A stretch of DNA of 64,000 bases from Flavobacterium sp. Lineage in GTDB: Bacteria; Bacteroidota; Bacteroidia; Flavobacteriales; Flavobacteriaceae. The stretch is from contig NZ_JAYWFT010000125.1 in assembly GCF_043778725.1 (NCBI RefSeq), positions 16,842 to 80,841 on the forward strand, read 5' to 3'. Below are positions 1-64,000 of the stretch, piece by piece (position 1 is the first letter of the stretch; the number at the start of each line of letters is the position of its first letter). A program made the position numbers and the translations under genes. The notes under the pieces were generated by a model. The model saw only the letters and a program-made list of their open reading frames with translations. It had not been told where the DNA came from and did no database searches.

Positions 1-215
1 TCAACATTTGGCAAATTTTCTAGAACACCAAGGGCATTTTCACTCGCTAAAATTCCCATATTAAATTCAATTATTTCAGCATATTCTGCTAAAATATCAG
101 TGGTTACGCAAAGAATATAGTTGCCTTCAAGTAGGTTTTTAAAGATCCAATGTAATTTAGATTTACTTGAAATAGCTACCAAAAGAACATTTGTGTCTAA
201 AACTATTTTTTTCAA
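1..215 (-). CDS. PIN-domain (VapC-like) toxin, 3' end runs off the window
   Basis: Absent from the ORF track. Manual translation from TTG at 215 gives MKKIVLDTNVLLVAISSKSKLHWIF...ILCVTTDILAEYAEII, with the PIN LDTNV motif and a downstream conserved E. It starts 3 nt after the stop of the 219..443 ORF. Confidence 0.8.
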   Translation of the reverse strand, partial: MKKIVLDTNVLLVAISSKSKLHWIFKNLLEGNYILCVTTDILAEYAEIIEFNMGILASENALGVLENLPNV

Positions 216-218
216 TTT

Positions 219-443
219 CTATTTAGATTTTCGCATTTTGGTTTGAAGCAATGCGTCCACTTTTTCACCATTCCATTTTTGCTCATCCCAAACCTTATTT
301 GCTTGATTTATTAGCTTGTCTGCAAAGAAAGAGGCAAGCGTTTTTTTTAAATCTAGTAAATCACTTTCGGGTAAATTGTGTGAAAATGTTTTTAAAAGTT
401 CGAGCTGAACATTAGTAAACGGTTGTTTTAAAATAGATTGCAT
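219..443 (-). CDS. Small protein, putative antitoxin of the PIN toxin
   Basis: 74-aa ORF directly upstream of and co-oriented with the PIN gene, the typical type II TA layout. Confidence 0.55.
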   Translation of the reverse strand: MQSILKQPFTNVQLELLKTFSHNLPESDLLDLKKTLASFFADKLINQANKVWDEQKWNGEKVDALLQTKMRKSK

Positions 444-486
444 ATATGTTATGTTGAAATATATAGTAAATATAAATAATTTATTT

Positions 487-792
487 TTATGCCAAGTTTT
501 TATCTAAAAATCTTTTTATTGACTTTATTTCGGTTTATTTAGATTCTTTTCCTTCTTCAATATCAAAATCATCTTGAAGTCCAAGCCAAAATTTCGCGAA
601 ATTTCCAAAATATTGACTTAATCGTAAAGCTGTATCGGCAGTGATTCTGCGGTTACCTTTAAGAATTTCAGAAATTTTGGTTTGCGGAATTTTCAAATCT
701 TTAGATAATCTATAAGCGCTAATCTCTAAAGGAATTAAAAATTCTTCTTGTAAAACTTTGCCTGGATGTATGTTTTTTAGTTTTAAAACCAT
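487..792 (-). pseudogene. higA: HigA-family (XRE HTH) antitoxin, probably truncated by a premature stop; no HigB partner seen
   Basis: NIHPG..LQEEFL.PL.ISAYRLSKD...RITADTALRLS.YFG...FWLGLQ is the HigA signature. The stop at 535-537 is followed in frame by TEIKSIKRFLDKNLA* ending at 487. Confidence 0.65.
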
Positions 793-889
793 TTTAAAGG
801 ATTTTCATCAAATTTATAAAAGACCAATTACATTTGTGGTATTATCAACAACTTTTTTAAAAACATTATTTTTTTTATTCAAAACAAAC

Positions 890-897
890 TATTTTTG
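890..897 (+). promoter_or_regulatory. Bacteroidota sigma70 -7 box for purD
   Basis: TATTTTTG matches TAnnTTTG, about 105 nt upstream of the ATG. Confidence 0.55.
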
Positions 898-1002
898 CAC
901 GACAACTAAACAGAACAAGTTTTAGAAAAAATTTCTTTACAATTAAAACAATCAGTTTAAATTAAAAAGAGATTCTGAAACAAGTTCAGAATAAACAACA
1001 CA

Positions 1003-2277
1003 ATGACAATTTTACTACTTGGATCGGGCGGAAGAGAACACGCATTAGCATGGAAAATGTTACAATCTAACAAATGTTCTAAACTTTTTGTTGCTCCAGG
1101 AAACGCTGGAACATCACAAATTGCTACAAATGTTGCTCTAAATATTTTAGATTTTGATGCCATAAAAACATTTTCACTTGAAGAAAAAGTAGAAATGATT
1201 GTTGTTGGTCCAGAAGATCCATTGGTTCACGGAATTTATGATTTCTTCAAAAACGATGCTGCTTTAAATCATATTCCTGTAATTGGTCCATCTAAAGTTG
1301 GTGCGCAATTGGAAGGAAGTAAAGAATTTGCTAAAGAATTTCTTATCAAACATAAAATTCCAACTGCAGCTTATGATAGTTTTACAAAAGAAACTGTCGA
1401 AAAAGGATGTAAGTTTTTAGAAACATTACAACCGCCTTATGTTTTAAAAGCGGATGGTTTGGCTGCTGGAAAAGGTGTTTTGATTATTCAAGATTTGGAA
1501 GAAGCTAAGTCTGAATTAAGAAATATGTTGGTTCATGAAAAATTTGGATCAGCAAGTGCAAAAGTGGTTATTGAGGAATTTCTTGACGGAATTGAATTAA
1601 GTTGTTTTGTATTAACCGACGGAAAAAATTACAAAATTCTACCAACGGCGAAAGATTACAAACGAATTGGCGAAGGCGATACTGGTTTAAATACTGGTGG
1701 AATGGGAGCAGTTTCTCCGGTTCCATTTGCGGATGCTGTTTTGTTGGAAAAAATTGAAACCCGAATTGTAAAACCAACAATTGCTGGTTTGCAAAGTGAC
1801 GGAATTGAATATAAAGGTTTTGTTTTTATTGGATTGATAAACGTTAAAGGCGAACCAATCGTTATAGAATACAATGTAAGAATGGGCGATCCAGAAACTG
1901 AAGTCGTGATTCCGAGATTGAAAAGTGATTTAGTGGAACTTTTTCAAGCTGTTGGAAATCAAACATTAAACGAAGTTTCATTAGAGATTGATGAAAGAAG
2001 TGCCACAACAATTATGGTAGTTTCTGGTGGATATCCCGAAGATTATGATAAAGGATTTGAAATTACAGGATTAGAAAACATTGTAGATTCTATTGCTTTT
2101 CATGCCGGAACTACATTAAAAGACGGAAAAGTTTTAACTAATGGTGGTCGTGTTATTGCCGTTACATCATTTGGCGAAAGCTTTCAAGAAGCCATAAAAA
2201 AATCTTATCAAAATATAGACAAGCTACATTTTGATAAGATGTATTTTAGAAAAGATATCGGTTTCGACTTATTTTAA
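1003..2277 (+). CDS. purD: Phosphoribosylamine--glycine ligase
   Basis: [16 protein letters not shown]-terminus, [19 protein letters not shown]-like [17 protein letters not shown]. Confidence 0.97.
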
Positions 2278-2499
2278 GAACGAATGTGCCGTTGTATCTT
2301 GGTTTTCTGTTCCAGCTTCGTCAAAAATACGCAGTTGTTTAATCCAGTAAATCATATAATAGGCACAAACTCCCATTAATGTCCAGCTAACAATGTTTGC
2401 CAACCACCAATTATCTAACTCCAATGCGCGTAACCAATCTAGTGGTTTAAAAAGAAAATCAACAAAAAGTGATTGTATTGCTTCAAAAAATGCTTTCAT
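2269..2499 (-). CDS. Small membrane protein (DUF6341-like), convergent with purD and overlapping it by 9 nt
   Basis: 76 aa with one hydrophobic segment; resembles the small Flavobacteriaceae protein found next to purD. Confidence 0.65.
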
Positions 2500-2635
2500 C
2501 TCATTAAGTTTTATTAATTATTTGTATTCGATGTAATTCGCTATTGAGTATATTTTATTTAAAAAACTTCTGTATAGCTCATTTCATCTTTAAATAGATA
2601 TTATATTTACATCCACAAAAGTATAAAATATCCGC

Positions 2636-3565
2636 ATGATAACAAGTGTTTTTAAAAAATCTACACCAATTAATTATTCTTTTATTGGATTATTAATGAT
2701 TTTATTCTTTTTTGTATTCCAATTTCAGGATACAAAATGGACGAATTCTCTTGTTGAAATAGTTAAAAAGATAGGATTGCTTGCGGTAATTTTCGCATCA
2801 TTATTTATTTCTAATTTTATTGTAAAGAAAAATGCATTGACTAAGGATAGTGGTTATACGCTGTTTTTTTATTTTTTATTTTTGCTTTTTTTCCCCAATG
2901 TTTTAAATAATTACAACTTGGTTTTGGCTAATTTTTTCATCCTTTTATCGATGCGAAGATTGGTTTCATTGCAAACATTAAAAGCGCCAAAAGAAAAAAT
3001 ATTTGATGCTGCACTTTGGATTTTTGTAGCAAGTTTATTTCATTTTTGGGCAATTATCTTCATTTTACTAGTTTATATATCAATAATTTTCCATGTTTCT
3101 AGAGATTACCGAAACTGGTTAATTCCTTTTGTAGCTCTTTTTGTAACGGCTATTATTTTTGTTCTTTATGCATTATTGATTGATAAGTTAGCAATAAATA
3201 CCTATTTACAATCGGAAGTGATGAATTATAGAGTAGATTATTTTACAAATAAATATCAAAATATTGCGCTCTCTATATATGCCGTTTTTGCAGTGTTTTT
3301 TATATTTCCGTCTATTTTTTCTTTAACAAACAAGCCTTTAAACTTACAAGCATCTTATAAAAAAGTACTTTTTGCCGCGTTGTTTGGTATTGTGATTTTT
3401 ATAATTTCGAATAATAAAAGCAATGAAGTTTTGATTTTCACTTTTTTACCAATGGCAATAATGGCAACCAACACCATAGAATATTTGCAGAATAAAATTC
3501 AACAAGAAATTATTTTAGCAGTTTCTATTCTTTGCGGACTGTTTTGCTTCTTTTCGCAGTTATAA
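2636..3565 (+). CDS. Polytopic membrane protein (DUF6427-like)
   Basis: 309 aa with many TM segments, MITSVFKKSTP N-terminus, located beside upp. Confidence 0.65.
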   Translation: MITSVFKKSTPINYSFIGLLMILFFFVFQFQDTKWTNSLVEIVKKIGLLAVIFASLFISNFIVKKNALTKDSGYTLFFYFLFLLFFPNVLNNYNLVLANFFILLSMRRLVSLQTLKAPKEKIFDAALWIFVASLFHFWAIIFILLVYISIIFHVSRDYRNWLIPFVALFVTAIIFVLYALLIDKLAINTYLQSEVMNYRVDYFTNKYQNIALSIYAVFAVFFIFPSIFSLTNKPLNLQASYKKVLFAALFGIVIFIISNNKSNEVLIFTFLPMAIMATNTIEYLQNKIQQEIILAVSILCGLFCFFSQL

Positions 3566-4213
3566 TTTACTTCCGTAGGCTAAATCTCCTGCATCGCCAA
3601 GTCCTGGAATAATGTAATTTTTCTCGTTCAATTTTTCGTCAAGAGCCGCAACCCATAAGTGACAATTATTGGGCAAATTTTCTTGTAAATAGGCAATTCC
3701 TTCAGGTGCAGCAATTACTACTGCAATGTGAATTTCTTTAGGTTTTTGTTCTAAATGTAATTTGTTTAAAACAGCAACAATTGATTGACCTGTTGCCAAC
3801 ATTGGATCAATTAGAATTAAATTTTTATTTTCAAATGATGGTGCGGCTTGATATTCAACTAGAATTTCAAAATAATCATCGTTGTTTGGATGATTTCTGT
3901 AAGCAGAAACAAAACCGTTTTCGGCATTGTCAAAAATATTCATAAACCCAGTATGCAAAGCCAATCCGGCACGAAGAATGGAACACAAAACCACATTATC
4001 TGCAATGGTTGTTGTATGTTTAATTCCGAGTGGCGTTTGTACGTCAATTGCTTTATATTCTAGAGTTTTGCTCAACTCATAAGCCATAATTTCGCCAATG
4101 CGTTCGATATTTTTTCTAAAACGCATGCTGTCTTTTTGAATGTTTACATCACGAATTTGAGCCAAAAAATGGTTAAGAATACTATTGTTTTCAGAGATGT
4201 AATGTAAGTTCAT
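3560..4213 (-). CDS. upp: Uracil phosphoribosyltransferase
   Basis: FRKNIERIGE, SILRAGL, PRPP-binding LIDPMLATGQS, YIIPGLGDAGD. Confidence 0.95.
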   Translation of the reverse strand: MNLHYISENNSILNHFLAQIRDVNIQKDSMRFRKNIERIGEIMAYELSKTLEYKAIDVQTPLGIKHTTTIADNVVLCSILRAGLALHTGFMNIFDNAENGFVSAYRNHPNNDDYFEILVEYQAAPSFENKNLILIDPMLATGQSIVAVLNKLHLEQKPKEIHIAVVIAAPEGIAYLQENLPNNCHLWVAALDEKLNEKNYIIPGLGDAGDLAYGSKL

Positions 4214-4214
4214 A

Positions 4215-4235
4215 AAGTTTCAAGTTTCAAGTTTC
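4215..4235. repeat. Heptamer tandem repeat (AAGTTTC x3)
   Basis: Three perfect copies immediately upstream of the upp start. Confidence 0.8.
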
Positions 4236-4254
4236 AGGTTAAAAGTATAAAAAC

Positions 4255-4262
4255 TATCTTTG
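4255..4262 (+). promoter_or_regulatory. Bacteroidota -7 promoter box for the DUF4254-GT9 genes
   Basis: TATCTTTG; it overlaps the TTG called as a start by the ORF track, favouring the ATG at 4281. Confidence 0.6.
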
Positions 4263-4280
4263 CAAATAAAATTAATCATT

Positions 4281-4886
4281 ATGTTTTCAAAATTTGCCTA
4301 TTCTATATTTGAACAAAGTATCAAGGATTATCATGTTAATGATAATGTAAATCAGCCTATTGCAAATCCGTATCCAAAGGAAAAAATAGAACATTTATTG
4401 TATTTTAAAAATTGGGTTGACACGGTGCAATGGCATTATGAAGATATTATTCGTGATCCAAATATTGATCCGGTTGCAGCATTGACTTTGAAAAGAAAAA
4501 TTGATGCTTCCAATCAAGAACGTACGGATATGGTGGAATATATTGATAGTTATTTTCTTCAAAAATATACAAATGTTGAAGTAAAATTGACTGCAAAAAT
4601 CAATTCAGAATCTCCAGCTTGGACTTTAGATAGATTGTCAATTTTGGCATTGAAAATTTATCACATGAACGAAGAAGCAACTCGTGCAGAAGCTTCGCAA
4701 GAACACAGAGATAAATGTCAAGAAAAACTAAACGTACTTTTGGAACAGAGAACTGATTTATCAACTGCAATCGACGATTTATTGACCGATATTGAAAACG
4801 GTGATAAATTCATGAAAGTGTACAAGCAAATGAAAATGTACAACGACGATGATTTGAATCCGGTTTTGTATCAGAATAAGAAGTAA
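4281..4886 (+). CDS. DUF4254 family protein
   Basis: WVDTVQWHYEDIIRDP...KRKIDASNQERTD...ESPAWTLDRLSILALKIYHM; sits upstream of a GT9 gene. Confidence 0.8.
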   Translation: MFSKFAYSIFEQSIKDYHVNDNVNQPIANPYPKEKIEHLLYFKNWVDTVQWHYEDIIRDPNIDPVAALTLKRKIDASNQERTDMVEYIDSYFLQKYTNVEVKLTAKINSESPAWTLDRLSILALKIYHMNEEATRAEASQEHRDKCQEKLNVLLEQRTDLSTAIDDLLTDIENGDKFMKVYKQMKMYNDDDLNPVLYQNKK

Positions 4887-4902
4887 TCAAACAAAAATTT
4901 CG

Positions 4903-4964
4903 AACCATTAAGGTATTAAGAAAAATTAAGACATAGCTTAATGAACCTTAATACCTTAATGGTT
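4903..4964. repeat. Palindromic intergenic element (AACCATTAAGGTATTAAG family), full copy
   Basis: Perfect 18-bp inverted repeats at 4903-4920 and 4947-4964 around an inner TTAAG/CTTAA pair. Confidence 0.9.
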
Positions 4965-4979
4965 TTAAAAAATAAAATT

Positions 4980-6026
4980 TTGTCACAAAAAATTCAACAT
5001 ATCGCCATAATCCGACTCTCTGCGATGGGCGATGTTGCTATGACAGTTCCTGTTATTAGAGCTTTTGTTGAGCAAAATCCACAGATTAAAGTTACTATAG
5101 TTTCTCGTCCGTTTTTCAAACCATTTTTTGACGGAATTCCCAATCTTACTTTCTTTGAAATAGATTTAGAAAAACGTCACAAAGGTTTTCTAGGTTTGTT
5201 GCGATTGTATGCCGATTTGAAGCAATTAAATATTGATGCCATTGCCGATTTGCACAATGTTTTACGTTCTAAAGTTATAAGAACATTATTTGCCTTGAGC
5301 GGAAAAAAAGTAGCTTTTACAGACAAAGGAAGAAGTGAGAAAAAAGCATTGACGCGTGCCGAAAATAAAGTTTTCAAACCATTAAAATCCATGTTTGAAA
5401 GACATGTTGCTACGTTTACTAAACTTGGTTTTTCTGTTGATTTATCTTCACCAAATTTTCCTAAAAAAGCGATTTTATCGGATGTAGTTTTATCTGTTTC
5501 TGGTGAAAAGAAAAATCAAAAATGGATTGGAATTGCGCCATTCGCTCAATACGAATCGAAAGTGTATCCACAAGATTTAATGCAAAAAGTAATTCATGAA
5601 TTGGCATCGCATAACAACAATAAAATCTTTCTTTTTGGTGGCGGAAATAAGGAAATCGAAATCTTAAATCTGTTTTCTAAAAATAAAGAAAATGTAATTG
5701 TCGTTGCAGGAAAATTAAATCTAGAACAAGAATTACAATTAATTTCCAATCTTGACGTAATGCTTTCAATGGATTCTGGAAACGCTCATATTGCTGCGAT
5801 GTTGGGAATAAAAGTTGTTTCACTTTGGGGTTCAACACATCCGTTTGCAGGTTTTTCTCCGTTTAATCAACCTTTAGAAAATAGTTTGGTTTCGGATAGA
5901 GAGAAATATCCATTATTACCAACTTCGGTTTATGGGAATAAAAAAGTTGTAGGTTATGATGATGTTATGAGGAGTATTTCTGTGGAGAGTGTTTTGGAGA
6001 AGATTGATTTGGTTTTGAACCATTGA
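4980..6026 (+). CDS. Glycosyltransferase family 9 (LPS heptosyltransferase-like)
   Basis: IIRLSAMGDVAM, IADLHNVLRS, MLSMDSGNAHIAAMLG, LWGSTHP. Start set at TTG 4980 because the upstream ATGs lie inside the palindromic element. Confidence 0.88.
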   Translation: MSQKIQHIAIIRLSAMGDVAMTVPVIRAFVEQNPQIKVTIVSRPFFKPFFDGIPNLTFFEIDLEKRHKGFLGLLRLYADLKQLNIDAIADLHNVLRSKVIRTLFALSGKKVAFTDKGRSEKKALTRAENKVFKPLKSMFERHVATFTKLGFSVDLSSPNFPKKAILSDVVLSVSGEKKNQKWIGIAPFAQYESKVYPQDLMQKVIHELASHNNNKIFLFGGGNKEIEILNLFSKNKENVIVVAGKLNLEQELQLISNLDVMLSMDSGNAHIAAMLGIKVVSLWGSTHPFAGFSPFNQPLENSLVSDREKYPLLPTSVYGNKKVVGYDDVMRSISVESVLEKIDLVLNH

Positions 6027-6050
6027 GGTATTAAGTTTTACTGAATGGTT
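6018..6050. repeat. Collapsed copy of the AACCATTAAGG palindromic element, containing the GT9 stop codon
   Basis: AACCATTGAGGTATTAAG (17/18 match to the arm), then TTTTACT (the same loop as the 58073 copy), then GAATGGTT. Confidence 0.7.
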
Positions 6051-6130
6051 TACCGTGTCGCGAGATTGCGAAATGTGAAAGTGAACTTACTACAAAATTC
6101 GCAATTGCTAGAAAAGCTGTTGGGCGCAGT
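6043..6130 (-). mobile_element. attC-like site (partial) directly after the DUF6602-like gene
   Basis: On the minus strand the stop codon runs into ACTGCGCCCAAC, which contains RYYYAAC. There is an internal 8-bp inverted repeat ATTGCGAA/TTCGCAAT (6065-6072 / 6098-6105). The distal GTTRRRY box is missing. Confidence 0.5.
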
Positions 6131-6999
6131 TATTTTTTTATAATTTGATTTATCATATTTGCCCAAGGCATTCTTCCTAATCGAATATAATCAATAGCAT
6201 GAATTAAGTATGCTAAAAATAACCCATATGTTAGGTTTTCTGCTATATGAACTCCATAAAAATTTTCTTTATCAGGCAACGAAAATATTGTTTCGACTCC
6301 ATCACTCTTACTTTCATCATAATAATGACCTGTTGCTAAATAGTTAGATTTCCCCATTATAATCAGTTCTGGATTGAAAATTGATTTATCTATATCTTTT
6401 GAAAACAATAATTTATTTATTTCATTTTTGTCTGTTATTCTGTTTGTTGGGTTTTCAAAAGCTACATATCTACTAATAATTGCTGTAAATATTGGGTTTC
6501 TATGTTTTGGTAAATGGTCGCATTTTATATCATTTTTAAATTCAGGTAAATGAGGATCAATTTGAAAAATTCCAATTTTTGATCTTTGCTCACATAATTC
6601 TTTAATTTTTTTGACTTGTGAAACCGCATTATTAACACTCGATTTTGAAGTTAAATTACCCAAAATTATTGTATGTTTAGCTTCTATATATGCATAAACA
6701 GCTTCAATTGGTATTTGTTCTTTACGAGAAAAATTTTCTTTATCATTTATTCTTAAAGTTGGAAATCGTTCTTGGTCATAAATAATAATATCATCTCCAG
6801 CCATTTCGCCTGATTCAGATACTACAAAACCTCTACAAATTCCATATTTTAAAGGTAAAAACGAACGTAATATTTCACAAATTGCTAATTCAAATTCTAT
6901 TCCGTATTCGAAACCATAAGTTCCAGATATGTCATCTAATCTTCTATTGAATTTTTCTGATAAAGTTCTAATGTAATTATTATATAGAAGTTGTTCCAT
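6130..6999 (-). CDS. DUF6602-like protein, predicted PD-(D/E)xK nuclease fold
   Basis: FELAICEILRSFLP.KYGICRGFVV...GDDIIIYD...IPIEAVYAYIEAK. Start set at ATG 6999 (MEQLL) because the GTG at 7050 overlaps the upstream gene. Confidence 0.65.
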   Translation of the reverse strand: MEQLLYNNYIRTLSEKFNRRLDDISGTYGFEYGIEFELAICEILRSFLPLKYGICRGFVVSESGEMAGDDIIIYDQERFPTLRINDKENFSRKEQIPIEAVYAYIEAKHTIILGNLTSKSSVNNAVSQVKKIKELCEQRSKIGIFQIDPHLPEFKNDIKCDHLPKHRNPIFTAIISRYVAFENPTNRITDKNEINKLLFSKDIDKSIFNPELIIMGKSNYLATGHYYDESKSDGVETIFSLPDKENFYGVHIAENLTYGLFLAYLIHAIDYIRLGRMPWANMINQIIKK

Positions 7000-7027
7000 A
7001 TTTCGGTTTTTTATAATTGAGCCCAAA

Positions 7028-7336
7028 TCACAAATATATCTGATTATCACGACAAATCTCCAAAATATAACTCTTTAAATTAGAAATAGTTTCTTGATAA
7101 TTTGGTGCTTCATAGCCAAAACGCTCGTGTTCTAATTGTTCTTTTTCGATGGCCTTGCAACCTTTTATAACTTCCTTAATCATATCGAGTAGGATTAATT
7201 CTTTGTTTTTGTTTTTTTCAAATTTAAAATCCACCAACTCGTCTTCCAACTTTTCACAATAATCCAAAAGCTCTTGAACTTCTGGTTCGTCCAAAAGATC
7301 TTGAGCTTTTTTAAATATTTCGAGTTTGTTTCGCAT
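7028..7336 (-). CDS. Hypothetical acidic helical protein
   Basis: 102-aa ORF with ATG start, co-oriented in the accessory stack; no motif recognised. Confidence 0.6.
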   Translation of the reverse strand: MRNKLEIFKKAQDLLDEPEVQELLDYCEKLEDELVDFKFEKNKNKELILLDMIKEVIKGCKAIEKEQLEHERFGYEAPNYQETISNLKSYILEICRDNQIYL

Positions 7337-7385
7337 AGTTTAAAAACAAGGTTAATTTAAAATTGAAATCTAAAAAATCTTTTAT

Positions 7386-7778
7386 CTAAAGGATATGATC
7401 ATTTTTACCACTCCATGAAAATACTTCATATGTAACATTTGGTTCTTTTTCAATTTGTGAAACATTATTAATTAATGTAGTTTCAAACCAAATTTTATTT
7501 TTATTAGCAATAACCCAAAGAATGGAATCTTTAAAAATATTATTAAGTATGTATTTTAGTTCTTCAAAATTATCAATCGAATAGGCAGAATTTTCAAAAT
7601 GATTTTGTATCCATATAGAATTATCTTCCAGAGTAAGGACTACTAGATTGCCTATTTTTGCATTATTAAAATTTGTAATGTTCAATAGTAATAATTCGTC
7701 ATAACTTTCATTTTCAAAAATTAAATCAGGATAATTTAAGAGAAATTCAATGTAAATATTTTTTGAAAAACTATTCAT
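7386..7778 (-). CDS. Hypothetical protein
   Basis: 130 aa; its ATG abuts the stop of the upstream reductase (TAAATG); very AT-rich. Confidence 0.55.
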   Translation of the reverse strand: MNSFSKNIYIEFLLNYPDLIFENESYDELLLLNITNFNNAKIGNLVVLTLEDNSIWIQNHFENSAYSIDNFEELKYILNNIFKDSILWVIANKNKIWFETTLINNVSQIEKEPNVTYEVFSWSGKNDHIL

Positions 7779-8831
7779 TTAGACATCATCATAATCAACA
7801 ACAATTTCACTTGATGTTGGATGTGCTTGACAGGTCAAAATTAATCCGCTTGCGACTTCTTTATCGGTTAGTATGGAGTTCTTTTTCATTTCTGCACTTC
7901 CCGATTTTACTCTTGCTAAACAGCTGCTGCAAATTCCGCCTTGGCATGAATATGGTGCGTCAAGTCCTTGTTTTAATGCAGCTTCAAGTACAGTTTGCTT
8001 TTGCGACATTTCAAAAGTTGCTTCGTCACCATCAACTAAAACTGTGATTTTAGTATGACCATCATGAGATGCAGCAGCAGTATTTTCTACAGAAGAAGTA
8101 GAGAAAAGTTCGAATTTTATATTTTTTTCGGCAACATTATGCTCTTTTAAAACATCAGAAACTAAATTAATCATTTCTTCTGGACCGCATAAATAAAACT
8201 TAGAAAATTCTTTTTCTTTGTGTTTGTTGTTCAGTACAAAATTCACAATGGATTTGTCAATTCTGCCAAAAAGTTCGTTTTCAACTTTAGTTTGACTGTA
8301 GACAAAATGAGGAAAAAAGCGTCCTACATAGTGTTGTTGTAAATCGTGTAATTCTTGATGAAAGATAGTTTCTTCGGGTGTTTTGTTTCCGTAAATTAGA
8401 ACAAAAGTGCTGTCTTTTTCGTTTTTTAAAACCGATTTTAAAATCGACATTACTGGTGTAATTCCGCTTCCGGCAACAAATGCAGCATAATTTTTTAGTT
8501 TGTCAACTTGAGGTTCAAATGTAAATTTTCCTTCGGGTTGACCAACTTCTATAAGATCACCAACTTTTAAATTCTCGTTAGCAAATTTAGAGAAATTACC
8601 ATTTTTTACCGACTTAATAGCTATGCGCAATTCACCACTATCTGGCGAAGAACAAATAGAATAAGCACGACGAATTTCTTGTCCGTCAAGCGTAAGTTTT
8701 AAGTTAATATATTGACCTGCAATAAATTGATAAGCCGATTGTAATTCGGACGGAACATTAAAAACTACAGAAACCGCATTTGGAGTTTCGCGTTTTACTT
8801 CTTTGATTTGTAATTTATAAAAAGCTGACAT
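7779..8831 (-). CDS. Ferredoxin--NADP reductase family flavoprotein with C-terminal 2Fe-2S domain (PaaE-like)
   Basis: RRAYSICS (FAD), AGSGITP (NAD), YLCGPEEM, PYSCQGGICSSC and LTCQ (2Fe-2S). Confidence 0.9.
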   Translation of the reverse strand: MSAFYKLQIKEVKRETPNAVSVVFNVPSELQSAYQFIAGQYINLKLTLDGQEIRRAYSICSSPDSGELRIAIKSVKNGNFSKFANENLKVGDLIEVGQPEGKFTFEPQVDKLKNYAAFVAGSGITPVMSILKSVLKNEKDSTFVLIYGNKTPEETIFHQELHDLQQHYVGRFFPHFVYSQTKVENELFGRIDKSIVNFVLNNKHKEKEFSKFYLCGPEEMINLVSDVLKEHNVAEKNIKFELFSTSSVENTAAASHDGHTKITVLVDGDEATFEMSQKQTVLEAALKQGLDAPYSCQGGICSSCLARVKSGSAEMKKNSILTDKEVASGLILTCQAHPTSSEIVVDYDDV

Positions 8832-8846
8832 TTAGTTATTTTTTTA

Positions 8847-8854
8847 CAAAGGTA
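8847..8854 (-). promoter_or_regulatory. -7 promoter box for the reductase gene
   Basis: TACCTTTG on the minus strand, 15 nt upstream of the ATG. Confidence 0.6.
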
Positions 8855-8952
8855 AGAAATAGCAAGGATTTTCAAATTATTGAAACTTTAAAATTGTGTG
8901 TAACATTTTAATACATTTATAAACTAATTTATAAACTAAAAAACAACAAGCA

Positions 8953-10422
8953 ATGTTCAAACATTTTATTAACCTCGAATGGAAATCGTTTCTTCGATCG
9001 GCTTCTTTTAAAACCAATTTGGCGCTAAAAATATTTATGATTCTTGGAGCGCTTTATTTTATTGCAATTTTTTTGCTTTTAGGTTTCGGAATTTATCCAA
9101 TTCTTGAAGATATGGGATTGCCTCCTTTTCCTACAGTAAACAAATTTCTAATTTATTATTTTGTGTTGGATTTGGTAATCAGGTACTTTTTACAGAAATT
9201 GCCAGTAATGAATATTAGACCTTTGCTAACATTGCCAATAAATAGACATACGATTGTTCATTTTACACTTGGCAAAACGGCTTTGTCATTCTTTAATTGG
9301 GCACACGCTTTTTTCTTTATTCCGTTTTCTATAATGCTTATAATCAATGGATTTTCTGTTGTGCACATCCTTTTATGGCATTTGGCAATTGTAGCTTTAT
9401 TTTATTCTAACAATTTTATAAATGTGCTTATCAACAATAAAGACAGCGTTTTTTATTCTGTTTTAGCAATTGTTGCTGGTTGTGGCGCAGCTCAATATTA
9501 TAAGGTTTTTGATGTAACAAATTATACGTCACTGTTTTTTAATGGTTTGTATTCATCAAGTTATTTGTTTTTAATTCCAATTTTGGTTGTTGTTGGGTTG
9601 TATTATTTGGCTTTCAATTATTTTAAAAGTAATTTAAATCTCGACGAAGGGTTGGCTGCAAAAAGCGATATCGCTAAAACAGAAAATTTTACTTGGTTGA
9701 ACCAATTTGGAACTTTAGGAACATTCTTAAAAAACGACATCCGTTTATTAAAAAGAAACAAAAGATCTAAAACAACCGTTATTATGAGTTTTGTTTTTCT
9801 TTTTTACGGATTGTTATTTTTCACCAATTCAATTGAAGCTTATAGAAGCCCTATGATGCAAATTTTTGCTGGGATATTTGTTTCGGGCGGATTTCTATTC
9901 ACCTTCGGACAATTTGTACCAAGTTGGGACAGCGCTTATTATCAATTAATGATGAGCCAAAATATTCAGTACAAAGAATACATCAGTTCTAAATGGTGGT
10001 TGATGGTTATAGGAACAGTAATTTCAACAATTTTAGCGTCATTTTATTTATATTTTGGAGTCCATACATACCTATTAATTGTGGTTGGGGCCATTTTTAA
10101 TATTGGTGTAAACTCACATATAGTAATGCTTGGCGGCGCATTTGTTAAAACTCCAATTGATTTATCTACAGGAAAAGGAGCTTTTGGAGATAAGCAAGCG
10201 TTCAATATAAAAACGATGTTAATTGCTATTCCAAAACTACTACTACCAATGGCAGTTTATGCTTTAGGATATTATGTTTTTTCACCAAACATTGGATTAT
10301 TATTTGTTGCCTTAGCTGGAATTATCGGATTTGCTTTTAGAAATTATGTTTTTAATCTAATAGAAAAAATCTATAAATCAGAAAAATACGCAACCATTGC
10401 CGCTTACAAACAAAAAAATTAG
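8953..10422 (+). CDS. DUF5687-like multi-pass membrane protein (probable ABC permease partner)
   Basis: MFKHFINLEWKSFLRS start, about 12 TM segments, KNDIRLLKRNKR, followed by an ABC ATPase. Confidence 0.75.
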   Translation: MFKHFINLEWKSFLRSASFKTNLALKIFMILGALYFIAIFLLLGFGIYPILEDMGLPPFPTVNKFLIYYFVLDLVIRYFLQKLPVMNIRPLLTLPINRHTIVHFTLGKTALSFFNWAHAFFFIPFSIMLIINGFSVVHILLWHLAIVALFYSNNFINVLINNKDSVFYSVLAIVAGCGAAQYYKVFDVTNYTSLFFNGLYSSSYLFLIPILVVVGLYYLAFNYFKSNLNLDEGLAAKSDIAKTENFTWLNQFGTLGTFLKNDIRLLKRNKRSKTTVIMSFVFLFYGLLFFTNSIEAYRSPMMQIFAGIFVSGGFLFTFGQFVPSWDSAYYQLMMSQNIQYKEYISSKWWLMVIGTVISTILASFYLYFGVHTYLLIVVGAIFNIGVNSHIVMLGGAFVKTPIDLSTGKGAFGDKQAFNIKTMLIAIPKLLLPMAVYALGYYVFSPNIGLLFVALAGIIGFAFRNYVFNLIEKIYKSEKYATIAAYKQKN

Positions 10423-10496
10423 TATTCAGTTTCTAGTATTTACATAAAACCAAACTCATAAACTTTTAAACCATAAACTTTTAAACATTTTCAAAA

Positions 10497-11195
10497 ATGA
10501 TACAAGTAAACAATCTTTCAAAAACATATACCAACGGAGTTAAAGTATTAAACATAACCAATCTTGAAATTCCAAAAGGACAAAGTTTTGGTTTGGTAGG
10601 AAATAACGGTGCTGGAAAAACCACCTTTTTCAGTTTGTTGTTAGACTTAATTCAACCAAGTTCAGGATTTATAAAAAACAGCGATATTCAAATCAATACA
10701 AGTGAAGCTTGGAAACCATTTACAGCAGCATTTATTGACGAAAGTTTTCTTATTGGATATTTAACAGCCGAAGAATATTTCTATTTTATTGGCGATTTAC
10801 GAGGTCAGAATAAAGCCGATGTTGATGCACTATTAGCAAAACACGAAGAATTTTTTAACGGAGAAATATTAAAAAGCAAAAAATATTTAAGAGATTTATC
10901 AAAAGGAAACATGAAAAAAGTGGGAATTATTGCCACTTTAATTGGAAATCCAGAAGTTGTAATTCTTGATGAGCCATTTGCCAATTTAGATCCAACAACA
11001 GTAAACCGATTAAAAAAAATAATCAAAGAATTGTCTGATAATCCTGAAGTTACTGTTTTAGTTTCATCACATGATTTGGTTCATACGGTTGAAGTTTGTA
11101 ACAGAATTGTAGCTTTAAATAAAGGTGAAATTGTAAAAGACATTGAAACATCGCCAGAAACATTGAAAGAATTAGAAGCATTTTTTGCAGTATAA
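10497..11195 (+). CDS. ABC transporter ATP-binding protein (ABC-2 exporter type)
   Basis: Walker A GNNGAGKTT, signature LSKGN, Walker B VILDEPF, H-loop SSHD. Confidence 0.92.
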   Translation: MIQVNNLSKTYTNGVKVLNITNLEIPKGQSFGLVGNNGAGKTTFFSLLLDLIQPSSGFIKNSDIQINTSEAWKPFTAAFIDESFLIGYLTAEEYFYFIGDLRGQNKADVDALLAKHEEFFNGEILKSKKYLRDLSKGNMKKVGIIATLIGNPEVVILDEPFANLDPTTVNRLKKIIKELSDNPEVTVLVSSHDLVHTVEVCNRIVALNKGEIVKDIETSPETLKELEAFFAV

Positions 11196-11214
11196 TTTTA
11201 ATTTAAAAATTATA

Positions 11215-11254
11215 AAATCCGTAAAACATAATTTTGTTTTGCGGATTTCTTTTT
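11215..11254 (+). terminator. Rho-independent terminator after the ABC ATPase
   Basis: AAATCCGTAAACA/TGTTTTGCGGATTT imperfect stem followed by a T-tract. Confidence 0.65.
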
Positions 11255-11359
11255 TAAAAAAAGCATTATTTTTTTCTCCTTATCAAAAAGAAGTGTATTT
11301 TTACCAGTCAATTATACTAAAATTAACCTTTTAGAGTTAATTATAAAAACGTTTTTACA

Positions 11360-14212
11360 TTGAAAATCAATATTCTTAAATACACATTTATAACAGGATT
11401 TGTTGTTTTTTTTGTAGCTTGTTCTACAAAGAAAAACACTTTTGTTTCAAGAAATTATAACGCATTAACCACAAAGGATAACATTCTTTACAATGGAGGA
11501 ATTGCGCTCAATAAAGGAATTGCCGATTTAAAATCGCAATACAAAGATAATTTTTGGGAAACGCTTCCTGTAGAAAGAATGCAAATTGTTCAAGATCAAT
11601 CTACTGAAAACAAGGTCAAAAATCCAAACTTTGAAAGAGCCGAAACCAAAGCAACAATGGCCATTCAAAAGCATTCTATGAACATTGGCGGCTCTGAAAA
11701 AAATCCACAAATGGACGAAGCGCATTTAATGCTGGGTAAATCACGTTATTATGAACAACGTTTTGTACCTGCATTGGAAGCTTTTAATTATGTTTTGTAC
11801 AAATATCCTAGTAGTGACAAGATTTACGAAGTAAAAATTTGGCGAGAAAAAACCAATATGCGTATGGATAATGACGCATTAGCGGTTATTAATCTTAGAA
11901 AATTATTAAAAGAAATAAAATTTAAAGATCAAATTTTTGCCGATGCAAATGCGACTCTCGCTCAGGCATTTTTAAACTTGAAAGAAAAAGATAGCGCAGT
12001 TGCCAAACTTAAATTAGCAACAGAATTTACAAAATCTGACGAAGAGAAAGCACGTTATCATTTTATTTTAGGGCAAGTTTATGAGCAAATGGGTTATAAA
12101 GACAGTGCTTTCGCCAAATATCAAGAAGTTATTGATATGAAAAGAAAATCGGCACGTCAATATGTAATTCAATCACATGCAAGACAAGCACAACAATTTG
12201 ATTTTGAAAAAGGCGACACCGTTGCTTTCATTAAAAAATACAATTTCTTTTTAAAAGATAGAGAAAACAGACCATTTCTAGACGTGCTAAACCATCAGAT
12301 GGCATTGTTTTATGATAAATTAAAGAAGCCCGAAGTTGCAAAAAAATATTATAATTTGTCTTTAAAAAACAAATCACAAGATATTTATTTGATAGCATCC
12401 AATTATAGAAATCTTGCAGAATTACATTTTAATAAAGCGAAGTATGTAACTGCAGGAAAATATTTTGACAGTACATTAACGGTTTTAAATCCGCGAACTA
12501 GAGAATATAAATTGATTGCTAAAAAGAGAGAAAATCTTGAAGATGTAATCAAATTTGAAGGAATAGCACAGCGTAATGATAGTATATTGAGAGTAGCATC
12601 GATGTCTTTATCAGAAAGAGAAAATTATTATAAAGAGTATATTGAAAACTTAAAAAAAGAAGACAAAAAGCAACTAGAACTTGCAGAAAAACAAGCTAAA
12701 GAAAAAGAACAAATTGCAATAAATTCTGGCGATGAATTGAAAGGAAAAAAAAGCGCTACTAATGATTTTCAATCTAGTAATAATGTACCTACTAAGATAA
12801 TAACTACCACACCACTTATTTCCAACTCCAACTCTGGAAGCACATTTTATTTTTATAATCCTACAACTGTAGCTTACGGAAAAGTAGAATTTAAGAAAAA
12901 ATGGGGAAATAGAGCCCATGTTGAAAACTGGAGATTATCTAAAGAAGCAGTTAAAGATGCCGCAACAGATGATATAACCGATGCATCAGAAGGCAATGAT
13001 AAAACAAAACAAGTTGAAGAAAAATATACTACCAATTTTTATTTAAAAAATATTCCATCATCTGATAAAGCTCTTGATAGTATTTCAAAAGAAAGAAATT
13101 TTGCATATTACCAACTGGGTAGTATCTACAAAGAGAAATTTAAAGAATATAAAAGAGCAGCAGAAAAACTAGAGAAACTTCTAGGCAATAAACCAGAAGA
13201 ACGCTTAATATTGCCGTCAATGTATAATTTATATAAAATTTACGAAATTATAGATGCAAGTAAAGCCTTGGCGATGAAATCTAAAATTATTGCACAATAT
13301 CCAGATTCGCGATATGCGCAAATTATAAGCAATACATCTTTAGAAAACCAAATAAGTTCTACGCCAGAAGTGGCTTATGATGCACTTTATAAAGAATACG
13401 AAAAAGGATTGTATAGAGAAATATTGCCCAAAACTGAAGTCGCAATAGAACAATTTACTGGAGAAGAAATGTTGCCAAAATTTGAATTGTTGAAGGCAAA
13501 CCTTCTTGGAAAATTAAAAGGATTAGAAGCGTTTAAAAAAGCGTTAAACTTTGTTGCGCTAACTTATCCAAACAGTGATGAAGGAAAAGAAACAGAGCAA
13601 TTTATAGCCAATAGAATTCCTTATCTAGAATCGTTATCTTTCAATTCTGAATTTCCGTTGTCCTGGAATATTTTGTATAAAGCTGATAATCTAGACGATA
13701 AAAACACAAAAACGTTATTAGAAAAACTAAATAAATTTGCCAAAGAAAGAACAATAGAAACCTTATCAATCTCTACAGATATTTATACTATTGATAAAAA
13801 CTTTATTGTTATTCACGCAATAAAATCACTTGAAAATGCCAAGGGAATAGCTCAAGTTTTAAAAGAATTTAAAGAATATAAAATTCCAGATACAGCAGTA
13901 ATTATTTCTAGTGAAAACTATAAAGTAGTTCAAATAAAGAAAAATATTGATGAATATATTTCTGGCGATTGGTTAAATAAAGAGATTGTCCCAATACAGA
14001 GAAATATTGTTGTACCACAAGCAAAACCAGAGAAAAATTTAAAAGAAGCAGAACAAGCGTACGATAATAAAATAAAAAATAATCAAACGCCAGCAGTTAA
14101 AGGAAAAGAAAACCAAAATCAAGCGCCAGTTAATCCGATGGAAACCAAGGATGATTTACCGCCCAAAAGCATGATGCCACCAACACCAGACATGCAACAG
14201 AAAAAACCATAA
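11360..14212 (+). CDS. sprE: TPR lipoprotein, T9SS/gliding motility SprE/PorW family
   Basis: Lipobox FVAC followed by STKKNTF.SR.Y, multiple TPR helices, FYFYNP...WG.R...NWR motif, upstream of the atp genes. Confidence 0.75.
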   Translation: MKINILKYTFITGFVVFFVACSTKKNTFVSRNYNALTTKDNILYNGGIALNKGIADLKSQYKDNFWETLPVERMQIVQDQSTENKVKNPNFERAETKATMAIQKHSMNIGGSEKNPQMDEAHLMLGKSRYYEQRFVPALEAFNYVLYKYPSSDKIYEVKIWREKTNMRMDNDALAVINLRKLLKEIKFKDQIFADANATLAQAFLNLKEKDSAVAKLKLATEFTKSDEEKARYHFILGQVYEQMGYKDSAFAKYQEVIDMKRKSARQYVIQSHARQAQQFDFEKGDTVAFIKKYNFFLKDRENRPFLDVLNHQMALFYDKLKKPEVAKKYYNLSLKNKSQDIYLIASNYRNLAELHFNKAKYVTAGKYFDSTLTVLNPRTREYKLIAKKRENLEDVIKFEGIAQRNDSILRVASMSLSERENYYKEYIENLKKEDKKQLELAEKQAKEKEQIAINSGDELKGKKSATNDFQSSNNVPTKIITTTPLISNSNSGSTFYFYNPTTVAYGKVEFKKKWGNRAHVENWRLSKEAVKDAATDDITDASEGNDKTKQVEEKYTTNFYLKNIPSSDKALDSISKERNFAYYQLGSIYKEKFKEYKRAAEKLEKLLGNKPEERLILPSMYNLYKIYEIIDASKALAMKSKIIAQYPDSRYAQIISNTSLENQISSTPEVAYDALYKEYEKGLYREILPKTEVAIEQFTGEEMLPKFELLKANLLGKLKGLEAFKKALNFVALTYPNSDEGKETEQFIANRIPYLESLSFNSEFPLSWNILYKADNLDDKNTKTLLEKLNKFAKERTIETLSISTDIYTIDKNFIVIHAIKSLENAKGIAQVLKEFKEYKIPDTAVIISSENYKVVQIKKNIDEYISGDWLNKEIVPIQRNIVVPQAKPEKNLKEAEQAYDNKIKNNQTPAVKGKENQNQAPVNPMETKDDLPPKSMMPPTPDMQQKKP

Positions 14213-14216
14213 ATTT

Positions 14217-14618
14217 ATGTTTGATAAAAAACCAAAATCATATACCGATTTATTAGGTAAAACTAATAGAATAGTAGAAGGAACGACAATAAAAGGTGAT
14301 ATTTCTTCTCCTGCAGATTTTCGTTTGGATGGACATTTAATAGGTGATTTTGAGTCTAAAGGAAAGCTAGTTATTGGACCAGCAGGAAGCGTGAAAGGCA
14401 ATATCATTTGTAAAAATTGTGACATTGAAGGCAAATTTGACGGAAAAATTCATGTCAAAGAAATCTTAAATCTTAAAGCAAAAGCCGTCATTCACGGAGA
14501 GGTAATTTGCGGAAAATTAGCAGTAGAACCTGGAGCAGAATTTACAGCAACTTGCACTATGAAACCACATATAAAAAACCTTTTACATGGACAACCAGTC
14601 GAAGAAAAAACAGCGTAA
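14217..14618 (+). CDS. Bactofilin (polymer-forming cytoskeletal protein)
   Basis: IVEGTTIKGDI...FRLDGHLIGD...LVIGPAGSVKGNI...IEGKFDGKI.V...L.LK.KAVIHGEV...KLAVEPGAEF beta-helix repeats. Confidence 0.9.
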   Translation: MFDKKPKSYTDLLGKTNRIVEGTTIKGDISSPADFRLDGHLIGDFESKGKLVIGPAGSVKGNIICKNCDIEGKFDGKIHVKEILNLKAKAVIHGEVICGKLAVEPGAEFTATCTMKPHIKNLLHGQPVEEKTA

Positions 14619-14814
14619 TAAATGGTTGGCATTAATAAATATTCCTATACAAATGGGCGTAATTATTTTTGTGTTCGCTTATGCAGGAAAATGGTTGGAT
14701 GAAAAATATCCAAACCCTAAAGAAATCTGCACCAAAATAGTAACATTACTAGGCGTTTTTCTTGCATTATACAACGTTTATAGACAAGTAAAAGATCTTG
14801 GCAACTCAGAATAA
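14587..14814 (+). CDS. AtpZ/AtpI family protein
   Basis: IPIQMGVIIF..AY.GKWLDE.Y, two TM segments, upstream of atpB. Confidence 0.8.
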   Translation: MDNQSKKKQRNKWLALINIPIQMGVIIFVFAYAGKWLDEKYPNPKEICTKIVTLLGVFLALYNVYRQVKDLGNSE

Positions 14815-14822
14815 TAATTCGA

Positions 14823-15218
14823 ATGAAACTTCAACTATATAAAACCCTAATAGCTACTATATCTATTTCAATTGTACTTTTTTTTATCAATAAAATAATT
14901 TTACAAAGCGAATTTTTTTATACAAATTTTAGACTGTTTAGCACTACATTAGAATTTGTATATTTTATTTTAACACTTTTTTCTGTTTTAATTTTGTCCA
15001 CATCAATTGTTGTTAATTCAAAGAATAAAGATGTTGTAGGAATGACATTTATGCTTATGACTACAGTAAAAGTTGGTGTTTTATACTTTGTTTTTTCTAA
15101 AATTGTGCCATCTAGTAATGAAAATTCTGTTGAAAGAATTAATTTTTTTATAGTATTTATTCTTTTTTTAGCAATGGAGACGTTAATAACTATTAGATTA
15201 TTAAATAAAAAGCAATAA
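14823..15218 (+). CDS. Four-TM membrane protein (DUF6168-like; possible AtpI-like accessory)
   Basis: 131 aa, hydrophobic, GMTFMLMTTVK, lies between AtpZ and atpB. Confidence 0.6.
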   Translation: MKLQLYKTLIATISISIVLFFINKIILQSEFFYTNFRLFSTTLEFVYFILTLFSVLILSTSIVVNSKNKDVVGMTFMLMTTVKVGVLYFVFSKIVPSSNENSVERINFFIVFILFLAMETLITIRLLNKKQ

Positions 15219-15286
15219 TCAATCGTTAAATCTGCAAATTCTACTAAAAAAATATTTTAATCTACTTGGAATATTAATAAAAAATG

Positions 15287-15294
15287 TACCTTTG
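15287..15294 (+). promoter_or_regulatory. -7 promoter box of the atp operon
   Basis: TACCTTTG 42 nt upstream of the atpB ATG, with TTG about 18 nt further upstream. Confidence 0.65.
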
Positions 15295-15336
15295 CACCAA
15301 ATTTTAGAAACCTTAAAATTTAAGTAAAATAAAGTT

Positions 15337-16488
15337 ATGGTGATTTCAAAAAAACCACTCCATTTTATCGCGGCACTTTTAGTAGCATTTATGCCATTAG
15401 TTTCAAGTGCAATTCCTACAAGTGATTCAACATCTGTTGAGGTTCAAACTGTTGCGAAAACGGCTGAAGCTTCTCATGAAGAAGTTGAAAAGACACCAGA
15501 AGAGGAAAGAGCTGAATTTATTCAACATCACTTATTAGATTCTCACGATTTTCATTTATTTTCTTATGGAAAAGAGTCAGGTCATGAAAAGCACGTTGGC
15601 ATTCCTTTGCCAGTAATTTTATGGCAAGATGGATTACATTTTTTCATGTCATCTGAATTCCATCATGGCGAAGCAGTTGCTGAATCAAACGGAAAATATT
15701 TTGCTATAAATCACCATGATGGTATGATTTATAATACTGATGTAAAAGGAACTTTTAACGTTAATGAAGAACATCATACTACCAATACTAAACCTATTGA
15801 TTTTTCGATTACCAAAAGTATTGTAATGATTTTGATTGTTGCTTTGATTATGCTTATAGTTTTTAGAAATTTAGGTAAATCCTATGTTAAAAATGGTGGA
15901 ATTGCAACCGGAGCAGGTAGGTTTTTTGAGCCTTTAGTTTTATACATAAGAGACGAAATAGCTATCCCTAATATCGGAGAAAAACATTATAAAAAATACA
16001 TGAGTCATTTGTTGACGGTATTTTTCTTTATATGGTTTTTAAATATGTTTGGTTTAACTCCTCTTGGAGTAAATGTAACTGGTAATATTGCAATCACTGC
16101 TGCTTTGGCAATTATTACTTATTTAATTACAACTTTTACAGCCAATAAAAATTATTGGGGACATATTTTTTGGATGCCAGGTGTGCCTGTACCAATGAAA
16201 ATTATTTTAGCACCTATTGAGTTTTTAGGAACAATCATTAAGCCATTTTCATTAATGATTCGTTTGTATGCTAATATGCTGGCAGGACATGTTGTATTAA
16301 TGAGTATTATTGCATTAATGTACACTTTTAATAGTCCAATCGGAAGTCCTTTGTCTTTCATATTGGCCTTCGTATTGTCAATATTAGAGATTTTAGTAGC
16401 TTTATTACAGGCTTATATTTTCACTATGCTAACCGCATTATATTTTGGTGCGGCTAAAGAAGAGCATCATCATGAGGATGCTCATTAA
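15337..16488 (+). CDS. atpB: F0F1 ATP synthase subunit a with a long N-terminal extension
   Basis: GLTPLGVNVTGNI, IKPFSLMIRLYANMLAGH (essential Arg), EILVALLQAYIFTMLT. Confidence 0.95.
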   Translation: MVISKKPLHFIAALLVAFMPLVSSAIPTSDSTSVEVQTVAKTAEASHEEVEKTPEEERAEFIQHHLLDSHDFHLFSYGKESGHEKHVGIPLPVILWQDGLHFFMSSEFHHGEAVAESNGKYFAINHHDGMIYNTDVKGTFNVNEEHHTTNTKPIDFSITKSIVMILIVALIMLIVFRNLGKSYVKNGGIATGAGRFFEPLVLYIRDEIAIPNIGEKHYKKYMSHLLTVFFFIWFLNMFGLTPLGVNVTGNIAITAALAIITYLITTFTANKNYWGHIFWMPGVPVPMKIILAPIEFLGTIIKPFSLMIRLYANMLAGHVVLMSIIALMYTFNSPIGSPLSFILAFVLSILEILVALLQAYIFTMLTALYFGAAKEEHHHEDAH

Positions 16489-16521
16489 TAAATTGAATGT
16501 TTAATTAAATATATATACATT

Positions 16522-16719
16522 ATGGAAGGAACTCTTAACCTTGTTGGAGCAGGATTAATCGTTATCGGTGCTGGTTTAGGTATTGGTAAAATTGGTGGAT
16601 CTGCTATGGATGCAATTGCACGTCAACCAGAAGCTTCAGGAAAAATTCAAACAGCTATGCTTATTGCAGCAGCTTTAATTGAAGGTATTGGTTTTGCAGC
16701 GTTATTCGCAGTAAAATAA
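16522..16719 (+). CDS. atpE: F0F1 ATP synthase subunit c
   Basis: GAGLGIGKIG, ARQPEA, AALIEG (proton-binding Glu). Confidence 0.97.
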   Translation: MEGTLNLVGAGLIVIGAGLGIGKIGGSAMDAIARQPEASGKIQTAMLIAAALIEGIGFAALFAVK

Positions 16720-16726
16720 TTAAAAC

Positions 16727-16763
16727 AAACAATTGTTGTAACGGTTGGTTACAACAATTGTTT
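16727..16763 (+). other. Intercistronic 16-bp perfect hairpin between atpE and atpF
   Basis: AAACAATTGTTGTAAC-GGTTG-GTTACAACAATTGTTT. Confidence 0.85.
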
Positions 16764-16799
16764 ATTAATTTTGAAATTCTAATTTAAGAATACATATAT

Positions 16800-17300
16800 A
16801 TGGAAGAATTATTAGGTCAGTTTTCGGTTGGATTGTTCATCATGCAAACAGTTTTGTTTGTTGGATTAATCCTTTTATTAAAAAAATTCGCTTGGAAACC
16901 TATTCTTGACGCTGTAAACGAAAGAGAAGAAGGAATTAAAAATGCATTGCTTTCGGCTGAAAATGCTAAAAAAGAAATGCAAAATCTTAAATCAGATAAT
17001 GAAAAATTATTAGCTGATGCAAGAGCTGAGCGTGATGCTTTAATGAAAGATGCTCGTGAAATCAAAGATAAAATGATAAACGATGCTAAAGTTGAAGCCC
17101 AAGCAACAGGTGAAAAAATGATTGAACAAGCGAAAGCAGCAATCAATAGCGAGAAAAATGCAGCTATGGCAGAATTGAAAAATCAAGTTTCGTCATTGTC
17201 ATTAGAAATCGCAGAAAAAGTATTAAGAGACGAATTATCTAACAAAGATTCTCAAACTAAATTAGTTGAGAAAATGTTGGGTGACGCTAAATTAAACTAA
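16800..17300 (+). CDS. atpF: F0F1 ATP synthase subunit b
   Basis: N-terminal TM, KKFAWKPILDAVNEREEGI, long coiled coil. Confidence 0.95.
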   Translation: MEELLGQFSVGLFIMQTVLFVGLILLLKKFAWKPILDAVNEREEGIKNALLSAENAKKEMQNLKSDNEKLLADARAERDALMKDAREIKDKMINDAKVEAQATGEKMIEQAKAAINSEKNAAMAELKNQVSSLSLEIAEKVLRDELSNKDSQTKLVEKMLGDAKLN

Positions 17301-17305
17301 TCAAT

Positions 17306-17833
17306 ATGTCAAGAGCAGCGATTAGATATGCCAAAGCAATTTTAGATATTGCACAAACTTCAGGAAAAGCTGACGCAGTTAATAACGACATGAAATCGAT
17401 TGTTAATGCTGTAGCTGAAAGTCCTGAATTGAAAGATTTTTTATCAAGTCCAGTTATTAAAATGGAGGTTAAGAAATCGGCTGTATCTGAAATATTTTCA
17501 AATGTTCAAGCAGAAACCAACAGTTTGTTTCACTTGTTGTTAGAAAATAAAAGATTTGAAATTCTTGCTTCAATAGCTATAGAATACACTAGATTATTTG
17601 ACGAAAGTAACGGAATAGAAGTTGCCAAAGTAACTACAGCCTTCCCAATTACTCCAGAATTAGAAACTAAAGTATTGGCTAAAATTGCAGAATTTTCAAA
17701 CAAAAAAATCACAATTGAAAATATAGTAGATCCAGCAATCATCGGTGGGTTTATATTAAGAGTTGGTGACAAGCAATACAATGCCTCTGTTGCTAATAAA
17801 TTAAGTGAATTGAAACGTGAGTTTGCAAATTAA
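17306..17833 (+). CDS. atpH: F0F1 ATP synthase subunit delta
   Basis: AAIRYAKAIL, LLLENKR, VDPAIIGGFILRVGDKQYNASV. Confidence 0.95.
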   Translation: MSRAAIRYAKAILDIAQTSGKADAVNNDMKSIVNAVAESPELKDFLSSPVIKMEVKKSAVSEIFSNVQAETNSLFHLLLENKRFEILASIAIEYTRLFDESNGIEVAKVTTAFPITPELETKVLAKIAEFSNKKITIENIVDPAIIGGFILRVGDKQYNASVANKLSELKREFAN

Positions 17834-17839
17834 TTTAGT

Positions 17840-18322
17840 ATGAAAAACATCAAAAATATTGTAACTGCTTTAGTTTTACTTTGCTCATTTGCAACTTTTG
17901 GTCAAGATATAAATTTCAAAAAAGGAATTGTTTCTATTGATGGAAAAGAATGCTTAAAATATGAATCTGATTCTAACAATGTAAGTTTTCAAAACCTTAA
18001 AGGCGAAGATGTAATGATATTGAAATACTTGAGACCAGATACTACTCAAGAGTCATTATACATTAAAGTTATTTTCGTTGAATCTCATCAAGAATTTACT
18101 TCTAAAAGCTATATTTTTACAAAAAAAGTATTGATTGAGAAATTATTAAAGTCTAATACTTTAGTTGATTGTGCTTTAAATGAAGAAAAACTATCAACTT
18201 TTATTTTAAAATATGATGAAAAAGTTGAAGACAGATTAAATAAAAATACCAATACAACTAATACAGTTATTATAAAAGAAGAGCCAAGAAGATCAGGCTT
18301 AAACATAAATTTAGGTAGATAA
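17840..18322 (+). CDS. Hypothetical exported protein inserted between atpH and atpA
   Basis: Signal peptide MKNIKNIVTALVLLCSFATFG-QD; 6 nt after the atpH stop and 12 nt before the atpA start. Confidence 0.7.
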   Translation: MKNIKNIVTALVLLCSFATFGQDINFKKGIVSIDGKECLKYESDSNNVSFQNLKGEDVMILKYLRPDTTQESLYIKVIFVESHQEFTSKSYIFTKKVLIEKLLKSNTLVDCALNEEKLSTFILKYDEKVEDRLNKNTNTTNTVIIKEEPRRSGLNINLGR

Positions 18323-18334
18323 TAATAAAATATT

Positions 18335-19912
18335 ATGGCAGAAATTAAACCAGCTGAAATTACAGCAATATTAAAAAAACAATTATCTGGTTTTGAATCA
18401 GGTGCATCGTTAGAAGAAGTAGGAACTGTACTTCAAGTGGGTGATGGTATCGCTCGTGTTTACGGTTTATCAAATGCTCAATATGGTGAGTTAGTACAAT
18501 TCGACAACGGATTGGAAGCCATCGTATTGAACTTAGAAGAAGACAATGTTGGTGTTGTACTTTTAGGACCATCTACTGGAATCAGAGAAGGCTCTACAGT
18601 AAAACGTACACAACGTATTGCTTCTTTAAAAGTTGGTGAGCAAATCATTGGTCGTGTTGTAAACACACTTGGTGAGCCAATAGACGGTAAAGGACCAATT
18701 GGTGGTGAACTATATGAGATGCCACTAGAAAGAAAAGCTCCTGGTGTTATCTTTCGTCAACCAGTAACAGAACCATTACAAACTGGTATCAAAGCTGTAG
18801 ATGCAATGATTCCTGTGGGTCGTGGACAACGTGAGTTGGTTATTGGTGACCGTCAAACTGGTAAATCATCAGTTTGTATTGACACGATTTTAAATCAAAA
18901 AGAATTTTACGAAGCTGGAAAACCAGTGTTTTGTATCTATGTTGCTATCGGACAAAAAGCATCAACTGTGGCTGGAATTGCAAAAATGCTAGAAGAAAAA
19001 GGAGCAATGGCTTATACAGTAATTGTAGCAGCTAACGCATCTGACCCAGCACCAATGCAGGTTTATGCACCAATGGCCGGAGCTGCAATTGGAGAATATT
19101 TCCGTGATTCGGGTCGTCCTGCATTAATTGTTTATGATGATTTATCTAAACAAGCAGTTGCTTACCGTGAAGTATCACTTTTATTAAGAAGACCACCAGG
19201 TCGTGAGGCTTATCCTGGTGACGTTTTTTACTTACACTCTCGTTTATTAGAAAGAGCGTGTAAAGTAATTGCAGATGATGATATCGCTAAAAACATGAAC
19301 GATTTGCCAGATACTTTAAAAGGTATTGTAAAAGGTGGAGGTTCATTAACAGCATTGCCAATTATTGAAACTCAAGCAGGTGACGTTTCTGCATATATTC
19401 CAACTAACGTAATCTCGATTACAGATGGACAAATTTTCCTTGATGGTGATTTGTTTAATTCTGGAGTTCGTCCTGCAATTAACGTAGGTATTTCGGTATC
19501 TCGTGTTGGAGGTAATGCTCAAATTAAATCAATGAAAAAAGTTGCTGGTACCTTAAAATTAGACCAAGCGCAATTCCGTGAATTGGAAGCTTTCGCTAAA
19601 TTTGGATCCGATTTAGATGCGGTAACTTTAAACGTAATTGAAAAAGGTAGAAGAAATGTTGAAATCTTAAAACAAGGTTTGAATGACCCTTATACTGTTG
19701 AAGATCAGGTTGCAATTATCTATGCTGGATCTAAAAACCTATTAAGAAATGTTCCTGTTAATAAAGTAAAAGAATTCGAAAAAGACTTCTTGGAGTATTT
19801 AAACAATAAACATAGAGACGTTCTTGATGCATTAAAAGCAGGAAAATTAGATGATAATATCACAGATGTTATTGAAAAAACAGCTAAAGAATTATCAGCA
19901 AAATATAATTAA
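18335..19912 (+). CDS. atpA: F0F1 ATP synthase subunit alpha
   Basis: [41 protein letters not shown]. Confidence 0.98.
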
Positions 19913-19920
19913 AAAGCATT

Positions 19921-19965
19921 AAGTATCAAGTATCAAGAATTAAGACATCTTGATACTTGATATTT
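19921..19965. repeat. Heptamer-built palindrome between atpA and atpG
   Basis: AAGTATCAAGTATCAAG ... CTTGATACTTGATATTT (16/17 inverted match). Confidence 0.8.
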
Positions 19966-19985
19966 AAATCTTAATACTCAAAAAC

Positions 19986-20846
19986 ATGGCAAATTTAAAG
20001 GAAATCCGTAATAGAATTACTTCCGTTTCATCAACAATGCAGATTACTTCTGCGATGAAAATGGTTTCTGCTGCAAAGCTAAAAAAAGCACAAGATGCAA
20101 TTACAGCTATGCGACCTTATGCCGAAAAATTAACGGAATTATTACAAAATCTATCTTCAACTCTTGAAGGTGAAGTTGGTGGAAGTTTTACAAAACAACG
20201 CGAAATCAATAAGGTTTTAGTAGTTGCAATTACTTCAAATAGAGGTTTGTGTGGTGCATTTAACACAAATGTTATCAAACAAGCCAAAGTTGTTGCTGAA
20301 TCTTATTCTGGAAAACAAGTTGATATTTTTGCAATTGGTAAAAAAGGAAATGATGTTTTAGCAAAGACTAGTACGGTTATTGAAAATCATAGTGATGTTT
20401 ACGATAATTTGACTTTTGATAATGTAGCAACTATTGCAAATATCTTAACAGAAAAATTCACTTCTGGCGATTATGATAAGATTGAAATAGTATACAATCA
20501 ATTTAAAAATGCCGCTACACAAATCGTTCAAACCGAGCAATTTTTACCATTAGCAGCAGTAAAATCTGATAAGCCAGCATCAACTGGAGATTATATTTTT
20601 GAACCTTCAAAAGAGGAGATTGTTGAAACATTAATTCCAAAAATGTTAAAAACACAATTGTATAAATCCATTAGAGATTCATTTGCTTCTGAACATGGCG
20701 CTCGTATGACTGCAATGCACAAAGCAACTGATAATGCAACTGATTTAAGAAATCAATTGAAATTAACTTACAACAAAGCACGTCAAGCTGCAATTACTAA
20801 CGAAATCTTAGAAATTGTTGGTGGAGCAGAAGCTTTGAAAGGATAA
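19986..20846 (+). CDS. atpG: F0F1 ATP synthase subunit gamma
   Basis: QITSAMKMVSAAKL, NRGLCGAFN, SEHGARMTAM, YNKARQAAITNEILEIVGGA. Confidence 0.98.
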   Translation: MANLKEIRNRITSVSSTMQITSAMKMVSAAKLKKAQDAITAMRPYAEKLTELLQNLSSTLEGEVGGSFTKQREINKVLVVAITSNRGLCGAFNTNVIKQAKVVAESYSGKQVDIFAIGKKGNDVLAKTSTVIENHSDVYDNLTFDNVATIANILTEKFTSGDYDKIEIVYNQFKNAATQIVQTEQFLPLAAVKSDKPASTGDYIFEPSKEEIVETLIPKMLKTQLYKSIRDSFASEHGARMTAMHKATDNATDLRNQLKLTYNKARQAAITNEILEIVGGAEALKG

Positions 20847-20871
20847 TTTTTTAATTCAAATAAATTTTAAG

Positions 20872-20912
20872 AAGAGTCAACAGTAGTTGGCTCTTTTTTT
20901 GTTATTTTTATA
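20872..20912 (+). terminator. Rho-independent terminator after atpG (copy 1 of a direct repeat)
   Basis: AAGAGTCAAC-AGTA-GTTGGCTCTT stem (one G-U pair) plus T-tract. Confidence 0.85.
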
Positions 20913-21010
20913 ACAGAAATAAATTTTATAATAAACAATAATATAAAAAATTGATTTAACATTATGCAAGAGCATATCTTTTGTACCTTTTGTATTTTAA
21001 AACGATAAAA

Positions 21011-22150
21011 ATGAAAAAGTTTGTTTTACTAATAGTTTGTTTTAGTTTTAATATTGGAATTAGCCAAATAATAAACATACCAGATCCAATCTTTAAATCT
21101 TTACTTGTTAACTCCTCATATAGTATTAATACAGCTTTTGATTGTGTAAACTATAACAATTACAAAATAGATATTAATAATAATGGAGAAATTGAAGAAA
21201 GTGAAGCATTATTGGTTTGTACATTATTTATCAATACTCCAGGAATTAATAATTTAACGGGTATTGAGCATTTTACAAATTTAACACAATTGATTTGTGT
21301 TCAAAATAATATAACAAGTATTAACGTATCGCAACTTGTTAACCTAGAGTATTTATTTTGTGGTCAAAATAATTTAACAAATCTTGATGTATCACAACTT
21401 ATCAATTTAAAACTGTTGAGTTGTAGTTACAATAATTTATCCACTATTGATGTATCACAACTTGCAAATTTAGAGAGTTTAGGTTGTAACAACAACCAAT
21501 TAACGCATTTAGATATAAGTAATTTATCAAATCTAAAAAATGCTTATTTTGTTAATAACCAAATCAATACTTTTGATTTTGAAAATACCCCAATGTTAGA
21601 AAAAGTTTTTTGTAAAAACAACCAATTAACGAGTTTAGATTTTAGCAACAATCCACTATTTAATGAGCTAGATTGTATGAACAATCCTAACTTAACCTCA
21701 ATTAATATTAGTAATGGTACAACCCAACTTTTTGGTCCACAAACAGCCTACAATGAATGCTGGACAGGTTGCCCAAATCTTTCAAGAATTTGCGCTGATA
21801 GTAGTGAACTACTTGCTTTAGAAAATTATCTTGATAGCTGTAATATTGATATTAATACGATTACTTTTACTAGTAATTGTAATTTGGGTAATGAAGCGTT
21901 TGCTAAAAATGAAATGGTTATTTATCCTAATCCATTTAAAAATAGTTTTAAAATAAGTGTACCAAACCTGACATCTGACAATGTTATTATTAAAGTCTAT
22001 GATATGTTGGGTAAAACTATAGAGGTTTTAGATTTATCAATACAACAATTAGAAACATTAGAACTTGGTAAAAATTATAAAAGTGGTGTTTATACTATTT
22101 TGGTACAACAAGGTACAAACTTACAAACATTGCGAATTATTAAAGAGTAA
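21011..22150 (+). CDS. Leucine-rich-repeat surface protein with a T9SS type A C-terminal sorting domain
   Basis: Signal peptide, IPDPIFKSLL..DINNNGEIEESEAL cap, 21-aa LRRs (NNLTNLDVSQLINLKLLSC), CTD IYPNPFKN...VYDMLGK...GVYTI...IIKE. ATG 21011 preferred over TTG 20981. Confidence 0.88.
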   Translation: MKKFVLLIVCFSFNIGISQIINIPDPIFKSLLVNSSYSINTAFDCVNYNNYKIDINNNGEIEESEALLVCTLFINTPGINNLTGIEHFTNLTQLICVQNNITSINVSQLVNLEYLFCGQNNLTNLDVSQLINLKLLSCSYNNLSTIDVSQLANLESLGCNNNQLTHLDISNLSNLKNAYFVNNQINTFDFENTPMLEKVFCKNNQLTSLDFSNNPLFNELDCMNNPNLTSINISNGTTQLFGPQTAYNECWTGCPNLSRICADSSELLALENYLDSCNIDINTITFTSNCNLGNEAFAKNEMVIYPNPFKNSFKISVPNLTSDNVIIKVYDMLGKTIEVLDLSIQQLETLELGKNYKSGVYTILVQQGTNLQTLRIIKE

Positions 22151-22168
22151 AAAACTAAAGTAAATATA

Positions 22169-22208
22169 AAGAGTCAACAGTAGTTGGCTCTTTTTTGTTA
22201 TTTTTATA
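22169..22208 (+). terminator. Rho-independent terminator (copy 2 of the direct repeat)
   Basis: Identical to 20872-20912 except for one fewer T. Confidence 0.85.
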
Positions 22209-22225
22209 TCTGAATTTAATAAAAA

Positions 22226-22663
22226 ATGAAATTACAAGTTTTAACATCCGTTCAAGAAATGCTTTCGCAAATAGAAACCATAAAATTTCTATATCCAAAC
22301 ATGACTATTGAAAGATATAAAGGTTTTCTATCAGATATGATTCCAAAAAATTACAAACAAGTTGCCGTTTTTGATGGAGAAACTTGTGTAGGATTAACTG
22401 GTTTTTGGTTTGGCACCAAATTATGGACAGGAAAATACCTAGAAATTGATAATTTTATAGTCCATCCGGATTATAGAAAAAACGGAATTGGTAAACTTCT
22501 AACAAATTTTATTGACGAAAAAGCCATAGAATTAAATTGTACTTGTATCGTTCTAGATGCTTTTACAGGAAACTTTGTAGCACACAAATTCTATTATAAT
22601 CAAGGCTATGTTCCAAGAGGTTTTCACTTTATAAAAACAATTGACGAAAATGGGTTTTCTTGA
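22226..22663 (+). CDS. GNAT family N-acetyltransferase
   Basis: LEIDNFIVHPDYRKNGIGKLL acetyl-CoA motif A, AHKFYYNQGY. Confidence 0.9.
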   Translation: MKLQVLTSVQEMLSQIETIKFLYPNMTIERYKGFLSDMIPKNYKQVAVFDGETCVGLTGFWFGTKLWTGKYLEIDNFIVHPDYRKNGIGKLLTNFIDEKAIELNCTCIVLDAFTGNFVAHKFYYNQGYVPRGFHFIKTIDENGFS

Positions 22664-22777
22664 TTTTAAAGAGATTCTTACAAATTTTAAAATTTCTATT
22701 TAAAAATTAGTAACTTTTTAGTCATATATTCGTATAACTTTAACATTACCTATTTATCTAAAAATAAAATCTACCAA

Positions 22778-23443
22778 ATGGCAAAAGAAAATTTTAATTG
22801 GAAAAGTCTTTTTGTAAATGAAGAAACAGAAAATACTTCTAAACAAGAAACAGTAAACACACCAATTTCCGATGTAAATAAATTTCCAGAAAGTCCTACT
22901 ACATTTCAACCAACCGAAAGCGCAACCAATAATCCATTTCTAAACGAAATTTTTGCTGTTTATGAAAAAGGTTTTGAATCTTTAAATCAAACTGGTTTTG
23001 ACTTTTATGAAATGTATAAATCGGTAATTTCTGTAGGAGCAACCAATCCGCAAAGCTATCAAATGGCTTTTACGATGGGAAAAACTATCAATCCGCAATT
23101 GTCTAAATCATTTCTCTTAGAAAAAAGTAAATATTATACAGAAGAAATTGAAAAAGTTCATGCCAAGTATGATGCTACAGGAAATTCTAGAAAGAAAGAT
23201 TTAAACGATGCAATCACTGCCGAAAAAGGAAATTTAACTCGAACGATAAGTGATTTAGAATCTAAAATCGCACAACTTCAAAGTGATTTGCAAAAAAATA
23301 AAGCCGAACTTGAAAAAATAGACTTCAAAAACAAAGAGCAATTCAGCGAAATTCAACTTAAAATTGAAGCTAATGATTTGGCAAAAAAGAAAATTTTAGA
23401 TTCAATTAATACAATCGTAACTGGTATCAATCAATACTTATAA
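22778..23443 (+). CDS. Hypothetical protein with C-terminal coiled coil (gene 1 of the PspA-like/ABC operon)
   Basis: N-terminal FNWKSLF motif, low-complexity linker, helical core, heptad region LTRTISDLESKIAQLQSDLQKNKAELEKI. Confidence 0.75.
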   Translation: MAKENFNWKSLFVNEETENTSKQETVNTPISDVNKFPESPTTFQPTESATNNPFLNEIFAVYEKGFESLNQTGFDFYEMYKSVISVGATNPQSYQMAFTMGKTINPQLSKSFLLEKSKYYTEEIEKVHAKYDATGNSRKKDLNDAITAEKGNLTRTISDLESKIAQLQSDLQKNKAELEKIDFKNKEQFSEIQLKIEANDLAKKKILDSINTIVTGINQYL

Positions 23444-23448
23444 AATCA

Positions 23449-24570
23449 ATGGATAAATTTGCACAAGAAAAAACGACACTTTTAGAACTTCCAATTCTTA
23501 AACATTTTGATGAATCTAAAGGTGAAATTGCATTAAGTTCAAACACATTAAAAAAAGGTGAAAAATCTATCTTTTGGATTCTCGCTTTAGGACTTTTAGG
23601 AGTTGGTGGTTACCTAACTTGGACGTACATTATTCCGCCACTTTTCACAATGCTAGGTCAAGCAATTGCACTTTCAGCCACTGGAGTTTTCCTAATTTTT
23701 TTAGTGATGATGTTTCCAGTAATCATGAAAGGTTTACGTTTTATGACTAAAAATTTGCACAAAGCATTAATTCAGAGTAATCCGTTTAATGAATTAGAAG
23801 AGCAAAAACAGAAAATGGTAAAGAACCGTGAAGTTTTTAAAAACACTAAAGCCAAGCTTAAAGGTTTGAAAAACGAAATGGAAATTGAAGCTACTAAATC
23901 TGAAAAAGAAGCAAAATCATTTCAAGAAGATGTGCTGAGTTTGCAACGTCAATCCGAAAAATTGAAATCAGCCATGGACGAAATGGTTCGAATAAATGGT
24001 GCTGCAGCAAAAGATACTGATGAATATGTTGCCTTACAAAGTGAATTAGCAAGAAAACTTTCCGATTCACAACGAATTTCAAATCAATACGAGCAAAGCA
24101 AAAGTTTTATCCAGAAATATGGCGTAAGAGCGAATGTTCTTGGTAAAATGGACAGAAAACTTACACTTGCCGGAACTGCAATTGACATAAAAATTGCCGA
24201 TTTTGATGCAACTGTTGTGATGTTAAAAAAGGAATTCGAATTTGCTAAAAACGCCAAAGAAGCAACAGAAAGTGCCAAAAGTGCGATGATGTTTACTAAA
24301 GATTGGGAATTAGAATACGCATTAGAAGTGGTAACATCAACAATTGCCTTGGATATTGCTAGAACTTCTGAAAACCTGATTGATATTGACGCATTGACAT
24401 CGAAATATTCTGTAGATAATGACGAACTGTATTCACGATTAGATTCGTTGGCAGATCAAATTAAAACTGGCGACAATACCATTCCAGATTCTACTAAATA
24501 CACAAGTCCAAATTATAAAATCACTAAAGACGACAAGTTGAACAGTGGTGGTTTTGGAGATATTTTTTAA
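23449..24570 (+). CDS. Two-TM-anchored coiled-coil protein, PspA/IM30-like
   Basis: Two hydrophobic helices (about residues 40-92), then LIQSNPFNELEEQKQKM (resembles the PspA DP-x-x-x-L-E-Q-x-x-x-x-M start) and a long helical hairpin with ..LKKEFEFAKNAKEA.. The family call is an inference. Confidence 0.55.
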   Translation: MDKFAQEKTTLLELPILKHFDESKGEIALSSNTLKKGEKSIFWILALGLLGVGGYLTWTYIIPPLFTMLGQAIALSATGVFLIFLVMMFPVIMKGLRFMTKNLHKALIQSNPFNELEEQKQKMVKNREVFKNTKAKLKGLKNEMEIEATKSEKEAKSFQEDVLSLQRQSEKLKSAMDEMVRINGAAAKDTDEYVALQSELARKLSDSQRISNQYEQSKSFIQKYGVRANVLGKMDRKLTLAGTAIDIKIADFDATVVMLKKEFEFAKNAKEATESAKSAMMFTKDWELEYALEVVTSTIALDIARTSENLIDIDALTSKYSVDNDELYSRLDSLADQIKTGDNTIPDSTKYTSPNYKITKDDKLNSGGFGDIF

Positions 24571-24577
24571 CCTCTTA

Positions 24578-24602
24578 TGTCATCCCGAGCGCAGTCGAGG
24601 GA
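24578..24602. repeat. REP-like short element (GTCATCCCGAGCGCAGTCGAGGGA type)
   Basis: GC-rich 25-mer in an AT-rich spacer with an imperfect CCC.../..GGG hairpin; resembles the GTCAT.CCGAGC..AG.CGAGG.A repeats I recall from Bacteroidota genomes. Confidence 0.55.
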
Positions 24603-24641
24603 AATATTATAACTAAAAACAAATTTAACTTTTAAATACAA

Positions 24642-26456
24642 ATGGGAAAAATTTTACGAACAACTAAATTAACTACTTTTTCTGAACTTTTAATAGTTCT
24701 AGGTGGAGTTGGAGCGATTTTAACTGCAGTTTATTTTATTTCACCAGGTCTAAAAACCGCAGTTTCTAAACAATTAAACGGAATAGAATTAAATACAAGT
24801 GATGTAAATAACGTTACAAATGCTGCCAAAATAGCATTGCCATCTAAAGAAGTTTCATCTGAAGTTGCAGATAAACCTGTATTAAGAATTGCTGGTTACG
24901 CTTGGAATGCCGAATCTGGAATTATCGTTGCCAATGGTGGACCAAAAACAACTAAAGGTTCGTTGATGGAAAAAAACGGTGTAAATCTAGAAATTATTCG
25001 TCAAGACTGGTTGTCAGAATTACGCAATATGCAAATGAAATTTATTGAAGAATTTGATGGTGGAACTGCTTTTCCAACTTCAGATAAAAGTGCTGCTGCT
25101 GTAATGATTATGGGAGATGGTGCACCATTTTACATCAGTTCTGTTCAAAAGTCATTAGACGAAAAATACGGAAAAGATAAATACCATTTACAAGTTTTTG
25201 GAGCAATTGGAATGAGTTATGGAGAAGATAAATTAATTGGACCACCAAGTTGGAAATCAGATCCTAAATCTATGAAAGGCTCAGTAATTTCTGCCGTTCT
25301 TGGTGATGGTGACTGGGTTACAACGGTAAACTATTGTTTTGCAAACGGATTAAAAGTAAATCCAGATCCAACAACGTATGATGCTGATGCTGTAAATATC
25401 TATCCGTCAGAAAATGATGATTACATGAAATCGGCAGAAGAATTGATAAAATCGCAAACTGCAGGTTTTACCGTTTCTTTGAAAGAAGTTACAAACGGAA
25501 AATTGACTGGAAAATCAGTTAACAGAAAAATCGATGGTTGTGCTACTTGGACGCCAGGAGACAAAACGGTTTTTGATAAATTGAATGGCTTTGTTGACAT
25601 CGTTTCTACCAAAGAATTTAACAACCAAATGCCTTGCGTAATTATTGGAGTTAAAGAATGGGCAGCGAAAAACCCAGAAGTGTTTTCTAATGTTTTCAAA
25701 TCGACTTTGACAGCTTCCAACCAAATGAAAAATTATGAAGATTGGAAAGTTAGAGCCTCTGAAGCAGTTGCTGATACGTACAAAATCGAAACTCCCGAAT
25801 ATTGGTACAAAATGTTCAAAGGACAACAAGGAACTAAAAACGGTTTGACTTTTAATATGGGTGGATCTAAAGTATTTAATTATGCCGATGCCATGCAATA
25901 TTTTGGATTGTCTGACGGAGTTAACAGATACAAAGCGGTTTACAATCAAGTTGGAACGTATTTAACAGAATTGAATCCGTTTGGATTTAACGAAAATGTT
26001 GGAAAAGTTTCTTCTTATGACGAAGCGGTAAATTTATTTTATCTAAAAAATATTAATGATATCGAATCGTCTGCTGCTGATAAATCGGATTATTCTGCAA
26101 AAGCTACCGAAGTTATGGCTAGTGGCGAATGGAGAATTAATTTTAACTCAGGAAGTGCCGAAGTTCAAAGTAATTCATCTAAAGATTTAGAGAAAATTTA
26201 CAACTTGTTAATTCAGGCAGAAAATTCCAAATTAACAATTGTTGGTCATACCGATAATGTTGGAAATCCAGATTCTAATGTGTCGTTGTCTAAAAATCGT
26301 GCGCAAGCCGTTGTAGATTATCTTACACAAAAAGGAATTCCAGCCAATCGTTTCCAATTAATTGATGGAAAAGGTCAAAACGAACCAGTTTCTGACAACA
26401 ATTCTGCTAGCGGAAAAGCTAAAAACAGACGCGTTGTGGTTACCTTCTTAAAATAA
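24642..26456 (+). CDS. Membrane-anchored periplasmic solute-binding protein fused to an OmpA-like peptidoglycan-binding domain
   Basis: N-terminal TM (ELLIVLGGVGAILTAVYFI); central class II PBP-like region (DGCATWTPGD); C-terminal INFNSGSA..IVGHTDNVG..LSKNRAQAVVDYL..KG..NRRV. Confidence 0.8.
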   Translation: MGKILRTTKLTTFSELLIVLGGVGAILTAVYFISPGLKTAVSKQLNGIELNTSDVNNVTNAAKIALPSKEVSSEVADKPVLRIAGYAWNAESGIIVANGGPKTTKGSLMEKNGVNLEIIRQDWLSELRNMQMKFIEEFDGGTAFPTSDKSAAAVMIMGDGAPFYISSVQKSLDEKYGKDKYHLQVFGAIGMSYGEDKLIGPPSWKSDPKSMKGSVISAVLGDGDWVTTVNYCFANGLKVNPDPTTYDADAVNIYPSENDDYMKSAEELIKSQTAGFTVSLKEVTNGKLTGKSVNRKIDGCATWTPGDKTVFDKLNGFVDIVSTKEFNNQMPCVIIGVKEWAAKNPEVFSNVFKSTLTASNQMKNYEDWKVRASEAVADTYKIETPEYWYKMFKGQQGTKNGLTFNMGGSKVFNYADAMQYFGLSDGVNRYKAVYNQVGTYLTELNPFGFNENVGKVSSYDEAVNLFYLKNINDIESSAADKSDYSAKATEVMASGEWRINFNSGSAEVQSNSSKDLEKIYNLLIQAENSKLTIVGHTDNVGNPDSNVSLSKNRAQAVVDYLTQKGIPANRFQLIDGKGQNEPVSDNNSASGKAKNRRVVVTFLK

Positions 26457-26471
26457 TTTTTATTCAATAAC

Positions 26472-26506
26472 AAAAAGCTACTTATAATTTTTAAGTAGCT
26501 TTTTTT
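26472..26506 (+). terminator. Hairpin with T-tract between the binding-protein and permease genes
   Basis: AAAAAGCTACTTA/TAAGTAGCTTTTT, 13-bp stem. Confidence 0.7.
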
Positions 26507-26520
26507 AACTCTTTTTTTTG

Positions 26521-27291
26521 ATGTTAAAATATTTTACACCTTTTGAAAAAACGACCAAAATGCAACGAACTATCATCTTAGTTTCGTGGGTTGTTTTATT
26601 ATTTGCCATTTGGTTTATTGGCTCGTCTGGAACCAAACATTTGTTTCCAACACCAAGCCAAGTGCTTACTGGTTTTTCAGAATTGTATAAAGAAGGATTG
26701 GTCGTTCATATTTTTCATTCTTTACAACTCTGCTTTTTATCCATTCTTTTGGCAACAATAATTGCCTTGTTATTTGCCTATTCTTGGCCAATTCCGTTAA
26801 TGAAACCTGTGGCAGAATTTGTAACAAAATTTAGATTTCTACCTTTCACCGGATTGTCTTTTTACATCACATTGATGGTTCACGATGCTAGAAATATGCA
26901 AGTATGGATATTGGTAATTTTCTTGACAACGTTCTTGACAACATCTTTAATTGCTGTCATTAAGGACATTCCGCAAGAAGAATTTGATCATGCCAAAACC
27001 CTAAAATGCAACCGTTGGGAAGTGCTTTGGCAAGTAATTGTTTTAGGAAGAATTGATTATGTAATTGATGTAATTCGTCAAAATTTAGCCATAACTTGGA
27101 TGATGCTTGTAACGGTAGAATCAATCGTAGTGGCTTCTGGAGGTTTAGGATTTTTAATTAAAAATTCTGATAAATTCATGAATCACGGTCGTATAATTGC
27201 CTTGCAAATCATCATTCTTTTAATAGGATTGGGACTGGATTGGTCCATCAATTTTTTAAGAAAATCAGTATTTAGATATTCAAAAATATAA
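26521..27291 (+). CDS. ABC transporter permease, NitT/TauT (SsuC/TauC-like) family
   Basis: LFPTPSQV, KFRFLP, EAA-loop-like IKDIPQEEFDHAKTL, WMMLVTVESIVVASGGLGFLI. Confidence 0.85.
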   Translation: MLKYFTPFEKTTKMQRTIILVSWVVLLFAIWFIGSSGTKHLFPTPSQVLTGFSELYKEGLVVHIFHSLQLCFLSILLATIIALLFAYSWPIPLMKPVAEFVTKFRFLPFTGLSFYITLMVHDARNMQVWILVIFLTTFLTTSLIAVIKDIPQEEFDHAKTLKCNRWEVLWQVIVLGRIDYVIDVIRQNLAITWMMLVTVESIVVASGGLGFLIKNSDKFMNHGRIIALQIIILLIGLGLDWSINFLRKSVFRYSKI

Positions 27292-27295
27292 CGCT

Positions 27296-28126
27296 ATGGA
27301 ATTCGAATTTAAAGAAACACTTTTGTACGTTGAAAATCTTAGCGTAGTATATGATGACGTTACCATTATTAAAGATATTAGTTTGGTTGAAAAAAATGTT
27401 GTCAGACCAAAATTCGATAACACCGGACAAGTTATCGCTTTTGTAGGAAGATCTGGAAGAGGAAAATCTACATTTTTTAAAACATTAACTGGTTTGGTTC
27501 AGCCCAATTCGGGTAAAATTTTAATCAAAGATTTTGAAAGCAATGAATTAAATGCTGCAAAACCTGTACGTGAAGGCGATATTGGATTTGTAGATCAAAA
27601 ATATACGTTGTTCCGACACAAAACGGTGCTTCAAACATTGAAATTTGCCTTGAGAAAAACTACTTTATCGGCTCAAGAACAAGAAACTAAAATCAATAAA
27701 TACGTCAAAGAATGGGGTTTGGAATCGTGTAAGGATAAATATCCAAACGAACTTTCTGGCGGACAACGACAACGAACAGCCATTATTGAACAGCTTTTTT
27801 CATCAGATAAATTAATAGTTTTAGACGAACCTTTTTCGGGATTAGATATTGGAAACATTGAAGAAGTAAAAAAATCATTCGAATTGCTAAGTTCTTCACA
27901 CGATTTAAATACCGTGATTTTCTCAACACATGATATTGAATTAGCAATTGAATTAGCTCAAGCGATTTACGTAATTGGTTATCCAACAGTTGGCGGAAAA
28001 AAGCAAACCTACGGAAGTATTGTTGCCAAATACGATTTACGTGAAATGGGAATTTGCTGGAAAGCAAAATGCGAAGACCACGATAAATTATACAAAGAAA
28101 TTGCGCTTCAAATGATGAATTCGTAA
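27296..28126 (+). CDS. ABC transporter ATP-binding protein, NitT/TauT family
   Basis: GRSGRGKST, YPNELSGGQRQR, IVLDEPFSGLD, STHDIELA. Confidence 0.9.
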   Translation: MEFEFKETLLYVENLSVVYDDVTIIKDISLVEKNVVRPKFDNTGQVIAFVGRSGRGKSTFFKTLTGLVQPNSGKILIKDFESNELNAAKPVREGDIGFVDQKYTLFRHKTVLQTLKFALRKTTLSAQEQETKINKYVKEWGLESCKDKYPNELSGGQRQRTAIIEQLFSSDKLIVLDEPFSGLDIGNIEEVKKSFELLSSSHDLNTVIFSTHDIELAIELAQAIYVIGYPTVGGKKQTYGSIVAKYDLREMGICWKAKCEDHDKLYKEIALQMMNS

Positions 28127-28152
28127 TTTAAATAACTAATAAAATTCTAAAT

Positions 28153-28184
28153 CCTGCAAGGTCTTTTTGATCTTGTAGGTTTTT
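28153..28184 (+). terminator. Hairpin after the ABC ATPase
   Basis: CCTGCAAG ... CTTGTAGG (one G-U pair) followed by TTTTT. Confidence 0.6.
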
Positions 28185-28198
28185 AATACCATTAAAAC

Positions 28199-29596
28199 AT
28201 GGGTTTTACAACAACTTTTTTACAACAATTAGAGCAAGAAACAATTTCAATCTTAGCGATATGTAAAGTTTTAAATGCTGATAATTTGTTTATTCAAAAA
28301 ATAAATGAACTTGTAAAATCAAATGCTGCAAACGGATTGTTATTCAAGGCAGAACATTTTTTTCTTTCCGATTGTATTTCAATTTATAGAAAATTGGGAG
28401 AAAAAGAAACCGAGAAATCGCAGTTTACCTTGGCTTATTACTATGATGTTTTACGCAACAATCATTTTGCGGATGCCAAAAATTTAGGTGAATTTGACAA
28501 ATTGGTCGCTTCACCAAATTTTAAAAATTTTCTCGAAAAAGTAAAAGTTGAAAACACAATTTCTACTATTAATTCAAGTGTTTTCATCAAAGTTTTATCA
28601 GAAAATAAAAACCCACAACTAGAAATAGTAGTTCAGCATTTTTATAAATTTCTATACTTTTCATTTGATAAATCTTTCGAAAAAAATGCTGTTGCAAATC
28701 AATTTTTCGAATCCAATTCAGATAAAAATCAACTTCCAAATGACGATTCATTAGAAAAAGTTCTTGCAGAATTGAATGAATTAATAGGTTTGGAAAACGT
28801 AAAAAAAGACGTTTCCGAATTAATAAATTTGTTAGAAATCCAAAAGAAACGAACTTTAGAAGGATTAAAAAATACCGAAATTACACTTCATACCGTATTT
28901 CTTGGTCCACCAGGAACTGGAAAAACTTCTGTCGCACGATTGTTAAGTAGAATTTTCAAACATTTAGGATTTCTATCCAAAGGACAATTAATTGAAACCG
29001 ACAGAGAAGGAATGATTGCCGGATTTGTTGGTCAGACGGCATTGAAAGTTGATAAAGTTGTAGAAGAAAGTTTAGGTGGCGTTTTGTTTATTGACGAAGC
29101 GTATGCTTTAACTCAAAATTCTTTGGGAAATGATTATGGCGCAGAAGCCGTAAACACTCTAATTAAAAGAATGGAAGATCACCGTGACGATTTGGCTTTG
29201 GTTGTTGCTGGTTACACCGAACCTATGAAGATTTTTGTAGAATCCAATCCGGGTTTGCGTTCAAGATTCAATCGTTTTTTCGAATTCAATCATTTTTCAC
29301 CTTCCGAATTGTTGCAGATTTTTGAATCTGTTGCAAAGAAATCTGATTTTGTAATTACCGATGATGCTAAAGAAAAACTCAATGACACTTTTGTTTTACT
29401 TCATGAAAAGAAAAATGAAAGCTTTGGGAATGCTCGTGTAGTAAGAAATCTTTTCGAAAAATGTGTTCAAAACCAAGCCAACCGAATTATCAAAATCAAA
29501 AAACTATCCAAAAAAACATTAAAAACGCTGACAGAAGAAGATATTCCAGAGCCAAATGAAACTCAAAATCATGTAGCTTTCGAAATTAAAGAATAA
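28199..29596 (+). CDS. AAA+ ATPase, SpoVK/CbbX-like, with an uncharacterised ~180-aa N-terminal domain
   Basis: LNELIGLENVK, HTVFLGPPGTGKTSVAR, GVLFIDEAY, NPGLRSRF, FGNARVVRNLFE. Confidence 0.88.
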   Translation: MGFTTTFLQQLEQETISILAICKVLNADNLFIQKINELVKSNAANGLLFKAEHFFLSDCISIYRKLGEKETEKSQFTLAYYYDVLRNNHFADAKNLGEFDKLVASPNFKNFLEKVKVENTISTINSSVFIKVLSENKNPQLEIVVQHFYKFLYFSFDKSFEKNAVANQFFESNSDKNQLPNDDSLEKVLAELNELIGLENVKKDVSELINLLEIQKKRTLEGLKNTEITLHTVFLGPPGTGKTSVARLLSRIFKHLGFLSKGQLIETDREGMIAGFVGQTALKVDKVVEESLGGVLFIDEAYALTQNSLGNDYGAEAVNTLIKRMEDHRDDLALVVAGYTEPMKIFVESNPGLRSRFNRFFEFNHFSPSELLQIFESVAKKSDFVITDDAKEKLNDTFVLLHEKKNESFGNARVVRNLFEKCVQNQANRIIKIKKLSKKTLKTLTEEDIPEPNETQNHVAFEIKE

Positions 29597-29687
29597 AATT
29601 TCAAGAAAATTGGTATCGCATTAAATTCATGTTAATTAGTGAAAATTTGTATCGAAAACCCTATTTTTACACCATAAAAAAATCACT

Positions 29688-31163
29688 TTGAGTTTATACA
29701 AAAATCTTTTTAAGCAGACTGCAATTTACGGCATTGCGATGGTGCTTCCGCGAATGTTGAGTTTTTTTTTGGTGCGATTGTATACAGATGTTCTTCCTAA
29801 TCCTTCCGATTATGGCAATTTAACTATAGTTTTATCTTACATGGTTTTTCTTAACGTAGTTTTATCCTACGGATTTGAAACAGCTTTCTTCCGATTTTAT
29901 AATTCGGAATCTGATAAAAATAAAGTAATTAGAACAGCAACAACTTCCATTTTTTTTACAACAACAATTTTTTTGGTCGTAGCACTTTTGTTTAGAAATA
30001 CAATAGCAAAATGTGTCGAATTAAATGTAGCGTTTATCACTTATTCTATTTGGATTTTGGCATTAGATGCTTTAGTGGTTATTCCATTTTCTAAACTACG
30101 AGCCAACCAAAGACCAATAAAGTATGCGGTTTTAAAAATAGGAAATGTAATTATCAATCTAGCATTTAATTTTTTCTTTCTCTTAATTCTACCAAACATT
30201 GCAAAAAATAATCCGGGAAGTTTTATAGATACTATTTACTTTAAGGATTTTGAAGTTTGCTATATTTTAATTGCTAATATTATAGCTAGTCTATTGACTT
30301 TAGTTGTTTTATCTCCAGATTATTTTTCTATGAAGTGGGAAATAGATAAAGAACTATGGAAGAAAATGATAAAATATGGAATGCCAATTCTTGTTGCTGG
30401 GATTGCATTTGCTATAAACGAGCACTTAGATAAAATTTTACTTAGTAAAATCTTGCCATTTAAAATCGCCGCTGCTGAAGTTGGAGCGTATTCGGCTTGC
30501 TATAAGATTGGATTATTTATGGTTTTATTTCGTACGGCATATACATTGGGTATTGAGCCATTTTTTTTCAGTCATGCAGGTAATGAAAACGCACCACAAA
30601 CTTACGCAACAATCACAAGATATTTCGTGATTTTTGGTTCATTTATGTCATTAGGTATAATTGTTTTTGCCGACGTCATTAAAATTTTATTATTAGATAA
30701 TCCTCAATATTGGGATGCTATGAAAATTGTTCCATTAATTATTTTTGCAAATTTCTTTTTGGGAATTTATACTAATCTTTCGGTTTGGTATAAGATAAAA
30801 GATAAGACAAAAATTGGAGCATATATTTCAATTGTAGGCGCAATTGTAACATTGGGATTAAACTTTATTTTAATACCATACATCAGTTATTTAGGCTCTG
30901 CAATTGCAACCATTGCTGCATATGGCAGTATGATGTTTATTTCTTATCGATTAGGACAAAAACACTATCCAATTCCATACGATTTAAATAAAATAGTTAG
31001 TTATTTAGGAATTGCAATTGTGCTATCGTCATTATCATTTTATATTCCAATATTTAGAAAAACCTATATCTTTGGGATACTATCACTCATCTTTTTTGGA
31101 TATTATACATATAAAAACGAGAGAAGTCTTATTCTAAGAATTCTAAAACGTAAAAATAAATAA
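29688..31163 (+). CDS. Polysaccharide/oligosaccharide flippase (Wzx/MOP family)
   Basis: LFKQTAIYG start, [10 protein letters not shown], about 14 TM segments; TTG start. Confidence 0.8.
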
Positions 31164-31177
31164 AAGATAAAATATTT

Positions 31178-31612
31178 ATGACCATTAAAATAATCAATAA
31201 ATCAACGCACGATTTACCTAATTACGAAACTATCGCTTCGGCAGGAATGGATTTACGTGCCAATATATTAGAACCAATTACATTAAAATCATTAGAGAGA
31301 ACTATTGTAAAAACAGGACTTTTTATTGAGTTACCAATAGGTTACGAAGCACAAGTAAGACCAAGAAGTGGATTGGCTGCCAAAAAAGGAGTTACCGTTT
31401 TAAATTCTCCAGGAACAGTCGATGCCGATTATCGTGGTGAAATTGGAGTAATTTTAGTAAATTTATCCAATGAAGATTTTGTAATTGAAAACGGCGAACG
31501 TATTGCACAATTAATTATTGCTAAACACGAACGTGCAGAGTGGATTGAAGTTCAAGAGTTATCCGAAACTTCTAGAGGTGAAGGCGGTTTTGGTAGTACT
31601 GGAATTAAATAG
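31178..31612 (+). CDS. dut: dUTP diphosphatase
   Basis: [40 protein letters not shown]. Confidence 0.97.
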
Positions 31613-31700
31613 TGGGCAGTGCTCAGTCGCAGTAAGCAGTTTTAAAAAAAAATTTAAAGTATACAGTTAAGTCTTAATACATAAATCTTAATACTAAAAA

Positions 31701-32711
31701 ATGAAAATAATAGTTCCAATGGCAGGTCGTGGTTCAAGATTGCGTCCTCATACATTAACAATTCCGAAACCATTAATTCCTATTGCTGGAAAACCAATTG
31801 TACACCGATTGGTTGAAGATATTGCCGCAGTTTTAAATCAAGAAATTGAAGAAGTTGCCTTTATCATTCACGAAAGTTTTGGTAAAAAAGTAGAAGAAGA
31901 ACTAATTGCAATTGCTCAAAAATTAGGCGCAAGAGGAACAATTTATTATCAAAATGAAGCACTTGGAACTGGTCATGCCATTATGTGTGCTAAAGATTCG
32001 CTAAGTGGTTCGGCAGTTATTGCGTATGCAGATACTTTAATTCGTGCCGATTTCGATTTGGATAAAACTGCCGATAGCGTTATTTGGGTAAAACAAGTTG
32101 ATCAACCAGAGGCTTTTGGAGTAATAAATTTAAACGAAAACAATGAGATAATTGAACTTGTTGAAAAACCAAAAGAATTCGTTTCTGATTTGGCCGTTAT
32201 TGGAATATACTATTTCAAAGATGTAGCCGTTTTAAAGAATGAATTGCAGTTAGTTCTAGATAACAACATTATTCATGGTGGCGAATATCAAATTAATGAT
32301 GGAATTAAACAAATGATGGCAAAAGGCATGAAATTTGTACCAGGAAAAGTGGACGAATGGATGGATTGCGGAAATAAAGATGTTACTGTAGATACCAATA
32401 ATAGAATGTTGAATTTCTTGCACAATGACGGAATTCACCTAATTGATTATGATGTAAAACAAGAAAATTCAAACATAATTCCGCCATGTTATATTGGTAA
32501 AGATGTAGTTTTAATTAATGCTACTGTCGGTCCAAATGTTTCGCTTGGAGATGGATGTCATGTTCAAAATAGTAGTATTAAAAATAGTTTAGTACAAACG
32601 CATGCACACATAAAAAATGCCAATTTAGATAATGCCATGATAGGAAATCATGCTAGTTTTGATGGTAATTTTACAAGTATCAGCATTGGAGATTATTCGA
32701 TTTTAGAATAA
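31701..32711 (+). CDS. Sugar-phosphate nucleotidyltransferase
   Basis: PMAGRGSRLRPHT..PKPL, QNEALGTGHA, VEKP, C-terminal left-handed beta-helix. Confidence 0.88.
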   Translation: MKIIVPMAGRGSRLRPHTLTIPKPLIPIAGKPIVHRLVEDIAAVLNQEIEEVAFIIHESFGKKVEEELIAIAQKLGARGTIYYQNEALGTGHAIMCAKDSLSGSAVIAYADTLIRADFDLDKTADSVIWVKQVDQPEAFGVINLNENNEIIELVEKPKEFVSDLAVIGIYYFKDVAVLKNELQLVLDNNIIHGGEYQINDGIKQMMAKGMKFVPGKVDEWMDCGNKDVTVDTNNRMLNFLHNDGIHLIDYDVKQENSNIIPPCYIGKDVVLINATVGPNVSLGDGCHVQNSSIKNSLVQTHAHIKNANLDNAMIGNHASFDGNFTSISIGDYSILE

Positions 32712-32763
32712 ATTTACGTTTCCTAAAATGGTTTTTAAACTAATTAGGAATTATAAAAAGCAG

Positions 32764-34116
32764 ATGAAAAAAACAGTTTTATTTAGTTTCCTTTTCGGAA
32801 TATTTTTTGTTCCAATTTCTCTTTGGGCTCAAACCGAACCTAAAGATACATTGGCATTGGCAGAAAACAAGTTTGAAGAATCTTTTTATGAATCACTGAA
32901 GCAAAAAGGAATTCAAAACTATGACAAAGCTGTTGATGCTTTAGAAAAATGTCAAAACTTGCAACCCAACAATGCGGTAGTTTATTTTGAATTAGGTAAA
33001 AATTATTTAGCCGATAAAAAATACCCTCAAGCCTACGAAAATTTCGAAAAAGCAACCAAAATTGATCCAACCAACAGATGGTATTGGAACGGAATGTACG
33101 ATGTAACTTATGAAACTCATGACTACAACAAATCTATTTTAATTGTTGAAAAATTGATTGAGTTTAAGCCAGATTTTAAAGAAGATTTAGTATCGCTTTA
33201 CATGAATACGCAACAGTTTGACAAAGCTTTAGACTTGATAAATGAGCTAAACGAAACCGTAGGAAAATCTGAAAAAAGAGAATTATACAAAGCAGATATT
33301 CTTCGTGATGCCAAATATCAAGGTTCGGAAAAAGCCAATCTTATTGATAAAATAAAAAAGAATCCAAAAGATGAAGCCAATTATATAGCTTTAATTTATA
33401 TGTATTCACAAAGTAATCAAGAAGAAAAAGCACTTGAAATAGCCAAACAATTAGAAAAAGAAATTCCAACATCAGACTGGGCACAAGTGAGTTTGTTTAA
33501 ATTTCATTTAAATAACAATGATGGAGAAAAAGCTGTAAAAGCTATGAATATTGTTTTTGCAAGTGATAAAATAGATAAGAAAATAAAACATAGAATGTTG
33601 AACGAATTCTTACTGTTTACAAGAAATAATCCGCAATATGATAAAGATTTAGAAAAAGCTATTGGTTATTTTGACAACGATAAAGAAGTAAAAGTTGCTA
33701 AAGAAATTGGTAAATTTTATCAAGCCAAAAAAGATTGGAATAATGCGATTAAATACTATGAAATGCATTTAAAAAGTACAAGTGACGACATGGATACCAT
33801 TTTGTTATTGATGCAAGCTTTTACAGAAAGCCAACAATTTGAAAAATTAGCCAAGGCGTCTGATGGGCAAATGCAATTGTTTCCTACGCAACCACAACTA
33901 TATTATTATAACGGACTAGCAAACAATCAATTAAAAAACTATAAAAAAGCAAAGGATATTTTAGAATCTGGAATAGATTTTATTGTCGATGATGTGATTT
34001 TAGAAATAAATTTTAACCTTCAACTTGGTGAAGCATTCAATGGATTGGGCGATATGAAAAAGAAAGACACCTATTTTAGTAAAGCAAACGAATTGATAAA
34101 TAAGCAAAAAAAATAA
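32764..34116 (+). CDS. Exported TPR-repeat protein
   Basis: Signal peptide from MKKTVLF (ATG 32764), repeated TPR patterns (A..YFELGKNY, LYYYNGLA). Confidence 0.8.
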   Translation: MKKTVLFSFLFGIFFVPISLWAQTEPKDTLALAENKFEESFYESLKQKGIQNYDKAVDALEKCQNLQPNNAVVYFELGKNYLADKKYPQAYENFEKATKIDPTNRWYWNGMYDVTYETHDYNKSILIVEKLIEFKPDFKEDLVSLYMNTQQFDKALDLINELNETVGKSEKRELYKADILRDAKYQGSEKANLIDKIKKNPKDEANYIALIYMYSQSNQEEKALEIAKQLEKEIPTSDWAQVSLFKFHLNNNDGEKAVKAMNIVFASDKIDKKIKHRMLNEFLLFTRNNPQYDKDLEKAIGYFDNDKEVKVAKEIGKFYQAKKDWNNAIKYYEMHLKSTSDDMDTILLLMQAFTESQQFEKLAKASDGQMQLFPTQPQLYYYNGLANNQLKNYKKAKDILESGIDFIVDDVILEINFNLQLGEAFNGLGDMKKKDTYFSKANELINKQKK

Positions 34117-34147
34117 TATTAAAAACTCCTTTTTTAGAAACAATTTA

Positions 34148-34921
34148 ATGAAAAAATATTTAGCAATTTTAATGATTATTGTACTTTCTTCTTGCAAGTC
34201 TAAAGCGGTTTTATCCGAAGGAACTGCGAGTAGTACAATTTTGGCAGAAAAAATTATTGAAAACCATTACAACAATAAAACCAATTTTTCTACATTATAT
34301 ATAAAATCAAGTGCACGATATCAAGACGATAAACAAACGCAGAATGTACAAGCAGAAATAAAGATTAAGAAAGACGAAAAAATATTGGTAAGCATTCGTG
34401 TTCTTGGTTTTACAATGGCAAAAGCATTAATTACGCCAACATCTGTTCAGTATTATGAAAAGATAGGAAATAAATATTTTGAAGGCGATTATGCTGGATT
34501 GAGCAATTGGCTTGGCACCGATTTAGATTTTCAAAAAGTACAAAACATGTTGCTAGGAAAAGCAATGGACGATTTACATAAAGGAAAATATGTTGTTTCT
34601 ATAATGGAAAAATTGTATAAACTAGAGGGAAACTCTGATGCTAAAACCAATAAATCATTTTTCTTTGAAGGCGAAAATTTTTTATTGAAAAGACAAGAAA
34701 TAAATCAAGTTTTACAAGAAAGAACAATGCAAGTTGCCTATCCAGATTATAAAAAATACGATGAAATGATTTTACCATTATCTTTGGCAATTGATGCTAG
34801 ACAGAAAGAGGGAAAAACCAATATTGATATAGAATATAAAACAGCAACATTCAACGAAGACCTTTCTTTTCCTTACAGTGTTCCAGAAGGTTATGAACGA
34901 ATTTACATTGACAAGAATTAA
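34148..34921 (+). CDS. DUF4292-family lipoprotein
   Basis: Lipobox LSSC; EKILVSIRVLGFTMAKALITP..VQYYEK; WLGTDLDFQKVQNML. Confidence 0.8.
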   Translation: MKKYLAILMIIVLSSCKSKAVLSEGTASSTILAEKIIENHYNNKTNFSTLYIKSSARYQDDKQTQNVQAEIKIKKDEKILVSIRVLGFTMAKALITPTSVQYYEKIGNKYFEGDYAGLSNWLGTDLDFQKVQNMLLGKAMDDLHKGKYVVSIMEKLYKLEGNSDAKTNKSFFFEGENFLLKRQEINQVLQERTMQVAYPDYKKYDEMILPLSLAIDARQKEGKTNIDIEYKTATFNEDLSFPYSVPEGYERIYIDKN

Positions 34922-34927
34922 TAAAAG

Positions 34928-36181
34928 ATGCAAAAAAAAATAATTACCTTACTTTTTATTTGTTTAACTTCATTGGCATGGAGCCAACAAACGCAAGAAG
35001 AACTTGAACAAAGGAAATCTAAAATTCAAGATGAAATTCGTGAAAAAGAAAAGATGCTTCAAGAGGTTAGAGGACAAGAAAAATCGGTTGGAAAACTGTT
35101 GCAAATTCAGAAGGAAAAAATTGGATTAAAAGAAAAATTAATTAATACTACAGAAAAACAAACCAAGTTGTTGAGTAACGATATGTACATTAATCAGGTT
35201 CAAATTAATAAATTGAAAAAAGATTTAGTGGTTTTAAAAGATGACTATGCAGAAATGATTTTGAAATCATACAAAAGTCGCTCACAACAAAGTAGAGTTA
35301 TGTTTATGTTGTCTTCAGAAAACTTCTTGCAAGCCTACAAAAGGTTGCAATACATGAAGCAATACTCAAGTTATAGAAAGATGCAAGGCGATGAGATTAA
35401 AGATAAATCTACAAAATTATCGGACTATAATGCTAAATTAAGCGGACAAAAAACCGAAAAAGTAAAACTGCTTGGAGAGCAAGAAAAACAACGTCAAGAT
35501 CTAGAAAAAGAAAAAATTGAGCAAGAAAAAATAGCCAATAGTTTAAAGAAAAGTAAAAAACAAATTACTGCCGAAATCAAGAAAAAGCAACAAGAATCTA
35601 AGAGAATTGATGCTCAAATTCAAAAAATGATTAGAGAAGCAATTGCAGAAGCAAATAGAAAAACTGCTGCTGCTAAAGCTAAAGCAAGCCCAAAAACTAC
35701 AACAGCCGCCGAAACAAAAAAAATAGAATCTTCTACCAAAATTGTATTAACACCAGAAGGACAATTAATATCTAATAACTTTAAAGCCAATAAAGGACGT
35801 TTACCTTGGCCAGTAGAAAAAGGTGATATTACATCAAGCTATGGCGACCAACCGCATCCTGTATATCCATCAATTAGAGTTCATAATAGCGGAATTGATA
35901 TTACAACCGAATCTGGAGCTTCTGCTAGAGCCGTTTTTGGTGGCGAAGTAACTCAAGTTCAAATGATTTCTCCGCTCAAAAAAGCGGTTATTATTAAACA
36001 TGGAGATTTTTTCACAATTTATCAAAACCTTAGTACTGTTAATGTTAGTGTAGGAGATAAGGTTGTTGCTAAACAAAATATAGGGAAAATACGAACGGAT
36101 TCCGATGGTAAAACAATTCTTAAATTTATGATTTCTCAAAATACAATACCAAACAATCCATCTCCTTGGTTAAGTAGATAG
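34928..36181 (+). CDS. Murein hydrolase activator EnvC-like (coiled coil plus degenerate M23 domain)
   Basis: Signal peptide, long coiled coil, KGRLPWPV, SGIDI, VIIKHG..FTIYQNL. Confidence 0.85.
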   Translation: MQKKIITLLFICLTSLAWSQQTQEELEQRKSKIQDEIREKEKMLQEVRGQEKSVGKLLQIQKEKIGLKEKLINTTEKQTKLLSNDMYINQVQINKLKKDLVVLKDDYAEMILKSYKSRSQQSRVMFMLSSENFLQAYKRLQYMKQYSSYRKMQGDEIKDKSTKLSDYNAKLSGQKTEKVKLLGEQEKQRQDLEKEKIEQEKIANSLKKSKKQITAEIKKKQQESKRIDAQIQKMIREAIAEANRKTAAAKAKASPKTTTAAETKKIESSTKIVLTPEGQLISNNFKANKGRLPWPVEKGDITSSYGDQPHPVYPSIRVHNSGIDITTESGASARAVFGGEVTQVQMISPLKKAVIIKHGDFFTIYQNLSTVNVSVGDKVVAKQNIGKIRTDSDGKTILKFMISQNTIPNNPSPWLSR

Positions 36182-36311
36182 TAACTTATTGATGATAAAA
36201 CTTAATGGAAATATTTAGTATTATTTGTAAAGTCAAATAGCCTTGTTTTAGTATCACAAAAATAGGGTAACACTATAATTTAAGGTAATTTGGTGTAAAA
36301 ATTTATGCATT

Positions 36312-36338
36312 AAAACAGGTTTTAGTTAACCTGTTTTT
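36312..36338. terminator. Bidirectional terminator between convergent genes
   Basis: AAAACAGGTT-TTAGTT-AACCTGTTTT. Confidence 0.75.
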
Positions 36339-36986
36339 TTATTTTTCTCCATCCCATTCACTATAAAATTGTGAAAGATAAATTTCCATAAATTGATGTC
36401 TTTGTTGCGCTATTTTTTTGCCAGTATTGGTATTCATTTTGTCTTTTAGCAACAATAATTTTTCATAAAAATGATTTAATGTAGGCGATTCATTCTTCTT
36501 ATATTCTTGCCTGCTCATAGAAAGATTAGGAGCAATTTCTGGATCATAAAGAGGCCTATTTTTAAAACCACCATAATTAAATGTTCTAGCAATTCCAATA
36601 GCTCCAATAGCATCTAGTCTATCAGCATCTTGAACAATTTCTAATTCTTTGGAAGTGAATTTCTTTTCGAAATTTCCTCCTTTAAACGAGATATTCTCTA
36701 TAATGTTTATCACATGAAGTATGATTTGTTCAGATGCGTTTTGCGATTCCAGAAACTCACGAGCCACTTTTGGACCAACCGTTTCATCGCCATCATTAAA
36801 CTTACTATCTGCAATATCATGAAGCAAGGCTCCAAGTTTTACAATTTCTAAATCACATTGTTCTCCATCGGCAATTAGCAAAGCATTTTTATAAACACGT
36901 TGCATGTGAAACCAGTCATGACCTGCTTCGGCACCTTTTAATTTTTCTTTTACAAAAAGAATAGTGTTGTCAATTAAATTATTCAT
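36339..36986 (-). CDS. HD-domain phosphohydrolase
   Basis: GHDWFH, ALLHDIAD, VQDADRLDAIGAIGIARTF, HFYEKLL. Confidence 0.9.
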   Translation of the reverse strand: MNNLIDNTILFVKEKLKGAEAGHDWFHMQRVYKNALLIADGEQCDLEIVKLGALLHDIADSKFNDGDETVGPKVAREFLESQNASEQIILHVINIIENISFKGGNFEKKFTSKELEIVQDADRLDAIGAIGIARTFNYGGFKNRPLYDPEIAPNLSMSRQEYKKNESPTLNHFYEKLLLLKDKMNTNTGKKIAQQRHQFMEIYLSQFYSEWDGEK

Positions 36987-37000
36987 AGTGCTTTTATAAA

Positions 37001-37041
37001 AAATTCCAAACTCAAAAAAAAAGTATTGGAGTTTGGAATTT
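37001..37041 (-). terminator. Terminator downstream of the desaturase
   Basis: 13-bp stem AAATTCCAAACTC/GAGTTTGGAATTT with a T-tract on the minus strand. Confidence 0.7.
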
Positions 37042-37072
37042 CGGAATTTTTAATATTGAAAATTAAACTTAT

Positions 37073-38062
37073 TTATTTAATCAATGCAGGTTGCACCCAT
37101 TTAAAGATATAATTTTCTTCGGGCAACACCAATCTTTCTGAAACTTTTGCCATTCTTGCTGGTAATTTCATTAGGTAATCTCTTGCTTTTTCGGCTTCGT
37201 CGGTAAGATTTCCAATTTTATCAATTTGCCATTTATCAATTAGTTTTTGCATAATATCTACATAATCATTGGCAGTATAAACACCAATTTTCTGTGCAGA
37301 TGTAGAAAACTGTTCGAAAGCAACACTTATTTTCTCACCAGATTCTCTTAAAAAAAGAGCAGGCATAGTGATTTTTTGCTTCATCATGTATTGAAAAGCA
37401 ATCATCATTTCGCTTGGGTCAACTTTAAAGATTTGATTTACAAATTCGCTATAAGCATGATGGTGACGCATTTCATCGCCAGCAATCATCTTGCAAACTT
37501 TAGATAATTTAGAATCGCCATATTGTTTAGCTAATTGCGAAACTCTATTGTGCGAAACATAAGTTGCAAGTTCTTGAAAACTGGTGTAAACAAAGTTTTT
37601 ATAAGGATCACGACCTGTACCAATATCAAATCCATCGGCAATTAAATATTGCGTTGTAATTTCTACTTCACGCATGTTAATTCTGCCCGATAGGTACAAG
37701 TATTTATTTAATAAATCGCCATGACGATTTTCTTCACTTGTCCATTGACGAACCCATTTAGACCATCCATTTCTTTCTACATTATCTACGCCTTCTACAT
37801 CCATAAGCCATGACTCATAGGTAGGAAGTGCTTCTTCTGTAATGGTATCGCCAACCATGGCAACCCAAAAGTCGTAAGGTAAATCTTTAGCAATTTCTTG
37901 CAATTCTTTTACATCTTCAAAGAAAGTATCACTTTGAGCATCGGGTAAAAAGTCTGATGGTTGCCAAATTTTTTCTACCGGAATTAAAAATTGGTCAACA
38001 AATCCATCAACTTTATTTTCTAGAAATTGCATTACTTCTAGACGAATGTTTTTTATAGACAT
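37073..38062 (-). CDS. Acyl-ACP desaturase (soluble di-iron, DesA/stearoyl-ACP type)
   Basis: WQPSDFLP, ITEEALPTY, WTSEENRHG, FVYTSFQE, IAGDEMRHH (two EXXH motifs). Confidence 0.92.
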   Translation of the reverse strand: MSIKNIRLEVMQFLENKVDGFVDQFLIPVEKIWQPSDFLPDAQSDTFFEDVKELQEIAKDLPYDFWVAMVGDTITEEALPTYESWLMDVEGVDNVERNGWSKWVRQWTSEENRHGDLLNKYLYLSGRINMREVEITTQYLIADGFDIGTGRDPYKNFVYTSFQELATYVSHNRVSQLAKQYGDSKLSKVCKMIAGDEMRHHHAYSEFVNQIFKVDPSEMMIAFQYMMKQKITMPALFLRESGEKISVAFEQFSTSAQKIGVYTANDYVDIMQKLIDKWQIDKIGNLTDEAEKARDYLMKLPARMAKVSERLVLPEENYIFKWVQPALIK

Positions 38063-38096
38063 TGTAATATTAAATTTTAAATTTTAAATTCAAATT

Positions 38097-38846
38097 TTAG
38101 GATTGTAGCAGTGTACTGTTTAATGGTTGCACTACTGCTTTTTCAGTTTTCTGAATTAATTCTTCAAATAAAAAATCGCGAACAGCAATTGGTTCATGAA
38201 TAATAAATTCTAATTTATTGCCCAATCCCATTGGGAAAGCTCCAAATTTAACCATTTTCCACGAATTATTTATAGAAATTGGCACAACATAAGCAGAAGG
38301 AGCGTATTTACATAGAATTTTCAATCCGCTTTGTGCGAATTCTTTTGGTTTTCCATCTTTACTTCTAGTTCCTTCTGGAAAAATAACTGCCGATCTGCTG
38401 TTTTTTTCAATATATTCACCAAGACTTTTTATTGTAGGAATGGCTTGTTTGGGATCTTTTCTATCAATTAAAACCGATCCGCCATGCCTTAAATTATAAG
38501 AAACACTCGGAATTCCTTTTCCTAATTCTTTTTTACTTACAAATTTTGGATGAAATCTTCTCAAGTACCATATTATCCCAACAATATCATAAAGACTTTG
38601 ATGGTTAGCAACAAAAATAATAGGAACGTTTGCCGGAATTAAATTTCTATTTTTAAACGAATAAGTTGTACCTATTATATTAGTACATCTAACGAGAAAA
38701 AAATTTAAATAATCGACACTTTTCTTGTGAGCTTGATAACCAAAAACATTGAGACAAAGCCACTGAATTGGATGAAAAACAACCAAACATAACCCAAAGC
38801 AAAGGTAGTAAATAATAGAAATTGGATAAGAAATAAGCTTTTCCAT
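38097..38846 (-). CDS. Lysophospholipid acyltransferase (PlsC-like)
   Basis: VANHQSLYD (HX4D), FPEGTRS. Confidence 0.9.
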   Translation of the reverse strand: MEKLISYPISIIYYLCFGLCLVVFHPIQWLCLNVFGYQAHKKSVDYLNFFLVRCTNIIGTTYSFKNRNLIPANVPIIFVANHQSLYDIVGIIWYLRRFHPKFVSKKELGKGIPSVSYNLRHGGSVLIDRKDPKQAIPTIKSLGEYIEKNSRSAVIFPEGTRSKDGKPKEFAQSGLKILCKYAPSAYVVPISINNSWKMVKFGAFPMGLGNKLEFIIHEPIAVRDFLFEELIQKTEKAVVQPLNSTLLQS

Positions 38847-38973
38847 AACTGTAAAAAAAATTATTGGCTAAAGTAATAAATATATTTTGGATGGAATTGT
38901 TTAAAACTCATTTCTATAAACTTCTTTTACATCAAAAAAATATTTATTTTTACGAAAAATACAAGCAATCTAA

Positions 38974-39990
38974 ATGAAAGAAAAAATGAGTTCAGAAAAA
39001 GAAGCTAAATTAAAAGCCTTACAACTAACGCTTGACAAATTAGACAAAACTTACGGAAAAGGAACCGTAATGAAAATGGGTGATAAAGCCGTAGAAGAAG
39101 TAGAAACAATTTCATCGGGTTCATTAGGTCTAGATTTAGCTCTAGGTGTTAATGGATATCCTAGAGGAAGAGTTATAGAAATATATGGACCAGAATCGTC
39201 GGGTAAAACAACCTTAACGCTTCACGCTATTGCCGAAGCTCAAAAAGCTGGAGGAATTGCAGCATTTATTGACGCAGAACATGCATTTGATAGAAATTAT
39301 GCCGAAAAACTTGGTGTAGATATTGAAAATTTAATCATATCTCAACCTGATAATGGTGAGCAAGCATTAGAAATTGCTGAGAATTTAATTCGTTCGGGAG
39401 CAATTGATATAGTTGTTATTGACTCTGTTGCTGCCTTGACTCCTAAAAGTGAAATTGAAGGCGAAATGGGCGATTCTAAAATGGGATTACATGCTCGTTT
39501 AATGTCGCAAGCTTTGAGAAAACTAACAGGAACTATTAGTAAAACTAACTGTACGGTATTCTTTATCAATCAGTTGAGAGAAAAAATAGGTGTAATGTTT
39601 GGAAATCCAGAAACTACTACTGGAGGAAATGCATTAAAATTTTATGCTTCGGTTCGTTTAGACATTCGTCGATCTTCTCAAATTAAAGATGGTGAAAACG
39701 TAATAGGAAACAGAACCAAAGTGAAAGTGGTAAAAAATAAAGTAGCACCACCGTTTAAAGTAGCCGAATTTGACATTATGTATGGCGAAGGAGTTTCTAA
39801 AACTGGTGAAATTCTTGACTTAGCTGTAGAGTTTGAAATTGTAAAAAAAGCAGGTTCATGGTTTAGCTACGGCGAAACAAAACTAGGTCAAGGTCGTGAC
39901 GCAGTAAAATCTTTAATAAAAGACAATCCAGAATTGGCCGATGAGCTTGAAGTAAAAATTAAAGCTCGAATTAAAGAAAACAATGCTTAA
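38974..39990 (+). CDS. recA: Recombinase RecA
   Basis: [50 protein letters not shown]. Confidence 0.99.
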
Positions 39991-40000
39991 ATAAATTTAA

Positions 40001-40036
40001 AAAATCCTGTTAATAAACTTAACAGGATTTTTTTTT
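40001..40036 (+). terminator. recA terminator
   Basis: AAAATCCTGTTA/TAACAGGATTTT plus a T-tract. Confidence 0.85.
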
Positions 40037-40045
40037 AAACTAGAC

Positions 40046-40071
40046 GCAACCTTTTGTAAATTTATGCATCC
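40046..40071 (+). promoter_or_regulatory. Candidate ECF-sigma-dependent promoter
   Basis: GCAACC...GCATCC, with AAC and CATC separated by 16 nt (ECF AAC-N16/17-CGTC-like), upstream of an operon encoding an ECF sigma. Confidence 0.45.
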
Positions 40072-40094
40072 TATAAAAAATATACTTTACTATA

Positions 40095-40505
40095 ATGAAA
40101 AAAATTATACCTTTTTTAATGCTAAGTTTGATCATATCATCATGCAGTTTAAGTGATGACGGTGATTCAAGTTTTGTCTATGAAATATTACCACTTACAC
40201 AAGTAGATATGCCTACTGCTTTCGCCAAAGACAGTACAACACTTATTCCACTAAAATTTATTAGACCTTCATCATGTCATTTTTTTAACGATTTTTATTA
40301 TGAAAAAGACGGATTAAATAGAGTCGTTGCAATAGAAGCTGTAAGGGCTAACAGAAGTGATTGCCAAGTAACAGGAACAACAGAAACTGTAAATTTAAAA
40401 TTTAGACCAGCAACAATTGGGTTGTATCATTTTAAGTTTTGGATAGGATCAGATTCTCAAGGTGTAGACTTGTTTTCAGAATTTGATGTTGATGTAAATC
40501 ATTAA
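40095..40505 (+). CDS. Hypothetical lipoprotein
   Basis: Lipobox ISSC followed by acidic SLSDDGD (resembles the Bacteroidota surface-export signal). Confidence 0.7.
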   Translation: MKKIIPFLMLSLIISSCSLSDDGDSSFVYEILPLTQVDMPTAFAKDSTTLIPLKFIRPSSCHFFNDFYYEKDGLNRVVAIEAVRANRSDCQVTGTTETVNLKFRPATIGLYHFKFWIGSDSQGVDLFSEFDVDVNH

Positions 40506-40514
40506 AAAAACAAT

Positions 40515-41060
40515 GTGTTGAGCCTAACGGATATAATTAATGAATGTAAAAAAGAGAATATTAAAGCACAGGAACAATTATATAAGTTATTTGCTCCCAA
40601 AATGTTTTCAATATGCTTAAAATATTCACGCAATTATGTAGAGGCTCAAGATCATTTGCAGGATGGGTTTTTATTGGTTTTTAAAAAAATACATTTATAT
40701 GAATTTAAAGGTTCATTTGATGGATGGATAAAACGAGTTATTATCAATCATGTATTGCAACAATATAGAAATAAAAGTTTTCTTAGTCTTATTGATGAAG
40801 ATGTTGCAGAAGATGTTGCAGTAGAAATTGATGATTATATTTCAATGGAGTTTTTAATAAAAATTATTCAAGAACTTCCAGATCGATATCGATTGGTTTT
40901 TAACTTAAATGTGTTTGAAAATTACTCTCATCAAGAAATTGCAGATTCGCTAGGAATCTCAGTTGGAACCTCTAAGTCTAACCTGAGTAGAGCAAAAGTA
41001 ATATTAAAAGAAAAAATAGAAAATAATACAGGTAGTTCTAAAATGCCTTCCATACTATGA
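40515..41060 (+). CDS. ECF-type RNA polymerase sigma factor
   Basis: AQDHLQDGF, SFDGWIKRV (region 2), LPDRYRLVFNL...YSHQEIA..LGISVGTSKSNLSRAK (region 4). Confidence 0.92.
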   Translation: MLSLTDIINECKKENIKAQEQLYKLFAPKMFSICLKYSRNYVEAQDHLQDGFLLVFKKIHLYEFKGSFDGWIKRVIINHVLQQYRNKSFLSLIDEDVAEDVAVEIDDYISMEFLIKIIQELPDRYRLVFNLNVFENYSHQEIADSLGISVGTSKSNLSRAKVILKEKIENNTGSSKMPSIL

Positions 41061-42562
41061 GTGAGAGAAAAAACATAAACCATCTCTTTCAAGAAAAGTT
41101 TGAAAATCACGAAGTTATTCCGCAAGAAATTGTTTGGAAAAACATTGAAATCAAATTAAAAGAAAAGAAAAAAAGAAGAGTAATACCAATATGGTGGAGA
41201 TTATCGGGTAGTGCAGCAGCTTTACTGATTGGGTTTTTCGTGTATAATAACTATTTTAATGCTAACCCTAATAACGAAGTTGTAACAAGAGATGAAAAAA
41301 GTAGTGAAACCAAGACCAACACTATTATTAAATCTACAGAGTACAGCAATAAAACTACAACACCTAGCAGCACTAACAATTCAAGTGCTGTAGCCAACAA
41401 AGAAGAAAACAAAGAAGTTACAAATGAAAACTTAGTACACAATGAACAAATCAATCATGACAAAATAAATGAATCGATTGAATATAAAAAACCACATAAT
41501 AATGAAATAGTAGTTAAATTAGAATTAAAAAAAGCAATTAATGGCAAGACCATCACAGGTAAAGATGCTAATAATTCTAAAGTATATAAAAACCAAAGCA
41601 CAGATGAAAATATTGTTTATAACGATTTAACTTTAATAGACAATAAAGAAATTGCAACGGTAATTGAAAATAAAATTAAGACCAAAGAAAATATTATAAC
41701 TTCAAGTTTCTATAAAGAAATTGTAAATAATCTAGAAAATAACACAGTAGTTTTAAACCCTAATTTAAAAATTGACTCAATAAAGATTGCAGTTGTTGAG
41801 CCAAATGCGTTGGAAGAATTGCAAAAAGAAAAAGAAAAGAAAATTATTACCGAACAAAAATTAAATAGGTGGCAAGTTTCATCTAATCTTGCGCCTATTT
41901 ATTTTAGTTCAACCACCAATGGATCGCCATTAGATAAAAGATTAGAAAGTAATAATAAAAATTATGCGACCAACATAGGTTATGGATTGGGTATAAAATA
42001 TAGTTTGAATAAAAAAATAAAACTAAGAAGCGGTATCAATATAGTTTCTGTAAATTATGAAACCAACGGAATTGCTTTTTATCAGAACACTAGCGGAACT
42101 TCTAAAATTACAAATTTAAACCCAAATAATGCTGGAGCCTACATTGAAATAGAAAATCTAGACAATGTAAATACATCGTTCAATAAAATACAACAACATT
42201 TTGAAGGAAAGATTAACCAAAAATTAGGTTATATAGAAGTGCCAGTAGAAATTTCTTATTTGATATTAAATAAAAAAATAGGAATCAACATTATTGGCGG
42301 ATTGAGTTCTTTACTACTAAATGAAAATGAAATTTTTTTAAAATCGGAAGGATTAAATTTAAAAATTGGTGAAGCTAGTAATCTTAATAATATTCACTTT
42401 AGTGGAAACTTGGGATTGGGGTTTAAATATGGTTTTTTTAAACACCTTGAAGCTAATCTAGAGCCAGTTTTTAAATATCAAATAAATACATTTAGCAGCG
42501 ATGCCGGAAACTTCAAGCCTTTTGTTTTTGGAGTTTATTCGGGATTAAGTTTTACTTTTTAA
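41057..42562 (+). CDS. Putative anti-sigma factor: cytoplasmic N-terminus, TM, low-complexity linker, outer-membrane beta-barrel
   Basis: Overlaps the sigma stop (ATGA). FQEKFENHEV.PQE.VW.NI N-terminus, TM (WWRLSGSAAALLIGFFV), Asn/Lys/Thr linker, C-terminal strands (YIEVPVEI, GLGFKY, NLEPVFKY) ending in Phe (GLSFTF). Confidence 0.7.
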   Translation: MSERKNINHLFQEKFENHEVIPQEIVWKNIEIKLKEKKKRRVIPIWWRLSGSAAALLIGFFVYNNYFNANPNNEVVTRDEKSSETKTNTIIKSTEYSNKTTTPSSTNNSSAVANKEENKEVTNENLVHNEQINHDKINESIEYKKPHNNEIVVKLELKKAINGKTITGKDANNSKVYKNQSTDENIVYNDLTLIDNKEIATVIENKIKTKENIITSSFYKEIVNNLENNTVVLNPNLKIDSIKIAVVEPNALEELQKEKEKKIITEQKLNRWQVSSNLAPIYFSSTTNGSPLDKRLESNNKNYATNIGYGLGIKYSLNKKIKLRSGINIVSVNYETNGIAFYQNTSGTSKITNLNPNNAGAYIEIENLDNVNTSFNKIQQHFEGKINQKLGYIEVPVEISYLILNKKIGINIIGGLSSLLLNENEIFLKSEGLNLKIGEASNLNNIHFSGNLGLGFKYGFFKHLEANLEPVFKYQINTFSSDAGNFKPFVFGVYSGLSFTF

Positions 42563-42611
42563 GTTAGTTTAAAATTAGTTAAGTGATGTTATTGCTTTAG
42601 AGTAATAACAG

Positions 42612-42642
42612 AAAAGAGCGTCTAGTTAAACGCTCTTTTTTT
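42612..42642. terminator. Bidirectional terminator
   Basis: AAAAGAGCGT/ACGCTCTTTT. Confidence 0.75.
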
Positions 42643-43378
42643 ATGGATTAAATTTTTCTAATTGCTTTAAAATAATAGTTCGTGTTGCTTCTTTAAGCTC
42701 TTTTCTATCGGTAGCAACTTTTCCTTTAGTTTCTATAAAAGTGTGTACTTTGGCTCGCAACAATCCTGGTTTTCCGCTTAGAAAAGTATATGAAAATCGT
42801 TTTTTATTATCAGCAAATGTAATTGGTACTATAGGAATTTGGTGTTCTATGGCAAGTCTAAAAGCTCCGTCTTTAAATTCGTCTAAAACAACAGACTCTT
42901 CTGGAACGCCACCTTCAGGAAAAATACATATACTCATTCCTTGACTCAATCGTTTCTGTGCTCTTTCAAAAACCTCGTGACGGCTTTTAGGACTATTTCT
43001 ATCTACCAAAATGCACGTTCGCTTATAGAAAAAACCAAATAAAGGAATCTTTACCAATTCTTTCTTTCCAACAAACACAAACGGATTTCTAACAAGTGCC
43101 AACATCAACATTATATCTACCATAGAAGTATGATTGGCAGTTAGCATATAGCTTTTTCCTTGTTCTAATTCTTGTTCACGCTCTACTTTATAGTAAAATC
43201 CCATGCCAAGTAAAATCCCTCTGGCCCAAATTCTCGCCATAATAAAAAAATAAGGATACCATTCTTCTCTTAGAATTGAAATTACAAGAAATGGAAGCAT
43301 AATTATGATAAAAACGCCCATTAAAATGTAAAACCAAATGCGATATAATGTCCAAAAAACAATTTTTAGTAGTCTCAT
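42641..43378 (-). CDS. 1-acyl-sn-glycerol-3-phosphate acyltransferase family
   Basis: TANHTSMVD, FVFVGKKEL, IFPEGG; start set at MRLLKIV (43378), since the longer ORF crosses the trpS promoter. Confidence 0.88.
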   Translation of the reverse strand: MRLLKIVFWTLYRIWFYILMGVFIIIMLPFLVISILREEWYPYFFIMARIWARGILLGMGFYYKVEREQELEQGKSYMLTANHTSMVDIMLMLALVRNPFVFVGKKELVKIPLFGFFYKRTCILVDRNSPKSRHEVFERAQKRLSQGMSICIFPEGGVPEESVVLDEFKDGAFRLAIEHQIPIVPITFADNKKRFSYTFLSGKPGLLRAKVHTFIETKGKVATDRKELKEATRTIILKQLEKFNP

Positions 43379-43423
43379 AGTGTCAAAAATAAGGAATAGT
43401 AAGGAATTTTTAATACAAACGAT

Positions 43424-43431
43424 TAACTTTG
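43424..43431 (+). promoter_or_regulatory. -7 promoter box for trpS
   Basis: TAACTTTG, 40 nt upstream of the ATG. Confidence 0.6.
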
Positions 43432-43471
43432 CATAAAATAAATTTAGATACTGATATAAATTCAGCATATT

Positions 43472-44443
43472 ATGGCTAAAATACTAACCGGAGTTCAAAG
43501 TACAGGCACACCACATTTAGGTAATTTACTAGGTGCAATTATTCCTGCAATTGAACTGTCTAACAATCCCAATAATCAATCGTTTCTTTTCATTGCCGAC
43601 TTGCACTCGATAACTCAAATTAAAGACGGACAAACCTTGAGAGCAAATACATACAGTACTGCTGCTGCTTGGCTTGCCTGCGGATTGGATATTAACAAAG
43701 TAACTTTTTACCGACAAAGCGATGTGCCACAAACAGCCGAATTGTCTTGGTATTTAAGTTGTTTTTTTCCGTTTCAACGATTAACATTAGCCCATTCGTT
43801 TAAAGATAAATCCGATAGATTAGAAGATGTAAATGCCGGATTATTTACTTATCCAATGCTTATGGCTGCCGATATTTTATTGTATGACGCCAATTTTGTT
43901 CCAGTAGGAAAAGATCAAATGCAACATATAGAAATTACGCGTGATGTAGCTTCACGATTCAATCATTTAATGGGCGATACTTTTGTAATTCCAGAAGGAA
44001 AAGTTCAAGAAGAAACCATGTATGTGCCAGGAACAGATGGCGGAAAAATGAGTAAATCTCGTGGCAATATCATTGATATTTTTCTAGACGATAAAGCATT
44101 GCGCAAACAAATTATGACTATCGAAAGCGACAGCACACCACTAGAAGAACCTAAAAATCCGGATACTTGCAAGATTTTTGCCATTTATAAATTGGTTGCC
44201 ACCGAAGATCAAATTACCACAATGAAACAAAATTATCTTGGCGGAAATTATGGTTATGGACATGCAAAACAAGCCTTGTTTGAACTTATTTGCGAGAAGT
44301 TTAAAACAGAAAGAGAAAAATACAATTACTATATAAACAACCGTTCTGAAGTTGACGAATTATTGAAAAAAGGTGCATCTAAAGCTCATCTTGTTGCCAA
44401 TGAAGTTTTAAGTAGAGTTAGAATTAAATTGGGATTTGAATAA
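43472..44443 (+). CDS. trpS: Tryptophan--tRNA ligase
   Basis: TGVQSTGTPHLGN (HIGH-like), YPMLMAADILLY, VPVGKDQ, KMSKS. Confidence 0.97.
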   Translation: MAKILTGVQSTGTPHLGNLLGAIIPAIELSNNPNNQSFLFIADLHSITQIKDGQTLRANTYSTAAAWLACGLDINKVTFYRQSDVPQTAELSWYLSCFFPFQRLTLAHSFKDKSDRLEDVNAGLFTYPMLMAADILLYDANFVPVGKDQMQHIEITRDVASRFNHLMGDTFVIPEGKVQEETMYVPGTDGGKMSKSRGNIIDIFLDDKALRKQIMTIESDSTPLEEPKNPDTCKIFAIYKLVATEDQITTMKQNYLGGNYGYGHAKQALFELICEKFKTEREKYNYYINNRSEVDELLKKGASKAHLVANEVLSRVRIKLGFE

Positions 44444-44462
44444 TCTAAATTTCAAAATTTTA

Positions 44463-44508
44463 TAGTAAGTTGTTGCAATAATTAGTTGTTTTTTGCAACA
44501 ACTTACTA
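44463..44508. terminator. 16-bp perfect hairpin between convergent genes
   Basis: TAGTAAGTTGTTGCAA/TTGCAACAACTTACTA. Confidence 0.7.
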
Positions 44509-44522
44509 CCAATAAAAAGTTG

Positions 44523-45209
44523 CTATTGCTTTACATTAACTTCTTTTTCTATATACTTGCCACCAACCAACTTTTTAGTAAATACATGTATTGAGTCTGA
44601 ATTATTGGTTAAATCTTCAATACGTTCTTCTTTTAATATAAGCTTGTTGTTTTTCCAAAAATAGGTTTCATAATGAAATGATTCCAATGCGACTCTCCAC
44701 TCTGAATAAATTTCTTTCTTGGTAGCGTCAAATCCAGGATTGTAAATGCTGTCTAATGCAAAGGCATGTTTGTAAATATGGTCTTTATTTTTATATATCC
44801 AAAAACTATATTGTGTATTGTATAATCCGTTGTAATTTATTATTTTAAGATCTTTAAAACCATCAAAATTAACATCGTCTTCCAACCAAAAATCGGCTTG
44901 CCAAGAAGATAAAAAGTAGTCTTTTTTAAATTTTATTTTTTGTATTTTTTTGTCAAACTTATTCTCTATTTTAATAGAATCGAAAGAAATATTTTCATTT
45001 TCATCTTTTGAATAATACATGTAAAAATAACCTTCATTATTAGATTTTTTTAAACAATAAACAGAATCATTAATTTTATTTTCGGCATCAATTTCTTCTT
45101 CAATGCTGTCTTTTTTTACAGAAATAGCCTCAATCTTTGTGGTTTTTTTGGTTTCGTGCCTACAACTGTAAAGTGTAATTATCAAAACAATAATTAGAAT
45201 TTTCTGCAT
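44523..45209 (-). CDS. Lipoprotein, XAC2610-like
   Basis: Lipobox LYSC; EF-hand/FG-GAP-like DVNFDGFKDL, YSFWIY, NPGFDATKKEIYS. Confidence 0.65.
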   Translation of the reverse strand: MQKILIIVLIITLYSCRHETKKTTKIEAISVKKDSIEEEIDAENKINDSVYCLKKSNNEGYFYMYYSKDENENISFDSIKIENKFDKKIQKIKFKKDYFLSSWQADFWLEDDVNFDGFKDLKIINYNGLYNTQYSFWIYKNKDHIYKHAFALDSIYNPGFDATKKEIYSEWRVALESFHYETYFWKNNKLILKEERIEDLTNNSDSIHVFTKKLVGGKYIEKEVNVKQ

Positions 45210-45235
45210 TTTTTATATAATGAAAAAAATCATTG

Positions 45236-46084
45236 TTATCTACTACACCTAACCATTAATAAAATTAATCTAATAACTACAATGGCTAGAACAATCATGC
45301 TTCCTGTTGATAATGCCGACGATGAATTTCCAGACGTTTTTTGGGTTCTCACAATTGTATCGTCTTTGTTAGATTTTAGTAAATTTGCCAAATCATTATC
45401 TACGGCTTTATAGTTGCTCATTGCCAACATCATTGGGTTTAAAAAACTTATTTTTATGTCAAAATTTACTAACGTACTCGACATTAAATTCATCAATTTC
45501 TTGATTTTTTCATCGTTTTCTAATGATCTAAAATGAGAAAGCAAATCGTAAAAACTTCTATGTTTTATAAAATTAAAAGAAATAGAATCTTCTATTGTAG
45601 GATTTTTTTCTAGTTTTTCTACTACCAAATCTAACTTCTCGGACACTTTTTTATTTAATTTATCTAATGCATTTTGGGGTAAATATTCTTTAACAACCAA
45701 TAAATCTTCTATATCGTCAAATCTGTTTTCTGTTATCTTTTTATCAAAAAAAGCGTTCAAATCGTCACTTAAAAACTTGTCTATAAACAATTTTACGGCT
45801 TCGGGCGATGCCTCATTTTTAATATCAGACATGAATCTTGTACGCGAATGATTTTTCTTTGCAAAGAAATTATATAAAATGCGGTTGCCCGATATAAAAA
45901 GCAATTCCTTCGGATAATCATTCATAGCCAAAGTCAAATTGGTAGCTGTTGCACCATCAATATTGGGGTTTTGGCTTCGTTCTATTTCTATTTGTTTCTG
46001 AATCTTTACAGTATCATCAAATGTAAACCGGGTTGCATTTTCTTTATAAATACCTGCATTTTCAAATAGTTCAATAATATTCAT
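45236..46084 (-). CDS. Hypothetical protein with C-terminal TM anchor
   Basis: 282 aa, helical, Ser/Gly linker then IVLAIVVIRLILLM at the C-terminus. Confidence 0.65.
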   Translation of the reverse strand: MNIIELFENAGIYKENATRFTFDDTVKIQKQIEIERSQNPNIDGATATNLTLAMNDYPKELLFISGNRILYNFFAKKNHSRTRFMSDIKNEASPEAVKLFIDKFLSDDLNAFFDKKITENRFDDIEDLLVVKEYLPQNALDKLNKKVSEKLDLVVEKLEKNPTIEDSISFNFIKHRSFYDLLSHFRSLENDEKIKKLMNLMSSTLVNFDIKISFLNPMMLAMSNYKAVDNDLANLLKSNKDDTIVRTQKTSGNSSSALSTGSMIVLAIVVIRLILLMVRCSR

Positions 46085-46146
46085 GGTTATTTTTTTATGA
46101 AAAACAAAAATATAATTTTAATCGATTAATTCTAAATATTTTAAAA

Positions 46147-47259
46147 TTAAATCGCCTCAAACAGTTTTCCGGGTAACGGACGAACAACACCTTTCAACTC
46201 CATATTGATTAATAATGACGAAATTCTATAAACAGGAAAATCGCAAGCCAAGGCAATTAAATCTAACTCTTTCTTGCCAATACCAATTAGATAATCGTAA
46301 ATCTTTTGTTCATCAGCATCCAACGATACAAAAAGTTGTTTCTGAATTGTTTTATTGCTTTTAGAATCATTTTCATCAAGTTCCCAATTTAAAATGTACA
46401 CAATATCTGCTGCCGATGTCAATAAATGAGCGCGTTGGGTTTTAATTAAATTGTTGCATCCTTGACTAAATTTATCTGAAGTTCGTCCCGGCACAGCAAA
46501 TACATCACGGTTGTAGTCGTTAGCTAAATTGGCAGTTATTAACGAACCACCTTTTTCGGCACTTTCTATCACAATTGTAGCTTCACTCATGCCGGCAACA
46601 ATTCGGTTTCGTTTTACAAAATTTTCCTTTTCAGGATTAGAATTACTCCAAAACTCCGTCATAAATCCACCATTTTCCTCCATCTTGGCAACATATTTTT
46701 TATGCACTTTAGGATACACTTGATTCAATCCGTGAGCAACAACACCTATAGTTTGTAAATTGTTGTCCATAGCAATTTTGTGAGCAAAGATATCAACACC
46801 ATATGCAAATCCCGAAACTATAATGGGGTTTAAAGGTGCCAAATCTTCTATAAGTTTTTTACAAAAATCGATACCATAAGCGGTAATTTCTCTTGTGCCA
46901 ACAATACTTATTATTTTTCTGTTATTAAAATCGATAGCACCAGATGTAAACAATAAAACCGGTCCATCAATACAATGTTTCAACCTCACCGGATACTTTT
47001 CATCTTGATAATAAAGAATCGATATTTTGTTCTCTTTAATATATTGAAGCTCGACCTCGGCAAGTTTAAAAGCCGATTTATCTTTCAAGTTTTTAATTAA
47101 AACTCTACCAATTCCATCAATAGATTCTAGTTGTGAGGCTTTGGTTTTAAATATATTTTGTGCACTTCCGCAGTGATTAATTAGTTTTTTGGCAACAATA
47201 TCGCCAACTCCTTCTATTTTTAATAGTGCTAAAACGTGTAATAGTTCTGTATCGTTCAT
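46147..47259 (-). CDS. dprA: DNA-processing protein DprA
   Basis: SIVGTR, IVSGFAYGVD, TIGVVAHGL, NFVKRNRIVAG, SAEKGGSLITA, VFAVPG, SQGCNNLI. Confidence 0.95.
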   Translation of the reverse strand: MNDTELLHVLALLKIEGVGDIVAKKLINHCGSAQNIFKTKASQLESIDGIGRVLIKNLKDKSAFKLAEVELQYIKENKISILYYQDEKYPVRLKHCIDGPVLLFTSGAIDFNNRKIISIVGTREITAYGIDFCKKLIEDLAPLNPIIVSGFAYGVDIFAHKIAMDNNLQTIGVVAHGLNQVYPKVHKKYVAKMEENGGFMTEFWSNSNPEKENFVKRNRIVAGMSEATIVIESAEKGGSLITANLANDYNRDVFAVPGRTSDKFSQGCNNLIKTQRAHLLTSAADIVYILNWELDENDSKSNKTIQKQLFVSLDADEQKIYDYLIGIGKKELDLIALACDFPVYRISSLLINMELKGVVRPLPGKLFEAI

Positions 47260-47276
47260 TGTAAATTATTGGTTTT

Positions 47277-47284
47277 CAAAAGTA
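47277..47284 (-). promoter_or_regulatory. -7 promoter box for dprA
   Basis: TACTTTTG on the minus strand. Confidence 0.55.
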
Positions 47285-47348
47285 AGAACAAAAATTAAAA
47301 TTGTTAACAAAGTTTGTTAATAAAATTTTGCAATATGCATTAAATAAG

Positions 47349-47356
47349 TAAATTTG
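47349..47356 (+). promoter_or_regulatory. -7 promoter box for the SPOR gene
   Basis: TAAATTTG 5 nt before the ATG, with TTTG at 47327-47330. Confidence 0.55.
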
Positions 47357-47361
47357 TCATT

Positions 47362-48306
47362 ATGAAGATTGATCAATATATTTCACAATTACTCTATCGT
47401 TATCAGTGTGTAACAGTTCCAGGATTTGGTGCTTTTTTAACCGAAATCCAATCGGCACAATTGCACGAAGGTTCCCATTCGTTTTATCCACCCAAAAAAT
47501 TAGTGTCGTTTAATTCGTATTTAAAAAACAACGATGGTTTACTGGCCAATCATATTGCTCAAGCCGAGAAAATGTCTTATGAAGTTGCCGTTTCAGCAAT
47601 AGAAAACCAAGTAACCATTTGGAAATCTAAACTGCACGATTTTGGTGCTATTACATTAAAGAACATTGGTGAAATATCTTTAAATCAAGAAAAAAATCTA
47701 GTTTTTGTTCCTTACGATCAATTAAATTATTTAACAGCATCGTTTGGACTTACAACTTATATTTCACCAGCCGTAAAACGAGAAATTTTTAAAGAAGAAC
47801 TGCAAGAACTGCAAGAAACAACCACAATAAATTTCACTCCAGAAACTAAAAAAGGCACAAATTTCTTGAAATACGCCGCCATTTTTGTTCTAGGCGCAGG
47901 TCTTCTAGGCGCAGGAGGTTTTCTAGGAAACAACTATTATCAAGCCCAAATTGAGCAACAAACAGTAGCTGTTCAAGCCAAAGTTCAAAAACAAGTAGAA
48001 CAAAAAATACAAGAAGCCACCTTCTTTATTTCAAGTCCGTTGCCATCAGTAACATTATCGGTTTCTAACAGTAAAATGCCCTATCATATTGTTGCAGGTG
48101 CTTTTCGTCAAGAAGAAAATGCGTTAAAAATATACAGTGAATTGTTAAAACTAGGTTATCCAGCCAAACGAATTCCCAAAAACAAACACGGCCTATATCC
48201 AGTAGTGTACGGCAGTTTTAGCTCCTACAGCGAAGCCCAAAAAGAAATGCAAAAAATACAAAAATCACACAATCCAGAAGCTTGGTTGTTGATAGAAGAA
48301 CTATAA
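47362..48306 (+). CDS. HU-like (CCDC81-type) N-terminal domain, TM, SPOR domain protein
   Basis: LLYRYQCVTVPGFGAF..NNDGLLAN; central TM; C-terminal YHIVAGAF...NA...L..LGY..VVYGSF...EA. Confidence 0.82.
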   Translation: MKIDQYISQLLYRYQCVTVPGFGAFLTEIQSAQLHEGSHSFYPPKKLVSFNSYLKNNDGLLANHIAQAEKMSYEVAVSAIENQVTIWKSKLHDFGAITLKNIGEISLNQEKNLVFVPYDQLNYLTASFGLTTYISPAVKREIFKEELQELQETTTINFTPETKKGTNFLKYAAIFVLGAGLLGAGGFLGNNYYQAQIEQQTVAVQAKVQKQVEQKIQEATFFISSPLPSVTLSVSNSKMPYHIVAGAFRQEENALKIYSELLKLGYPAKRIPKNKHGLYPVVYGSFSSYSEAQKEMQKIQKSHNPEAWLLIEEL

Positions 48307-48495
48307 GATTATCCCGATTATTTCGGGATTTTTTGTTTCTAGAACCCAAACAGTAGTTTTTATTTACAATGGCAATTCCTGCCATTCAATACAATCTTGG
48401 TTTCACTTGTTTAGCAACAAGTAAAACCAAGATTTCCATTACTGTCAGGAGTAGCAGTAATCCATTTTTATATTTGTATTCTAGTTTCTCATAAC

Positions 48496-48503
48496 TATCT
48501 TTG
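48496..48503 (+). promoter_or_regulatory. Bacteroidota promoter for the thioesterase
   Basis: TATCTTTG with TTTG at 48473-48476 (19-nt spacer). Confidence 0.7.
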
Positions 48504-48514
48504 TAAAAAAAAGC

Positions 48515-49024
48515 ATGACTCCAAAACATCCTATAGATTCCCTAACAATCCTTACAGATTTAGTATTACCAAGCGAAACCAATCCGCTAAATAACCTTTT
48601 TGGAGGCGAATTATTAGCCCGAATGGACAGAGCAGCAAGTATAGCCGCAAGACGACATTCTAGAAGAATTGTAGTTACCGCATCTGTAAATCATGTAGCC
48701 TTCAATCGTTCTATAGCCTTAGGAAGTGTAGTTACTATAGAAGCAAAAGTTTCAAGAGCATTTACATCATCCATGGAAATTTATATTGACGTCTGGATAG
48801 AAGATAGAGAATCAGGAATAAGAACCAAAGCCAACGAAGCAATTTACACCTTTGTAGCCGTTGACGATTCGGGCAATCCAGTTCCGGTTCCACCATTAGA
48901 GCCAGAAACAGAAGAAGAACAATCTAGATTTGATGCCGCATTAAGAAGAAAGCAACTAAGTCTAGTTTTAGCCGGAAAAATGAGCCCACATGATGCAACA
49001 GAACTAAAAGCATTGTTTGTATAA
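48515..49024 (+). CDS. Acyl-CoA thioesterase (YciA-like hot-dog fold)
   Basis: NPLNNLFGGELLARMD..ASIAA, VVTASV, YTFVAVD. Confidence 0.9.
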   Translation: MTPKHPIDSLTILTDLVLPSETNPLNNLFGGELLARMDRAASIAARRHSRRIVVTASVNHVAFNRSIALGSVVTIEAKVSRAFTSSMEIYIDVWIEDRESGIRTKANEAIYTFVAVDDSGNPVPVPPLEPETEEEQSRFDAALRRKQLSLVLAGKMSPHDATELKALFV

Positions 49025-49033
49025 ATTCATAAT

Positions 49034-49080
49034 AAAAAAACGCACAAAAGCCAACTTAATGCTTTCTGTGCGTTTTTTTT
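49034..49080. terminator. Bidirectional terminator
   Basis: AAAAAACGCACAAAAGC ... GCTTTCTGTGCGTTTTTT. Confidence 0.75.
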
Positions 49081-49115
49081 GTCTTAAATTTTAAAAAGAA
49101 AATATATATATTTAG

Positions 49116-50657
49116 TTATAATGTAATTTTCAAGAGTTGTTTTTTCTTTCCTTTTCGTCCTATAAAGTAAACAGAATTATTAGTGACAGCACCATCAGAA
49201 ACCATAAATGGAACTTCGCTGTCTTTATCATCAAGAATTTCTTGGTAATCAAAATCGCCATTTGGTTTAATTCTAATAATATTTAAATTAGAACGTTTTG
49301 CGCTTGTTTGTCCAAATTGAATTCTATCGTTACTTATTTTTTTAACTTTTTCTCCAGTGTTTATAAAGAAAAAAGTATCATCACCTTTTATAGTTGACGT
49401 GTATGAAATATAAGAATCATCGCCACTTGTTGACTGACGTTTGTTAATGTTTCTAGCCCAAATCAAATCGCCTTGAACATTTAGTTTTGCACTCACAATA
49501 TCATTATAATAATAAGTAGTTCTTGTAGACATTCCTCCACCAGGTTGCATCATGGTTGTTGTAATCACATAAAATTCTTCGGCATTAAAAACAATATCGC
49601 CTGATGCGGTAATAGAAATTCCTCTAAAAGAAAGGTTTCTTAACTCTTTATCTTTGTCTTTTCCATATTTATCAATCATAAATTGCTCGGTAAAAGGATT
49701 GAATTTAGATTTTTTTATAGCTAACGTTTTTGGATCCAATTCAAAGTAGCTTAATCCTTTGTAACGCGAATCATTTCTATCAGAATAAAATCCTACACAG
49801 GTAACTCGGTCTTGAAAAACAATCGTTTTTAGTGATCCAGAATAATGTTCTTCTGTGTCAAAAACTTGAGTTGCAATTCCATCCTTAGTTATTCTTGAAA
49901 GTTCATATTGGTATTTTCCACCGTCTTTTTTCTTTTTCTTTTCTGTAGTATAGACTTTTCCTAATAAATACAAAGTGTTTCCATCTTTAGAAACATCAAT
50001 GTTTTCATATCTAAATTTTTTATCTTTAATATCGCGTTTAAACTCGTGAATAAATTTCTGATTTAACTTAGCGTCAAATAAATATAACTTGTGTGTTTCT
50101 TGGGTTTTATTAGAAATATCTACAATAATAGAAAACGCCGATTTGTCTTCATTTACAATCATTTGAGCTCCAGTATCGCCATCATAACTGCCACTATTTC
50201 CCCAAAAAGAAAAACCACTTACTTCTTCACTTGGAAGTGTAAAAAGTTCTTTTTTAGTAAAATTAAAATCTTTTATACTTGCAGAATTTGCATTACAAAC
50301 AAAAGCTTTTTGTTCCTTTACATAAGTAAAATCGATAATACTTACTTGATCTTCGTTAACGATAATTCCCATAACACCACTTCTTTTAGAATCATATTCA
50401 AATTCTTTTATGAGCTTCATATTAGAATCATAATGTTCAAAATAATAGCCAAATGCACTTGAAAAAGCTCCGCCCATAAACGAACGAACAATGATTAATC
50501 CGCCATTTCCGTCTTCTTCTACAGACATAATGGTAGAGCGTTTGTACTCATCTTTAAAAACATCACTTTGTTGAATCTTAAAAGGAATTTCTTGCGCCTG
50601 TGATGTAGACACGTGTAAAAGCAATGCAAGAGCAAAGCAGGTAAAAAGTTTTTTCAT
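49116..50657 (-). CDS. Hypothetical exported protein (beta-rich)
   Basis: Signal peptide ending STSQA-QE, 513 aa, no recognised family. Confidence 0.7.
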   Translation of the reverse strand: MKKLFTCFALALLLHVSTSQAQEIPFKIQQSDVFKDEYKRSTIMSVEEDGNGGLIIVRSFMGGAFSSAFGYYFEHYDSNMKLIKEFEYDSKRSGVMGIIVNEDQVSIIDFTYVKEQKAFVCNANSASIKDFNFTKKELFTLPSEEVSGFSFWGNSGSYDGDTGAQMIVNEDKSAFSIIVDISNKTQETHKLYLFDAKLNQKFIHEFKRDIKDKKFRYENIDVSKDGNTLYLLGKVYTTEKKKKKDGGKYQYELSRITKDGIATQVFDTEEHYSGSLKTIVFQDRVTCVGFYSDRNDSRYKGLSYFELDPKTLAIKKSKFNPFTEQFMIDKYGKDKDKELRNLSFRGISITASGDIVFNAEEFYVITTTMMQPGGGMSTRTTYYYNDIVSAKLNVQGDLIWARNINKRQSTSGDDSYISYTSTIKGDDTFFFINTGEKVKKISNDRIQFGQTSAKRSNLNIIRIKPNGDFDYQEILDDKDSEVPFMVSDGAVTNNSVYFIGRKGKKKQLLKITL

Positions 50658-50697
50658 TGAATAGGGTTTAGAGGTTGTTTAATTTTGTTGCAATTTA

Positions 50698-51480
50698 TTA
50701 TTTCCCAGTAAATTGGGCTTTTCTTTTTTCTAAAAATGCGGTTGTTCCTTCTTTAAAATCTTCTGTTCCAAAACATTTTCCGAAGTTTTTAATTTCTGTT
50801 TTAAATCCGTCAACACCATCTCTATAATTAGCATTTATAGCTTTAATTGCTTGACCAATTGCTACTGGAGAATTTCTCATGATTTTAGATGCAATACCTT
50901 TTACAAATTCTAATAGTTCACTTTGTAGCACAACATGATTTACTAATCCGTAGCTTTTTGCAGTTTCTGCATCAATCATTCCGGCAGTCATAATTAATTC
51001 CATAGCGCGACCTTTTCCTACTAGTTGAGGTAAACGTTGCGTTCCGCCATAACCAGGAATTACTCCAAGAGAAACTTCTGGCAAACCCATTTTGGCATTG
51101 TCGGATGCAACTCTAAAATGACACGCCATTGCCAATTCTAATCCGCCACCAAGTGCAAATCCGTTTACGGCTGCAATTACTGGAGTTTTTAAATTCTCTA
51201 TAAAATCAAACAATAATTCTTGTCCTTGTTGTGCTAGTTGTGCGCCTTCTTCTACAGAAAAATGTGCGAATTCTGAAATATCTGCGCCAGCAACAAATGC
51301 TTTTTCACCTTCGCCAGTGATGATGATAACTTTGGTTTCATGATTTTCGTCTAATGATTGAAAAGCATAGTGCAATTCTTGAATAGTTGAAACATTTAAA
51401 GCATTAAGTTTAGATGGTCGGTTGATGGTGATTTGTCCAATTCCGTTTTCAGTTGAAACAATTATGTTTTCGAAGTTCAT
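50698..51480 (-). CDS. Enoyl-CoA hydratase/isomerase family
   Basis: INRPSKLNAL, KAFVAGADI, AVNGFALGGGLELAMACH, GLPEVSLGVIPGYGGTQRL. Confidence 0.93.
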   Translation of the reverse strand: MNFENIIVSTENGIGQITINRPSKLNALNVSTIQELHYAFQSLDENHETKVIIITGEGEKAFVAGADISEFAHFSVEEGAQLAQQGQELLFDFIENLKTPVIAAVNGFALGGGLELAMACHFRVASDNAKMGLPEVSLGVIPGYGGTQRLPQLVGKGRAMELIMTAGMIDAETAKSYGLVNHVVLQSELLEFVKGIASKIMRNSPVAIGQAIKAINANYRDGVDGFKTEIKNFGKCFGTEDFKEGTTAFLEKRKAQFTGK

Positions 51481-51490
51481 AGTTTTTATA

Positions 51491-52945
51491 TTATTTTTCA
51501 ATTATAGGAAGCGAAACTATAAAAGTTGTTCCTTTTCCAAATTCAGTTTCAAATATAATAGTTCCTTTGTAATTTTCAATAATGTTTTTGATAATTCCTA
51601 AACCTAAGCCCATTCCGCTATTTTTAGTTGTAAATTTTGGTTCGAAAATACGTTCGATATTTTCTGATTCAATTCCAATTCCGTTATCTTTTACAGAAAT
51701 GTTTACATTATTTTCTACTTGTTTTACTTCTACTATAATAGATTTTTCTGCTTGATTTTCTGGAATTGCTTGAATGGCGTTTTTAACTAAATTAGTAATA
51801 ATTCTAACCAATTGTGTTCGGTCCATAATGGTGATAATTTCCTCTTCATCACTTTTAAATTGTAGGTATTCTTCGTTGAAAATATCTAACGAAAACTCTA
51901 CAACTTCAACAACATTTAAAGTTTCGTTTTGTTGTGCTGGCATCGAAGCAAAGTTAGAAAATGCCGATGCAACCGAACTCATAGTATCAATTTGTTGAAT
52001 CAATGTCTTGGTATAATCGTCCAATTTTTGTTTCAAATTAGGATCTTCAGGATCAAATTTTCTTTGAAAACTTTGCACTGTCAATCGCATTGGCGTTAAC
52101 GGATTTTTAATTTCGTGTGCAACTTGTTTTGCCATTTCGCGCCAAGCTTGTTCACGTTCGCTTTGTGCCAGCATTGAAGCGCTTTCTTCTAGTTTATCAA
52201 CCATGTCGTTGTATGCTTTTATCAACGAATTGATTTCTTTACTATTGGCTTCAACAAGGATTTTTTCGTTTTTCTGATTTAAACTTGTTTCATTAATTTT
52301 ATCAGAAATTGTTTTTAAAGTTTGGGTAATATATGACGATAAAAAGTAGGCAAGAGCAAAGGCAATAATCAACATAAAGAAGTAAACCTGACTCAGACTG
52401 ATAAGAAATTGCTGAATCTCATCTTGATAAAAACTATCGTCTTCTACATAAGGTAAATTCAGAATTCCGAGTGGTTTAAATTTATCATCTTTTATTTGGC
52501 TAAATGACGATCGATTTTTAACACCATCAACACTTTTAATATCTACATAACGTTTTTCAATAGACGATTGAACAAGTTTTATAATGTATTTTGGAACTGG
52601 AGGCGAAATGCTATCTACAGAAAACGAAGCTTTAGACGATTTTAGAAGTTTTCCGTCAAGTGAATAAATATTGATTTCTACATTGTGGATGTCTGACAAT
52701 TCGTGAATTTTATCCTTAAAAATATAAGGCAAATTGCGCTCTGTTAATGGATAAGTAGAATTGGCAAGAACATAATTAATGTGCTCTTTTACAGCATCTT
52801 CTTTTCTGTCTAATCGTTCTTGATAGTATTTTTTGGCTTCGTTTTGAAACTGAATTACCGATATTGTAGCTAACAAAATTGAAGTAATTAATATCAATAC
52901 AATCATCGATAGGAAAATCCTAATTCGAAGTGAAAGCATAGACAT
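51491..52945 (-). CDS. Sensor histidine kinase (NtrY-like, HAMP-HisKA-HATPase); no cognate response regulator adjacent
   Basis: Two TM segments, MAKQVAHEIKNPLTP H-box, NLVKNA, DNGIGI, FEPKFTTK, GMGLGL. Confidence 0.92.
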   Translation of the reverse strand: MSMLSLRIRIFLSMIVLILITSILLATISVIQFQNEAKKYYQERLDRKEDAVKEHINYVLANSTYPLTERNLPYIFKDKIHELSDIHNVEINIYSLDGKLLKSSKASFSVDSISPPVPKYIIKLVQSSIEKRYVDIKSVDGVKNRSSFSQIKDDKFKPLGILNLPYVEDDSFYQDEIQQFLISLSQVYFFMLIIAFALAYFLSSYITQTLKTISDKINETSLNQKNEKILVEANSKEINSLIKAYNDMVDKLEESASMLAQSEREQAWREMAKQVAHEIKNPLTPMRLTVQSFQRKFDPEDPNLKQKLDDYTKTLIQQIDTMSSVASAFSNFASMPAQQNETLNVVEVVEFSLDIFNEEYLQFKSDEEEIITIMDRTQLVRIITNLVKNAIQAIPENQAEKSIIVEVKQVENNVNISVKDNGIGIESENIERIFEPKFTTKNSGMGLGLGIIKNIIENYKGTIIFETEFGKGTTFIVSLPIIEK

Positions 52946-52963
52946 TTTGAAACCGTTTAGCAT

Positions 52964-53509
52964 TTATGACTTGTTTTTTTCTCGAAGTCTTTTATAAAAT
53001 TTGAATCCCAACATAATAATAATCGAAAACAAAAAGATTCCGATTACGCCATAAATCCAGTTGAAAGCATTTTTTAAAATTACTAAAAAAACTACAGCAA
53101 ATAAAATAATTGTGGCACCTTCATTCCATAATCGCATAAAATTAGACGAATATTTGAAAACATCATTTTGTAATTCTTTGAAAATCAGGTGACATTTTAT
53201 GTGATAAGCAATTAATAAAACTACAAATCCCAATTTTACTTGCATCCAACGCATTTCTAAAAACGCAGGATTCAAATGCAATAATGAAAGTGCAAAAATC
53301 ACTGCTAAAACCGCGCTTGGCCATGAAATAATGTACCACAAACGATACGTCATTATTTTGTATTGCTTTAGTAAAATTTCTCTTTCAGGCGAAGGTTTTT
53401 CGTTGGCTTCAATTTGATATACAAATAACCTAACAATGTAAAACAAACCCGCAAACCAAGTGATTACGAAGATTAGGTGTAGCGATTTTATGTAGTTGTA
53501 GATATCCAT
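52964..53509 (-). CDS. hemJ: Protoporphyrinogen IX oxidase HemJ (CopD family)
   Basis: KSLHLIFVITWFAGLFYIVRLFVY, MTYRLW, RLWNEG; located in the hem cluster. Confidence 0.85.
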   Translation of the reverse strand: MDIYNYIKSLHLIFVITWFAGLFYIVRLFVYQIEANEKPSPEREILLKQYKIMTYRLWYIISWPSAVLAVIFALSLLHLNPAFLEMRWMQVKLGFVVLLIAYHIKCHLIFKELQNDVFKYSSNFMRLWNEGATIILFAVVFLVILKNAFNWIYGVIGIFLFSIIIMLGFKFYKRLREKNKS

Positions 53510-53525
53510 TTTTTTTATAAAAGTT

Positions 53526-53587
53526 GCCACGAATTACACAAATTTACACTAATTCTTTAATTCGTGCTAATTTGTGTAATTCGTGGC
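53526..53587. repeat. Palindromic intergenic element (GCCACGAATTACAC family)
   Basis: Perfect 19-bp inverted repeats at 53526-53544 and 53569-53587. Confidence 0.88.
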
Positions 53588-53599
53588 TAAACAATTTTT

Positions 53600-54616
53600 C
53601 TATTTTCTCTTAAAATCCTCAATCCAATTTGCTACAAAGCCACACCATTCATCATCATCATTCATACAAGGAACTGCCATAAATTCTTCGCCACCATGAT
53701 GCAAAAATTGTTCGTTGGCTTCCATTGCAATTTCTTCTAAAGTTTCTAAACAATCGGACACGAATGCTGGAGTTACAACCGCCAATTTCTTAATTCCTTG
53801 TTCGGGCATTTTGTTGATTTCAACATCGGTGTAAGGCGTTAACCATTTGTCACCTGCTAAACGAGATTGGAATGTTTGGCTGTATTTTCCTTCTGGAATT
53901 CCTAATAATTTTACAACTTGTTTTGTGGTTTCATAACATTGATGACTGTAGCAAAATTCGTGTGCTGGCGATGGCGTATTGCAACACGTTCTGTCCATTT
54001 TACAATGCGATTTGGTAACATCGGTTTTACGAATGTGACGTTTCGGAATTCCGTGATACGAAAACAACAAATGATCGTAATCAAATCCTTCCAAATGCTT
54101 TTTCATCGAATTAGCTAATGCCTGAATATAATCGGGTTTGTTGTAAAATGCTGGAACATTGGTAAAAGTCATTTCAGGAAAAAACTTCTGACGCAATTCT
54201 TCTGCCAAAACCACAATTGTAGTTGTCGAAGCCATAGCATGTTGCGGATATAAAGGCATCAACATTACTTCGGTTACGCCTTTGTCTTTTAATTCTTGTA
54301 AACCTTTTTGAATGGTCTTCGTTCCATAGCGCATTGCCAAAGCCACAGGAATATCAACCAATTGCTGAACTTTTTGATGCATTTTTTTAGAAAGTACAAT
54401 TAAAGGCGAACCTTCGTCAGTCCAAATTCGAGCATAAGCTTCTGCCGATTTTTTTGGTCGCGTTTGTAAAATAACACCTCGAACTAATAATGCTCGCAAT
54501 AAAAACGGAACGTCAATTACGTATTTATCCATTAAAAATTCATCTAAATACGGCTTAACATCTTTGGCAGTTGGACTTTCTGGAGAACCTAAGTTTACAA
54601 GTAATACACCTTTCAT
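53600..54616 (-). CDS. hemH: Ferrochelatase
   Basis: VLLVNLGSP, LAMRYG, PLYPQ, LFSYHGIP, FQSR, WLTPYT, PAFVSDCLETLEEI. Confidence 0.97.
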   Translation of the reverse strand: MKGVLLVNLGSPESPTAKDVKPYLDEFLMDKYVIDVPFLLRALLVRGVILQTRPKKSAEAYARIWTDEGSPLIVLSKKMHQKVQQLVDIPVALAMRYGTKTIQKGLQELKDKGVTEVMLMPLYPQHAMASTTTIVVLAEELRQKFFPEMTFTNVPAFYNKPDYIQALANSMKKHLEGFDYDHLLFSYHGIPKRHIRKTDVTKSHCKMDRTCCNTPSPAHEFCYSHQCYETTKQVVKLLGIPEGKYSQTFQSRLAGDKWLTPYTDVEINKMPEQGIKKLAVVTPAFVSDCLETLEEIAMEANEQFLHHGGEEFMAVPCMNDDDEWCGFVANWIEDFKRK

Positions 54617-54714
54617 AGTAAATTTAATTTTTTTGTAAAAGTAAATGATTCTTACTTTTTACATTTATGTTTATGTTTTTTTTATCGATTGTTTGATATA
54701 CGAAATTGATGCTG

Positions 54715-55587
54715 TTATGTATTTGGATTTATCGACATCAAATATTTCTTCGGTGTAGTTGCAAATTTTTTCTTAAATGCTGCAATAAAATGACTTCCGG
54801 TGCTGTAACCTATTTTTAGCCCAACTTCGTTTACATTATACGAACCAGAATCTAATAATTGTCTAGCGTAGTCCATTTTATAATCAAATAGAAATCCGTA
54901 AACCGTATCGCCATAAATTTGTTTGAAACCCATTTTTAGTTTTTTCAAACTCAGTCCAACTTGCTCCGAAAGTTCTTCCAATCCTGGTGGTTCAGCCATA
55001 TTTGAAATGATAATTTCTTTGGCTTTTTTAATTTTCAAAACATTGTCTTCATCAATTAAAAACGGACATTGCTCAGCATTTGGATCTTCCGAACGATTGA
55101 AATACAAACTCAATAATTCGTATCCTTTACCTTTATAGTATAGATTTTTTATGGACGGATTCAAATTATAGTGAAACAATTGACTTAATACAATTGCCAT
55201 TGACGGACTAATATCTCCTTCCTTATAATATTTTTTGTCTTTATTTTCATCACTTAAAAACGGAATGTGTTCAGAATCATTAGAAAACAAACCGTGAAAC
55301 TTTTGAATGGAAATTATAACAGAAATTATCCAAGAATTTGGAGCCAATTCTAAATTCAAAGGCAACTCTTTTTGTGGATTGTAGAATAATAATGACTTCT
55401 CATCTTTCAATTCTAAAGCATAATTTCCTTCGTTAAACACAAATTTTGCTTTTCCTTTAATGCCAAAATGAAATTGAATAAGCCCTTGATTTACATGCTT
55501 TTTCACATGAAAATTTTCGTTTCCATCATTTTGAAAACGAATTAGGGTAAAATCATTTTCAATTGTTATTACTTCTTGAGAACCCAT
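54715..55587 (-). CDS. AraC-family transcriptional regulator
   Basis: C-terminal PPGLEELSEQVGLS.KKL..GFKQIYG..VNEVGLKIGYS..SHF..AFKKKF..TPKKY; start set at MGSQE. Confidence 0.9.
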   Translation of the reverse strand: MGSQEVITIENDFTLIRFQNDGNENFHVKKHVNQGLIQFHFGIKGKAKFVFNEGNYALELKDEKSLLFYNPQKELPLNLELAPNSWIISVIISIQKFHGLFSNDSEHIPFLSDENKDKKYYKEGDISPSMAIVLSQLFHYNLNPSIKNLYYKGKGYELLSLYFNRSEDPNAEQCPFLIDEDNVLKIKKAKEIIISNMAEPPGLEELSEQVGLSLKKLKMGFKQIYGDTVYGFLFDYKMDYARQLLDSGSYNVNEVGLKIGYSTGSHFIAAFKKKFATTPKKYLMSINPNT

Positions 55588-55632
55588 AGCGATATTTTTT
55601 CGTATATGATTTTGAAACCTAGTCAAATTCTT

Positions 55633-55651
55633 ATTTAGAATTAATCTACAT
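55633..55651. promoter_or_regulatory. Candidate Fur box upstream of the AraC gene
   Basis: ATTTAGAATTAATCTACAT within the dyad CTTAT.TAGA...TCTA.ATAAG; 17/19 match to the ATTTAGAATTATTCTAAAT box I recall for Riemerella Fur. Confidence 0.55.
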
Positions 55652-55680
55652 AAGATAGTTGTTACGACTTGATTTCAGTA

Positions 55681-55688
55681 CAAATTTA
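55681..55688 (-). promoter_or_regulatory. -7 promoter box for the AraC gene
   Basis: TAAATTTG on the minus strand. Confidence 0.55.
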
Positions 55689-55782
55689 TAATAAATAACG
55701 CTATAAAGTCGAATTTGGTTTAAAAATTCTCAGAGCGATACAAAAAGTCCCTCTAGCGTTGTTTTTATGAAATAGATAGTAA

Positions 55783-55790
55783 TAATTTTG
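55783..55790 (+). promoter_or_regulatory. -7 promoter box for the hemA operon
   Basis: TAATTTTG, 24 nt upstream of the ATG. Confidence 0.55.
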
Positions 55791-55814
55791 TTAAACTTTT
55801 TAGAAAAGTAGAAT

Positions 55815-57074
55815 ATGGAAAATTTTAATATGTCGAAACACACTTCTTTTTACGCATTAGGTTTGAGTTATAAAAAAGCAGACGCCGCTATTAGAGGTAA
55901 GTTTAGTTTAGACAATCAAGCAAAGTCAACTTTGTTAATACAAGCCGAAGCTGAAGGAATTGAAGCATTGCTAGTGACTTCTACTTGTAATAGAACTGAG
56001 ATTTATGGTTTTGCTCAACATCCATATCAATTAATAAAATTACTTTGTGAAAACAGTAATGGTAGCGTTGAAGAATTTCAAGAAGTTGCCTATATCTATA
56101 AAAATCAAGAAGCAATCAATCACATGTTTCGTGTTGGAACAGGTTTAGACAGTCAAATTCTTGGGGATTTTGAAATTATTAGCCAGTTAAAAATCGCTTT
56201 CAACGAAAGTAAATCTAACGGAATGGTAAATTCTTTCCTTGAAAGATTAGTGAATTCGGTTATTCAAGCTAGTAAAAAAATTAAAACGGATACCGATATT
56301 TCTTCTGGAGCAACATCGGTTTCATTTGCATCTGTTCAATATATTATCAAAAACGTAGCCGATATTTCCAATAAAAACATATTACTTTTTGGAACAGGAA
56401 AAATTGGTAGAAACACTTGCGAAAATCTCGTAAAACATACCAAGCACGATCATATTACTTTAATAAACCGTACTAAAGATAAAGCCGAAAAATTAGCTCA
56501 AAAATTGGATTTAATTGTTAAAGATTACGCCGATTTACAGTTGGAACTTCAAAAAGCCGATGTTGTAGTTGTTGCCACTGGAGCACAAAATCCTACTATT
56601 GATAAAGCGATTTTAAATCTGAAAAAACCTTTGTTGATTTTAGATTTATCTATTCCAAAAAATGTTCACGAAAATGTAAAAGAGGTTGAAGGTGTAACGT
56701 TAATTCATCTTGATCATTTGTCTCAAATTACAGATGAAACGTTAGAAAAACGTAAATTACATATTCCTGCAGCCGAAATAATTATTGAAGAAATAAAAGA
56801 AGAATTCATAGCTTGGACTAAAAACAGAAAATTTGCACCAACAATTCAAGCATTAAAAGAAAAATTAAATTCTATAAAAGACGGAGAATTGAATTTTCAA
56901 CGCAAAAAATTATCTAATTTTGACGAACATCAAGCCGAATTAATAAGCAATAGAATCATTCAAAAAATCACCAATCATTTTGTAAACCATTTAAAAGATG
57001 GCGAATCAATGGACGAAGGTATTGAATGGATTGAAAAAGTATTTCAGTTAGAACAAGAGAAATCATTTTTTTAA
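55815..57074 (+). CDS. hemA: Glutamyl-tRNA reductase
   Basis: LVTSTCNRTEIY, HMFRVGTGLDSQILGDFEIISQLK, GTGKIG, INRT, ILDLSIPKNV. Confidence 0.96.
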   Translation: MENFNMSKHTSFYALGLSYKKADAAIRGKFSLDNQAKSTLLIQAEAEGIEALLVTSTCNRTEIYGFAQHPYQLIKLLCENSNGSVEEFQEVAYIYKNQEAINHMFRVGTGLDSQILGDFEIISQLKIAFNESKSNGMVNSFLERLVNSVIQASKKIKTDTDISSGATSVSFASVQYIIKNVADISNKNILLFGTGKIGRNTCENLVKHTKHDHITLINRTKDKAEKLAQKLDLIVKDYADLQLELQKADVVVVATGAQNPTIDKAILNLKKPLLILDLSIPKNVHENVKEVEGVTLIHLDHLSQITDETLEKRKLHIPAAEIIIEEIKEEFIAWTKNRKFAPTIQALKEKLNSIKDGELNFQRKKLSNFDEHQAELISNRIIQKITNHFVNHLKDGESMDEGIEWIEKVFQLEQEKSFF

Positions 57075-57098
57075 AGATAAAATTTCACAACAATAAAC

Positions 57099-57126
57099 CT
57101 TAATGAACCTTAATTCCTTAATGGTT
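57099..57126. repeat. Half copy of the AACCATTAAGG palindromic element
   Basis: CTTAATGAACCTTAATTCCTTAATGGTT, 27/28 identical to 4937-4964. Confidence 0.85.
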
Positions 57127-57140
57127 CAAAAAAGAATAAA

Positions 57141-58067
57141 ATGTCTGAAAAAACAATACGTATAGGAACTCGTGATAGTGAATTAGCGCTTTGGCAAGCA
57201 CACACGGTTCAAAAACAATTAAACGATTTAGGTTACAAAACCGAAATTATAGCCGTAAAATCGCAAGGTGATATCCTACTTGATAAGCCGCTTTACGAAT
57301 TAGGAATTACCGGAATTTTCACAAAAACATTAGACATTGCAATGATTAACGGTCAAGTTGATATTGCAGTGCATTCTATGAAAGATGTTCCAACGGCGCT
57401 TCCAATTGGAATTGTGCAAGCAGCAGTTTTAGAAAGAGCCAATATTTTAGATATTTTAGTTCACAAAGGCAACTTAGATTTTTTAGAATATAATGGAACA
57501 ATCGCCACAGGAAGTTTGCGTCGTCAGGCAATGTGGTGGAACAAATATCCAAATCACAAAGTGGTCGATTTACGCGGAAATGTAAACACGAGAATGCAAA
57601 AATTGCAGGATAATGATTGGAGTGGAGCCGTTTTTGCAGCCGCAGGTTTAGAAAGAATCAACTTAAAACCTGATAATTATATCAATCTCGATTGGATGAT
57701 TCCTGCACCAGCACAAGGCGCAATGTTAGTTGTTGCAATGGATGAAGACGAATTTACGTTGGATGCACTTTCACAATTAAATCACATTGAAACCGAAATC
57801 TGTACCTATATAGAAAGACAATTTCTAAAAACGCTCGAAGGTGGATGTACTGCGCCAATTGGAGCTATTGCAACGTATAACGAAAAGGAAGATACTATCA
57901 ATTTTAAAGGAGTTTTACTATCAATTGATGGAAAACAAAAACTAGAAATAGAAAAACTAGTTGACATTTCTGAATGGAAAAAACTAGGATTCAATGCCGC
58001 ACAAGAAATTTTGAATAATGGCGGAAGTGAACTGATGATAGAAATAAAGAAACAATTGAAGAAATAA
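57141..58067 (+). CDS. hemC: Hydroxymethylbilane synthase
   Basis: IGTRDSELALWQA, DIAVHSMKDVP, TGSLRR, LRGNVNTR, LEGGCTAPIG. Confidence 0.97.
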   Translation: MSEKTIRIGTRDSELALWQAHTVQKQLNDLGYKTEIIAVKSQGDILLDKPLYELGITGIFTKTLDIAMINGQVDIAVHSMKDVPTALPIGIVQAAVLERANILDILVHKGNLDFLEYNGTIATGSLRRQAMWWNKYPNHKVVDLRGNVNTRMQKLQDNDWSGAVFAAAGLERINLKPDNYINLDWMIPAPAQGAMLVVAMDEDEFTLDALSQLNHIETEICTYIERQFLKTLEGGCTAPIGAIATYNEKEDTINFKGVLLSIDGKQKLEIEKLVDISEWKKLGFNAAQEILNNGGSELMIEIKKQLKK

Positions 58068-58072
58068 AATTG

Positions 58073-58135
58073 AACCATTAAGGTATTAAGTTTCATTAAG
58101 TTTTACTCTTAATTTTTCTTAATACCTTAATGGTT
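58073..58135. repeat. Palindromic element (AACCATTAAGG family), full copy in the opposite orientation to 4903-4964
   Basis: Perfect 18-bp arms at 58073-58090 and 58118-58135; inner arms AAAAATTAAG / CTTAATGAA when read on the minus strand. Confidence 0.9.
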
Positions 58136-58148
58136 TAAAAAGAAAAAA

Positions 58149-58820
58149 ATGACAAAACAAATCAACATATTATCCACCAAAAAGCTTTTACCAAATCAAA
58201 AGCAAGAATTATTAGACGCTAACTTTACAGTTGTTGAAGAAGATTTTATCGAAACCAATATCAAGAATTTTGAGCTGTCTAAAATCAACAAAAATCTAAT
58301 TTTTACAAGCCAAAACGCCGTTCAAAGTATTTTACAACATCCAAAATGTGAAGATTTAAAAAGCAAAGATGTTTTTTCAATCGGAATGAAAACCAAAGAT
58401 TTATTAACCGAAAACGGATTTAATGTTGTAGCTTATACAGGTTACGCAGCAGATTTGGCAGAAATAATATCCTTAATTTATTCAGAAGAAACCTTCACTT
58501 TTTTCAGCGGAAATTTACGTCGTGATGTGTTACCAGAAACGTTAAAAGAAAACGGAATTACATTCAACGAAATAGAAGTATACGAAACCAAAATAACATC
58601 CAAAAAAATAACAAAAAAACTCGACGGAATTCTATTTTTCAGTCCATCTGCAGTAGAAAGTTATTTTAAAATGAATACCATAAAAGACGAAACCTGTTTT
58701 TGCATTGGCGAAACCACAGCAGAAGCTTTAGAAAACAATAAAATAAAAAATATCGTAATTGCAGACAAACCATCAGTTGAAAATGTAATTTATGAAGTAA
58801 TAGAATATTATAACAATTAA
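58149..58820 (+). CDS. hemD: Uroporphyrinogen-III synthase
   Basis: [48 protein letters not shown]. Confidence 0.92.
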
Positions 58821-58821
58821 A

Positions 58822-58854
58822 CTTTGTGCCTTTGTGCCTTAGCGCCTTTGTGGC
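58822..58854. repeat. Short-period repeat (CTTTGTGC/CTTAGCGC units), a half element
   Basis: CTTTGTGC-CTTTGTGC-CTTAGCGC-CTTTGTGGC, 8-nt period, GC-richer than its flanks. Confidence 0.75.
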
Positions 58855-58870
58855 AAAAAACATAAGAAAA

Positions 58871-59896
58871 ATGATCAAAAACGACCTATTTTTAAGAGCA
58901 TTAAACAACGAAACGGTAGAACGTCCACCAGTTTGGATGATGCGTCAAGCCGGAAGATATTTACCAGAATTCAGAGCTTTGCGTGACAAATACGATTTTT
59001 TCACACGTTGCGAAACTCCAGAATTAGCTGCCGAAATCACAGTGCAACCTATTAGAATTGTAAAACCAGATGCTGCAATTTTATTTTCTGATATTTTGGT
59101 AGTTCCACGTGCAATGGGAATTCACGTTGAATTGAAAGACAATTTGGGACCGATAATTCCAAATCCAATTCGTACAATGGAACAAGTCAATCAAGTAATT
59201 GTTCCCGATGTTCATGAAACTTTGGGTTACGTTTTTGATGCCATCAAATTAACCAAAGAAATGTTGAACGATGAGGTGCCGCTTATTGGTTTTGCAGGTT
59301 CGCCTTGGACCATTTTTTGCTATTGTGTAGAAGGAAAAGGGTCAAAAAGTTTTGATACAGCGAAAGGTTTTTGTTTTTCAAATCCAATTGCAGCGCATAC
59401 ATTATTACAAAAAATCACAGATACAACTATTCTATATTTAAAAGAAAAAGTAAAAGCAGGTTGCAACGCCGTTCAGATTTTCGATTCTTGGGGCGGAATG
59501 TTATCGCCTGTAGATTATCAAGAATTCTCTTGGAAATACATCAACCAAATCGTTGACGCTTTAGCAGAAGACACTAAAGTTATTGTTTTCGGAAAAGGAT
59601 GTTGGTTTGCATTGAACGATATGGCGAAAAGTAAAGCATCAGCACTTGGTGTAGATTGGACATGTTCAGCAAGAAATGCTCGTTATTTAACAGGCGGAAA
59701 AATCACATTACAAGGAAATTTTGATCCATCAAGATTATTATCGCCAATTCCAACCATCAAAAAAATGGTTCACGAAATGATAGACGAATTCGGAAAAGAC
59801 AATTATATAGTAAATCTAGGTCACGGAATTTTACCAAATATTCCAGTAGATCATGCCAAGGCTTTTATTGAAGCGGTTAAGGAGTATAATTCTTAA
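58871..59896 (+). CDS. hemE: Uroporphyrinogen decarboxylase
   Basis: [53 protein letters not shown]; start set at ATG 58871 because GTG 58826 is inside the repeat. Confidence 0.97.
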
Positions 59897-59900
59897 GTAA

Positions 59901-60440
59901 ATGGAATTCAGCAATTGGAAACTCGACAAAATAGAAAATATTCGCTTTGAAGAATTTTTTGATTTAATAGAAAATAACAGAAATCGTATTATAAAAACAT
60001 TTCCTGTAACAGTTTCTAATTGTATTGATTTAAAAGCAACAGGAGAATTCATTACTAAAAATATCCAAATAGAAATAGAAAGAACAGGTTACTATTTTTA
60101 TGTTAGAAATATAGAAACCAATAATTTAATTGGATATATTGGCATTAAAAAAATAGATTATAACATTTCAAAATGCGAATTATTCTATTTTATTGACAAC
60201 CATTTTGAAGGCAAAGGAATTATTTCAAAAGCAGTTTCTGAAGTAATTGGTTTTTGTTTCAATGAATTAAAAATGAACAAGATTTTTATTTGTACTTCAA
60301 AAATTAATTTTGGAAGTCAGCAAATTGCATTAAAAAACGGATTTATTCATGAAGGAACTTTGCGAGAAGAATTTAAAAATCACGAAGGAGTTTTAGAAGA
60401 TATTAATTACTATGGATTATTGAAATCAGATTATAAATGA
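59901..60440 (+). CDS. GNAT N-acetyltransferase (RimJ/RimL type)
   Basis: ELFYFID..FEGKGIISKAV, NFGSQQIALKNGF.HEGTLR. Confidence 0.85.
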   Translation: MEFSNWKLDKIENIRFEEFFDLIENNRNRIIKTFPVTVSNCIDLKATGEFITKNIQIEIERTGYYFYVRNIETNNLIGYIGIKKIDYNISKCELFYFIDNHFEGKGIISKAVSEVIGFCFNELKMNKIFICTSKINFGSQQIALKNGFIHEGTLREEFKNHEGVLEDINYYGLLKSDYK

Positions 60441-61156
60441 CAAATTGTAAAAACTGTAACCATCAAGTTGTAGATGATTTTTGTTCAAAATGTGGACAAC
60501 CAAAGAACATAAAAAGAATTGATTTTCACTATATGGTTCACGAAATTGAGCATCTTCTTCATTTTGAAAAAGGATTTCATTTTACGGCTTGGCAACTAAT
60601 CATAAAACCAGGAAAAACAATTCGTACCTATTTATTTGAAAACAGAAATAAATATGTAAAACCAATCGTTTATCTGTTTTTTGCATCGTTAATTTTCACT
60701 TTGTTAACACATTTTCTTCATATTAAATATACTTACTTGAATGTAGGATATATAGAACCATTAAAAGATAAAGTAAATTTAAAAACCATTGATCATTGGT
60801 TAATTAGTCATATTGCGTACACCAATATTATTGTAGGATTCTGTATTGCACCTTGGTTGATGTTGTTGTATAGAAAAAGAAAATACAATATTTTCGAAAT
60901 GATTGTAGTGATGTCCTATGTTTTAGCCACAGGATTACTTGTCATTTTGCCATTAATCATGTTAGTTAAATTGACACCTTTTTTTAGTAATTTGACGATC
61001 TTTTTTATTATTTATCAAATTTGGGCAATTGGACAATTTTTCGGAGAGAGAAAATTAGTAAACTATTTAAAAGCACTGTTGGCGTTTATACTTGGAGTAT
61101 TAACTCACGTTGCTATCTTTTTTGTAATAGGATATGTCAATAAATTTTATTTGTAA
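60437..61156 (+). CDS. DUF3667-like membrane protein with an N-terminal Zn ribbon
   Basis: CKNC...FCSKCGQ, L.IKPGK.IR.YL..NR.KYVKP, multiple TM segments. Confidence 0.82.
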   Translation: MTNCKNCNHQVVDDFCSKCGQPKNIKRIDFHYMVHEIEHLLHFEKGFHFTAWQLIIKPGKTIRTYLFENRNKYVKPIVYLFFASLIFTLLTHFLHIKYTYLNVGYIEPLKDKVNLKTIDHWLISHIAYTNIIVGFCIAPWLMLLYRKRKYNIFEMIVVMSYVLATGLLVILPLIMLVKLTPFFSNLTIFFIIYQIWAIGQFFGERKLVNYLKALLAFILGVLTHVAIFFVIGYVNKFYL

Positions 61157-61159
61157 GCT

Positions 61160-61204
61160 ATGAAAAATAAATTCTGCCAATACATACAAAATTTACAATA
61201 TTAA
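61160..61204 (+). pseudogene. Duplicated hemF 5' remnant (MKNKFCQYIQNLQY*)
   Basis: 61160-61198 matches 62042-62080 at 36/39 nt. Confidence 0.85.
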
Positions 61205-61207
61205 ATT

Positions 61208-62041
61208 ATGACCAAAGAAACCGCCATAAAACTATTTGAACAAAAACAAATTCGTTCTATTTGGAATGAAGATGATGAAAAATGGTATTTTTCTATTGTT
61301 GATGTTATTCAAGTTTTGACAGAAAGTACTATACCAAAAAGATATTGGACAGATTTAAAAAAGAAATTAAGTCTAGAAGGAAGTCAGTTGTACGATAATA
61401 TCGTACAACTGAAATTACAGTCATCAGATGGTAAGTTTTACAAAACCGATGTAGCCGATACCGAACAATTGTTCCGATTAATTCAATCTGTTCCATCAAA
61501 AAAAGCAGAACCTTTTAAATTATGGTTAGCACAAGTTGGTAGAGAACGTATAGACGAAATTGAAGATCCAGAACTTGGTTTTGACAGACTTATGGAAACT
61601 TATCTCAAAAAAGGATATTCTAAAGAATGGGTTAACCAACGCTTAAAAAGCATTGAGGTAAGAAAAGAGCTTACTGATGAATGGGATAATCGAGGTGTAA
61701 AAAAAGGTCAAGAATATGCAATATTAACTGATGAAATTACTAAAGCTTGGAGTGGTTTATCGGTTAAACAATATAAAAATCACAAAGGATTAAAAAAAGA
61801 AAACTTACGTGATAACATGAGTAATCTTGAATTGGTTTTAAATATGTTAGCAGAAGCAACCACTACAGAAATCAGCAAAGAAAAGAAGCCAAAAACATTT
61901 GCTCAAAATAAGAAAATAGCCAATCAAGGCGGAACTATCGCAGGTAATACTCGAAAAGAAATTGAAGCAAAAACAGGAAAGAAAATTGTAAATAAATTAA
62001 ACGCTTCCGATTATCTGCAAAACAAAAAAGAATTGGAATAA
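61208..62041 (+). CDS. BRO-N domain protein (phage antirepressor-like)
   Basis: IRSIWN...KWYFSIVDVI.VLT...YW..LK.KL...DGKFYKTDVA..EQLFRLIQSVPS.KAEPFKLWLA. Confidence 0.85.
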   Translation: MTKETAIKLFEQKQIRSIWNEDDEKWYFSIVDVIQVLTESTIPKRYWTDLKKKLSLEGSQLYDNIVQLKLQSSDGKFYKTDVADTEQLFRLIQSVPSKKAEPFKLWLAQVGRERIDEIEDPELGFDRLMETYLKKGYSKEWVNQRLKSIEVRKELTDEWDNRGVKKGQEYAILTDEITKAWSGLSVKQYKNHKGLKKENLRDNMSNLELVLNMLAEATTTEISKEKKPKTFAQNKKIANQGGTIAGNTRKEIEAKTGKKIVNKLNASDYLQNKKELE

Positions 62042-62944
62042 ATGAAAAATAAATTCTACCAATACATACAAAATCTGCAAGACCAAATCGTTGCCGGATT
62101 AGAAGCTGTCGAAGGTCAAGCCAAATTCCGTGAAGACATTTGGGAACGTCCAGAAGGCGGCGGCGGAAGAACACGAGTTATAGAAAACGGAAAAGTAATC
62201 GAAAAAGGCGGTGTTAATATTTCGGCAGTTCATGGAAAATTACCTGAAGCAATGCAAAAAATGTTCAACGTCGGTGAAGCCGATTTTTTCGCTTGCGGAT
62301 TAAGTTTGGTGATTCATCCTAGAAATCCAATGGCGCCAACGGTTCATGCCAATTGGCGTTATTTTGAAATGTACGATGATGCTGGAAACGTAATAAATTC
62401 ATGGTTTGGTGGCGGACAAGATTTAACACCGTATTATTTATTTGAAGAAGATGCCATTCATTTTCATCAAACTTGTAAAACAGCTTGCGACAAACACAAT
62501 TTAGAATTTTATCCAAAATATAAAAAGCAATGCGATACTTACTTTTGGAACGCACACCGAAATGAAGCTCGTGGACTTGGCGGATTATTCTTCGATTATT
62601 GCAAGGAAACCGGAGACATGAAAATGGAAGATTGGTTCAATTTTGTAACCGAAGTTGGAAACAGTTTCCTTCAAGCCTATGCTCCAATTTTAGAAAAAAG
62701 AAAAGATTTACCATATACAGAAGCACAACGAACTTGGCAAGAAATCCGTCGCGGTCGTTACGTTGAATTCAATTTAGTTCACGACAAAGGCACGCTTTTC
62801 GGACTAAAAACCAACGGAAGAATTGAAAGTATTTTGATGAGTTTGCCACCAAATGTGCAATGGGTTTACGATCATCATCCAGAAGTTGGTAGCGAAGAAG
62901 AAAGATTAATTAAAGTATTAGAAAACCCAATAGACTGGATTTAA
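62042..62944 (+). CDS. hemF: Oxygen-dependent coproporphyrinogen-III oxidase
   Basis: EKGGVNISAVHG, SLVIHP.NP.APTVHANWRYF, WFGGGQDLTP, RRGRYVEFNL.HDKGTLFGL. Confidence 0.97.
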   Translation: MKNKFYQYIQNLQDQIVAGLEAVEGQAKFREDIWERPEGGGGRTRVIENGKVIEKGGVNISAVHGKLPEAMQKMFNVGEADFFACGLSLVIHPRNPMAPTVHANWRYFEMYDDAGNVINSWFGGGQDLTPYYLFEEDAIHFHQTCKTACDKHNLEFYPKYKKQCDTYFWNAHRNEARGLGGLFFDYCKETGDMKMEDWFNFVTEVGNSFLQAYAPILEKRKDLPYTEAQRTWQEIRRGRYVEFNLVHDKGTLFGLKTNGRIESILMSLPPNVQWVYDHHPEVGSEEERLIKVLENPIDWI

Positions 62945-62990
62945 TAACTAAACACACTGGTAAAACAGTTGCGAGTTTTTTATAAAAGAT

Positions 62991-62998
62991 TACCTTTG
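62991..62998 (+). promoter_or_regulatory. Bacteroidota promoter for trhO
   Basis: TACCTTTG with TTG at 62969-62971 (19-nt spacer). Confidence 0.65.
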
Positions 62999-63077
62999 TA
63001 TTAGAATTCTTCCATTTAGAATTTAAAATATATTTCTGTAATAACGCACCAAAGTGCACCGCCAAAACGTTTATAGC

Positions 63078-64000
63078 ATGCAACTGTATAACACTTTAAG
63101 CGCAGAAGAAAGGAAAGAGCTGATTGATTTAGCTGGTAAACAACGTCTTACGTTGTCTTTCTATGCGTATGCCAAAATTGAAAACCCCAAAAAATTTCGC
63201 GACGATTTATTCATCCAGTGGAACCAACTCGATGCTCTTGGCAGAACGTATGTTGCCAAAGAAGGAATTAATGCTCAAATGAGTGTTCCTGCAGAAAATA
63301 TTGAAGCCTTCCGGGAAACCTTAGAAAATTATGATTTTATGCGAGGCATTCGCCTGAATGTCGCTGTTGAACAAGACGATCATTCTTTTTTGAAACTTAC
63401 AGTAAAAGTTCGTGATAAAATTGTAGCCGACGGTTTGAAAGACGAAACATTTGACGTAACCAATATTGGAGTTCATTTAAAAGCCAAGGAATTCAATCAA
63501 ATATTAGAAGATCCAAATACTATTTTAGTCGATTTTAGAAATCATTACGAAAGTGAAATTGGTCATTTTAAAGGTGCGATAACCCCAGATGTGGAAACTT
63601 TTAGAGAAAGTTTGCCAATAATTAACGAGCAATTAAAAGATTTTAAAGAAGATAAAAACTTAGTGATGTATTGCACTGGTGGAATTCGATGTGAGAAAGC
63701 TTCGGCTTATTTCAAGCATCAAGGTTTTAAAAATGTATTTCAATTGGAAGGCGGAATTATCAATTATGCCAAACAAATTCAGGAAGAAAATATCGAAAGT
63801 AAATTCATAGGGAAAAATTTTGTTTTCGATCATCGACTTGGCGAAAGAATTACAGACGATATCGTTTCGCAATGCCATCAATGCGGAAAACCATGCGATA
63901 ATCACACCAATTGTGAAAACGAAGGTTGCCATTTGTTATTCATTCAATGTGATGATTGTAAAGTTGCGATGGAAAATTGTTGTTCTACAGAATGTCAGGA
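63078..64000 (+). CDS. trhO: Rhodanese-domain tRNA uridine(34) hydroxylase TrhO, runs off the window
   Basis: Absent from the ORF track. Manual translation gives MQLYNTLSAEER...TLSFYAY...GRTYVAKEGINAQ...DFRNHYE..IGHF...MYCTGGIRCEKA...QLEGGI..Y...FVFDHR. Confidence 0.9.
   Translation, partial: MQLYNTLSAEERKELIDLAGKQRLTLSFYAYAKIENPKKFRDDLFIQWNQLDALGRTYVAKEGINAQMSVPAENIEAFRETLENYDFMRGIRLNVAVEQDDHSFLKLTVKVRDKIVADGLKDETFDVTNIGVHLKAKEFNQILEDPNTILVDFRNHYESEIGHFKGAITPDVETFRESLPIINEQLKDFKEDKNLVMYCTGGIRCEKASAYFKHQGFKNVFQLEGGIINYAKQIQEENIESKFIGKNFVFDHRLGERITDDIVSQCHQCGKPCDNHTNCENEGCHLLFIQCDDCKVAMENCCSTECQ

What the first reader, a model, noticed from the sequence alone, without database searches (positions are those of the whole stretch)
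6043..7030. DUF6602-like nuclease gene with integron-cassette-like boundaries and no integrase in view
Seen on the minus strand: 5' boundary TGA-T-TTGGGCTCAATTA-TAAAAACCGAAAT-ATG and 3' boundary TAA-CTGCGCCCAAC followed by a GC-richer imperfect hairpin (ATTGCGAA/TTCGCAAT). The 5' 13-mer TTGGGCTCAATTA is the reverse complement of the 3' TAACTGCGCCCAA at 11/13 positions. There is no room for a promoter in the ~27 nt before the ATG. Established: integron cassettes are promoterless ORFs that start with TTRRRY and end with RYYYAAC plus an attC hairpin, and the two ends pair in the circular form. Inference: this is a captured, now immobilised cassette (upstream G replaced by T; distal attC arm lost where an AACCATT repeat sits). 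It points to an attC-like cassette-shuffling system in Flavobacterium, a group where integrons are not well described.
Basis: partly seen in the sequence, partly recalled or inferred. Interest (0 to 1): 0.72.

Follow-up and report, generated by a model that had tools for sequence, protein, structure and literature searches.

The report
Stranded integron-like gene cassette, Flavobacterium
The nuclease gene is a real mobile gene cassette that left its array and became stuck between two core genes, and it exposes an integron-like gene-capture system, common in Flavobacterium and other Bacteroidota, whose recombinase lacks the domain that defines classical integron integrases.

Summary
The DUF6602 nuclease gene (6130-6999, minus strand) is an integron-type cassette.

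- **Repeat family.** Its 3' flank is the first ~58 nt of a ~125-145-nt structured repeat. That repeat has at least 37 full copies in this genome, in co-oriented arrays.
- **Platform.** One array starts behind a Xer/IntI-like tyrosine recombinase and a conserved attI-like site.
- **Cassette logic.** In 10 of 15 complete cassettes, the 10 nt after the upstream GTT are the reverse complement of the 10 nt before the cassette's own AAC. The window gene obeys this rule (8/10).
- **Boundaries.** An 83%-identical DNA copy in a metagenome contig, inside an array of a different repeat, shares homology over exactly 7027-6121 (TTTGGGC...GCCCA).
- **Site.** Many same-genus genomes have the two flanking core genes adjacent.
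- **Decay.** The window attC lacks 46 internal model positions and its 3' pairing arm, so the cassette is probably immobile.

The recombinase lacks the IntI-specific insertion. The repeat occurs in 130/151 congeneric genomes and 72/143 sampled genera of the phylum. The closest published description is the loosely defined rAID-1 arrays of gut Bacteroidales. The 11/13 complementarity alone is not significant (about 7% of genes).

The parts
6130..6999 (-). Cassette ORF: a 289-aa DUF6602 protein of the PD-(D/E)xK nuclease type.
   Evidence: Pfam PF20247, E 5.9e-20. PADLOC PD_DExK 3.1e-20 and NucC 3.6e-13. D69/D70 and E106-x-K108 are invariant in 18 homologues.
7021..7027 (-). Cassette 5' end, TTTGGGC. 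This is the R'-type core, with T where the family has G.
   Evidence: DNA homology with the independent copy L137 begins exactly at 7027. It fits the family consensus G1T2T3R4...A11T12-15.
7014..7026 (-). 13-mer TTGGGCTCAATTA, the reverse complement (11/13) of the sequence before the gene's own AAC.
   Evidence: The family rule is shown (window 8/10; 10 of 15 cognate pairs reach 8/10 or more, against 2% of non-cognate pairs).
6119..6125 (-). Inverse core R'' (GCCCAAC) at the start of the attC-like site.
   Evidence: Homology with L137 ends at 6121, inside this core.
6052..6131 (-). Decayed attC-like site. The R'', L'' arm and inner stem are present. 46 internal model positions and the L' arm are missing.
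   Evidence: nhmmer model positions 2-61, E 6.4e-9. Covariance model with filters off: 6034-6131, 19.1 bits, E 0.0011, '*[46]* vs *[0]*', with unpaired L' positions. The fold is no better than shuffles, z -0.6 and -1.1.
6065..6105 (-). Hairpin ATTGCGAA...TTCGCAAT, which corresponds to the inner 6-bp stem of the family (TTGCGA/TCGCAA).
6052..6062 (-). CGCGACAC GGT: a possible retained 3' tip of the attC plus the right junction. Full copies end ...GCCGCGACAC GTT.
   Evidence: Comparison with C182:4897-4773. This is inference. The right junction is only bracketed to about 6036-6066.
7028..7042 (-). Insertion target: the last codons and TGA stop of the 102-aa ORF. It weakly resembles the attI left half (TATATTTGTGA against TATATTAATGA) and contains a -7-box-like TATATTTG (7038-7031).
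   Evidence: attI alignment. PWM score in the top 0.1% of genome positions, but far below real attI sites. The -7 box has an expectation of 0.037 per 40 nt.
7028..7336 (-). Upstream 102-aa ORF, an older resident of this site and a probable co-transcription partner.
   Evidence: Homologues of 77% and 72% identity lie at the same position in two congeners that lack the DUF6602 gene. No family match.
7386..7778 (-). 130-aa orphan ORF abutting the reductase stop codon (TAAATG). It is part of the variable islet and shows no cassette marks.
   Evidence: Absent from the relatives examined.
4941..6026 (+). Flanking core gene: glycosyltransferase family 9.
   Evidence: Pfam PF01075. Present in 60/61 congeners.
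7779..8831 (-). Flanking core gene: ferredoxin-NAD(P) reductase-like protein.
   Evidence: Pfam Fer2, NAD_binding_1 and FAD_binding_6. In many congeners it converges on the GT9 gene with a gap of only 23-100 nt.

Best explanation
The DUF6602 gene is a genuine cassette of an integron-like gene-capture system in this Flavobacterium genome.

**The system (shown).**
- It uses a ~350-aa Xer/IntI-like tyrosine recombinase.
- An attI-like site (TGCGTRTATWTATGA|GTT) lies 140-230 nt behind the recombinase gene.
- Cassettes follow in co-oriented arrays. Each is an ORF followed by a ~125-145-nt imperfect palindrome that begins ...AAC and ends ...GTT.
- Each cassette's 5' end is complementary to the bases before its own AAC, as expected if cassettes circularise.

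**The window copy (shown).**
- It runs from TTTGGGC (7027) through the ORF to GCCCAAC plus a decayed attC.
- It lies outside any array, between the 3' end of a small resident gene and the convergent GT9 gene. Relatives have no DUF6602 gene at this site.

**Inferred steps.**
- A circular cassette was inserted by the recombinase at a weak attI-like secondary site at the stop codon of the 102-aa ORF.
- An internal deletion then removed the middle of the attC and its 3' pairing arm. The site can no longer fold, and the cassette is fixed.
- The gene is read from upstream, either by co-transcription with the 102-aa ORF or from a -7-box-like TATATTTG created or retained at the junction.
- Its product is an intact PD-(D/E)xK nuclease, most likely a single-gene anti-phage effector like the DUF6602 cassette 'Damona' of the Vibrio cholerae superintegron.
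For: **Repeat family and arrays.**
- The 3' flank matches full copies elsewhere in the genome.
- nhmmer lists 44 matches over 26 contigs at E up to 1, most far below 1e-3, with array spacing of 0.6-1 kb and up to ~4 kb. The covariance model finds 37.

**Structure.** 21 modelled pairs are 92% paired, and 13 show compensatory changes. 0 of 500 shuffles reach this, and slid controls give about 35%.

**Cassette logic.** 10 of 15 cognate pairs match at 8/10 or more, against 2% of non-cognate pairs. The window scores 8/10. The largest ORF is co-directional with the site in 16/19 cassettes, and ORFs end just before the site.

**Platform on contig C182.** Recombinase, then GTTAGCC, then a 199-aa ORF, then GGCTAAC-attC. 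The attI motif is conserved in 11 loci, and the sequences diverge right after GTT.

**Recombinase next to arrays.** It lies upstream on the same strand in 11 congeners and in 6 more genomes, 3 of them from other classes. 29 of 50 public loci show hits, which lie downstream on the same strand or upstream on the opposite strand, apart from one same-strand hit upstream (L066).

**Boundaries.** There is 83% DNA identity over exactly 7027-6121 with L137. There the unit sits between two copies of a different repeat.

**Site.** The GT9 and reductase genes lie 23-100 nt apart in many congeners. The 102-aa ORF is present without DUF6602 in two of them. Only three distant matches to the DUF6602 protein (30-39% identity, none at this site) turn up in the 60 relatives searched.

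**Decay.**

**Function.**. Damona is described in bioRxiv 10.1101/2024.07.02.601686. Other cassettes carry SMODS, a Dcm methylase, ParE and a helicase-nuclease.
Against: - No recombination event, circle or empty allele was observed.
- The right junction is not resolved to the base. The 'retained 3' tip' rests on an 8-11-nt resemblance.
- The resemblance of the target to attI is weak. Its PWM score is 0.7 bits, against 22-27 bits for nine of the eleven attI sites. About 7,800 genome positions score as well.
- The covariance model finds the window copy only with filters off.
- Close DUF6602 homologues on other metagenome contigs show no site of this family.
- The recombinase lacks the insertion that classical IntI needs to bind folded attC. 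The way it recognises its sites is therefore unknown.
- The anti-phage role rests on domain-level similarity only.
Confidence: 0.85

Rival explanations
1. The locus is the remnant of a small local array (a CALIN-like hotspot), not a single secondary-site insertion. On this view the site between the reductase and GT9 genes repeatedly received cassettes through a resident attC, since eroded, and the DUF6602 unit is the last survivor.
For: The gap between the two core genes varies from 23 nt to 6.5 kb across the genus. In one congener (L034) a gene at the same site is bounded by two copies of another palindromic repeat. The genome holds further truncated solo copies (C68, C51).
Against: There is no trace of an attC between the 102-aa ORF stop and TTTGGGC, only one base. 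The 102-aa ORF is syntenic in two species without any site of this family. The model finds nothing else in 5800-7300.
Confidence: 0.1
2. The gene is not a cassette. A fragment of a mobile or terminator-like palindromic repeat (REP/MITE type) landed independently behind an ordinary operon gene, and the 5'/3' complementarity is chance.
For: The 11/13 match alone occurs for 7.4% of genes. The homology with L137 stops at the core, so ORF and repeat interior are separable. The remnant folds no better than shuffles.
Against: Both homology breakpoints fall exactly on the predicted cassette ends. In L137 the same unit is again bounded by array repeats. The window 5' end keeps the family-invariant A11 and T12-13/15. 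The cognate boundary rule holds across arrays. The arrays sit beside a dedicated recombinase and an attI-like site.
Confidence: 0.04
3. The whole 1.75-kb islet (130-aa ORF, 102-aa ORF and DUF6602) arrived together by homologous recombination from another Flavobacterium. The cassette insertion and its decay happened in the donor.
For: All three ORFs share orientation and low G+C (0.23-0.29, against about 0.32-0.36 in the flanks). The closest species sampled (G023) has a different 644-nt filling.
Against: The 102-aa ORF is syntenic in two other species. The cassette nature of the DUF6602 unit is unaffected; only the place of the event would change.
Confidence: 0.1

Closest known systems
Sedentary chromosomal integrons (IntI, attI, attC arrays; e.g. 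the Vibrio cholerae superintegron with ~125-nt VCR sites), and the 'inverted' layout known from Treponema denticola
   Same: Arrays of co-oriented, mostly single-ORF cassettes, each ending in a ~125-145-nt imperfect palindrome. The palindromes keep AAC...GTT ends, and their structure is conserved more than their sequence. Each cassette's 5' end is complementary to its own inverse core. A tyrosine recombinase and an attI-like site head the array. The cargo includes toxin-antitoxin, restriction-modification, CBASS-like and secreted proteins. Solo cassettes occur outside arrays.
   Different: - The recombinase lacks the IntI-specific insertion (query residues 272-279 against VchIntIA 201-249). 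It scores below the IntI cut-off (198 against 265 bits) and has about 78 extra N-terminal residues.
- It is mostly co-directional with the cassettes.
- The site has a 1 x 5-nt asymmetric loop next to the core and a conserved A/C mismatch at position 11, instead of the classical spacer and extrahelical bases.
- The crossover may lie one base 5' of the classical G|TT (inference).
- The phylum is reported as almost integron-free (PMC9024848; bioRxiv 10.1101/2024.07.02.601686).
rAID-1, recombinase-associated acquired interbacterial defence clusters of gut Bacteroidales (Ross et al. 2019; bioRxiv 10.1101/471110)
   Same: [quoted passage not shown] The phylum is the same. Bacteroidales recombinases 51-62% identical to the one here have sites of this family beside them.
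   Different: - rAID-1 was defined by its recombinase and gene content (orphan T6SS immunity genes). Its authors said close homologues are restricted to Bacteroidales.
- The preprint passages read describe enriched motifs. They do not describe a site structure, a core, an attI junction, a boundary rule or solo cassettes.
- Identity to the B. fragilis recombinase could not be measured here.
- The cargo seen here is defence, toxin-antitoxin and secreted proteins.
Damona, a DUF6602 single-gene anti-phage cassette of the V. cholerae superintegron (bioRxiv 10.1101/2024.07.02.601686)
   Same: A DUF6602 domain, also matched by the Cas PD_DExK and CBASS small-endonuclease profiles. It is carried as an integron cassette.
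   Different: Different phylum and different cassette system. Sequence similarity to Damona itself was not measured, and no phage test exists for this protein.
Integron cassettes inserted at secondary (non-att) sites and thereby fixed (described for class 1 integron cassettes; from my own knowledge of the literature, not checked here)
   Same: A single cassette lies outside an integron, next to an unrelated gene, is read from a foreign promoter and cannot be re-excised.
   Different: Here the immobility comes from an internal deletion of the site as well. The target resembles attI only weakly, and the recombinase is not an IntI.

Membership tests
Classical integron (IntI/attI/attC) | Integrase carrying the IntI-specific additional domain, scoring above the IntI model cut-off | tested here: not met
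   The best candidate in the genome (C182:5739-6791) scores 197.7 bits against TIGR02249 (cut-off 265), in two pieces. Its alignment to VchIntIA (2a3v) skips residues 201-249. No other candidate scores higher.
Classical integron (IntI/attI/attC) | attC: an imperfect palindrome with conserved inverse cores (…AAC / GTT…), with structure conserved over sequence | tested here: met
   AAC/GTT are nearly invariant. 21 modelled pairs are 92% paired, 13 with compensatory changes, and 0/500 shuffles reach this. A full site folds with z about -3.8 on either strand.
Classical integron (IntI/attI/attC) | The cassette 5' end is complementary to the cassette's own inverse core (circular permutation at the crossover) | tested here: met
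   10 of 15 cognate pairs match at 8/10 or more, against 2% of non-cognate pairs. The window scores 8/10. The attI junction GTTAGCC pairs with the first cassette's GGCTAAC.
Classical integron (IntI/attI/attC) | Arrays of co-oriented cassettes that start at an attI next to the recombinase gene | tested here: met
   C182 in this genome. 11 congeners. 6 further genomes. 29 of 50 public loci. A conserved attI-like motif.
Classical integron (IntI/attI/attC) | Canonical attC geometry (5/6-nt central spacer, extrahelical bases) as recognised by the IntegronFinder attC model | not testable with these tools
   IntegronFinder is not available. What is seen is a 1 x 5-nt asymmetric loop and single-base bulges. 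No Rfam family matches.
Classical integron (IntI/attI/attC) | Recombinase-dependent excision and insertion through a folded single strand | not testable with these tools
   This needs experiments.
rAID-1 (Ross et al. 2019) | 5' XerD-like recombinase at least 44% identical to BF9343_RS08045 | not testable with these tools
   That sequence could not be fetched. A search from a Bacteroidales homologue returned no named Bacteroides protein among the best 120.
rAID-1 (Ross et al. 2019) | At least 2 co-directional downstream genes with repetitive intergenic sequences | tested here: met
   C182 array.
rAID-1 (Ross et al. 2019) | Cargo of orphan interbacterial-toxin immunity genes | tested here: inconclusive
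   Nine cassette proteins were scanned. They gave SMODS, Dcm, ParE, a helicase-nuclease, a T9SS tail, TPR, DUF1963 and YcxB, and no recognised immunity family.
This genome's attC-like repeat family (window copy) | Full-length match with both pairing arms | tested here: not met
   Only model positions 2-61 match. 46 positions are missing and the L' arm is unpaired. The window copy is a decayed member.
DUF6602 / PD-(D/E)xK nucleases | Pfam match above the cut-off, with the D...ExK catalytic residues kept | tested here: met
   71.6 bits against a cut-off of 27. D69, D70, E106 and K108 are invariant in 18 homologues.
Damona anti-phage system | Protection against phage; sequence homology to the Damona protein | not tested
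   Only the shared domain and the same secondary profile hits are known.

The most novel reading that the evidence does not exclude
Bacteroidota carry their own widespread lineage of integrons. It is run by a Xer-like recombinase that never had, or has lost, the IntI insertion, so folded-site recognition and strand choice must be encoded differently. Candidates are the 5-nt one-sided loop and the invariant A/C mismatch. The crossover would lie one base 5' of the classical G|TT, because the T of TTTGGGC travels with the cassette into three different upstream contexts. Cassettes can also land at weak attI-like sites in the core genome and become fixed there, seeding defence genes outside arrays. 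rAID-1 of gut Bacteroidales would be one branch of this system.
Probability: 0.55. Interest if true: 0.85.

Novelty: new variant of a known kind. Interest (0 to 1): 0.7.

Why it matters
- **Surveys miss the system.** Integron surveys report Bacteroidota as nearly integron-free because they look for IntI with its extra domain and for canonical attC sites. A cassette system with integron grammar but a simpler recombinase, present in most Flavobacterium species and in half of the sampled genera of the phylum, would be a large unseen reservoir of mobile defence, toxin-antitoxin and surface-protein genes.
- **It opens the origin question to experiment.** The extra domain is held to be essential for binding folded sites. 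One could test directly whether a Xer-like enzyme without it can recombine such sites.
- **This locus adds a specific point.** Cassettes escape arrays and get fixed next to core genes. Here this gives the host a stand-alone nuclease gene that is probably an anti-phage effector.

Tried and rejected
- **Exact-protein look-up.** It found only the same locus context in metagenomes, so there is no polymorphism to exploit.
- **Model scan of DUF6602 homologue contigs.** No site of this family was found in seven contigs. One of them, L137, turned out to sit in an array of a different repeat.
- **Rfam.** No family matches the repeat.
- **NCBIfam and PADLOC.** Nothing for the 102-aa and 130-aa ORFs.
- **Link to rAID-1.** The attempt to tie the recombinase to the B. 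fragilis rAID-1 enzyme by name failed.
- **Right junction.** Relatives share only about 9 nt after the GT9 stop, so the junction could not be fixed.
- **attI resemblance of the target.** It is only suggestive.
- **Rejected readings.**
  - Chance palindrome.
  - Ordinary terminator: the remnant does not fold better than shuffles, and there is no T-run.
  - tRNA- or phage-type integration: there is no integrase, att duplication or phage gene nearby.
  - Canonical integron membership: the integrase test was not met.
Full report
**1. The observation**

Read on the minus strand, the locus runs as follows.
- A 102-aa ORF ends with TGA at 7030-7028.
- One T follows at 7027, then TTGGGCTCAATTA (7026-7014), a 14-nt A-rich spacer, and the ATG at 6999.
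- The ORF (6130-6999, 289 aa) matches DUF6602 (E 5.9e-20).
- After its TAA come CTGC, GCCCAAC (6125-6119), and a hairpin with arms ATTGCGAA and TTCGCAAT (6105-6098 and 6072-6065).
- The 5' 13-mer is the reverse complement of TAACTGCGCCCAA at 11/13 positions.

By itself it is not remarkable. In a sample of 1500 ORFs of at least 200 aa from this genome, 7.4% have an 11/13 or better reverse-complement match between their 40-nt flanks.

**2. The 3' flank belongs to a repeat family**

A BLAST of 6027-6135 against the window's own genome found four further copies of window positions 6066-6123. The genome has 193 contigs, and the window lies on C125.

The full copies are about 130 nt long. They start ...AAC a few bases after a stop codon and end ...GRAAC GTT just before the next ORF.

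A profile built from those four copies, without the window, recovered the window copy at E 6.4e-9 over model positions 2-61. It also recovered dozens of others. Iteration gave 44 matches on 26 contigs, and a covariance model gave 37.

Copies stand in same-strand rows. Most are 0.6-1 kb apart, with some gaps of 2-4 kb. On C160 they lie at 8054, 7207, 3060, 2184, 1247 and 247. On C120 they lie at 4009, 1614, 864 and 128. Further rows are on C182, C42, C149 and C39. Many short contigs end inside a copy, as expected when an assembler meets an array.

**3. It is a structured site, not just a repeat**

I aligned 23 full copies. RNAalifold predicts two stems, and 10 of the 14 predicted pairs carry compensatory changes.

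I then tested a structure with AAC/GTT, a 12-bp stem and a 6-bp stem.
- 92% of cells pair, and 13 pairs show double changes.
- 0 of 500 shuffles reach this. Sliding one arm by 1-3 columns drops pairing to 34-45%.

Next to the core there is a one-sided loop: A on the 5' arm against GRAAC on the 3' arm. A full site closed with its own cassette end folds far better than shuffles on either strand (z -3.8 and -3.9). No Rfam family matches.

**4. Cassette logic**

For cassettes bounded by two sites, I compared the 10 nt after the upstream GTT with the reverse complement of the 10 nt before the cassette's own AAC.
- The two match at 8/10 or more in 10 of 15 cases.
- Only 2% of non-cognate combinations do (mean 3.8/10).

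This is the signature of units that circularise and recombine at the core.

The 5' ends share a consensus G1 T2 T3 R4 ... G8 ... A11 T12-15, with A11 in 27/27 cassettes. In most cognate pairs the base opposite A11 is C, which makes a conserved mismatch.

The window gene scores 8/10. Its two mismatches are that family-wide A11 and a G8-to-T change.

The largest ORF runs with the site in 16 of 19 cassettes and ends just before it. The cargo includes a SMODS nucleotidyltransferase, a Dcm methylase, a ParE toxin, a 1124-aa helicase-nuclease and T9SS-sorted proteins.

**5. The platform**

On contig C182 a 350-aa tyrosine recombinase gene (5739-6791, minus strand) heads an array. It is followed on the same strand by about 140 nt, then ...TGCGTATATTAATGA GTTAGCC, and then a 199-aa ORF. 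The site after that ORF begins GGCTAAC, the exact complement.

I compared the sequence behind the stop codon in eleven recombinase loci from Flavobacterium and related Bacteroidota MAGs.
- The motif TGCGTRTATWTATGA|GTT lies 140-230 nt after the stop.
- The sequences diverge immediately after GTT, as at an attI junction.
- In front of it lie a TAtaTTTG box and a small ACGCwwTGCGTTTTTT palindrome, conserved in most of the loci.

The recombinase is not a canonical IntI.
- It scores 197.7 bits on TIGR02249 (cut-off 265), in two pieces, and 204 bits on the XerA-type model.
- Its alignment to VchIntIA (2a3v) jumps from residue 201 to 249 of that chain while the query advances only from 272 to 279. 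The IntI-specific insertion is therefore absent.
- Nothing in the genome scores higher.

**6. Distribution**

- The site model hits 130 of 151 species genomes of the genus, many at the scoring cap. Complete genomes show arrays spanning more than 30 kb.
- Recombinase orthologues occur in 87 of 151. In 11 of them a listed site lies just downstream on the same strand.
- Across the phylum, 129 of 301 high-quality genomes and 72 of 143 genera have hits.
- In six more genomes, three from other classes, the same non-canonical recombinase heads the array. Of the 18 genomes searched, two have a canonical IntI (G183 and G229). G183 also has the non-canonical recombinase with a site downstream of it.
- Record titles place the window's relatives in Flavobacterium. 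Recombinase relatives turn up in Saprospiraceae, Chitinophagales, Cytophagales, Sphingobacteriales, Bacteroidales, Empedobacter and Myroides.
- In 29 of 50 such loci the model finds sites. They lie downstream on the same strand or, in five loci, upstream on the opposite strand (the classical divergent layout). One further hit, in L066, lies upstream on the same strand.

**7. The window copy is a cassette out of place**

*The site in relatives.* The two flanking genes, GT9 (4941-6026, plus strand) and a ferredoxin reductase (7779-8831, minus strand), are convergent neighbours 23-100 nt apart in many congeners. The gap is otherwise variable. The 102-aa ORF occupies the same place in two species that lack the DUF6602 gene (77% and 72% identity). 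A search of 60 relatives with the DUF6602 protein returned only three distant matches, at 30-39% identity.

*An independent copy.* A metagenome contig (L137) encodes an 85%-identical protein. Its DNA is 83% identical to the window over 908 nt. That homology runs exactly from 7027 (TTTGGGC) to 6121 (GCCCA) and stops at both ends. In L137 the unit lies between two copies of a different 81-nt repeat. The same ORF, with the same two core ends, therefore sits in another kind of array. This fixes the cassette boundaries.

*The T before TTGGGC.* It is shared by L137 (...GAC TTTGGGC). A different cassette of this genome, at C51, also begins ...GAC TTTGGGCG. Of the 27 site ends tabulated for this genome, 26 read G at that position and none reads T; the C51 site was not among them. 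I infer that the base travels with the cassette. That would put the crossover one base 5' of the classical G|TT.

**8. Decay and insertion route**

With filters off, the model aligns 6034-6131 at only 19.1 bits (E 0.0011 for the 1.5 kb searched).
- R'', the 5' arm and both arms of the inner stem are present.
- 46 internal positions are absent, and the 3' arm does not pair.
- The remnant folds no better than shuffles.

The string CGCGACAC GGT (6062-6052) resembles the 3' tip of full sites (GCCGCGACAC GTT). This suggests an internal deletion rather than a cut-off, but the argument rests on a short match.

Relatives share only about 9 nt after the GT9 stop, so the right junction is bracketed to 6036-6066.

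The target left of the junction, TATATTTGTGA, matches this genome's attI left half, TATATTAATGA, at 9/11 positions. A matrix from eleven attI sites puts the reconstructed target in the top 0.1% of genome positions. Its score is nevertheless only 0.7 bits, against 22-27 bits for nine of the eleven attI sites. Insertion at a weak attI-like secondary site is my preferred route. It is inferred, not shown.

**9. Expression and function**

The 28-nt gap does not exclude a promoter. A Bacteroidetes-type -7 box (TAnnTTTG, from my own knowledge of the consensus) lies at 7038-7031, inside the end of the 102-aa ORF. Its chance expectation is 0.037 per 40 nt. Co-transcription with the upstream ORFs is the simpler alternative.

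The protein matches the Cas-associated PD_DExK profile (3.1e-20) and NucC (3.6e-13). It keeps D69, D70, E106 and K108, which are invariant in 18 homologues.

A DUF6602 protein, Damona, was reported as a single-gene anti-phage cassette of the V. cholerae superintegron (bioRxiv 10.1101/2024.07.02.601686). I therefore expect a stand-alone anti-phage nuclease. This is untested.

**10. What is known**

- IntegronFinder 2.0 reports only lone integrases and one complete integron (Salinibacter ruber) in Bacteroidetes (PMC9024848).
- The superintegron preprint cites Bacteroidota as an example of clades in which no integrons had previously been found.
- Searches for attC or integron together with Flavobacterium or other Bacteroidota names found no description of this system.
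[quoted passage not shown] It defines them by recombinase identity and immunity-gene cargo, and states that close recombinase homologues are restricted to Bacteroidales.

The system here has the same architecture, and Bacteroidales homologues carry the same sites. I could not measure identity to the B. fragilis enzyme.

I file the system as a new variant of a known kind. It has integron grammar and rAID-1-like architecture, with the site structure, the attI junction, the boundary rule and the spread beyond Bacteroidales defined here. This locus is a decayed solo cassette of that system.

Noticed in passing
own genome contig C51:14300-15199 (outside the window): A site of the family that lacks its 5' half and ends GAC TTTGGGCG. 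A lipoprotein-like gene follows. The whole unit is flanked by a ~45-nt direct repeat (AAAGAACTGTGCTTAAAAACAAATAAAATTAGATTTA...). It looks like another stranded cassette, possibly with a target duplication.
   Followed up: partly
own genome contig C68:62996-63136 and C68:92560-92637: Two more solo copies of the site inside a 116-kb contig, each directly after a small ORF. One has TAC in place of AAC and one is cut off after model position 76. Decayed solo cassettes seem to recur in this genome.
   Followed up: partly
L034 (congener G065), between the 102-aa ORF homologue and GT9: A ~1-kb gene is bounded by two copies of a different ~95-nt palindromic element (AAACGCAAAGTCCGC...GCGGACTTTGCGTTT). 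A second kind of bounded insert therefore uses the same intergenic hotspot.
   Followed up: no
window 7386-7778 (-): A 130-aa orphan ORF whose ATG directly follows the reductase stop codon (TAAATG). It is absent from the relatives examined, has no family match and is very low in G+C (0.23-0.25).
   Followed up: no
relatives G143, G069, G166, G161, G100, G116, G032, G132, G210, G335, G387: In these genomes the array-linked recombinase lies in an open frame of about 570-615 aa instead of about 350. This suggests a variant with a large N-terminal fusion.
   Followed up: no
relative G183 (another class of the phylum): The genome holds both a canonical IntI (430 bits, above the cut-off) and the non-canonical recombinase, which has a site of this family 6.6 kb downstream. 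The two kinds of platform can coexist.
   Followed up: partly
L017 (C182) 5560-5740 and ten other recombinase loci: Between the recombinase stop and the attI-like site, most loci share a TAtaTTTG box (a Bacteroidetes -7-like element) and a small palindrome ACGCwwTGCGTTTTTT. They are candidates for an array promoter and a regulatory or terminator element.
   Followed up: partly
L017 (C182) 4921-5520 (-): The first cassette behind the recombinase encodes a 199-aa protein that matches a PADLOC homing-endonuclease profile (E 3.6e-10).
   Followed up: no
L105 (Empedobacter stercoris), L104, L108, L118, L125: In these loci the sites lie upstream of the recombinase on the opposite strand (the classical divergent layout), unlike the co-directional layout of most loci.
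   Followed up: no
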